Made by a program: the position numbers and the translations under genes. A model generated the notes under the pieces. That model did not search any database, was not told where the DNA came from, and saw only the letters and a program-made list of their open reading frames with translations. From assembly GCA_015523565.1 (NCBI GenBank), contig WAKA01000140.1, positions 1-34,789 of the forward strand: a stretch of 34,789 nucleotides of DNA, in the 5' to 3' direction. Of the stretch, positions 1-34,789 are shown piece after piece; within the stretch, counting starts at the first letter, position 1, and each line of letters starts with the position of its first letter. The stretch is from Candidatus Heimdallarchaeota archaeon. Lineage in GTDB: Archaea > Asgardarchaeota > Heimdallarchaeia > Heimdallarchaeales > Kariarchaeaceae.

Positions 1-249
1 AATTATACCTTCACCTTTCTCCAATACAGCTCAATTGCTTTTCATCTTGTCAAGAATTCGACTGGTGTGTTCACCTTTTCAGACCCCCTTCCGGAAATAT
101 GGGGTGAACCTGTTTCTTTGGGTTATAGTGTTTCTCTAGGTATTCTTCCAATTTCTTCTATTTTTATTCTGTATGGGATTCCTGTTATAATGGTTGTTTC
201 ATTTCCTATAATATTTAAACATTATCGAGGTCGAAAGAAAGAACAATAA
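1..249 (+). CDS. C-terminal fragment of a membrane-anchored (probably cell-surface) protein; 5' end lies outside the window
   Basis: Frame is open from base 1 to TAA at 247-249. It ends in a hydrophobic segment (ILPISSIFILYGIPVIMVVSFPIIF) followed by a basic stop-transfer tail (KHYRGRKKEQ). Confidence 0.65.
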   Translation, partial: NYTFTFLQYSSIAFHLVKNSTGVFTFSDPLPEIWGEPVSLGYSVSLGILPISSIFILYGIPVIMVVSFPIIFKHYRGRKKEQ

Positions 250-274
250 ACATAACCCTCTCAATACATGACAA

Positions 275-874
275 CTAATCCTTTTGAATTACTGCTTGAT
301 AGATCATGTCCTTCAAATTCCAATTGATTGATTGTATGCTCCATCCGGATCCAAGCATTTCTATTGTGGGTTTTCGATCGAAATCTACCCCGAAAAGCTT
401 CTTGGTTAGGGGATTGATTGCTTTCTCAACCTTGAAAAGGAATGGTCTGTTAGATCTGCCAAATTCAAATATTATCAATTTCCCTCCTGATTTAAGGTGT
501 AACCCAATTTCTTCCAATACTGGCAGGGGATTTTGCATGGTGCAGAGGACAAAAGTTGCAACTGCAACCGTGAAATCTTGGGGCAATGACCAAGGAAGAT
601 CTGCTTGGTAAGAAAGCTTAATGTTGCTTGCCCTTAGCTTCTTCAACCTTTTTGCCGCTATTGCAAGCATCCCCCTACTTCTATCGATAGCCGTCACTTT
701 ATTGCTCGGATGGTAATATCCCAGATTTTTTCCCGTCCCCACCCCAATCTCCAACACCTTTTGCTTTCGTAGGCTTCCAATCCATCTTTTTCGCATATTT
801 CGATAATAGAGCCATTCGAACGGAAGATCAATTAAGTCATAGATGGGCGCAATTCGATCATATGATCCATCCAT
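275..874 (-). CDS. Class I SAM-dependent methyltransferase (phospholipid N-methyltransferase/UbiE-like family)
   Basis: N-terminal YDRIAPIYD, motif I VLEIGVGTGKN, IDRSRGML, FVLCT and LKSGGKLIIFE. Confidence 0.85.
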   Translation of the reverse strand: MDGSYDRIAPIYDLIDLPFEWLYYRNMRKRWIGSLRKQKVLEIGVGTGKNLGYYHPSNKVTAIDRSRGMLAIAAKRLKKLRASNIKLSYQADLPWSLPQDFTVAVATFVLCTMQNPLPVLEEIGLHLKSGGKLIIFEFGRSNRPFLFKVEKAINPLTKKLFGVDFDRKPTIEMLGSGWSIQSINWNLKDMIYQAVIQKD

Positions 875-1265
875 AATGTAGTTTGGATAAGTACTACTAA
901 ATCTCTCGTCTTGTCAAACTAATTTTTTCTATCTTACAAATTTATTTATTTCATTTCATTGACGGTGAAATTTCTGATTTTGCTTCAATCACCCTCTCAC
1001 TATCCTACAACTATGACCATTTCTTAAAATTCCACTGTAGATCTATTTCCATGCTTATCAATGGTGATTTGTTCCAATTGAATGTTTAATGAATAAATCG
1101 GTTTTTACCTTTGATTTTCTTTTTGGTTTTTACTTTAATTGTGGAAAATTTGATTCAATGCAAAGTGATCAATGAAAATGTAATTTATGACATTATATTT
1201 CCTCAACAAAAATTCAGAATCCTGTATGTACATTATTTATTATATAATTTGAGAAATCAAAGCAG

Positions 1266-1754
1266 ATGATTAAATTTCACGGCTATAAGGGGGAATATGG
1301 CTTTCTCAGCAATTTCTATTTGTGCCCAATCCAACTCTTCAACTTGGTATTCAGAAGCTCTGAACATGTTTATCAAGCTTTCAAAGCTCCGAATGAGAAA
1401 TGGTTCGTAAAAATAGGCACAAATTACAGTCCATTTGTTGCAAAGAAAAAAGCAAACAAGGTCATGACAAGGAATGATTGGAAAGAAGTTCGTTTTAAGG
1501 TTATGCTGTTTACCTTGCAACAGAAATTCGGTCAACACGAGGATCTGCGAAAAAGGCTTTTGGAAACTGGAGACGAGGTATTAATTGAAGATTCCCCAAC
1601 TGATAAATTCTGGGGAGGGAGGGACAGTGGACTGAACTGCTTAGGAAAGGCATTGATGGAGATACGAAATGAGTTTATAACAGGAAAATTTTCAAAAATT
1701 GACCCTTGTTTGTTATTGGCTTTTAAGCCTAGTTTCGATTGCCATTCATTATGA
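1266..1754 (+). CDS. NADAR (YbiA-like) family protein
   Basis: Diagnostic motifs FLSNFY, SEHVYQAFK, KFGQH..L...LL.TG...LIEDSP.D.FWG and G.N.LGKALMEIR. Confidence 0.9.
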   Translation: MIKFHGYKGEYGFLSNFYLCPIQLFNLVFRSSEHVYQAFKAPNEKWFVKIGTNYSPFVAKKKANKVMTRNDWKEVRFKVMLFTLQQKFGQHEDLRKRLLETGDEVLIEDSPTDKFWGGRDSGLNCLGKALMEIRNEFITGKFSKIDPCLLLAFKPSFDCHSL

Positions 1755-1980
1755 TTTCTTGGTTTGAAGTTCCAATTTCATTGAATGGCTTTTATGTAGT
1801 TGAAATCAATGATACATTTTTTTTATATTTGATAACATCAAAGTTTTCTTGCTCTTTGGTTCTCTTTTTGTCTAATATATTACTGAACTGTTTTCTTCTC
1901 CTAATAATCCATTGGTTTGCACCTTGCAATGTGAATTTTTCAAGCGGTTGTTATTTCAACAATCAGTAGAAAGAAATTTC

Positions 1981-2400
1981 CTAATATTGGTCTTCAGGAA
2001 TAACACTCAAAATTTCTTCAATGGTTGGTGAATGTTGAACAAGCACAGATGCACTGGTTGTGAATGATTCAATGTTTCTTGCCCCTGCCACCAGGATAAA
2101 CCTACCAAGATTTCTTAGAATCAGGAATCCGCTCTTGCACCTGACCATTATGTCAGTAGTGTCTCCAAATCCGACCCTATTGACGGCAAGGTTTGCAGAG
2201 TTTTGCAGTGATGCACTGATGGCTGAAAATTCTGAAGGATCTGCTGTGGATTTGGTGAAGAATGCAACTCTTGCACCTGTTGTAGTGATAATCGCAAGAG
2301 TGTCAACTTTTGCCTCTTGTGTGATGGCTCTCAATTCTTTTGCAAGTTTAGCCGCTGTATTCTTGTCTACTCGAACAGACATTTTGAATTCCTCACCCAT
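1981..2400 (-). CDS. Roadblock/LC7 (MglB-like) domain protein
   Basis: 139 aa with the roadblock pattern: helix, AIITTTG, 'DPSEFSAISASL..SA', GFG....IMVRCKSGFLIL, FILV, C-terminal helix. Confidence 0.8.
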   Translation of the reverse strand: MGEEFKMSVRVDKNTAAKLAKELRAITQEAKVDTLAIITTTGARVAFFTKSTADPSEFSAISASLQNSANLAVNRVGFGDTTDIMVRCKSGFLILRNLGRFILVAGARNIESFTTSASVLVQHSPTIEEILSVIPEDQY

Positions 2401-2566
2401 ATTATGATAGGTACTATATTAATATGATAGAATCTATCTCAGACTAATGACTTATGAAAAGAGTTGAGTTTTTGGGTTATTGCTGTCAATTGGTCATTGC
2501 CATAGGCAAAAATCTTGTTAATGTATAAAATAAAACAGGAATGACAGGCACGAACGAGGCACTCAA

Positions 2567-3223
2567 ATGGCTGAAAGCAGAGTAATGAAAAAAAAGTCCC
2601 GCCAAATCCCAGAAATCCAGGTCATTAGTGACCCTGAAGTTATCAAGGTTCTTCTTAACCCGACAAGGAGGGAGATCCTTCAAGTCATGAGAAAAGGGCA
2701 CTATCGAGACGGTTCTTCTAAAATATCCTATGACATGAGTGTTGGTGAGATTGCAGAAATTCTGGACACAACTCCACAACGGCTCTATCACCACATAGAC
2801 AAGCTCATTGAGGCAGGTCTGGTGGAGAAATCCCGTGAGGAAAAGAAAGTGCGATCTGTGGTCACCTACTATCAAAGAACCGCCAGAAATTTCATCATTG
2901 CATATGAGGCTGATTCCACTGGGCAGATGTATGAGGAACAGGGAAAGAACATGACTAAGACGCTCATGGAAGCATTCAATTTGGAATTGGACAAGGATGA
3001 GATTGACCTGCTTGCGGACACCATCTCAAAATTGTCCAAGAATTCTTCCTTTTATTTTTCACAGCTTGCTGAACAGCTTTCACCAGATTATCAAGGCAAG
3101 GACATTCATTGGGCGCTAGATTTGGTTCGACGTGCATTTCAAATGGATGACCAAGAATATCTGGAATCCATGAAGCAATTAAAGAAAATATTGGAAGACA
3201 AAATTCACGTACGGAAAAAATAG
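2567..3223 (+). CDS. ArsR-type winged-helix transcriptional regulator with C-terminal helical domain
   Basis: DPEVIKVLLNPTRREILQVM ... MSVGEIAEIL..TPQRLYHHIDKLIEAGLV ... YYQRTA. Confidence 0.85.
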   Translation: MAESRVMKKKSRQIPEIQVISDPEVIKVLLNPTRREILQVMRKGHYRDGSSKISYDMSVGEIAEILDTTPQRLYHHIDKLIEAGLVEKSREEKKVRSVVTYYQRTARNFIIAYEADSTGQMYEEQGKNMTKTLMEAFNLELDKDEIDLLADTISKLSKNSSFYFSQLAEQLSPDYQGKDIHWALDLVRRAFQMDDQEYLESMKQLKKILEDKIHVRKK

Positions 3224-3362
3224 TGGGTCATGATTTTGCCACCTAGTGCACTCTCCAAGGGGTTTGGAATGATTATTGAAAAGGACAAATGAGGAAGTGC
3301 TTTTATGGGATTAATTCCTATAAGTGATTGTAGGAAGTAAGTCACAACCCTTCTGCAATTTT

Positions 3363-3368
3363 AGGTGA
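3363..3368 (+). promoter_or_regulatory. Shine-Dalgarno AGGTGA upstream of gyrB
   Basis: AGGTGA ends 4 nt before the ATG at 3373; the same hexamer precedes gyrA. Confidence 0.7.
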
Positions 3369-3372
3369 TTTA

Positions 3373-5502
3373 ATGGAAGATTATGACGAGTCAGACATTC
3401 AAGTGTTGGAAGGCACTGAAGGTGTTAGACACAGGCCCTCTATGTATATTGGTGATGTAGGCTCTAGAGGTCTTCACCATCTTGTCTATGAGGTAATAGA
3501 CAACAGTGTTGACGAGGCTATGGCGGGAAGGTGCTCAAAAGCAATTGTTACCATTCACAAGGATGGTTCTGTTTCAATTAGGGATGATGGTGCAGGGATT
3601 CCGTCGGATATTCATCCACAGTATGGCGTATCAACCTTGGAGGTTATCTTGACAAAATTGCATTCTGGCGGAAAATTTGGGAAGAAAGCATATTCCGTTT
3701 CTGGTGGTCTCCATGGGGTTGGGCTGTCTGTAGTATGTGCCTTAAGCATTGAATTCTATGTTGAGGTTGTTCGTGAAAAGAAAGTTTTTTGGCAGGAATA
3801 CTCAAGAGGTAAAAAAAAGTATGATGTTAAATCCAGACCGAGGGGTCCAGAAGATCAGCGTGGTACTTTAATCAAATTCAAGCCTGATCCAGAAATCTTT
3901 AACACCACCGAGTTCAATTTTGACATTTTGGCAGGTCGGTTTAAGGAACTTGCATATCTGACAGAGGGATTCACGATTGAATTCACTGACGAAAGACAAA
4001 TCGAAACAGATGAGGATGGAAATGAAAAACCATTAACGGTTGTATTTCATTATGAAGGAGGAATTGTCCAGTTTGTGGAAGATACGATCAAGAACAGAAG
4101 AATGCTTGATGATGAAGCGCCAATCTTCCGAGCAACTGGTGAAAGCAATGGTGTCAAAGTTGATATTGCCTTGGCCTATACGGATTCCTTCCAAGAATTG
4201 ATTAAGGGATTTGTGAACAATATTGATACTCGTGAGGGAGGAACTCATGTTTCAGGTTTCAAAACTGCATTGACTAGAACACTCAATGACTTTGCAAGAA
4301 CAAATAAGATTTTGAGAGACAAGGATGAGAATTTAAGGGGAGACGATACAAGGGAGGGGCTTGTTGCAATAATTTCTGTCAAGGTTCCTGAACCACAATT
4401 TGAAGGTCAAACCAAGACAAAGCTGGGCAACAGTGAAGTGGACGGAATTGTTCAAGGGATATTCGGCAAGAGATTCAAGGAATTTCTCCAAACCCATCAA
4501 ACTTATGGACGCGCAATTGTCCAAAAAGCAATCCAGTCCAGAAGGGCAAGGCTTGCTGCACAAAAAGCAAGGGAATTGATTCGAAAAACCAGCTCAAGTA
4601 AGGTTTCCCTTCCTGGAAAACTATATGCTTCCAGAGAAAAAGACCCGATGAAACGTGAATTGTTCCTCGTTGAAGGACAATCTGCCGGTGGTACTGCCGT
4701 CAAGGCAAGAGATGCCCAGAACCAGGAAATTCTGTTCTTGCGGGGGAAAGTCCTGAATGTTGAGAAGGCACGTCTAAGTCGTATCTTGGATAATGCAGAA
4801 ATTAGAAACATCATAACTGCTGTTGGAACTGGAATTGATGACGACTTTGACATTTCAAAGCTCAGATACGGAAAAATAGTTATTCTTACTGACGCAGATG
4901 TTGACGGGCTCCATATAGCCACTCTGCTTCTGACGCTTTTCTACAGGCATATGCGACCACTGCTTGAAGAAGGACATATTTATATGGCAAGACCCCCGCT
5001 TTTCAAGGTCTCGTTCAATACAAAATCAATAAAGTTGACTGGAAAGCCTTATGTTTATTTGACATCTGACAGGGATCTTGAGGCCTTGAAAATTGCCCTT
5101 GAAGACATGGGACTTTCTACCAACGACATTGTTGTCAACAGGTTCAAGGGTCTTGGTGAAATGAATGCAGACCAGCTTGAAGAAACAGTCATGAATCCAT
5201 TGACCCGGCGCATCGAAAGAATTATAATTGCAGACAGCGCAGAAACGGAAACATGGATTACAAAACTCATGGGTGACGATATCCAAGGAAGAAAGAAGTT
5301 CATCAATGAAGAGGTCTTTTCAGAGGAAAGCCATCATCATTTTGGTGAATTCTATTCTTTGGCTTTTGATGAGGAAAATGAAGAAGATGAGGAAATCGAA
5401 ATTTACGAAGGTGACTTTGAAAATGAGATGCAGGATGAAAGCATCTTAGCCGCCGATCTCTTGTCACAACTAGAGGACTGGACCCATGAACCACAATTTT
5501 AG
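3373..5502 (+). CDS. gyrB: DNA gyrase subunit B (type IIA topoisomerase) with acidic C-terminal extension
   Basis: VRHRPSMYIG, EVIDNSVDE, DDGAGIP, LHSGGKF, GGLHGVG, PQFEGQTK, TOPRIM EGQSAGG and TDADVDG, RFKGLGEMN; directly upstream of gyrA. Confidence 0.95.
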   Translation: MEDYDESDIQVLEGTEGVRHRPSMYIGDVGSRGLHHLVYEVIDNSVDEAMAGRCSKAIVTIHKDGSVSIRDDGAGIPSDIHPQYGVSTLEVILTKLHSGGKFGKKAYSVSGGLHGVGLSVVCALSIEFYVEVVREKKVFWQEYSRGKKKYDVKSRPRGPEDQRGTLIKFKPDPEIFNTTEFNFDILAGRFKELAYLTEGFTIEFTDERQIETDEDGNEKPLTVVFHYEGGIVQFVEDTIKNRRMLDDEAPIFRATGESNGVKVDIALAYTDSFQELIKGFVNNIDTREGGTHVSGFKTALTRTLNDFARTNKILRDKDENLRGDDTREGLVAIISVKVPEPQFEGQTKTKLGNSEVDGIVQGIFGKRFKEFLQTHQTYGRAIVQKAIQSRRARLAAQKARELIRKTSSSKVSLPGKLYASREKDPMKRELFLVEGQSAGGTAVKARDAQNQEILFLRGKVLNVEKARLSRILDNAEIRNIITAVGTGIDDDFDISKLRYGKIVILTDADVDGLHIATLLLTLFYRHMRPLLEEGHIYMARPPLFKVSFNTKSIKLTGKPYVYLTSDRDLEALKIALEDMGLSTNDIVVNRFKGLGEMNADQLEETVMNPLTRRIERIIIADSAETETWITKLMGDDIQGRKKFINEEVFSEESHHHFGEFYSLAFDEENEEDEEIEIYEGDFENEMQDESILAADLLSQLEDWTHEPQF

Positions 5503-5506
5503 GTGA
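5501..5506 (+). promoter_or_regulatory. Shine-Dalgarno AGGTGA upstream of gyrA
   Basis: AGGTGA overlaps the gyrB stop and ends 6 nt before the ATG at 5513. Confidence 0.7.
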
Positions 5507-5512
5507 AACGTT

Positions 5513-8182
5513 ATGTCAACAACTGAAGATTTTATCAGAGAAAGCACACTTACAACAGAACTGAAATATGGTTTTGGAGAGTATTCCCGCTATGTCATTT
5601 CAGATCGAGCCCTCCCTGATGCCAGAGACGGACTTAAACCTGTCCACCGAAGAATAATATATGCAATGCATGGTCTTGGTCTTACACATAGGTCCAACTT
5701 CAAGAAATGTGCAAGAATTGTTGGTGAAGTCACTGGAAAGTACCATCCACATGCAGGAGGGACATATGAAAGCCTTGTCCGATTGGCACAGGACTGGTCA
5801 CTTCGATATCCACTTGTTGAAGGACAGGGAAACTTTGGAAGCATTGATGGTTTTCCCCCTGCAGCCATGCGTTATACTGAGGCAAGGCTTGCCAAGATCT
5901 CCCAGGAATTGTTGGCTGACCTTTCCCCAAAGGTGGTTCAATTTGTCGAAAACTTTGATGGAGAGGAAATGGAACCAACAGTCTTACCTGTCCGAGTCCC
6001 CCATCTGTTGTTGAACGGTGCCAAGGGAATCGCTGTGGGAATGTCCTCCAATATTCCTCCCCATCAACTGGGTGAACTTATAGATGGTGCCATTGCAATA
6101 ATTGACAATCCAAGAATCACAATAGAAGAACTGATGGAGCATGTAAAAGGTCCTGATTTTCCAACAGGTGGATTGATTGTTGGTACTAAAGGAATAGAGG
6201 CACTTTACCGAACTGGAAAGGGAAGCCTAAGAGTAAGATCACGCATTCATGTTGAACGCCCTGATACCCATAAGGTAAAGGAGCCCATGCTTGTTGTTGA
6301 TGAAATCCCCTATTTCGTGAATAAAACCTCCCTGATTGAAGAAATTGCTGAATTGATCAATGAAAACAAGATAAGGGGCGTAACTAATATCCGTGACCTT
6401 TCAAAAGACAAGATAAGAATTGAAATTGTTGTTGAAGAAGGATATTCAGACGATGAATCACTGAGAACTGTCCAAGCCCAGCTTTTCAACAGGACATCAC
6501 TTGAAAATTATTTCCATGCCCGTATCTTGGCTTTTGTCTATGGAAAACCAAGAACCCTCAACCTAAAACAGGCTCTCTCAATTTTCCTCGACTTCAGAGA
6601 GGATGTCATCCTGAAACGCTCTGAGGAAGAACTTGAAAAAGTCATGGCACGTTTGCATATCCTTGAAGGATTAATCAAGGCATCACAACATATTGATGCA
6701 ATCATTGCATTGATTCGCGCGTCGGAAACAAGAGCCGAAGCCCAAAAGAACTTGATGGAAACATATCAACTCTCCGATAAGCAAGCCAAAGCTGTTCTTG
6801 ACATGACTCTGGCAAGATTGGCAAGAGTTGAACAGAATGATCTTGTACAAGAAGCAGAAAAAAGAAGAGAAAGGGCTTCTTTCTTGCTGGAAATCATCAA
6901 CAACAGGTCAAGAAGATTGGAAGTCATTAAAGAGGAACTCTTGGACATCAAAAACAAGTACAATGACAAAAGAAGAACGACAATCCTTGAATATGATGAA
7001 ATTGGCATGAAAGGGGATCGCGCACTCCTGCATGAAAGAAAACTTCTCATTACCTCGACAAGCGAAGGATATGTCAGGTCAATTGATTTTGAAAAATTCA
7101 AGATTCAAGGAAGGGCAGGAGTTGGTGTGATTGGTCTTCCCCTGAACCCTGATGAAAGATTGCTTGACTTTACCATTGCAAGCAACAAGGATGACCTCCT
7201 TCTAATCACTGAGGAAGGGATCATCCATAAGATCCCCGCATTTGAAGTCATAGAGGTAAATAAAAGAACCCACAAGGGAAGAAAATTGAACACATACCTC
7301 CCTGTCAACTCACTCGTCAAAAAAATCGTTCCAGTCCCTGAAAATGAATTTACCAAAGATAAAATCCTTGTGACAGTGACCAAAAATGGCATAGTCAAAA
7401 GAACTACCCTTGACAAATTCAAAAATATCAGAAAAACAGGAATCAAATGCCTCTTGTTTAAGGATGAAAATGATGCTGTTGTTGATGCATTCATTACAGA
7501 TGGTGATTCCTTAATTTTCATGGCTTCAAAGTTTGGAAGTGCATCCATCTTCGAAGAAAAGAAAGCAAGGTTGACTGGTCGGGTGGCACAAGGTGTTATC
7601 GGTATGAAATTCAGGTCCCCTGACGATGAAATAATATCATCATTTGCGGTGCCAAAAGAAAAGTATGAGACAGATGCTGTACTAACATTGACTGAAAAGG
7701 GATATGGAAAACGGACATTGCTGTCGAAATATAGAATAACAAACAGGGCCGCTAAAGGTGTGAAGAATATCAAAATAACAGACAAAAACGGGTATGTAAC
7801 CAGTTCCATTTTCGTTCCTGCTGATGATCGGCAAATCCCACTATCCTTGATCAGTAATTCTGGAAAAATAATCAAGGTTCTATTGAACACAATCCGACTG
7901 ATGGGAAGAAGTACACAAGGCGTAAGGGTCATGAGACTTTCTAAAAATGAAAAATTGGTCTTTGCATCCCTCATTGTTGACGATTCCCAAATTGAGGAAA
8001 TTGAAATTCCCCAAGAAAATGAGGATTATGATGATCTTGATGAAATGGAAGATAATGATGAAATCACCACTGAAATAATCCCTGACGAAAACAATGGAAA
8101 TGAAACTTATGAAGACGAAAACAGTGAAGACGCTACAGCAGACGCCCTAAGTGAATTGGATCAATTGGATTTTGATACATGA
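5513..8182 (+). CDS. gyrA: DNA gyrase subunit A
   Basis: [23 protein letters not shown], catalytic AAMRYTE, beta-pinwheel CTD repeats, GyrA-box-like QGRAGVG (7106-7126) and an acidic tail. Confidence 0.95.
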
Positions 8183-8255
8183 ACTGTTTGTTTATGCTTC
8201 TTATGTATTTCTTAAACAAAAGCCATTTATTAACAAGATAAAGAAGAGGTCAGAA

Positions 8256-9170
8256 ATGATTAATGTAGACAATTGGCATACTCCTAAAAAGATATATGAT
8301 GCACATCTTCATGTCTTCAATTATAAGGGCATGGTAACCCGTGCCAAAAGATTGGGCTTTGAAACCCCAGAAGAGATTGTTTCTTATATGGGTGATCGAG
8401 TGGGATCCAATTTTGTTATTCCACCAAAAGATGACAATGCCTTACTCTTGTTGTGGATTGATGAACTCCAAAAAAACAATGTTGACAAGGCAATAATTCT
8501 TCCAGATTGGAATTCTACTGACATAATTGAAATAGCATCAAAAGAATATCCTGATTTATTCTTTCGATACATGATGATTAATCCTCATGAAGAGAAAGCG
8601 TTGGATACATTGAGGACTGCATATTCCAAATTTGGGGTTCATGGAATCAAACTTTACCCACCTCTTCATTACTACCACGCGTATGATGAAATTGTCATGC
8701 CCTTCTATGAATTTTGTGATGACCATAAGCTCCCCATCACCTTTCATATGGGTATATCCGTGGGAAACAAGGCTGATATGAGGTATATGAACCCAAGTGA
8801 CGTATCTCCGATTGCAAGGGATTTTCCCAAACTAAATTTCTTGTTTGCCCACTTCGCAACAGGTTATCTCAGGGAACTGCTTTTCCTAATGTACCATTGC
8901 AATAATGTATATGCAGAAAGTAGCAGTAGCAATAAATGGATTCATTACTTACCTGAAAGCTTGGAGCTTAAAGACGTCTTTGAGAAAATCATCAAGGTTA
9001 AAGGTACCGAGAAAATTGTTTTTGGCACTGATTCAACTTTGTTTCCTAGAGGATGGAGAAGAGGAATATATGAAAGACAATTGGCAGTTTGCAATGAACT
9101 TGGCTTGACTCAAGAGCAAATTGATGGAATTTTCTACAAGAATTTGGAAAAGCTGATGCCAAAAATTTAG
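8256..9170 (+). CDS. Amidohydrolase_2 family metal-dependent TIM-barrel hydrolase
   Basis: DAHLH, GIKLYP, FHMG, AHF and FGTD motifs. Start moved to ATG 8256 (GAGGT upstream) to avoid overlap with gyrA. Confidence 0.85.
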   Translation: MINVDNWHTPKKIYDAHLHVFNYKGMVTRAKRLGFETPEEIVSYMGDRVGSNFVIPPKDDNALLLLWIDELQKNNVDKAIILPDWNSTDIIEIASKEYPDLFFRYMMINPHEEKALDTLRTAYSKFGVHGIKLYPPLHYYHAYDEIVMPFYEFCDDHKLPITFHMGISVGNKADMRYMNPSDVSPIARDFPKLNFLFAHFATGYLRELLFLMYHCNNVYAESSSSNKWIHYLPESLELKDVFEKIIKVKGTEKIVFGTDSTLFPRGWRRGIYERQLAVCNELGLTQEQIDGIFYKNLEKLMPKI

Positions 9171-10477
9171 TCAATGACTTTCTCTATGATTTCAAAAGCT
9201 TGGTCAATCTCCTGTTCTGTGACATTCAAGGCCGGTCTGAACCTGATTGATTTTCTTCCGGATTTCAGGATGAGCAATCTCTCTTTCAGCATATTCTTAT
9301 GAATCTTATCCCTCTTCTCAGGTGACGGCAAATCAAAAGCGGCAAACAATCCTTTCGCCCTTACATTTGTTATGTTTTCATGTCTTTCACTAAGCTCTTT
9401 GAGACGCTTCATCAAATATTGTCCCATCTTGTTGACATTTGACAAGATATTCTCTTTCTGTATGACTCTTAGATAGTGTTTTGACCTGACCATATCAACC
9501 AAATTTCCACCCCATGTAGAATTGATACGGGATGATTCGTGGAATACATTATGTTCAACCTCATCGATCCTGTCTGTTGAATAAAATCCACAGACTTGGG
9601 TTTTCTTGCCAAATGCAACCATGTCTGGCTTGGCTTTCGGAATATATTGGTGATACCACATCTTCCCTGTCAATGCAATACCTGTCTGCACTTCATCAAA
9701 AATTAGCATGGCTTCCTTCTCATCCGCTATTTTCCTCAATGCCATGAAAAACTCATCCCTGAAATGATTGTCACCACCTTCTCCCTGAATGGGTTCTATT
9801 ATGATTGCAGCAATATCATCGCCCCTTTCAGTAAATGCACGCTCAATTTGCAGGATTGCCTCTTCTTCTGCCTGCTTTACCTGATCTAAATGATCCTCCA
9901 TTGGAAATGTTATTTTCGGATTGAGGATTCTTGGCCAATCAAATTTTGGAAAATACATGTATTTTCTTGGATCTGCCGTATTGGTGAGTGATAATGTGTA
10001 TCCTGACCTTCCATGGAATGCCTCTTTGAAATGAATGACTTGTGTGCCCAATTCTCCTTTACCTGCCTCCAAGTTTTTCCTGACCTTCCAATCAAAAGAT
10101 GCCTTTAATGCATTTTCTACAGCCAAAGCCCCTCCAGAAATGAAGAAAAAGTGTTTGAATTCTTTTGGTACTGCAATTTCTGCAAATGTTTCAACAAATT
10201 CAATGTAGCTTTCTGTATAAAAATCACTATTTGAAATCTTGTTTTTTGCGGCCTGCAAAAGTTCCTTTTCAACATCCTTCTCCTCAAAGACTGGATGGTT
10301 CAATCCCAAAGGCATTGATGCATAAAACGACATCATGTCAAGATATTCATTCCCTTCACGGTCAAAAATTTTTGATCCTTTACTTTTGTCCAAGTCTATG
10401 ATGAATGGAAATCCATCTGCAAGGATATACTTTTTCAAGGCTTCCAGTCCCGGATTTTTGATTACCACTGCTTCCAT
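9167..10477 (-). CDS. lat: L-lysine 6-aminotransferase (class III PLP aminotransferase)
   Basis: GGALAVENALKASFDWK, FHGRSGYTLSLTNT, FPKFDWPR, EPIQGEGGD, DEVQTG, FGKK and SRINSTWGGN are characteristic of Lat. Confidence 0.9.
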   Translation of the reverse strand: MEAVVIKNPGLEALKKYILADGFPFIIDLDKSKGSKIFDREGNEYLDMMSFYASMPLGLNHPVFEEKDVEKELLQAAKNKISNSDFYTESYIEFVETFAEIAVPKEFKHFFFISGGALAVENALKASFDWKVRKNLEAGKGELGTQVIHFKEAFHGRSGYTLSLTNTADPRKYMYFPKFDWPRILNPKITFPMEDHLDQVKQAEEEAILQIERAFTERGDDIAAIIIEPIQGEGGDNHFRDEFFMALRKIADEKEAMLIFDEVQTGIALTGKMWYHQYIPKAKPDMVAFGKKTQVCGFYSTDRIDEVEHNVFHESSRINSTWGGNLVDMVRSKHYLRVIQKENILSNVNKMGQYLMKRLKELSERHENITNVRAKGLFAAFDLPSPEKRDKIHKNMLKERLLILKSGRKSIRFRPALNVTEQEIDQAFEIIEKVID

Positions 10478-10628
10478 GTTTATCTAGACTTTTTCCTCAA
10501 ACTTAAATTTACGGTTCATATAGTTTTTTCTGCTTATCACGAACCCTTCTTTCCAGCAAATAACCAAATTTTGAATTTTTGCGTAAATATAGCGACTAAT
10601 TTGTGGATTTTTTGTTGTTATTGTTACA

Positions 10629-11762
10629 TTATTTCAATGCTTCTCTTGCAATGACAAGCCTCATTATTTCCGAAGTTCCTTCATAGATTTCGGTAATCCT
10701 TGCATCCCTGTAATATCTTTCCACTTCAAAATCCTTGAGGAAACCACCTCCACCATGGATTTGAATTGCACGATGCGTAACAAATGTTGCAGATTCAGAT
10801 GCAAACAATTTTGCAATGGCCGCCTCTTTTACATATTTCTTGCCTTGATCCACGAGCATAGCCGCTTTTTGGTACAATCCCCTGCCTGCCTCTATTCGTG
10901 TTGCCATATCGGCAATCATGAATTGGATTGCCTGAAAATTTGCAATGGGTTGGTTGAATTGACTTCTCTCTTTTGCATATTTTATGGAATCTTCATATGC
11001 CGCCTGTGCGATGCCAACAGCTTGCGCCGCTACTGCAATTCGCCCTTTGTCCAAAATCGACAATGCCATCCGCAATCCCTTTCCTTCTTCTCCCAGCAAA
11101 TTTTCCTTGGGAATCCTGACATCCTCGAACGTCATGGCACTAGTCACGCTTGCCTTAATTCCCAACTTTTTCTCAGGTGGCATGACAGTTATTCCTGGAG
11201 TGTCCGCAGGCACAATAAATGCTGAAATCCCTTTATGTCCTGGTTGATCATTTGATCTTGCAAAGACAATAAATACTGTGGCTTCCTTGGCATTTGTAAT
11301 ATAAAACTTTGACCCGTTTATAACCCATTCATCCCCCTCCAATTTTGCCCTTGTAGACAACGATGCGGGATCTGAACCTGCATGTGGCTCTGAAAGGCAA
11401 AATGCACCTAGCCCATCCTTTTCAGCAAACATTGGCAGAAACTTTTCCTTTTGTTCCTCGGTTCCAAACATCACGATTGGTGAAATTCCCAATGAATTGT
11501 TCCCTGCAAAGATTGTTGCTGTTGCTGCACAACCTCGCGCTATTTCTTCGCAAGTTGTTGCATAAGTTAGCATATCTGCACCTATGCCACCATACTCTTC
11601 AGGCAATGTCATGTAAAGAAAACCCGTCTCTCTCAAATCCTTGATGTTTTCTTCTGGAAAAACCTCTTTTTCATCATACATTTTTGCCCTTGGCTTGATC
11701 TTGTCTGTAACCAATTCCCTAATGGAATCCCGTATCATCTTTTGGTCTTCATTCAATATCAT
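10629..11762 (-). CDS. Acyl-CoA dehydrogenase (butyryl-CoA/short-chain type)
   Basis: FCLSEPHAGSD, INGSKFYITN, R.QF..PIA.FQAIQF, QIHGGGG and RDARITEIYEGTSEI. Confidence 0.95.
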   Translation of the reverse strand: MILNEDQKMIRDSIRELVTDKIKPRAKMYDEKEVFPEENIKDLRETGFLYMTLPEEYGGIGADMLTYATTCEEIARGCAATATIFAGNNSLGISPIVMFGTEEQKEKFLPMFAEKDGLGAFCLSEPHAGSDPASLSTRAKLEGDEWVINGSKFYITNAKEATVFIVFARSNDQPGHKGISAFIVPADTPGITVMPPEKKLGIKASVTSAMTFEDVRIPKENLLGEEGKGLRMALSILDKGRIAVAAQAVGIAQAAYEDSIKYAKERSQFNQPIANFQAIQFMIADMATRIEAGRGLYQKAAMLVDQGKKYVKEAAIAKLFASESATFVTHRAIQIHGGGGFLKDFEVERYYRDARITEIYEGTSEIMRLVIAREALK

Positions 11763-11886
11763 GACTCCAAATCAAACCAATTCAATAAAAAAGGTATAGT
11801 GGATCAATCGTTTTATTGGAATTATTTCATTAATATAAATAAAGTAATCAAGCCAATCCTGACTAAAAAACTTGAAATACTCCAGA

Positions 11887-12105
11887 ATGATGATAGAAAT
11901 AGAGGGTATAATCGTGAGCATTCCACTACCAAATGTTTCAAAAGATGACGAAAACAAGTTCAAATCAGAATGTGATCTGTATGACGGGAGCAAGGAAACA
12001 GCAGGTCTTTGCAATGGATGGGTTACAAAGACTGGTAAGTGCATGAGAAGAGATGATGATATAGCAAAAAGATGTGATGGCTTTGGAAACATCGCAAAAG
12101 ACTAA
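11887..12105 (+). CDS. Small hypothetical protein with four cysteines
   Basis: 72-aa ORF filling an intergenic gap, with C-x12-C-x9-C-x10-C. Its stop overlaps the convergent gene by 4 nt, as at other real gene junctions in this window. Confidence 0.55.
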   Translation: MMIEIEGIIVSIPLPNVSKDDENKFKSECDLYDGSKETAGLCNGWVTKTGKCMRRDDDIAKRCDGFGNIAKD

Positions 12106-12491
12106 ATGTGGACAATTTCCCTTTCCTTCAACCCAGCAGACGCAGATGATAAATAGACTGCTAGGTCGGAAAGATTGCTCATCAATACAATGTTGATGTT
12201 TTCTGAAAATCGGGTCAAATTTTCTTTGGCTGTTTGGGAAATACTGTTGGTCACGATTATCAGGGTCTCTAATCCAATCCAATTGTAAACCCTTAATGCC
12301 TTGTGTATAATTGAAACAGTCAACGGTCGTTTCCATTTCACCACAATTATCCCCGTTTTTATCTGTGGAATAAAATAACTTAAACCAATCAATCCCTTGC
12401 CCACCTTATAATCTCGAATATACTCCAATGAATTGAACCTGACCCATTCCTCTATAAATCTTTCAGGAAATTCAATTTTTTCAAATACCAT
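12102..12491 (-). CDS. Restriction-endonuclease-like (Mrr_cat-like) fold protein, probably catalytically degenerate
   Basis: The pattern IIVVKWKRPLTVSII ... LIIVTNSISQTAKE ... NINIVL matches the second half of Mrr-type PD-(D/E)xK domains. Confidence 0.5.
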   Translation of the reverse strand: MVFEKIEFPERFIEEWVRFNSLEYIRDYKVGKGLIGLSYFIPQIKTGIIVVKWKRPLTVSIIHKALRVYNWIGLETLIIVTNSISQTAKENLTRFSENINIVLMSNLSDLAVYLSSASAGLKEREIVHI

Positions 12492-12599
12492 TGGCTTTCC
12501 TATATCATTGCTTTTTCATAAGATGAGGGAATTCCATAATAATATGTGGAGGTGTTATCTAAACCATTAAATTATCAAGTCATTCAAAAATATTAGAGG

Positions 12600-13052
12600 A
12601 TGTACTACATCTACCATAAGATCATCAATAAGGACGAGAACCTTGAACAGTTGCGTGAGAACCTGATTAGGAATCCCGCAATTAAGGGATTTCTGGATAC
12701 AAAATTCATTGTTTGCAAAGAACAATTGCTTCATGCAATCAATTTGACTGAAATCGCTTTTGAAACTGAAACAAACAAATCCACTAATTGGGGAATTGAA
12801 CTGGACTTGACCTTGGCAGGAACAACTCAGATAGTTAAAGCCCTTGAATTATTTGACCTTAAGCCAAGCACGCAATCACTCATCCTTATAACAGAAAGCC
12901 CTCTGAACAAGAACAATTTCAAAAATATCCATGAAGGGTTCCCTGATCTTGCCCCTTCAATTGATGCCCTGAATTATTTCAACATTATTTCGGACTTTGA
13001 CAATCCCTGCAAAAAGGCAATGTCCAAATCCATTTTAAAACAATTGAAATAG
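12600..13052 (+). CDS. cgi121: KEOPS complex subunit Cgi121
   Basis: EQLLHAI..T..AF....N.S..WGIEL.L.LAGTTQI.KALE.F.LK signature; 150 aa. Confidence 0.85.
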   Translation: MYYIYHKIINKDENLEQLRENLIRNPAIKGFLDTKFIVCKEQLLHAINLTEIAFETETNKSTNWGIELDLTLAGTTQIVKALELFDLKPSTQSLILITESPLNKNNFKNIHEGFPDLAPSIDALNYFNIISDFDNPCKKAMSKSILKQLK

Positions 13053-13104
13053 GTTGGGTCATAAAATAACAATGTTTATGTGTCCAAAAGTCATTTAATA
13101 GACA

Positions 13105-15339
13105 GTGACTTCCATATTCCAAGTTTTGAAAGACTATTCCCAATATTTTGAAACAGACTACATCCCAGATTATGACTTTCTTAAATTATCAAACACCCAT
13201 AGAAAGTTTGATGCATTGATGCGGAGATTCTGGGATTCTTTCCATCCATTGACAAGGGACATTTTTCTCAGTTTCATCTACGAGGTATCCAGACTATTGA
13301 ATACTGTTGAAGAACTGAATAAGGAAGTCTCAATCAAAGAAAGGGAAGTCCAGAAAATCAGTAAAGAACTAAACGAAAGAAGGGAATATATTGCCAGTTT
13401 GCTTGAAAAACTTGAACAAGAAGTTACAACCCAATTGTCATTGACGGAAGAAGAAATTAGAGCATTGGAAGAGGAATCAAAAGCAAAGTCCGAATTGGTT
13501 GAGAAGTTGCAACAGGAAATAATGACATTGAAAAGTGAACTTAATTCACAATCCACCCTTTCTTCAGATGCCGTAACTGAAGCTGTCCTGATGGATCAAA
13601 AAATCAACAAAATGGAAGCGGAAATAAAAGAACAACAGGAAGTAATTGAAAAACTGACTTTCGATAATCTTCAACTTATGGAACAAAACCTTTCGCTTCA
13701 AAAAGACAATGAAGCCTTGGTTAAACAAGTTAATGAACTTGAAAATAAACTTACCCAATTGACTACTGCAAATGAAATGCTGCAAAAAGAATTATCCCAG
13801 AAAGAACAGGCGATAAATTCCCTCAACAAGAAAGTCATCGAGATGAAAGCTGGTGAATTTTCTGGAACTTCTGAAGAAGAAACCTCTGACAGTTTTGATT
13901 CCTTTATTGGAAGCGATGTAAAGGAATTAAAGAAAGATATGATGGCATTGACAAAAATAATTTCTGAAGAATTCTCTCAACCCATGGAGCACCCTGTTGA
14001 CGCATCTAAAATGGACGAACTCAGTAAAATCATGAACTTCAAATCTAAATTGATTGACTTTTATGAGAACATTAAATCAAAAGACCCTACCCTTGATTTA
14101 TTCCTTTTGAATGAAGAAATTGAAGAAATGGCAAAAGAAGACCCTTATGGTGTCTTAAATGTAATCGAAAAAATCATTTCCGTATTCCTTACACTCATGA
14201 TGGATACAAAATTGGAAGAGATCAAAAGAGAATTCCTGATTGAAAAAATACAACTGCAATCCGAAATTGTACAATTGAGAAATAAAATAATCGAATTGAC
14301 CGATTCCTTGGAAGAACCTCTGAAAATAAAGAAAGAAGTAGATGAAATGTTTGAAACATCCCGTGGGTCTCTAAAGGAAAAAGAAATGGGAAAAGTACAG
14401 GTGGATGAGGAATCCAAAGATCATTTGGGCAATAAAATCCAAGAGGATGATAAAGACAAGTTGGACACCATAACAGATAAATTGGACGCCATAACACAAG
14501 ATGATGAAATTATTGTTGCCAAAACTAATGAAAACGATTTCAGAAGACAACCCATGTCTCAACCCCTTGATGAAGAACAAAATGACTTCATGATACATCA
14601 TGAATATGCTGAGAATAAAGAAGAGGTTGAAAATGATGGATTGCAACCAGAGGAACGTAAAACTGAAAATAAACAGCACTTCTCATCTAATTTTCTCTTA
14701 TCGAAACTGAAAAAACATTTAGAGGAGGAAACTCATTCTACAATAGCTTCGTCAGAGCATGAAATAAATGATCTGGATTCAAAAACATTACCTCAAGAGC
14801 CAATTGACGAAATGCCGATCAATAATGATGCAAACTTTGATGCTGTTGCTATGGACAAAGAACTTGGGATGGACGACAATGAAATTGACGATATAACTTT
14901 TGATGGAATGCTTGTTGATGAAGAACCGATTGATGAACCAAATAATCTTAGTTCTCAAGTGAATATTGAAGAAAGTGAATCCAGTCAATTTGATACCAAT
15001 GACCAAAAAGAGTTATCAATCAATGAAACAGTTGTGGCTGATGAAACAGGTTCCGAAAAAAAAGACCACCAAGACGCATTTTTACCAGTGCCACCTTTGA
15101 AGGACAGTCTTTTGGAATTTGTCTCAAAAGTAAAAACAGAAAAGACATCAAACAAACCAACACTGGATCACTCAGATCATGACTTGGAAACATCATTTCC
15201 AGAAAAAAAAGAAGAATTAAATACGGACTCTTTTCTCCAAAATGAAGAGACACAAAATGACAAGGTCAATTCATTGCTAAACAAATTCCAGAAAAAACTC
15301 ACTTCTTCAAAGAAATCATGGCTTGATGATGATCAATAA
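13105..15339 (+). CDS. Large hypothetical protein: N-terminal helical/coiled-coil region plus long acidic disordered C-terminal region
   Basis: 744-aa ORF; heptad-rich at about aa 60-250 and 370-410; D/E/N/S-rich low-complexity C-terminal third. Confidence 0.8.
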   Translation: MTSIFQVLKDYSQYFETDYIPDYDFLKLSNTHRKFDALMRRFWDSFHPLTRDIFLSFIYEVSRLLNTVEELNKEVSIKEREVQKISKELNERREYIASLLEKLEQEVTTQLSLTEEEIRALEEESKAKSELVEKLQQEIMTLKSELNSQSTLSSDAVTEAVLMDQKINKMEAEIKEQQEVIEKLTFDNLQLMEQNLSLQKDNEALVKQVNELENKLTQLTTANEMLQKELSQKEQAINSLNKKVIEMKAGEFSGTSEEETSDSFDSFIGSDVKELKKDMMALTKIISEEFSQPMEHPVDASKMDELSKIMNFKSKLIDFYENIKSKDPTLDLFLLNEEIEEMAKEDPYGVLNVIEKIISVFLTLMMDTKLEEIKREFLIEKIQLQSEIVQLRNKIIELTDSLEEPLKIKKEVDEMFETSRGSLKEKEMGKVQVDEESKDHLGNKIQEDDKDKLDTITDKLDAITQDDEIIVAKTNENDFRRQPMSQPLDEEQNDFMIHHEYAENKEEVENDGLQPEERKTENKQHFSSNFLLSKLKKHLEEETHSTIASSEHEINDLDSKTLPQEPIDEMPINNDANFDAVAMDKELGMDDNEIDDITFDGMLVDEEPIDEPNNLSSQVNIEESESSQFDTNDQKELSINETVVADETGSEKKDHQDAFLPVPPLKDSLLEFVSKVKTEKTSNKPTLDHSDHDLETSFPEKKEELNTDSFLQNEETQNDKVNSLLNKFQKKLTSSKKSWLDDDQ
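14455..14496 (+). repeat. 21-bp in-frame tandem duplication (DKLDTIT / DKLDAIT)
   Basis: gacaagttggacaccataaca is followed directly by gataaattggacgccataaca (3 mismatches). Confidence 0.8.
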
Positions 15340-15353
15340 TTATAATTCCACGA

Positions 15354-17723
15354 TCAATAGATATAGTTAAACCCTTTCCTGTTTTCCCACCAGAAACTTA
15401 TCTTTGTAAAGAAGGATACATGTTTTCTTACAATAAATTCAATGTTTGGCTTATAGGTGAGCATATAATCCACCATTGCCAAGTCATGGACTTTTTCTCC
15501 GTTTTCCTCTAACATTGTCATGGTGTTCTCATCTCTGTTGACTGCTTTGATTATTCCAGGAATAAGAACATCATAATTTTCCTTTGAAAATATCCCTACT
15601 TTTTGGTCAAGTGAATGTTCCAAAACCTCAAAATCAATTTCAGTCTTCTCCTTTTTGAACTCGATCCCAATCGGTGAAAAACCTACAATGAGGTCAGAAC
15701 CATTGAACTCCTCTCCATTCAATATAAGGGTAGTTTCTTTCCAATGGCTACCAATTTCAATGCTTTCCAAAGTTACCATTTGCGTCTTGCCATTTTTATA
15801 AATATACACTTTCTTCCCTTTGTATTCAAATATTACTGATTTAGGGATACCTAAATCTTTCATTTCAACAACATTTCCGCTTTCATCTTGGAAGACAATA
15901 CCATTCTCATTCATTTCCCATTTTTCTGGCTTGAAAATGTCTCCTTTCTTCATCAAATACTCCTCCCCCTTGTTGTAAGCCTTAATTGCATAATCCGATG
16001 AATTGTATGATTTACCATTTATCACGAAAGCCACAGGACTGCTGACTTGGTTTGTCCTTTCCAATCTTTCAAGCTTGCCTTCTACGGCATCCTTTTCCAA
16101 TGGATTAAAGATGACAACATTCCTCCCTACATAAAATTCATATTCTTCTTCCCAAGGAAGAAACTTGTAAATTCTGTCAAATGCCCCTGTTTCAAAGTCT
16201 TCCTTATATGTCTCATCAACTATTTCCCTTATGCCATCTTTGGCTGATTGCAGAACCTGTACAGCCTTCTTTCTTCCCAATCCCAACAGGCGATATGGTA
16301 AAAAGGCGGCTTTGGCTGGGGTGATTTTGTCAGTTACCAACGCTGCAATCCTGTAGCTTGTTCTGGGATGGGATACAAAAATGTTTGAAAATGCGGCAGA
16401 TTTTGATGGGGATATTGCCTCTCTATAGATTCTTTTTCCAGCGATTGCTTCATATCTTTCCTTTTCCTCTTTGGTATATTTCTTGTCCGTCAGTAAGTTA
16501 ACAGATATGCCAAAATCAGCGGCAACTCCCTGATAAAATCCTTCAAGCCTATACAATGCCTTACTAAGGTCTTTTCCATAGCCTGCATCCTTTGTTACTT
16601 TGTCCGCATGACCTTCTAAAGCTCGAACAAAGATATACAGGAATATGACAAGTCCATAACTGATGATGAGGTAGGTTACAAAAGATACGGTCAAGCCGTC
16701 CTTGAATACTGCATAGTCTATCTGTGTGGCAGGCAAAAGCAAGGCCTTCTTAAAGGCCAACTCCAAAACTGACAAAGCCAATAATATCAGGACATGATGC
16801 TTTGCGGTATGGGCCAATTCATGTCCGACAATGCCATTGATATCACTTTCATTGAAATCATTCAAATCAGAACTGATAAATGCAATTCTCTTGTCAAAAA
16901 AGGGACCATATGCAAAAGCATTAAGAATTGGTGCCTTGACAAATCCAACCTTGACTTTTCCTTTTATTTTCAACCTCGATGCAATTTCCTGAACTTTTGA
17001 AAGGATATATTCATCAGTAACCTCTTCAACTCCGAACAAGAATGAAAGCAGGGCTCCTGAAATAAAATACATGAAAATCATGACAATGACCAATATTTCA
17101 TAAATTCCAAAGGAAAGGAATAATGTCCTTCTCGCAATCTCATAAGGGATATTCGCCAAATAGAAATATTCCCTCAGTTCTTTCAAACGGGTGGCAATGA
17201 CCACATAAATTAACCCAAACAGGAATAGGTAAACCATTTGGGGGGAAGAAAGCCTGGAAACCAAGATGAATTTTTTCCCGAAAAATATGAAGGCAACCAA
17301 TATGAAAACAAAGAACGCAATGCTGAATGAAAATGCAAAAATCCTTTCATCACTTTTTGGGGCTCCTGTTAATGTGTTGTAGACGATTTGTCCAACTTTG
17401 CCGAAAAGAATTGTGAGGTAAGACGCAGTTGTTGCTATCATGAGTTGCCCCCATACGGGAACATCACGCAGTGCATATGTTTGTTGTATCATTAAAACAC
17501 TGATGCCAAGAAAGAAACCAAGCGCAATGTCGGATGAAAAATATGTTGTCACTCCTGTCAAAAAGGCAGAAAGCCAAAACCAAAGCATTTCTTCACTCGA
17601 ATTGTGCTTGAAATACACTCGGATTTCTGAAATCAAAAAAATCAATGAGATCAAGGCAACAGCTATTCCAATAGCCTTGATGCCATTCAGGTTCACCCAT
17701 TCAATCAGTTCTGAAATGATCAC
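15354..17723 (-). CDS. M48-family (HtpX/Ste24-like) membrane zinc metalloprotease with extra N-terminal TM helices and a large C-terminal beta-rich region
   Basis: LNAFAYG, GIVGHELAH (HExxH), LEGHAD, L.KAL.RL and SHP motifs; about 7 hydrophobic segments precede the catalytic domain. Confidence 0.85.
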   Translation of the reverse strand: MIISELIEWVNLNGIKAIGIAVALISLIFLISEIRVYFKHNSSEEMLWFWLSAFLTGVTTYFSSDIALGFFLGISVLMIQQTYALRDVPVWGQLMIATTASYLTILFGKVGQIVYNTLTGAPKSDERIFAFSFSIAFFVFILVAFIFFGKKFILVSRLSSPQMVYLFLFGLIYVVIATRLKELREYFYLANIPYEIARRTLFLSFGIYEILVIVMIFMYFISGALLSFLFGVEEVTDEYILSKVQEIASRLKIKGKVKVGFVKAPILNAFAYGPFFDKRIAFISSDLNDFNESDINGIVGHELAHTAKHHVLILLALSVLELAFKKALLLPATQIDYAVFKDGLTVSFVTYLIISYGLVIFLYIFVRALEGHADKVTKDAGYGKDLSKALYRLEGFYQGVAADFGISVNLLTDKKYTKEEKERYEAIAGKRIYREAISPSKSAAFSNIFVSHPRTSYRIAALVTDKITPAKAAFLPYRLLGLGRKKAVQVLQSAKDGIREIVDETYKEDFETGAFDRIYKFLPWEEEYEFYVGRNVVIFNPLEKDAVEGKLERLERTNQVSSPVAFVINGKSYNSSDYAIKAYNKGEEYLMKKGDIFKPEKWEMNENGIVFQDESGNVVEMKDLGIPKSVIFEYKGKKVYIYKNGKTQMVTLESIEIGSHWKETTLILNGEEFNGSDLIVGFSPIGIEFKKEKTEIDFEVLEHSLDQKVGIFSKENYDVLIPGIIKAVNRDENTMTMLEENGEKVHDLAMVDYMLTYKPNIEFIVRKHVSFFTKISFWWENRKGFNYIY

Positions 17724-17909
17724 ATGTCCCCCTGAAATTACCCATTTAATTTATAATCGGTCGTGTTAAAATAAATCATTAACTTTTTCCAATACAGGAT
17801 TGCAATAAAGTTTTTATGTTTGAAAACTGCATAGAAGGAATAATCAATAAACCTAAAAATGACTTCATTGCAAGTCAATTGTAGTTCATCGGTAAGAGTG
17901 TGACAAAAC

Positions 17910-18452
17910 ATGGTGAAAATTGGGAAATATGAAGTAAACCTCGATTATTATTATTATGACAATTATGTTTGGGTTAATCGTGAAAGTGACAATGAAGTGG
18001 AAATTGGATTGACAGACTATGGACAACAAATGCTTAAGGATATCATAGATATTGAACCCCCACAAAAATCACAGCGCTTTGCAGAAGGAACCCCTTTCAT
18101 ACAAATTGAATCCATCTCCAAGGATTTTGTGCTTAAGTCCCCACTTTCCTGTGTAGTTTTGGAAGTTAACCATGCTGTGGTGGAAAACCCTGAACTCCTG
18201 AATGAAAAACCATTCCAGACTTGGATCGTTCGAGCTGAAGTCTTAGACCTTTCTGATTTTGACAAACTGATGGACGGGGACGATATGGCAGACATAATAG
18301 CTGACGAAATCGGGGACGAAATTGAAGAAATTGAATTTGACGAAGACGCTGAATTTGATTATGAAAATGAACTGAATTTTGATTCTGGGGATGACTATTA
18401 CGGGGAATACAATGACGATGAATTTTATTTCTATGATGAAGACGAATATTGA
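17910..18452 (+). CDS. Glycine cleavage H-protein-like (lipoyl/biotinyl fold) protein with acidic tail; canonical lipoyl-Lys position is Ser
   Basis: WV...IGLTDYGQQMLKDI, IES, SPLS..V.EVN..V..NPELLN..P...WI. Confidence 0.85.
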   Translation: MVKIGKYEVNLDYYYYDNYVWVNRESDNEVEIGLTDYGQQMLKDIIDIEPPQKSQRFAEGTPFIQIESISKDFVLKSPLSCVVLEVNHAVVENPELLNEKPFQTWIVRAEVLDLSDFDKLMDGDDMADIIADEIGDEIEEIEFDEDAEFDYENELNFDSGDDYYGEYNDDEFYFYDEDEY

Positions 18453-18484
18453 ACCTTATAATAATCCCTTCCTTGAAATCAATT

Positions 18485-18796
18485 ATGAAGGCAATTTGTG
18501 AAACTGTGACAACAGTTGCATCATCACAAGATGCGGAAAAAATTATCGAGGAATTGACAAAACGAAAACTAGTTGCTTGCATCCAGCAAATTCCCATTAC
18601 ATCAACATATTATTGGGAAGGGAAATGGCAAGTTGATCCTGAGATTGAATTGAAGCTAAAACATTCCCTTAGATCAAAAGATGCGGTATTGGAACTATTG
18701 AAGGAAATACATCCATATGACACTCCTCAAATAATTACATGGACTGTGGATGCATCCGATGATTATGCAAAATGGGTAAATGAGACATGCGAATAA
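18485..18796 (+). CDS. cutA: Divalent-cation tolerance protein CutA
   Basis: KLVACIQ, ITSTYYWEGK, E..L.LK and IHPYDTPQII; start placed at ATG 18485. Confidence 0.9.
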   Translation: MKAICETVTTVASSQDAEKIIEELTKRKLVACIQQIPITSTYYWEGKWQVDPEIELKLKHSLRSKDAVLELLKEIHPYDTPQIITWTVDASDDYAKWVNETCE

Positions 18797-18876
18797 AAAT
18801 TATGTAAATAGAAATTCTTCCCTAGAGTGGCGCTATCAATATTAATCTATGACTCAACATCTTGAGTGTACTTCTT

Positions 18877-18890
18877 GAAAAATTTTAATA
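18877..18890 (+). promoter_or_regulatory. Putative BRE + TATA box of the tRNA-His gene
   Basis: GAAAAA followed by TTTTAATA. The spacing predicts a transcription start near G18914, the first base of the leader arm that pairs with the trailer. Confidence 0.55.
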
Positions 18891-18941
18891 ACCTTGTTAT
18901 TCATCATTAAATTGGAACAGGCATTCCCACAATGTAAATTT

Positions 18942-19058
18942 GACCCGATGGTGTAATGGTAACATTGGGGATTGTGGCAGTTCGCTGCAAATCTCCCTAG
19001 CTGTGGGTTCGATAATCACATAGTTGTGTGCTTGTGGTCGAAAGTCCCACTCGGGTCA
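18942..19058 (+). tRNA. tRNA-His(GUG) with two introns (18978-18992 at 37/38; 19014-19044 at 59/60); CCA not encoded
   Basis: Acceptor GACCCGA/TCGGGTC, D arm GTGT-AATGGTA-ACAT, anticodon stem GGGGA/TCCCT with spliced loop TTGTGGC (anticodon 18974-18976), T stem GTGGG/CCCAC with spliced loop TTCGATT, discriminator A19058. Both introns fold into hBHBh' motifs. Confidence 0.92.
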
Positions 19059-19069
19059 TTGCCTGTTCC

Positions 19070-19077
19070 TTTTTTTT
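19070..19077 (+). terminator. Oligo-T archaeal terminator after the tRNA
   Basis: T8 run starting 12 nt after the discriminator base. Confidence 0.65.
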
Positions 19078-19111
19078 CTCATTCATTTAGCCCCATTAGG
19101 CATTTTTAAGT

Positions 19112-20476
19112 GTGCATCAATCATGCTTTCTTGTGTTCAAACTCCATTTTGAATTTCTAAAAAGCAATCAACTCTTAGGGCTATCAACCTTTCAATTTTT
19201 GGCTTTTTTCAGACGTGCAATATTCTATACCTTTGTCATTGTATATTTGCGTGAAAATATGGGATTGACAACAACACAGGTCACGCTTTTGGGAACTATC
19301 GGAATGATTGCAAATACCTTGGCTCAAACACTTTTGTGGGGGAGAATACTTGATCGGGCTCATAGACCGACTCTATTTATCTCTGTAGGGGAAATGATTG
19401 CTGGAATTGGACATTTTTTTGTGTTTTTCTGGCATAAGTCACTTCTCAAAAGTGGTTCACTATTACAGGCAGGTTTCTCAATCATATTGGGATTGGCAAC
19501 CATCGAAATCTTTTGGAGCATGTCCAATGTGGGATGGTCTGCCATAATTTCAGATCTTACACTGAAAACAGAAAGGTCCCAGCTAATGGCATTGCTCTCT
19601 TTCATTGGCGGCATTGGTGGATTATTCGGTGCCACTGTTGGTGGGTTTCTCTTCATGGATGGTCTTGGTTTCTCTGAGGGGACATTGTTCTACTTTCCTG
19701 CTGTGGTTATGATATTATCTGGTTTTATCGTTGTAATGACCATAAAGGAATCATCTGTTAAGGAAGTGATTGCCAAAGTCAATTCAAATGGAGATGAAAA
19801 TGGGGAACAAACCCACAATGAATACCTTAAATTCAAGGAAATCCCCAATCACAATCTGATTTTGCTTTTTCTGGTAGTCCTTGTGCTTGTCAACTTTGGT
19901 AGGAACTCCGTGATTTTAATCACACAACTTTATCTTGCTTCCGATATTGGGTTTAATGTTGGCGGAAACGGGTTGGGTCTTTTCAGAAACATAAGTTCAA
20001 TTGCTGTAATGTTTTGGAGCATTGTTCTCAATTCAAAACACCTCAAAGGAAAAGAAAAGGAAATGTTCATTTTTGGCATCCTATGTGTAATCATGGGTTA
20101 CATTTGGCTTATCTTCTCTCCAAGCTTTGGGCTGTCTCTAATTAGCGCTTTCTTGATCGGAACTTCACAAATCGTGATTCAGGTGACAAGTTACACTCTT
20201 ATTTCCACTTTAATTCCACCTTCTTGGAGAGGTAGAATTTTCTCTTGGTACAATGCAACATTCATGCTGTCCTTTGGAATTGCAGGTACCCTAATTACGG
20301 GTCCCATCAGCGATTATTTGATTTATGGTCGCGGATATTCAGATCTTTTTGCCTATCGCATTGCGTTTATTGCTGCAATCATAATTGTCACTTTTGGCTT
20401 AATCCTTTTCTTCCCTCTAAGAAAGGCATTCCAATTACAACTTGCCAATGACGACATGTCTAGGGAAATTTCATAA
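19112..20476 (+). CDS. Major facilitator superfamily transporter
   Basis: About 12 hydrophobic segments, motif-A-like WGRILDRAHR, and ISDL....ER and IPPSWRGR motifs. Exact start uncertain. Confidence 0.88.
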   Translation: MHQSCFLVFKLHFEFLKSNQLLGLSTFQFLAFFRRAIFYTFVIVYLRENMGLTTTQVTLLGTIGMIANTLAQTLLWGRILDRAHRPTLFISVGEMIAGIGHFFVFFWHKSLLKSGSLLQAGFSIILGLATIEIFWSMSNVGWSAIISDLTLKTERSQLMALLSFIGGIGGLFGATVGGFLFMDGLGFSEGTLFYFPAVVMILSGFIVVMTIKESSVKEVIAKVNSNGDENGEQTHNEYLKFKEIPNHNLILLFLVVLVLVNFGRNSVILITQLYLASDIGFNVGGNGLGLFRNISSIAVMFWSIVLNSKHLKGKEKEMFIFGILCVIMGYIWLIFSPSFGLSLISAFLIGTSQIVIQVTSYTLISTLIPPSWRGRIFSWYNATFMLSFGIAGTLITGPISDYLIYGRGYSDLFAYRIAFIAAIIIVTFGLILFFPLRKAFQLQLANDDMSREIS

Positions 20477-20498
20477 GCTTTCTCTCTGTTATTAAATT

Positions 20499-21971
20499 AT
20501 GAGTTATATCCTCACTATTGATCAAGGAACCTCAAGTACACGTTCGCTTGTGATAAACGAGAAGGCTCAAATTGTCTCTTCCTCACAAATGGAACATAAA
20601 CAATATTATCCTGCAGAGGCTTGGGTGGAGCATGACCCCTTGGAAATTAAGGAAAATGTCCTGAAAACAATGAAGGAAGCTGTAAACTCTGCAAAAATTG
20701 ATTGGAACGAGATTAAGTCCATCGGGGTGACTAACCAACGGGAAACTGTTGTCGCTTGGAATAAATCTACGGGAATTCCATTGGCAAATGCAATTGTTTG
20801 GCAATGCCGAAGGACAGCCCCAATGATTCAACAGCTTATCAATGATGGCTATCGTGATGTATTTCATGAAAAGACAGGCTTAGTGCTGGACGCCTACTTT
20901 TCTGGTACAAAAATAAAATGGTTAACGGAAAACGTCCCAAAGGTTTCAGAATCCTTGAAAAACAGCGAACTTGCAGTTGGTACAATTGACTCATGGATTA
21001 TCTACTTTTTGACAGGCAATCACAAAACAGATGCATCAAATGCAAGCAGAACCTTGCTGTATAATCTGAATAATATGGAATGGGATAATGAACTAGGTGA
21101 AATCTTGAAAATTCCTATTTCCATTCTTCCTGATGTAAATCCCAACAATGCAGAGCCATTTGGCTATTTCGAAATAGAGGGAAATCAAATCCCCATTCGA
21201 GGGGTTCTAGGCGACCAACAGGCGGCATTGTTTGGACATGGTGCATTCAATGAAGGAGATATGAAATCCACTTATGGAACTGGAAACTTTATCCTGATGA
21301 ATACTGGATCTGAAAGGAAATTCTCGAAAAATGGATTGTTGACAACTGTTGGATGGCAAATCGGAAACCAAATGACATATGCCGTAGAAGGAAGCGTCTT
21401 TATTACTGGTGCCGCGTTACTTTGGTTGAGAGATGGACTGGGTTTAATAAATGACTATAGTGAAATAGACAGACTTGTTGATAATCATTCTCCCACTTCA
21501 GAGTTGTTCTTTGTTCCTGCCTTCGTGGGATTGGGTGCACCGCATTGGGATTCAAGTGCAAGGGGAATGATGATTGGCATTACCCGTGATACAAACAAAA
21601 AAGATATCGTATATGCAACACTGGAAAGCATTGCATACCAGACAGATGACCTGATTAACGTGATGAAATTGGACACTAACATGTCATTTGATAAACTCAG
21701 GGTTGATGGAGGCATTACACGTTCCAAAGCATTAATGCAAAGGCAAGCCGATATCTCCCGTGTTGAAATTATTGTTCCTGAAAACATAGAGACCACTGCA
21801 TTGGGTGCAGGGTTGATGGCAGGGCTTGGATCCATTTGGGAAGACCTTGATACACTTAGGGAATTGAATCCCCCGAAAGAATCCTATACACCTTCCACAG
21901 ATGAAGGTAAGGAGCTGAAACGAAAAGAAAAATGGAAAGAAGCTGTGAACCGCAGTAAATCATGGGCTTGA
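20499..21971 (+). CDS. glpK: Glycerol kinase
   Basis: IDQGTSSTR, TNQRET, WQCRRT, YFSGTK, GDQQAALFG, KSTYGTG, PAFVGLGAPHW and RVDGG. Confidence 0.95.
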   Translation: MSYILTIDQGTSSTRSLVINEKAQIVSSSQMEHKQYYPAEAWVEHDPLEIKENVLKTMKEAVNSAKIDWNEIKSIGVTNQRETVVAWNKSTGIPLANAIVWQCRRTAPMIQQLINDGYRDVFHEKTGLVLDAYFSGTKIKWLTENVPKVSESLKNSELAVGTIDSWIIYFLTGNHKTDASNASRTLLYNLNNMEWDNELGEILKIPISILPDVNPNNAEPFGYFEIEGNQIPIRGVLGDQQAALFGHGAFNEGDMKSTYGTGNFILMNTGSERKFSKNGLLTTVGWQIGNQMTYAVEGSVFITGAALLWLRDGLGLINDYSEIDRLVDNHSPTSELFFVPAFVGLGAPHWDSSARGMMIGITRDTNKKDIVYATLESIAYQTDDLINVMKLDTNMSFDKLRVDGGITRSKALMQRQADISRVEIIVPENIETTALGAGLMAGLGSIWEDLDTLRELNPPKESYTPSTDEGKELKRKEKWKEAVNRSKSWA

Positions 21972-22020
21972 ACAATAATTTTTCCCGAATTATTCTTAAA
22001 TCCATTTTCGATGAATAATT

Positions 22021-24456
22021 ATGAAATTTTCTGGATTCCTCAAGACTTTGGGAATATTCCTGTTAGGTCTAATCATTTTATTGTCATCCACTGTCTATCT
22101 AGTATACCACAACACAGGGGATTCTTTTTCAGAAGTTCAGTCATCATTTCTTTCAGCCCCTGTCAAGGTTTATAGGGATGCATTGGGTACTCCTACCATA
22201 ATTGGGGAAAACCTAAAGGACGTGCTGTTTGCACAGGGATATGAGTTTGCCCGTGATCGACTGTGGCAACTTGAATTTTATCGATCTGTTGCAGCAGGAG
22301 AACTATCACGTCTATTCGGAAAAGACCTTGTCAATGCAGACAAGGCATTACGAAAAATGGGTATCTATAGAGCCGCTGAAGTGGCCGCTTCAAAACTCTC
22401 TCCACAATTTGTTGATTATCTTGAAGCATATGTCGCAGGTGTAAATGAATATATACAAACCCATCAAAATGCATTGCCACTTGAATTCCAGATATTAGGC
22501 GTCAAACCAAAACAACTGACAATAGTGAATGTCATTTCTATGCAAGGTGTCATGTCTTTTACCTTGGCATATGCTGGATTGTCTGCTGAGCTCCAAAGAC
22601 TGCAATTGGTCAAAAAAGTCGGCGGTGAAAAATCTCTTGAAATCTTGCCAGTTGATTATAAACCTGCGGCAGATTATCTGAGAAATGTAACTGTAAATGA
22701 CGTTGGTGCACTCGGAACTGATATGTCAAAAAACGCTCTTATCAAGGTTTTTGGAGATCTTCAAAAGCTTGCAATGGGTGTTGGCTCCAATAATTGGGTT
22801 GTCAGCGGCAAGCTTACCCAAAGTGGAAAACCCATTCTGGCAAATGACATGCATCTTGACCTTTCCGCACCTGGGATATGGTATCAGGTTCAACTAATTG
22901 CAAAAGACGGTTCATTGCATGTCCAAGGTTTTGCACTGCCAGGCATTCCATTCATTATTGCGGGTCACAATGAAAAAATCGCTTGGGGCTATACAAACAC
23001 AAGGCTTGATGCCGTTGATCTGTTCTATCTGAAAAGAAATGAAACTCATTATCTAGTAAATGATACTGTCTGGGTGCCATTCGATAAAAAAGTTGAAACT
23101 ATTGAAGTAAAGGGTTCTGATCCCGTTGAATTCTCTTATGAACTTTCCAAATTCGGTGTGATGGATACGATTGATGGAACCGAATACGCAATCCGATGGA
23201 CTCTGACAGAGGGTTATGAAAGGGATCAAATAATTCGGGCAATTTTTGGATTGAATGTCGCTGAAAATGTCAATGACATTCATGAAGCTCTGAGATATTT
23301 TGCAGTGCCTGGTCAAAATGTAGTATTTGCAACAGTTGATGGTCAAATTGGTTACCAATTCGCTGGATTGATCCCCCTCCGAAAAAATGGATTTGGATTA
23401 TTGCCTCAAAATGGAAGCAATGGAAATAACGACTGGATAGGGGAAGTTCCCTATGAAGACCAGCTATTTGTAGTTGATCCCCAAAAGGGTTATTTTGTAA
23501 CTGCAAACCAAGATGTAGATACAAGACATCAATTCTACATCAGTGACATGTATGATGTTGCTTATCGGGCAAAACGTATCAGTCAAATACTTGAAAACCA
23601 AACCAACTTTGATCTGCCTAGTGGAAAATTTTCAGAACAGGACATCATCAGAATACAAGCTGACGTTTACACCCTTGCCGCAGAAGATATCTTGGATCCC
23701 GTAATTGGTTCATTGATGTCATATGACTTCTCTTCACTTACTGATGACACCAATATGGTTGCTGATGCCCTATCATTGCTGAAGAATTGGGACAAAAAAG
23801 TTATCGCGTCTTCCACCGCGGCTACAATTTTTGTAACATTCAGGATACATTATGTGCATCAGACATTTAGTGATGAATTGGGTTACAATCTCACAAATGA
23901 CATTAATTATAGAAGTCATGGCGCATTGGTAAGATTCCTGAAAAATCCAGAGAATGTAACATGGTTTGACAATGTCAATACAACAACCAAAGAAAATTAT
24001 GTTGACATTGCTGCCCAAGCATTAGTCAATGCAATTGCACAACTAAAGGAAAATTTGGGTGATGATATGTCGAAATGGACTTGGGGATCCTTGCATCAGG
24101 TGACCTTTGTTCATCCAATGGGCGCTGTTCTTTCATTTTTGAATGTTGGTTCTGCCCCATCAAATGGTTCAACCTTTACTGTAAATGCGGGTGGCGGATA
24201 TGGTTGGGATGTAAGGAATCTTGACTATTCACAAGCATTTGGATCTTCAGAAAGAATTGTGGCAAGAGTTGAATCAAGCTGGTCTAATGTTTATGGTATC
24301 ACACCCCCTGGAATTAGTGGAAACAGGTTTTCTAAGCACTATGGCGATCGATTTGATGATTGGCGATATGTCCGCCTCACAAAATGGACATTTGGTGAAA
24401 AAAACGTCATAGAAACTCAGCAATTGGCTGTGGAATACAAAAAGGAGGAATTATGA
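22021..24456 (+). CDS. Penicillin acylase family (S45) Ntn-hydrolase with N-terminal membrane anchor/signal
   Basis: RD..G.PTI, AQGY..ARDRLWQLE, autocatalytic GSNNWVV, ANDMHL, TANQ, YRA.RI, W.WG.LH and G.SG...S.HY.D. Confidence 0.92.
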   Translation: MKFSGFLKTLGIFLLGLIILLSSTVYLVYHNTGDSFSEVQSSFLSAPVKVYRDALGTPTIIGENLKDVLFAQGYEFARDRLWQLEFYRSVAAGELSRLFGKDLVNADKALRKMGIYRAAEVAASKLSPQFVDYLEAYVAGVNEYIQTHQNALPLEFQILGVKPKQLTIVNVISMQGVMSFTLAYAGLSAELQRLQLVKKVGGEKSLEILPVDYKPAADYLRNVTVNDVGALGTDMSKNALIKVFGDLQKLAMGVGSNNWVVSGKLTQSGKPILANDMHLDLSAPGIWYQVQLIAKDGSLHVQGFALPGIPFIIAGHNEKIAWGYTNTRLDAVDLFYLKRNETHYLVNDTVWVPFDKKVETIEVKGSDPVEFSYELSKFGVMDTIDGTEYAIRWTLTEGYERDQIIRAIFGLNVAENVNDIHEALRYFAVPGQNVVFATVDGQIGYQFAGLIPLRKNGFGLLPQNGSNGNNDWIGEVPYEDQLFVVDPQKGYFVTANQDVDTRHQFYISDMYDVAYRAKRISQILENQTNFDLPSGKFSEQDIIRIQADVYTLAAEDILDPVIGSLMSYDFSSLTDDTNMVADALSLLKNWDKKVIASSTAATIFVTFRIHYVHQTFSDELGYNLTNDINYRSHGALVRFLKNPENVTWFDNVNTTTKENYVDIAAQALVNAIAQLKENLGDDMSKWTWGSLHQVTFVHPMGAVLSFLNVGSAPSNGSTFTVNAGGGYGWDVRNLDYSQAFGSSERIVARVESSWSNVYGITPPGISGNRFSKHYGDRFDDWRYVRLTKWTFGEKNVIETQQLAVEYKKEEL

Positions 24457-24851
24457 TGGAAGGAAAAATCATTCTTCAATTTGCATTTGCAATGCTCGGA
24501 TTATTCACCTCTTTAATGGCCACTCGCTTGGATATCTTAGCTAGTATCCTAGTGTTAGGCGGCTTTGCCCTAATTGCAATAGACCGTCTTGTCTTGCTAT
24601 CCTTTATTCAACTGAAAAGATTGACGGAGAAACAATATAAGGTTCATAAAATCCTTGGAATTGTCTTTCCCTTGTTGCTCTTAATGGGATTGCTGTTTGG
24701 GAAGATTCTTCCAGGGGATACAATATTCTCTATTCCCTTTGGATACTTTTTCCAATTAAGCTTGGCTTATACAATCTGTGTCATTCTATCGATAAAAATG
24801 CTTTTTGTTTCATACAATGAATCTCACTTGGATACTTCTACCAATTCCTGA
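24453..24851 (+). CDS. Hypothetical membrane protein (about 4 TM)
   Basis: ATGA overlap with the acylase stop, GGAGG SD upstream, four hydrophobic segments. Confidence 0.7.
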   Translation: MMEGKIILQFAFAMLGLFTSLMATRLDILASILVLGGFALIAIDRLVLLSFIQLKRLTEKQYKVHKILGIVFPLLLLMGLLFGKILPGDTIFSIPFGYFFQLSLAYTICVILSIKMLFVSYNESHLDTSTNS

Positions 24852-25501
24852 ACAAGTTTTGGTTTGTCTGTTATTATTGCATCCACATTCAGCTTTCTCA
24901 TTCTCTTTATCCATTTCTCCCTGTTGACAGTCCATGGATGAATTTCTATCCCATTTTTATGTGCCCAATCGACATGCTTTTTCCTTAACAATAAGAAAAG
25001 TGGATTTATCGAATAAAGTCCATTCAATTTTCTATTGACCTGATCCCATTTTTTCAATCTTGGAAGGACACAAAGAAATGCCCCTCTGATTTTCGGGACT
25101 TCTTTACAAACTCCCAATAACGCTTTATAATTGAAGCTTGAAACATAAATCCTTTCAAGTTCTGTATTCTCCTTCAAAAATTTTGCAAGTTCCTTCCCCA
25201 ATATGCGGGGGTCTTTATTGTCTTTTGGGACTTTTAATTCTATATTGAGGTTTATATCCAATTTCAATACATCTTCAAGCAATGGTGGAACATAATCCAA
25301 ATTTTCTTTTATTTCCTCATATGGTGTCTCTTCAATAACCAATCCATTGGGAATTTTAAAATCATGATATACAACCCATTGTTCATCCAATGATTTATGG
25401 ACATCCAATTCAACAAAATGGAACCCTTCACTTTTTGCCCTTTTAAATGCCTCTATTGTATTTTCTGGATCTCCCAACCCCCTATGGCAGATTATTTCCA
25501 T
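24824..25501 (-). CDS. Glycerophosphodiester phosphodiesterase (GDPD/UgpQ-like)
   Basis: HRG, PENTIEAF, ELDV, HD, NIELK, SSF, WTVN and IITD.P. Confidence 0.92.
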   Translation of the reverse strand: MEIICHRGLGDPENTIEAFKRAKSEGFHFVELDVHKSLDEQWVVYHDFKIPNGLVIEETPYEEIKENLDYVPPLLEDVLKLDINLNIELKVPKDNKDPRILGKELAKFLKENTELERIYVSSFNYKALLGVCKEVPKIRGAFLCVLPRLKKWDQVNRKLNGLYSINPLFLLLRKKHVDWAHKNGIEIHPWTVNREKWIKRMRKLNVDAIITDKPKLVQELVEVSK

Positions 25502-25545
25502 GATTTTGCATCATCCCTGTTCTATTTAATCTTGATGTCCATCAG

Positions 25546-25989
25546 TTAAACCGCCATTAAAAGAAGAAATAAAAATATCAACCCAATAATTGCAGATCCT
25601 GTGGGGTATTCCCTTACTATTTCTTTTGTAACTATGTAGAACCCCTTTAAACCGTATTTCCTAATCCATTTGAAATTCAACATTTTACTTGAAAACAATG
25701 TTTTCTCTTTTACTTTTATTTCTGGAATGAATTTGGTCAGGATCCACAAAAAAAAGAATGGGGAAAATACGAGCATCGCAAGAGCCAATAACTTTCCTAA
25801 TGCATTGCTTTTCCCAATCCATCGTAACATCAAGAAAATGCCAATATATGCCATGGAAAGAAATACCCATTTCTCATATCTCTTCCAAAATTTCCTGAAA
25901 ATCAATTCTGGTTTATCTAATATTTCTACCATGTTCGATGAAAACCTTTGAAATTTTGATGAAACCTTTTGCTTTATGCCTTCTTTCAT
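25546..25989 (-). CDS. Hypothetical basic membrane protein (about 3 TM)
   Basis: 147-aa ORF filling the gap, with three hydrophobic segments. Confidence 0.65.
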   Translation of the reverse strand: MKEGIKQKVSSKFQRFSSNMVEILDKPELIFRKFWKRYEKWVFLSMAYIGIFLMLRWIGKSNALGKLLALAMLVFSPFFFLWILTKFIPEIKVKEKTLFSSKMLNFKWIRKYGLKGFYIVTKEIVREYPTGSAIIGLIFLFLLLMAV

Positions 25990-26084
25990 ACAAATAAAAT
26001 TAACAGAAAACGATTAAACTTTTTCTTCAAAACTAATTTAGTTGTTACCCACATTTTATTAACTATAATTGCATTCACAAAATC

Positions 26085-26843
26085 ATGGACTTTACAGCTT
26101 TTGGATTAATCCTTTTGACATTTCTTCTTGGTATTAAACATAGCTTAGATGCAGACCATGTAGTGGCTATTTCATCAATAATTACAAGGTCTCCCTCTCT
26201 TAAAAACACCCTGAAACTTTCCACATCTTGGGCAATGGGGCATATGTTAACCGCGACAGTTATCACATTCATTCTATTTACATTCAAAGAGCAAGTTTTA
26301 TCCCGGTATCTTTCAAGTTTTGAATTTGTTGTTGCAATCATGTTAATTTTGATTGGAGTTTTAACAATCCTATGGGAATTCAACATTATCACTTGGGGTA
26401 AACACAGCCACGGACATATACATTATAAAGATAACGGGGTTGAAATTCATGCTGATGATCATGATCATGATCATGATAATGAGGATGTGGAACCACTTGA
26501 ACATGTCCATGTATTTAAAGCGGAAAAAGAACATCATGCAATATTTGGAATAGGAATTATTCATGGCTTGGCTTCAAATGATGAACTTCTTCTTTTATTC
26601 ACCTTGACTTTGGGAATTGATAATTTCTTATTAATTGTTTTTGGACTTTTTATATTTACTTTTGGTGTTGTTTTTGGGATGTCATTTTATGGAACTCTAC
26701 TAAATTCAATAAGTATTACTGCCAGAAGGGAAAAAATAATTCGATGGATGAATATCTCTATTGCTTTAATTGCAATCACTTATGCATTATATACGATTGC
26801 TGGTGGTGAAACTATTAATTTACTTCCATTTATTGGAGAGTGA
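26085..26843 (+). CDS. NiCoT/UreH-like nickel/cobalt transporter with His-rich loop
   Basis: LGIKHSLDADH (HX4DH signature), W..GH, His/Asp-rich loop and GIIHGLA. Confidence 0.85.
   Translation: MDFTAFGLILLTFLLGIKHSLDADHVVAISSIITRSPSLKNTLKLSTSWAMGHMLTATVITFILFTFKEQVLSRYLSSFEFVVAIMLILIGVLTILWEFNIITWGKHSHGHIHYKDNGVEIHADDHDHDHDNEDVEPLEHVHVFKAEKEHHAIFGIGIIHGLASNDELLLLFTLTLGIDNFLLIVFGLFIFTFGVVFGMSFYGTLLNSISITARREKIIRWMNISIALIAITYALYTIAGGETINLLPFIGE
26457..26477 (+). repeat. (GATCAT)3.5 microsatellite encoding DHDHDHD
   Basis: gatcatgatcatgatcatgat lies in the His-rich loop of the transporter. Confidence 0.8.
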
Positions 26844-27249
26844 CACTTTCCGAAAACTTTGGATAGTAATTGTTTACATCATTTGCTATTCTTCTAATTG
26901 CAGAAAAGAACTCATCATAGTCCATTGTTGGAAAAGGTAATTCTATTTTGGCATAGATATCATTACCCTCCAAGCAAAATTTTGTCAATAATGTCTTATA
27001 GTTTAACTCCAGCAGTTTTTCATAGGTCTTCTCGGAAGCCCTTACATTGTTCAAAAACAATGCCTTGAATTCAACCCATTTGGGGTCTTCTATTTTGAAC
27101 CTAATATCAAGGTCTATCCTCCCGAAATCTAACTCAACTTGGATGACATAGGTTAGCGATGTATCCTCTTCAATTATCTTTGAAGGCTTGATATTCAGCT
27201 TTTCTAAATATCCATCAATTTTTTTCCGCGATTGTGGATTTGAGCTCAC
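26830..27249 (-). CDS. YbjN / type III secretion chaperone-like fold protein
   Basis: YEKLLELNY...TKFCL...IYAKIELP..TMD.DEF..AIRRIA...NNYY pattern; start GTG. Confidence 0.65.
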   Translation of the reverse strand: MSSNPQSRKKIDGYLEKLNIKPSKIIEEDTSLTYVIQVELDFGRIDLDIRFKIEDPKWVEFKALFLNNVRASEKTYEKLLELNYKTLLTKFCLEGNDIYAKIELPFPTMDYDEFFSAIRRIANDVNNYYPKFSESVTLQ

Positions 27250-27377
27250 TATATTGGTTTTTTCAACTTAAGATAAAAACATTACAGTTATTTCTTAAAA
27301 TACACTTAGTGAAATATATCTAATCTTCTTTCTATCAGAAAGAAATATTAAACATGAACTTGAAAGAAATATAACAA

Positions 27378-28259
27378 ATGTCTACCACAATAAAGGCAAG
27401 GCGGAAAATTGATGAGCTGATAAAAAAAGTTCGCGCTTTTTACATAATTAATGAAACAGGGCTACTTGAGCATTATGAACATTTTGTTGATACCGATGAG
27501 GATCCTGACCTCCATAGTGCCATGTTTGCAACTGTCCATATGTATGCCAAACAACTTGGTGGTGGCGAAATTGAACTTATCTCCTTGGAAAATCACAAGT
27601 TTGCATTCAGTACCTATGAAGGAAAACTCGTTGTACTTAATGTTGACGTGGATATGGACCCAAGCGATAGCTTATGGCTAATTGAACAAATCATGGATCG
27701 CTTTGAAAGCATTGAAAGGCTTAGACAAAAAAATCCAGAAGGGCGGCTTCTCTTCAAATCCCTCTTTGAAGAGCTTGGGAAATCAATTGACTGGGAAACC
27801 ATCAAGTCAATCAGGGAAAGTGCAATCCTTGAGGATTTAAAGTCCAAGGACATTGTTGAAACCACTAATCTGACCAAAATCAATGTCAAGTCAAAAGTAT
27901 GGATCAAAATTCGCCAAATTATCTCCAAACTTGTTAAATCCCATACACAGCTTCTGGGATCATTATTCTTGCTCAAAAATAAAAACCATATCAATGTACT
28001 CTTCAGTGGAAGGGCTGAAGTCAACGATTTTCGTGACATTTTGGACAAATCCCTATCCGAATTGTCTGATCCCTTTGCAAATTTAGAACAGGAAGTCAAA
28101 ATGGTACCAATAATGAATGGTTATGCCGCCATGTTCCCTGCTTTTTGTTATGGAGGAGCAATCCTAATTCTTCTGTCTTCTGACCTTTATGAACTTGAGC
28201 GCCTTACTGCACAAACGCAGAGAATAGTTTCCGCTTTGGAAAAAATAACCTCTTCCTAG
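27378..28259 (+). CDS. Longin-like domain protein with a second roadblock/longin-like C-terminal domain
   Basis: N-terminal VRAFYIINETGL ... DPDLHSAMFATVH.YA..L....IE.I.L...KF.F ... LIEQI..RF; the C-terminal half has a helix-strand-strand-helix-strand-strand-strand-helix pattern. Confidence 0.65.
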   Translation: MSTTIKARRKIDELIKKVRAFYIINETGLLEHYEHFVDTDEDPDLHSAMFATVHMYAKQLGGGEIELISLENHKFAFSTYEGKLVVLNVDVDMDPSDSLWLIEQIMDRFESIERLRQKNPEGRLLFKSLFEELGKSIDWETIKSIRESAILEDLKSKDIVETTNLTKINVKSKVWIKIRQIISKLVKSHTQLLGSLFLLKNKNHINVLFSGRAEVNDFRDILDKSLSELSDPFANLEQEVKMVPIMNGYAAMFPAFCYGGAILILLSSDLYELERLTAQTQRIVSALEKITSS

Positions 28260-28318
28260 CCTATCTTTAGGTTCATATAATTGCATACTGTAATAAATTC
28301 TGAGGGATAATTTCTTCA

Positions 28319-30922
28319 ATGCAATCAAATTACACCTGCCCATATTGTTCCGGATTATTGGATTCCAGCAGACGTAGAGGTATTGTTACTTTCTATTGTG
28401 AATCCTGTGGATTTTCACACAAAGGAAAACCAGGATTTAATGAAGACGAGGTCTACCACCTGTTGTCAAACAAATTCCTTAGGCAAAAACAATCCCATCT
28501 TAAGGAAAATAAAGGATTCAAGGTCTCAACAAAAAAAAGGCAATCTGGCTGGACTAAGATTCGAAGCAGGAAATTGAAGAGAGATCCAATTATCGAACAA
28601 AATGCAAGAAATGCGATGGCAAAGATTCCTGAAAATGCACCAAGCTATTTGAAAAGAATTGCCGAAGACCAGTCATATTATTTTGTTGATTACAAATATC
28701 TTAAAGCCAATCCCCCCGAAACGGGAATGCCTGTTGAAAACACCATCATGTTCAATGGATTGCAATCAAAATTAAAAGAAAAAGGCATTTCTTCCCTGTA
28801 CAAATATCAAGAAGATGTGTATCATGCAATTGCTGAGGGGAATTCTGTAATCATTACTGCTCCAACGGGAATGGGAAAAACTGAAGCTTTCCTCATGCCA
28901 ATCCTTGAAAAAATTGTGTCTACAAATCCCAATCCATATGAAAGATCAGGACCCTATGCAATTTTCATTTATCCGACAAAAGCACTTGCAAAAGATCAAC
29001 TTATGAAAATTATAGAGTATTCCTCTGTTTTAGGGGTTACAGTCAAAAAATTTGACGGTGACACCACCAAGTCTGAACGGGACGAAATCTACCAATCTCC
29101 TCCTGACATTCTTCTGACCAATCCAGACATGATCCATTATCACCTTAGATCGAATTTCACTTTTCAGGCAATGGTTCGTAAGCTAAAATATTTAGTCATA
29201 GACGAAATCCATCTTTGCATCGGGTCTTATGGATCCAATGTGCTTTGGCTAATCCGAAGACTCAAAAGATTCAGCCCAAGCATCCAAATGATCGGCGCAA
29301 GTGCAACTGTCTCAAATGCAAAAGGTTTCGCAGAAACAATGTTTGAAACTGAAGTTAAGCATATTGGAATCTCTACAGCCCGAAAAGCGCCAATGCATCT
29401 TGCAATGGTTTACCCAAAAGAATCATCCAATCTTTCGACAATGTCAAGAATAATCCATTATTTAGTGGAGGCCAACAAAAAGACATTGGCTTTCGCAAAT
29501 AGTCATTTAACTGCTGAGGCTCTCAATCTTATCTTGAAAAACAATTCAATACTGTCTGAAGTGCATAGGGCGGGTCTTGAATATGCATACAGATCAAAAG
29601 TGGAAAATGCATTCAGGAAAGGACAACTTCAAGCTTTGGTTTCTACACCAACCTTGGAACTAGGGATTGATATTGGTGATTTGGACGCTGTTGTCACAAT
29701 GCTGACGGGATTGACCAATTTCATCCAAAGAATAGGTAGGGCTGGGAGAAGGGGTGATGAAAGCATTGCCGCTCTTGTGCTGAGAGGAGATGATCCAATC
29801 TCTGCTTTTTATGGTCGCCAACCCTCTGAATATCTAACTGAAATTGATCCTGTGTTTGTTGAACCCAACAATGATCTTGTTGGAACTATGCAATTACTTT
29901 CAATGGCTTTCGAACTGCCACTGACTGAGGAAGAATTGGATCAGTACTCGATTTTCTCCATACCACTGGTTGAAAAAGGAATACTTGTAAAATCAAATGG
30001 ACGATATCGGGTACGTGACAAACGAAAAGTGTCCAAAATTCTCCAAAACTTCTCTATAAGGGGCATAGGCGATTCCATTGATATCTTTTCAGGCTCAAAC
30101 AAAATTGGAAGCCGATCACTTCCAATGGCATTGAGTGAATTGCACCCAGGAGCAATTTATCTCCATGGTGGCAAAACTTATGAAGTTGTAGGATTTGACG
30201 GGGTGAAAAAATCCGCCACACTAAAAGCAACTGATAGAAAAGGGGAAAAAACACAGGCTGAAAGAACAATGTGGCCAACAATTATTGATGTCGAAAAAGA
30301 AATGAACTTCAACGGGATTTCTGCGGCATATCTGACTTTGGAATTGACAGAAACAGTTACTGGATATTATCGATCAAACATCTTTACAAATCGAATATTG
30401 GGACGATATCCTCTTGAAAAACCTCTACAGTATAAATTTAGGACCAAGGGTTTTGCGGTTCAATTTCCGCGTCCTGAAAAAATATTGGATGATACAATGG
30501 AAAATGAGGTAGATAACCTGCTCGGAGGAACTTTTCACGCTATCGAGCATGTCCTTATTGAATCTGGAAATTCTTTAACAGGGGGCGGTGCAACTCAAAT
30601 CGGCGGGCTTTCAATGGGTGACACCGGCTTGGTGTTTGTCTATGACGGTTCACCTGGTGGATCAGGTCTGTCAAAACTTTTGTTTGAAAGAATGGAAAAA
30701 GGAATCTTTAGAACCCTAAAAATATTGGAAGACTGTCCCTGCGGTCGAGTTGACGGGTGCCCTCGATGCACATATTCCTATCAATGTGGCAACAATAACC
30801 AACCATTGAATAGGATTGGTGCCATTGATTCGTTGAAACATTTTGGTAAAACATCCACTGAATTGGAATTTGATTTTGAAGGTGTGGAGACATTTATTGC
30901 AACCCCGGTTCATCCGTTTTGA
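28319..30922 (+). CDS. SF2 DEAD/DEAH-box helicase with DUF1998 Cys cluster (Hrq1/YprA/SftH family) and N-terminal zinc ribbon
   Basis: APTGMGKT, PTKALA.DQ, TNPDM, DEIH, SAT, TLELGIDIG, QRIGRAGRRG, HPGAIY, C-terminal CPC....GCPRC.....C; N-terminal CPYC...CESC. Confidence 0.92.
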   Translation: MQSNYTCPYCSGLLDSSRRRGIVTFYCESCGFSHKGKPGFNEDEVYHLLSNKFLRQKQSHLKENKGFKVSTKKRQSGWTKIRSRKLKRDPIIEQNARNAMAKIPENAPSYLKRIAEDQSYYFVDYKYLKANPPETGMPVENTIMFNGLQSKLKEKGISSLYKYQEDVYHAIAEGNSVIITAPTGMGKTEAFLMPILEKIVSTNPNPYERSGPYAIFIYPTKALAKDQLMKIIEYSSVLGVTVKKFDGDTTKSERDEIYQSPPDILLTNPDMIHYHLRSNFTFQAMVRKLKYLVIDEIHLCIGSYGSNVLWLIRRLKRFSPSIQMIGASATVSNAKGFAETMFETEVKHIGISTARKAPMHLAMVYPKESSNLSTMSRIIHYLVEANKKTLAFANSHLTAEALNLILKNNSILSEVHRAGLEYAYRSKVENAFRKGQLQALVSTPTLELGIDIGDLDAVVTMLTGLTNFIQRIGRAGRRGDESIAALVLRGDDPISAFYGRQPSEYLTEIDPVFVEPNNDLVGTMQLLSMAFELPLTEEELDQYSIFSIPLVEKGILVKSNGRYRVRDKRKVSKILQNFSIRGIGDSIDIFSGSNKIGSRSLPMALSELHPGAIYLHGGKTYEVVGFDGVKKSATLKATDRKGEKTQAERTMWPTIIDVEKEMNFNGISAAYLTLELTETVTGYYRSNIFTNRILGRYPLEKPLQYKFRTKGFAVQFPRPEKILDDTMENEVDNLLGGTFHAIEHVLIESGNSLTGGGATQIGGLSMGDTGLVFVYDGSPGGSGLSKLLFERMEKGIFRTLKILEDCPCGRVDGCPRCTYSYQCGNNNQPLNRIGAIDSLKHFGKTSTELEFDFEGVETFIATPVHPF

Positions 30923-31115
30923 TTCCCCACAAAACCCATTGAACTTACAATCTTCTTGGCATTCGTTCAAATTTGGCTCAATTTGATTAGACATTTGCTT
31001 TGAATTTGTAACTATTCTATGCATATATAATGGATTTGACCGTGCCGCAACGTAAAATTATATTTATGCATAACCATAACTTACATTCAGAACAATGACA
31101 TTACGAGGCATTAAA

Positions 31116-32441
31116 ATGGAAGAACATACTGACGGAAAAGCGAAGGTGCACTATACCTCTGAAGATGTTTTGGAATATCACACCAGCAATTTTCCCGGAA
31201 ATGGAAAGGTTGAAATTATTTCAAAAACATCTGTCAAAACAATTAGGGACTTGACTCTTGCTTATTCTCCTGGAGTTGCAGTGGCATGCAGGGAAATAGA
31301 AAAAGACCCTTATAACAATCTCCCAAAATACACAAACGTGGCCAATCAAGTTGCAGTCATCTCAAATGGAACTAGGATTTTGGGTCTTGGTGACATTGGT
31401 GTTGCAGGGATACCGGTCATGGAAGGTAAGGCCATTTTGTTCAAAGTTTTGGGTGCTGTTGATGCTTTTCCTTTTGTCTTGAATGAAAAAGACCCAGACA
31501 GGTTCATTGAACATGTGAAAGCAATGGCCCAAAATTTTGGTGGCATTAATCTTGAAGACATAAGAAAACCAGATTGCTTCTATATCGAAAGAACTTTGGA
31601 TAAGGAATTGGATATCCCCGTTTTTCATGATGACCAATGGGGAACTGCAATAGTGACAATGGCTGGACTTTTTAATTCATTGAAAATAGTTGATAAGGAT
31701 ATTAGGGAGATTAAAGTTGTTGTAAATGGTGCTGGTGCCGCAGGACTTGCCATTGCAAGAATGTTGCTTGATGCAGGCGTCAAGGGTGAAAACCTGATGG
31801 TGTTTGACCGCCATGGTCCAATCTATTCCGGAAGAATTGAGGGAATGGATCCATATAAAGAGGAAATTGCCCAACAAATAAATCCAAAGAAACTTGACAT
31901 CTCCTTGGACGAGGCAACAAATGGGATCGATGTTTTAATTGGTGTTTCCAATAAAAATGCTTTTACAAAAGCACATGTCTCATCAATGAATGACAACCCT
32001 ATTGTTTTTGGATTGGCCAACCCTGATCCAGAGATTAGCCCCAAGGACGCAATCGATGCAGGAGCTGTCATTGTCGCCACTGGAAGAAGTGACTACGCGA
32101 ATCAAATCAACAATGTCTTGGGATTCCCTGCCATTTTTAGAGGGGCTCTGGATATCCGTGCCAAAAGAATCACTGAGAATATGAGAGTAGCCGCGGCAAA
32201 AGCCATTGCAAGTGCAATTCCTGAGGAGAATCTAGACGTAAACCACATCATCGTCAAACCGACAGACCCCGAAGTCATGCCTAGAGAGGCTATGGCAGTT
32301 GCAAAAGCTGGAATTGAAGACGGCGTCAATCAGAATGACATGACACCTGAAGAAGTCTATGAATTAACCAAGAAAAGAATCGCGTTCTATAATAAACACT
32401 TTGCTACAGTTGTCTCTCTACGTAAAAACCCTGATGTCTAA
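31116..32441 (+). CDS. NAD(P)-dependent malic enzyme (short form, no PTA domain)
   Basis: AYSPGVA, ILGLGDIG, PVMEGK, NLEDI, HDDQWGT, GAGAAG, ANPDPEI and ATGRSD..NQINN. Start is at 31116 or 31095. Confidence 0.93.
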   Translation: MEEHTDGKAKVHYTSEDVLEYHTSNFPGNGKVEIISKTSVKTIRDLTLAYSPGVAVACREIEKDPYNNLPKYTNVANQVAVISNGTRILGLGDIGVAGIPVMEGKAILFKVLGAVDAFPFVLNEKDPDRFIEHVKAMAQNFGGINLEDIRKPDCFYIERTLDKELDIPVFHDDQWGTAIVTMAGLFNSLKIVDKDIREIKVVVNGAGAAGLAIARMLLDAGVKGENLMVFDRHGPIYSGRIEGMDPYKEEIAQQINPKKLDISLDEATNGIDVLIGVSNKNAFTKAHVSSMNDNPIVFGLANPDPEISPKDAIDAGAVIVATGRSDYANQINNVLGFPAIFRGALDIRAKRITENMRVAAAKAIASAIPEENLDVNHIIVKPTDPEVMPREAMAVAKAGIEDGVNQNDMTPEEVYELTKKRIAFYNKHFATVVSLRKNPDV

Positions 32442-33061
32442 TTTGTCTTGATCTCGGATATGATTTCCTTGAATTGTTTCAAGGTAATCTCTTGTGAGTG
32501 AAATGGCCATCTTTTATCCTCTGTGTTTATGACATAGTCTGCCAATGCTATCAAGTTTCCCAATCCATAACTGAGCTCTTTCCTGTCCCTAAGGTCAAAT
32601 CTTGAGATATCATTTGCCATTGCCATATCCTCTGTAAACTTTCCTTCTCCCTGTTGTTTTGAAGCCTCTTGCCTGTCTTGATTTGTCAACCTTCCATGAC
32701 GGGTTGGTCTTGAGGCATGGAAGGAAACAATGAATACGTTGTTCTCTCCAAGTTTTTTCCTCAACAGGTCTACTTCGCTTTGAGCCTTTACACCTGAAAG
32801 AAATACTACTGGTTTGTCATTATAATTTTCCTCAATAAATTCCAATGCCCTTTCCGTGAAATATGAATCAGATTGGGATTTGCATTCGCCTGCAACTTTC
32901 ACAATATTTTCTGGAGTTGCTTCCAATCCTCTTTCCTCTACGGCCTTATACACGAAGGTGCCAGTTTCCACCAAGGGAATGTCTTCCTCTTGCTCCAAAA
33001 TTCTTGCATGACTGGATTTGCCAGATAACGGTAGTCCAACTAAAATTATGACCTTCAACAT
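32438..33061 (-). CDS. P-loop NMP-kinase-fold protein (archaeal UPF0200 / dephospho-CoA-kinase-like)
   Basis: IILVGLPLSGKS Walker A, R..RL, RD.KEL.YGLG..IA.ADY.I; start TTG. Confidence 0.78.
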   Translation of the reverse strand: MLKVIILVGLPLSGKSSHARILEQEEDIPLVETGTFVYKAVEERGLEATPENIVKVAGECKSQSDSYFTERALEFIEENYNDKPVVFLSGVKAQSEVDLLRKKLGENNVFIVSFHASRPTRHGRLTNQDRQEASKQQGEGKFTEDMAMANDISRFDLRDRKELSYGLGNLIALADYVINTEDKRWPFHSQEITLKQFKEIISEIKTN

Positions 33062-33223
33062 TTAAGCACACTTTTTTTTGCTTCTTTTAAATTATCTCTA
33101 ATGTTCAATACCAGTGTAGACATTTTCCCTTAAGAATCAACGAAATGTGATGATATTCCCATTTAGTCATTGATTTTCCTGTTTATTTTCCCATTCCCTT
33201 TCAATGAAAAATCAGATGAACCT

Positions 33224-34789
33224 ATGGCATTACTATTAATTCGTTCAATTGACATTGCTTTAGTGAAAATTTCCATTCCTGAAATTGCAAAAAGAGCTTT
33301 GCTATTGATTGAAAAAAATGGATTTATTGCTTACCTCGTGGGAGGGACAGTTCGTGACCTCTTGCTGACCCAAATAACCAATGTTCCCCTAAAGCAAAAG
33401 GATTTGGATATTGATATTGCCACAAATGCAAGACCTGAGGAAATAAAAAAAATATTCAAAAAATTCAAGCAGTTCTATTCAGGCATTAGACATGGAACTG
33501 TAGGAATCAATTTCTATGGCACAAAAATAGATGTGACCACCTTTCGAATTGAAGAAAAATATTCTGATGGACGGAGACCTGACAAGGTTGTTTTTGTTAA
33601 TGAACTTATTCAAGACCTATCAAGACGTGATTTTACAATCAATGCAATGGCAACGGACCACGAGGGAAATGTCATTGACCCTTTCAATGGCATTGAAGAC
33701 ATGAAAAAAAGAATAATCAGAGCGGTCAATGATCCAAAAGAACGATTTTCTGAAGATTCCTTGAGAATGCTTCGTGCCGTAAGATTTGCCGCCAAACTTG
33801 ATTTTACCATAGAGGAAACAACACTTCAAGCAATAATGCTGCTCAATGGTCTGATTCAGATTCATAAAATATCGCGAGAACGAATTTTTATGGAATTGGA
33901 AAAAACGTTTTCTTACTCCCCCTCTAAAGGCATCAAATTACTTTTTGAAACACAACTGCATATTGTATTGTTTCCAGAAATTAGGGATCCAGATTCAAAA
34001 TTGCTTCGTTTTTCAAAAATTTTGGAAAAAGCTTCCTCCCCCACAGAAATTGTATGGGCTTTGATTTATCATGAGGATGTCTGGATTGCCCAATCTGTAC
34101 CGTTTAAATTTTCCAATCTCAGCATTGAGAAAATCTCTAAATTTTATCTCAATAAATACCCTGGAATGGGAAAGTGGAAGGCAATAAAAGTCTCAGTTCT
34201 CCTTATCCTTATCTCATCAGTCTTCCATATTACTGACGAGAAATTCAGTGAGGGAGAACTTTGGAGATGGTATTTCAAAACATGGCATTTTTTCCATAAA
34301 AAACAGAAGGATTACACGCGAGATGTTGTTAATATGGCTCAAAAAATTTTTTTGGCTCAAATGGAACTTAAATTGTCAAACTATTACCAAGCAATGAAGT
34401 ATCTTCCAATCATCGAAAATGCTTTTGAGAACTTCAAATTAAAAATTGACGGTGAAATGCTCAAAGCCATTGGACTTAAGGGAAAAACTATTTCCCATGC
34501 TCAATACCTTATTTTGTTCAGTTTTATTCTTAAAAAAGGCAGTGTATCTATAGACGATATTGTAGATGATTTGCGTCAAGACAAGGAAATCAGTTATACT
34601 GAACTTATTGATTTTATTTCCATGAACTATCCCACTGGCTCTCCAGATGAAATTGACACTTTCGTTCAATTTGTTTCATACAATGATAAGATCCGCCAGA
34701 AACTCAAAAATCAACTTATTATTTACACCTATTCAAAAAATGAATTTGAAAAGCTCAAAGATACTTGTTCTTTCATTGTTAAGGAAAAC
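33224..34789 (+). CDS. cca: Class II tRNA nucleotidyltransferase (CCA-adding enzyme), 3' end lies outside the window
   Basis: My own translation from ATG 33224 is open to the window end: YLVGGTVRDLLL, DIDIAT, GIRHGTV, DVTTFR.E.KYSDGRRP, DLSRRDFTINAMA, DPFNG..D, RFSEDSLRMLRAVRFAA, ISRERI..E and tail motif LKIDGE.L...GL.G. Confidence 0.9.
   Translation, partial: MALLLIRSIDIALVKISIPEIAKRALLLIEKNGFIAYLVGGTVRDLLLTQITNVPLKQKDLDIDIATNARPEEIKKIFKKFKQFYSGIRHGTVGINFYGTKIDVTTFRIEEKYSDGRRPDKVVFVNELIQDLSRRDFTINAMATDHEGNVIDPFNGIEDMKKRIIRAVNDPKERFSEDSLRMLRAVRFAAKLDFTIEETTLQAIMLLNGLIQIHKISRERIFMELEKTFSYSPSKGIKLLFETQLHIVLFPEIRDPDSKLLRFSKILEKASSPTEIVWALIYHEDVWIAQSVPFKFSNLSIEKISKFYLNKYPGMGKWKAIKVSVLLILISSVFHITDEKFSEGELWRWYFKTWHFFHKKQKDYTRDVVNMAQKIFLAQMELKLSNYYQAMKYLPIIENAFENFKLKIDGEMLKAIGLKGKTISHAQYLILFSFILKKGSVSIDDIVDDLRQDKEISYTELIDFISMNYPTGSPDEIDTFVQFVSYNDKIRQKLKNQLIIYTYSKNEFEKLKDTCSFIVKEN

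Follow-up and report, generated by a model that had tools for sequence, protein, structure and literature searches.

An extra guanosine at the 5' end (G-1) marks tRNA-His in nearly all life. According to reviews, archaeal tRNA-His carries C73, and its G-1 comes either from the gene (G-1:C73) or from templated addition to the C73 tRNA by Thg1-like proteins (PMC3245924, PMC4338351); U-2 together with G-1 is the published signature of RNase P cutting at -1 (PMC3245924). The eukaryotic cytosolic tRNA has A73 and acquires an untemplated G-1 from Thg1 (PMC3245924). A G-1-less tRNA-His with a divergent HisRS was described in Caulobacter crescentus and related Alphaproteobacteria (PMC3064791, PMC4357726), and the G-1 pocket of the Caulobacter enzyme is blocked (PMC4357726). 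G-1-independent HisRS enzymes are also known from Trypanosoma brucei and Acanthamoeba castellanii (PMC4338351, PMC3561963).

We analyzed a tRNA-His(GUG) gene located at 18942–19058 of the window, that is, the whole 34,789-nucleotide stretch of Candidatus Heimdallarchaeota archaeon DNA presented above. The sequence-only reading of this stretch had reported A73 and a T at position -1, and our results confirmed both: the spliced sequence was exact, ARAGORN called it, and a second sample agreed. The gene shares with the canonical archaeal system the tRNA scaffold, the anticodon and BHB splicing, but it has neither C73 nor an encoded G-1, and Thg1 was not found in the genome; G-1:C73 or C73 with Thg1 accounts for 54 of the 98 Asgard genes that we typed. 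At the gene level, A73 without an encoded G-1 is also what the eukaryotic cytosolic system shows, from which this organism differs by a HisRS of separate lineage (in a fold alignment, identity is about 20%) and by the failure to find Thg1.

With Caulobacter, the likeness extends to a gene without G-1, A73, no Thg1 found, a G-1 pocket in HisRS that is altered here at its first glycine, and inserts in this enzyme. However, the present system is archaeal, with BHB introns, and has G1-C72 and a 7-nt D loop where Caulobacter has G1-U72 and an extra D-loop base, U20a. The pocket site is Asn-Gly here and Asp-Asp in Caulobacter, the large insert lies here in the insertion domain, and anticodon dependence, which was measured in Caulobacter, is what we infer here. 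As in the eukaryotes Trypanosoma and Acanthamoeba, the tRNA would carry no post-transcriptional G-1. Among solved structures, the trypanosome HisRS is one of the closest to the enzyme of this genome (198–200 bits) and is also without the motif-2 Arg115, but T. brucei has U73, and its HisRS keeps both pocket glycines and lacks the ~55-residue insert. We consider it likely that recognition of this tRNA-His is independent of G-1 and probably led by the anticodon, as in Caulobacter or Trypanosoma, and that the state is convergent with that of eukaryotes.

Anatomy of the tRNA-His gene

The features of the locus are listed in Table 1. Removal of the two introns leaves a 71-nt form that ARAGORN called as tRNA-His(GTG) and that folds into a cloverleaf with a GUG anticodon and intact stems. 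The acceptor end is G1-C72 with A73, G1 being position 18942, and TTG directly follows A73 (19058) on its 3' side; T18941 and A19058 stand where a canonical gene has G-1 and C73. On the raw window, the two introns hid the unspliced gene from both ARAGORN and Rfam. It was recovered unspliced, at 64.6 bits (E 9e-13), by a covariance model built from Asgard tRNA-His genes, from which this gene itself was excluded and in which close relatives were included. At the first intron, UUGU (positions 32–35) pairs with an intronic GCAA, and at the second, UUCG (positions 54–57) pairs with an intronic CGAA; both introns show the 4-bp central helix and 3-nt bulges of the archaeal BHB. The precursor fold was more stable than that of shuffled sequences (z = -3.6). 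In a sister species of the same genus (G001), the 59/60 intron site is occupied too, but by a different sequence.

Table 1. Features of the tRNA-His locus, in window coordinates
Feature	Position	Strand	Basis and remarks
Leader segment, 10 bp complementary to trailer 19060–19069	18914–18923	+	Sequence pairing; shuffles
Position -1 = T	18941	+	Most likely plain 5' leader, not a kept identity base; T/A/C/G across 43 A73 genes
tRNA-His(GUG) gene, positions 1–73, two introns, CCA not encoded	18942–19058	+	Sequence, ARAGORN on spliced form, covariance model, fold
Exon 1, positions 1–37; anticodon GTG = 18974–18976	18942–18977	+	ARAGORN on spliced form
Intron 1, 15 nt, canonical 37/38 site, strict BHB	18978–18992	+	Sequence, fold
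Exon 2, positions 38–59	18993–19013	+	ARAGORN on spliced form
Intron 2, 31 nt, T-loop 59/60 site, strict BHB	19014–19044	+	Sequence, fold
Exon 3, positions 60–73	19045–19058	+	ARAGORN on spliced form
Discriminator A73	19058	+	ARAGORN on spliced form; second sample
Trailer segment pairing with leader 18914–18923	19060–19069	+	Sequence pairing; shuffles
Stretch of eight T, probably an archaeal terminator	19070–19077	+	Inference from sequence

Around this two-intron precursor, the leader and trailer segments form a perfect 10-bp duplex, which was reached by 4 of 5000 shuffles; none of the 33 tRNAs compared in this genome has a longer one. In the sister species the duplex has 11 bp, with an A-U to G-C change, and it is absent in other family members. 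It may help precursor folding or order its processing.

The assembly, 90% complete in 233 contigs, leaves room for an error at the two critical bases, or for a canonical G-1:C73 gene in the 10% that it lacks and a silent copy here. However, contigs from the run that is probably the source (X1) were identical to the window at the locus, another sample from that study (X2) has the same bases at 18941 and 19058, and position 18941 was unchanged in a related strain from another study (X3); the stems and BHB motifs are intact. A second, canonical tRNA-His had been named as a check, and no second GUG tRNA was found in this 90%-complete assembly by ARAGORN, a loose pattern scan or the covariance model. 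Moreover, A73 is present in all 33 GUG tRNAs that were fully typed in families f1, f2 and f4. The closed genomes of Ca. Heimdallarchaeum aukensis and H. endolithica, which belong to the same order, each contain one tRNA-His match, T-1/A73, and Thg1 was not found in them. These closed genomes largely refute an artefact or a silent copy, which we hold to be exceedingly improbable, and the gene at 18942–19058 is likely the working tRNA-His of the organism.

The neighbouring genes encode a glycine cleavage H-like protein, CutA1, an MFS transporter and a sugar kinase, with no evident link to tRNA-His. Elsewhere in the window, DNA gyrase B and A genes lie side by side (3373–8182, +), and a 744-aa protein (13105–15339, +) gave a weak match to Mod_r (Vps37-like, ESCRT-I; E 6e-4, below the curated cut-off). 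A 293-aa ORF without a Pfam match (27378–28259, +) lies just upstream of a MrfA-type DEAD/DEAH helicase gene (28319–30922).

Positions -1 and 73 and the search for Thg1 across Asgard archaea

We typed 98 Asgard tRNA-His genes using search patterns that left positions -1 and 73 free; the counts include close kin and hence are not independent events. C73 was present in 54 genes, 53 of them with a genomic G-1 and 46 with U-2. A73 was present in 43, with T (28), A (12), C (2) or G (1) at position -1, and a single gene (G013, family f3, same order) has A-1/U73. A73 had been flagged as unusual in an archaeon. This stands for archaea as published, but A73 is common within several Asgard lineages. Our literature search, which left most subscription papers outside its reach, found no report of A73/G-1-less tRNA-His in Asgard or other archaea, and a 2026 preprint on Asgard tRNA introns makes no mention of the discriminator or of Thg1.

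In addition to f1, f2 and f4, A73 was found in f7 (Gerdarchaeota), f12 (a distant, Hermod-like family), f19, f21 and one f17 genome; Ca. Harpocratesius repetitus (G134) and its kin represent a second A73 lineage. Families f5 and f6 are probably Hodarchaeales, judging from class membership and from L28e, which marks Hodarchaeales and Njordarchaeales (PMC10307638); all 15 of their typed genes are G-1:C73. In f20 (135 genomes, Loki-type), three search patterns and the 17 model matches checked revealed no tRNA-His; the HisRS of this family falls in the same broad lineage as that of our genome. The UUGUGGC anticodon loop, which had been read as a eukaryote-type mark, is also carried by 15 intronless Asgard G-1:C73 genes and therefore is not diagnostic of the identity type.

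According to one alternative, RNase P cuts at -1 and leaves any base there (U in this gene, paired with A73), and HisRS reads only the 5' phosphate position. U-1 can indeed pair with A73, and U is the commonest -1 base among A73 genes (28/43), which counts against our preferred explanation; Aeropyrum HisRS accepts A-1 and C-1 (PMC9976931), and an RNase P RNA is present in the genome. However, G001, whose exons are identical to those of the gene studied here, has A-1, so the U-1:A73 pair suggested by the sequence-only reading is not maintained, and with U-1 absent in 15 of the 43 A73 genes, pairing is impossible there. The spread of -1 bases among A73 tRNA-His genes resembles that of the ordinary tRNAs of this genome (T14/A13/G3/C3), where U is no commoner than A. 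Moreover, 21 of 21 members of the HisRS subfamily described below have another residue in place of Arg115, the one that holds the G-1 phosphate in Thermus. Retention of the -1 base thus appears quite improbable to us.

The search for Thg1 (PF04446) gave no match in the order, for which 47 genomes including two closed ones were covered, nor in f7, f12, f17, f19 and f21; the same search matched 16 of 400 Asgard genomes. Further searches of four closed A73 genomes were negative too. In this genome, neither Thg1 nor Thg1C (PF14413) was matched (best E 0.5), and a local Asgard Thg1 profile and tblastn with Asgard Thg1 gave no true match; a search with a single Asgard Thg1 sequence was negative as well. 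The lone match of the local profile (E 0.005) was rejected after it was traced to a non-Thg1 ORF in the seed. Among Thg1-positive genomes with a typed tRNA-His, 9 of 9 have C73. The sole C73 gene without a genomic G-1 (G309, T-1/C73) comes from a genome in which Thg1 is present, in agreement with the templated route known from archaea, and provides an internal control; our genome has A73 instead of C73, and Thg1 was not found.

Addition of G-1 after transcription, as in eukaryotes, had been another proposal for this gene, and it would call for a Thg1 too divergent to be recognized or for an unrelated enzyme. Such addition would fit the eukaryotic gene pattern of A73 without genomic G-1 (PMC3245924), the 10% missing from the assembly and the Arg122 kept in the HisRS of this genome. 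The absence of Thg1 matches from the 47 genomes of the order and the closed A73 genomes argues against it, as does the HisRS, which is not of the eukaryotic type; moreover, archaeal Thg1 opposite A73 adds U, not G (PMC3245924). We judge G-1 addition to be quite improbable as well.

Three further observations were made on these tRNAs. Besides a T-1/A73 copy, genome G143 has another tRNA-His gene, which is G-1:C73, looks bacterial and lies on a contig of 1.7 kb (G143:C772, L290); it is probably a contamination. In G013, the tRNA-His (G013:C30:10847-10974, L252) is A-1/U73, as in Trypanosoma brucei, and lies ~6 kb from a highly divergent HisRS (L231) with a long pocket-loop insertion. The discriminator of tRNA-Ser is usually G73; several Ser tRNAs of our genome, at G000:C13:28109-28190 and elsewhere, have A73 at their 3' end.

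HisRS and the recognition of tRNA-His

The single HisRS of the genome (G000:C72:13038-14522, 494 aa) is encoded outside the window, on a different contig from the tRNA-His. In the Thermus complex (4RDX), Arg115 and Arg122 hold G-1, and the pocket is made by Gly72-Gly73 of the other subunit (PMC4357726). We compared 21 HisRS of the subfamily with 74 non-Asgard HisRS of the same lineage, an outgroup of mostly bacteria whose tRNA state is assumed. The first pocket site (Thermus G72) is Gly in 70/74 outgroup sequences versus 0/21 in the subfamily. Site R115 is Arg or Lys in 61/74 versus 0/21, with Thr in 20/21, and site R122 is Arg in 74/74 versus 9/21, with Lys in the other 12. Members of the subfamily further share an insert of ~55 residues and, in the anticodon-binding domain, an NPFxW motif. 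In the enzyme of our genome, the corresponding residues are Asn73, Gly74, Thr115 and Arg122: two Thermus G-1 contacts are lost (Gly72 and Arg115), and Arg122 and the second pocket glycine are kept. Its predicted model (pLDDT 92) has a helical insert, and the nearest solved folds are the Thermoplasma and trypanosome HisRS.

Altered pocket loops also occur in G-1:C73 genomes (f13/f24/f25, G126 and G129), and R115 is absent in 12/26 HisRS of such genomes, so neither change alone is diagnostic. In a post hoc comparison, neither a Gly/Ala pocket nor Arg115 was present in 24/24 partners of non-C73 tRNAs versus 1/26 partners of G-1:C73 tRNAs. Since these represent only 3 independent pairs on the tree, too few for significance, co-evolution of HisRS and tRNA is not statistically shown. 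The HisRS changes are suggestive, not diagnostic, of a loss of reliance on G-1. In f13, f24 and f25 (L193, L197-L199, L218), the pocket loop is a DPWS-type motif and the tRNA is still G-1:C73. The tRNA-His gene adjoins the HisRS gene in f7, f12, f13, f16 and f17 (L193, L197, L203, L212, L230, L232, L247), and joint transfer of the pair is therefore possible.

The remaining option of the sequence-only reading, a HisRS that ignores position -1, is the one favoured by the variable -1 and the remodelled HisRS, and we consider it likely. According to this explanation, both introns, whose BHB motifs were observed, would be spliced out, RNase P would cleave at +1 as for any other tRNA, and CCA would be added, giving a mature tRNA-His that begins at G1, with A73 unpaired and without a -1 base. 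The single HisRS, of a remodelled subfamily that would no longer rely on G-1, would most likely select its tRNA mainly through the GUG anticodon. Such anticodon-led recognition is suggested because the G1-C72/A73 end is common to many tRNAs of the genome and because Caulobacter solves the same problem via the anticodon (PMC3064791).

Phylogeny of HisRS and relation to eukaryotes

We built a quick HisRS tree with the trait columns removed, a midpoint root, and eukaryotic and Caulobacter HisRS left out. The subfamily (f1, f2, f4, f7 and f12) forms one clade (SH-aLRT 100) inside a larger group (97) that also holds bacterial HisRS and those of two Loki-type families; the enzymes of Hodarchaeales and of most other Asgard archaea fall elsewhere. 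Proteins labelled as Kariarchaeaceae and as Heimdallarchaeota LC_2 cluster with the enzyme of our genome, and by this kinship the host, a member of Heimdallarchaeia, belongs to Kariarchaeaceae. The G-1-less state would be common to Kariarchaeaceae, Heimdallarchaeaceae, Gerdarchaeota and the distant f12. In the second A73 set (f19, one f17 genome and f21), the HisRS form a different clade, whose pocket loop bears an insertion, and the state of the subfamily appears to have arisen apart from this lineage of Harpocratesius and its kin. With G013 as a third case, the losses of C73 on the HisRS tree number at least three.

By phmmer, the HisRS of our genome scored 225 bits with Thermoplasma, 200 with the trypanosome and 87 with the human enzyme; by this bit-score comparison (the tree contains no eukaryotic rows), it is not a cytosolic-type HisRS. 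One Hodarchaeales HisRS (G074, P0123, L219) scored 220 bits with human HisRS. The range for this protein was 220–232 bits with the human cytosolic and Elizabethkingia enzymes, and 151 bits with Thermoplasma. It is a candidate for the closest archaeal relative of the eukaryotic enzyme.

A bearing of this gene on the origin of the eukaryotic His identity system had been proposed. Eukaryotic A73 could have been inherited from a G-1-less ancestor within Heimdallarchaeia, a scenario compatible with the mechanism described above; the trait spans three families of the order plus Gerdarchaeota, and eukaryotes have been proposed to lie within this class or next to it (PMC10307638, PMC12222021). However, Hodarchaeales have G-1:C73 in all 15 genes typed, and it is one of their HisRS, rather than ours, that approaches the human sequence. 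A forced union of the subfamily with the Hodarchaeales enzymes was rejected (AU p 2e-5, for a group chosen after the tree was seen), and the loss of C73 is recurrent, also in Caulobacter. We find inheritance of A73 by eukaryotes very unlikely. That the A73, Thg1-less state of Heimdallarchaeia was the precursor of eukaryotic His identity, or that a non-Thg1 enzyme adds G-1 opposite A73, is, the two taken together, still unlikely. A eukaryote-like HisRS with a canonical tRNA in one lineage, and an A73 tRNA with a non-eukaryotic HisRS in the other, point to convergence; the A73 state studied here would have arisen independently of eukaryotic A73 rather than given rise to it, and the relevance to eukaryotic origins is weak.

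A73 in Asgard archaea is therefore alone no eukaryotic signature. Like its Caulobacter counterpart, the tRNA-His/HisRS pair could prove orthogonal in standard hosts, and the state is testable, since closed genomes of enriched organisms (Heimdallarchaeum and Harpocratesius) have it. G-1:C73, C73 with Thg1, A73 without either and one U73 make up a natural series for the switch from acceptor-end to anticodon recognition. Whole Asgard families with neither C73 nor G-1 would be the first archaeal exception known to us to a nearly universal identity rule, an exception that apparently arose more than once within one phylum.

Follow-up and report, generated by a model that had tools for sequence, protein, structure and literature searches.

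The window analysed here, a whole contig of 34,789 nucleotides from a Candidatus Heimdallarchaeota archaeon, ends in a gene (CCA2) whose product is very probably a canonical class II tRNA nucleotidyltransferase that adds the full 3'-CCA, the only such enzyme found in its genome, acquired from a Firmicutes-like bacterial lineage with the class I gene then deleted. Archaea use class I CCA enzymes while bacteria and eukaryotes use class II, a rule long treated as strict. Among archaea, this group stands nearest to eukaryotes, and a breach of the rule here is relevant to how bacterial parts came into the eukaryotic translation apparatus. The main finding is already known, since a 2026 preprint has made this point with enzyme assays and described class II-only Heimdallarchaeia (10.64898/2026.05.29.728689) and the table of that study includes this same genome (Ca. 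Heimdallarchaeota archaeon S012_26_esom, 3,571,168 bases, CCA1 no, CCA2 yes). The window is therefore an example rather than a discovery, and an example of the type not linked to eukaryotes. Our small additions to it are the fast evolution of CCA2, the deletion scar at the cca1 locus and an orphan C-terminal extension.

The CCA2 gene and its contig

The gene, a candidate alternative start and the neighbouring gene are located as follows.

33224..34789, + strand: CCA2, gene of a class II CCA-adding enzyme, 522 codons, truncated 3' by the contig end
33263..33265, + strand: candidate alternative GTG start (residue 14), at the aligned position of a Met in orthologues
32438..33061, - strand: P-loop kinase-like gene, divergently transcribed (Pfam AAA_17/AAA_18)

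Translation from ATG 33224 to the end of the window is stop-free over 522 aa, since a scaffold gap terminates the contig (the ENA scaffold has 10 N exactly after base 34789). Being open-ended, the gene would be missed by an ORF list that leaves out such frames, and it was listed only when open ends were allowed. Beyond the gap, the ENA scaffold has stops in all three frames within 9-20 codons, and about 12-25 codons are missing from the 3' end. The product called on that scaffold, of 545 aa, spans the 10-N gap. The next contig of the genome (C198) begins about 123 bases past the gap, and exact look-ups of the protein returned no match. The start is not settled, ATG 33224 and GTG 33263 both being candidates. 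Orthologues in three congeners (G001, G002 and G003) begin with Met exactly at the column of residue 14 (MKVHVP, MKISVP and MQITID versus VKISIP), and residues 1-10 have a pLDDT of 41 in the AlphaFold2 model.

The position of CCA2 at the very end of the contig, together with the bacterial affiliation of its closest non-Asgard relatives, could be taken to indicate a bacterial fragment wrongly joined or binned to an archaeal contig at about 33.1 kb, a case that the preliminary description had considered. We regard the chance of such an artefact as negligible. The junction between the kinase gene and CCA2 recurs in three other assemblies (L031, L032 and L033), in one of them with a SNP. Gene order is kept in three other species of the genus, where malic enzyme, kinase and CCA2 are syntenic and the kinase (75-92% identity) adjoins CCA2; in both G000 and G001 the distance to gyrB is about 28 kb. 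At 33-34 kb the GC content (0.35) is inside the range of the contig, and the CCA2 clade is made up of Heimdallarchaeia genomes only (99-100% support). The contig is archaeal and CCA2 is not chimeric.

The kinase gene beside CCA2 serves as a synteny anchor; its position does not imply joint action with CCA2.

Motifs, predicted fold and lineage-specific regions

CCA2 matched the Pfam families PF01743 (E = 2.4e-36) and PF12627 (E = 1e-13). The best NCBIfam model was the CCA tRNA nucleotidyltransferase PRK13299, with 274 bits against an equivalog cut-off of 290 bits; this match spans residues 22-321 only of a protein that is truncated and divergent in its C-terminal half. Motif positions were taken from regular expressions and invariance was read from 44 aligned sequences.

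33341..33424, + strand: motif A, GGTVRD ... DIDIAT, with catalytic Asp D62 and D64 (regular expression)
33341-33358, + strand: GGTVRD of motif A, residues 40-45
33377..33400, + strand: insert of 8 residues (TNVPLKQK) in the loop that precedes the DxD strand (gap of 8 versus 6IBP/7OTR)
33407-33424, + strand: DIDIAT of motif A, residues 62-67
33482..33502, + strand: GIRHGTV, at the site of G[RK][RK]F in poly(A) polymerases (regular expression, alignment)
33542..33580, + strand: full-length flexible loop FRIEEKYSDGRRP (regular expression; gap-free alignment to solved CCA-adding enzymes)
33623..33646, + strand: motif B, RRDFTINA, residues 134-141
33677..33700, + strand: motif C, DPFNGIED, residues 152-159
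33752..33787, + strand: motif D, EDSLRMLRAVRF, residues 177-188, with the amino-acid template E177, D178 and R181
33872..33895, + strand: motif E, SRERIFME, residues 217-224
34535..34789, + strand: C-terminal region specific to the lineage, residues 438-522, a small alpha/beta addition past the bacterial tail, cut by the contig end

The invariant columns are G40, G41, R44, D45, D62 and D64 in motif A; R134, R135, D136, T138 and N140 in motif B; D152 and G156 in motif C; E177, D178, L180, R181, R184, R187 and F188 in motif D; and E219, R220 and E224 in motif E. The flexible loop of class II enzymes, between motifs A and B, is needed for A addition and is shortened in CC-adding enzymes. In CCA2 it aligns without gaps to that of the solved Planococcus enzyme (FRIEEKYSDGRRPDKV versus FRTESSYSDNRRPDSV of 6IBP/7OTR). 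A search of all 522 residues with the poly(A)-polymerase signature [LIV][LIV]G[RK][RK]F... gave no match.

The AlphaFold2 model (pLDDT 90.7, pTM 0.88) predicts a head-neck-body-tail ('seahorse') architecture. It matches 1MIV and 7OTR over head, neck, body and tail with TM of 0.74-0.78 normalised to the target over ∼450 columns; for 1MIV_A we obtained E = 1.3e-17 and TMt 0.78 over 450 columns. On these grounds CCA2 would build the complete 3'-CCA on tRNAs independently of any nucleic-acid template, relying on the metal site formed by DxD and on the E/D/R residues of motif D as amino-acid template. We infer catalytic activity of the protein; the enzymes that have been assayed come from other lineages.

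Two regions set CCA2 apart from the bacterial enzymes. The insert before DxD ranges from 0 to about 17 residues across the family and is absent in the bacterial enzymes shown in our alignment. At the other end of the protein, bacterial enzymes of 408-418 aa stop at about residue 455 in the alignment, and the stretch beyond this tail is common to relatives of 523-572 aa, with a length of 0 to about 158 aa across the family. The C-terminal region is only about 22% identical even to the same-genus orthologue, whose C-terminal sequence reads ...GGIKLFLETNFF, and the C-terminal half of CCA2 has BLAST similarity only inside the genus. The domain model of the region has a pLDDT of 79.5. Its best VIA-align Z was 4.9, with no chain at Z 5 and a mixed list of matches; phmmer found no match among 1.84 billion representatives, and the single Pfam match, DUF7669, was sub-threshold (E = 0.007-0.009). 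The extension is thus an orphan without detectable relatives. It is net acidic (16 D/E versus 11 K/R), so its composition does not suggest RNA binding.

Most of what the preliminary description had read from the DNA alone agrees with these results. It had recognised that an archaeal chromosome here carries a CCA-adding enzyme of class II, missing from the ORF track and running on for more than 520 aa without a stop, and it had named all the class II core motifs, the flexible loop and GIRHGTV. Its insertion of ∼8 aa before DxD measures exactly 8 against the solved Planococcus enzyme, and the ∼90 aa that it saw past the usual tail motif are real and common to relatives.

Loss of class I, and a bacterial origin for CCA2

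A genome-wide search for class I, one of the checks proposed in the preliminary description, gave no match to PF09249 and no full-length match to TIGR03671 in this genome, which is about 90% complete. The best TIGR03671 match, of 23.8 bits, fell on an OAS/SMODS-type protein. A single PF01743 gene was present and a second class II gene was not found, leaving CCA2 as the only CCA-adding enzyme found in the ∼90% complete genome. Across the family of the window genome, class I was present in 0 of the 9 genomes that are at least 80% complete (one of the nine is 93% complete in 10 contigs) and in none of the family genomes searched, and eight of these nine had class II. The earlier supposition of a case with class I retained therefore does not fit the genomes searched. 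At least one completeness scheme counts the class I enzyme (COG1746) among its single-copy markers for archaea, so class II-only genomes would be scored as slightly too incomplete.

The locus at which cca1 would be expected is assembled. Sister families have the arrangement kinase <-> thpR-cca1. In this genome the orthologous pair, kinase <-> thpR, lies on contig C213, where the very next gene is a convergent one for CDP-archaeol synthase and cca1 is missing. The ancestral site is thus assembled and empty, with a deletion scar at the cca1 locus. Evidence for the absence of class I comes from this scar and from the pattern across the family rather than from a closed genome.

Kinase homologues beside thpR-cca1 in the sister families also led us to consider displacement of class I by class II in situ. 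We rejected it, the kinase of the window being a paralogue: its true orthologues lie elsewhere in the sister-family genomes (47-58% identity), and the orthologue of the cca1-linked kinase is the one on contig C213.

None of the 38 tRNA genes detected by ARAGORN encodes CCA, and CCA addition is therefore indispensable. Since no class I enzyme was found and no CCA is encoded, CCA2 must perform this addition. The A73 tRNA-His without CCA that had been described in the window is readable at 18941-19058, with an acceptor stem of 7 bp (GACCCGA/TCGGGTC), a UUGUGGC loop and apparent introns, and without an encoded G-1; ARAGORN (default and relaxed) and Rfam (gathering score and E <= 1) did not detect a tRNA-His in the window. 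It adds nothing specific to a eukaryote-like reading, because the tRNA genes of this genome generally lack CCA.

The sequences closest to CCA2 outside the Asgard archaea are enzymes of Firmicutes, Spirochaetota and Patescibacteria. Solved Bacillales enzymes scored 165-174 bits against CCA2, compared with 87 bits for human TRNT1. The preliminary description had called for a phylogeny with both bacterial enzymes and eukaryotic TRNT1/Cca1. Our own tree covered bacterial and archaeal class II enzymes only, among them Bacteroidota loci from a scan of genome contigs. It placed the window clade in the half that holds Firmicutes, Spirochaetota and Patescibacteria, separated by a branch of 100% SH-aLRT from the class II enzyme of a sister family, which groups with Bacteroidota. 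A single common clade of archaeal class II enzymes was rejected (p-AU 0.014). These placements indicate that CCA2 has a bacterial origin and differs in type from the sister-family class II enzyme. Its grouping with Alicyclobacillaceae-like Firmicutes had an SH-aLRT of 84, and the donor lineage is weakly resolved.

In a eukaryote-related reading, CCA2 would belong to the lineage that gave rise to TRNT1/Cca1 and be part of the eukaryote-like tRNA end-maturation toolkit that had been suggested. The tRNA-His with A73 and no encoded G-1 on the same contig would fit this proposal. We consider it highly improbable, since TRNT1 reaches half the score of the Bacillales enzymes, the window clade is set apart with full support from the clade of Bacteroidota and the sister family, and CCA-less tRNA genes are general in the genome. 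Furthermore, the published tree joins eukaryotes with the Bacteroidota-like enzyme of Heimdallarchaeaceae and leaves the class II-only type outside (10.64898/2026.05.29.728689). The other possibility named at the outset, an independent transfer from bacteria, is favoured by the Firmicutes-type relatives, the bit scores and the rejection of a common archaeal clade. An ancestor of the family would have taken up CCA2 from bacteria of a Firmicutes-like lineage and afterwards lost the archaeal class I gene by deletion, a non-orthologous displacement. We infer the direction and timing of this transfer.

CCA2 evolves much faster than its neighbours. Its identity to the three congeners is 45, 52 and 34%, compared with 87, 86 and 69% for GyrB and 87, 92 and 75% for the neighbouring kinase. 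Together with the variable insert and the orphan C-terminal domain, such fast change could mean that the enzyme has adapted to the tRNAs or partners of an archaeon and has not simply drifted. Fast change could also be expected if CCA2 were not a complete CCA-adding enzyme (but made poly(A), added only CC or only A, or had a new role), the real one being encoded in the missing 10% of the genome. Besides its rate, the atypical C-terminal half, the two CCA2 copies of congener G002 and the incompleteness of the genome speak for this explanation. We judge it highly improbable: CCA2 has a flexible loop of full length and no poly(A)-polymerase signature, its core motifs do not vary, the genome yielded neither a second class II nor a class I gene, class I was not found in the family members searched, and the ancestral cca1 site is assembled and empty. 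A complete class II enzyme that displaced class I remains our preferred reading.

Comparison with known CCA-adding enzymes

The archaeal class I enzyme (TIGR03671/PF09249, e.g. from Archaeoglobus fulgidus) has the same reaction and cellular role as CCA2, but outside the Pol-beta core its architecture is unrelated to that of class II. Within the taxonomic class of the window genome it occurs in families f3, f4 and f7. The solved enzymes of Geobacillus stearothermophilus (1MIV) and Planococcus halocryophilus (6IBP/7OTR) have motifs A-E and the flexible loop in common with CCA2, their bit scores being achieved over head and neck. CCA2 differs from them in the 8-residue insert before DxD, in a body and tail only about 26-29% identical overall and in about 85-100 extra C-terminal residues. 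Human mitochondrial/cytosolic TRNT1 (1OU5, 4X4W) also has the class II fold and motifs, yet with half the Bacillales score it shows no specific affinity to CCA2.

Under GTDB 232, the window family (f1) belongs to the same order as the sister family f2, which has both classes. The class II enzyme of f2 ('Heim12', Heimdallarchaeaceae) is likewise from Heimdallarchaeia and has 460-495 aa. It is only about 28-35% identical to CCA2, groups with Bacteroidota at 100% support and occurs alongside a degenerate class I gene, whose 180-243 bits fall short of the 281-bit cut-off. Family f5, of a different order, is class II-only, with genomes of 4-6 Mb and two class II paralogues, whereas the window genome has one copy. 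A clade uniting the CCA2 family with both f5 paralogues was not rejected (p-AU 0.55). We tentatively propose, as a possibility that we would not rate as the probable one, that within one order two unrelated bacterial class II enzymes independently displaced class I, the window family having received a Firmicutes-like and the sister family a Bacteroidota-like enzyme, the former maybe shared with another order (the two-copy, Hodarchaeales-like family), and that very fast change within the genus then followed, with a variable insert beside DxD and an orphan C-terminal domain. If the window type is shared with the order of the two-copy family, transfer between Heimdall lineages is implied.

The closest known counterparts are the class II-only Heimdallarchaeia ('Heim02', Hodarchaeales), which, like the window genome, have lost class I and have class II as their sole CCA enzyme (10.64898/2026.05.29.728689). 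A protein labelled Kariarchaeaceae by NCBI falls inside the window clade, and the window lineage may therefore not be Hodarchaeales in the strict sense. Both the 'Heim02' enzymes and CCA2 have their highest similarity to later-diverging bacteria (Patescibacteria, Bacillus and Clostridium), and in the tree of that study eukaryotes are linked to the Bacteroidota-like Heimdallarchaeaceae enzyme, not to the type of the window. CCA addition in vitro was demonstrated there for the class II enzymes of Hodarchaeum sp. and Heimdallarchaeum aukensis, the assayed Hodarchaeum enzyme being from an organism other than that of the window.

Structure and integrity of the class II gene

The following features of the window are referred to below.

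3373-8182, + strand: bacterial-type DNA gyrase B and A genes
13105-15339, + strand: gene for a 744-aa protein
18941-19058, + strand: tRNA-His(GUG)
32438-33061, - strand: kinase-like gene of the AAA_17/AAA_18 family, upstream of CCA2 and divergent from it (junction partner)
33224-34789, + strand: class II CCA-adding enzyme gene (CCA2)

On translation, the CCA2 frame stays open from ATG 33224 through to the window's final base, a length of 522 codons. In Pfam searches the product hits PF01743 (poly A polymerase head domain, E = 2.4e-36) and PF12627 (E = 1e-13); its best NCBIfam model is the CCA tRNA nucleotidyltransferase PRK13299 (274 bits; cut-off 290). All class II motifs named in the preliminary description were located in their places, and the poly(A)-polymerase signature, which is the Leipzig group's classification criterion, was not found in the product.

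Class II motifs of CCA2 (+ strand) located by motif search
Motif A: GGTVRD and DIDIAT
GIRHGTV
Flexible loop: FRIEEKYSDGRRP
Motif B: RRDFTINA
Motif C: DPFNGIED
Motif D: EDSLRMLRAVRF
Motif E: SRERIFME

The insertion of about 8 aa described before the DxD proved to be a single gap of exactly 8 residues (TNVPLKQK) relative to the solved Planococcus enzyme, to which the flexible loop aligns gap-free. An AlphaFold2 model built from 44 aligned sequences (mean pLDDT 90.7) can be superposed along head, neck, body and tail on solved CCA-adding enzymes from bacteria and human (E = 1.3e-17 against 1MIV_A, TM 0.78 normalised to target).

The absence of a stop, also remarked on earlier, is genuine, and arises because the contig ends at a scaffold gap. 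The window is an entire contig of a 3.57 Mb assembly (233 contigs, about 90% complete); a 133.8 kb ENA scaffold with the same genes has ten N directly after the base equivalent to window 34789, so that the contig forms one side of the gap. Past it, each of the three reading frames is closed by a stop within 9-20 codons. The 545-aa product called on the ENA scaffold spans the gap, and its end is unreliable. Since the complete orthologue of the congener G001 (523 aa; the same protein as P0003 in the database) extends 12 residues past the last aligned position of CCA2, we estimate that about 12-25 codons are missing at the 3' end and that >95% of the gene lies inside the window. In the alignment, proteins of three congeners start exactly at the position of GTG 33263, and CCA2 residues 1-10 are modelled without confidence; GTG 33263 may be the true start instead of ATG 33224. 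Directly downstream of CCA2 is a giant gene (ENA scaffold locus L031:1-3974, continuing on C198, the next contig past the gap), whose called product of 3483 residues has a Topo-VIb transducer match and a weak HATPase_c match.

A chimeric join near 33.1 kb, the possibility raised in the preliminary description, is contradicted by the kinase-CCA2 junction, which recurs in three other assemblies, one with a SNP and one from a second sample. Three further congeneric species share the order malic enzyme, kinase, CCA2, and GyrB lies ~28 kb from the CCA2 locus in both the window genome and G001. The contig also bears a Roadblock/LC7 protein gene and the intron-containing tRNA-His, and the CCA2 clade holds Heimdallarchaeia sequences only in both of our trees (SH-aLRT 99-100%). 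Junction, synteny and clade membership together rule out chimerism or contamination at CCA2.

Elsewhere on the contig, GyrB is 69-87% identical within the genus. The 744-aa protein has a sub-threshold Mod(r)/Vps37 match (PF07200, E = 6e-4; 20 bits, cut-off 30) and, on this sequence similarity, may be an ESCRT-I-like Asgard protein. Genomes of the order carry two or three paralogues of the kinase-like family; one is linked to thpR-cca1 (cca1 being the class I gene), and another, the window's, is the neighbour of the class II gene across the genus.

Probable loss of the class I enzyme

A search of the genome for a class I CCA enzyme revealed the class II gene only. There is one PF01743 match in the genome; PF09249 was not found in this about 90% complete assembly, and the best match to the class I model TIGR03671 reaches only 23.8 bits and is, according to Pfam, an OAS/SMODS-type nucleotidyltransferase. 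Among genomes of the window's family (f1) that are at least 80% complete, including one in 10 contigs and one 94% complete, 8/9 have class II and 0/9 class I. The sister families have cca1 in the arrangement kinase <-> thpR-cca1. Contig C213 of the window genome (L021:850-2554) carries the assembled kinase orthologue (52% identity) and divergent thpR (2',5' RNA ligase family), with a convergent CDP-archaeol synthase gene directly after thpR and no cca1 there. This locus is the scar of the ancestral class I locus, and positive evidence of cca1 loss.

None of the 38 tRNA genes detected by ARAGORN in the genome (0/38) encodes CCA after the discriminator base, so CCA addition is indispensable, and CCA2 is the only candidate for it. 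Neither ARAGORN (default and relaxed) nor Rfam (gathering score and E <= 1) found a tRNA in the window. Read directly, the CCA-less, A73 tRNA-His described earlier does exist, with a perfect 7-bp acceptor stem, T at -1, anticodon loop UUGUGGC and additional sequence that would fit two introns. As every detected tRNA gene lacks CCA, this tRNA-His gives no particular backing to a eukaryote-like end-maturation toolkit. ARAGORN found no His, Phe or Trp tRNAs in the whole genome; together with the missed tRNA-His this suggests that intron-rich tRNAs are probably under-called.

In f5, a two-copy, class II-only family, a single genome (G045) stands apart: it lacks a class II gene and carries a complete class I gene (361 bits). 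Either this exception is genuine or the bin is faulty (7% contamination).

Probable bacterial origin

The best database matches of CCA2 are three Asgard proteins (45-47% identity), followed by Heimdallarchaeota and Kariarchaeaceae proteins. Next come enzymes of Treponema, Parcubacteria, Clostridia/Tissierellia and Bacilli, at ~50% identity over head and neck only.

Scores of solved enzymes against CCA2
Bacillales CCA-adding enzymes: 165-174 bits
E. coli poly(A) polymerase: 94 bits
Human TRNT1: 87 bits
Thermotoga CCA enzyme: 75 bits

Maximum likelihood trees (IQ-TREE, LG+C20 PMSF, quick search) were calculated from 55 and 62 sequences, all bacterial or archaeal. In both, the f1 enzymes form one clade within the Firmicutes/Spirochaetota/Patescibacteria half, weakly beside Alicyclobacillaceae-like sequences (SH-aLRT 84), and the class II enzyme of f2, the sister family with both classes, falls with Bacteroidota (100%), separated from f1 by a branch of 100% support. 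A single clade of all archaeal f1 and f2 sequences costs 48 log-likelihood units and was rejected (p-AU 0.014); one clade of f1 and both f5 paralogues was not rejected (p-AU 0.55). Of the two origins proposed in the preliminary description, independent transfer from bacteria is thus supported by the Bacillales scores, the Firmicutes-like position and the rejected f1-f2 clade, and the eukaryote link, with TRNT1 at 87 bits versus 165-174 for Bacillales, is not.

Divergence and relation to published work

CCA2 changes far faster than its surrounding genes, as judged from sequence identities to three congeners.

Identity to G001 / G002 / G003
CCA2, whole protein: 45 / 52 / 34%
Adjacent kinase: 87 / 92 / 75%
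Malic enzyme: 74 / - / 59%
GyrB: 87 / 86 / 69%

Across the congeneric loci (L010, L008, L013), CCA2 is 34-52% identical versus 59-92% for flanking genes. Compared with G001 and G002, head and neck retain about 64% identity; for the C-terminal extension, the value against G001 is about 22%. Part of the family has an insert preceding the DxD, and its length varies (0 to about 17 residues); the extension ranges, within the family, from 0 to about 158 residues. The extension is net acidic, and its predicted fold (pLDDT 79.5) is a small alpha/beta unit with no structural match above Z 4.9; no sequence relatives of it were found among 1.84 billion representatives. G002 carries a second class II copy on a separate contig (L034); its branch lies just beyond those of the syntenic copies.

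COG1746, the class I enzyme, figures among the 38 single-copy markers by which at least one scheme (PMC9258230) judges the completeness of archaeal genomes, so the completeness of lineages that replaced it (f1, f5) would be slightly underestimated.

Although real and of biological interest, the finding has already appeared in a preprint whose genomes include this one. That preprint (Cassidy, Doktor, Betat, Mörl, Prohaska; bioRxiv August 2026; 10.64898/2026.05.29.728689) reports class II enzymes in several archaeal groups, and divides Heimdallarchaeia into groups with class I only, with both classes and an inactive class I enzyme, and with class II only. The class II-only enzyme is described there as similar to those of later-diverging bacteria and as adding CCA in vitro; the link to eukaryotes runs through the Bacteroidota-like Heimdallarchaeaceae enzyme and not through the class II-only type, and the window's genome is scored CCA1 no / CCA2 yes. 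Our family-level counts agree with this, down to the class I genes of f2, which score below threshold (180-243 bits; cut-off 281). By the genome tool's taxonomy, f1 shares an order with f2 ('both classes') and f5 belongs to another, and one NCBI 'Kariarchaeaceae' protein is nested in the window's CCA2 clade; the preprint's label 'Hodarchaeales' may therefore not suit this lineage. What our analysis adds to the preprint is the rate of CCA2, its variable insert, its C-terminal extension and the taxonomic placement.
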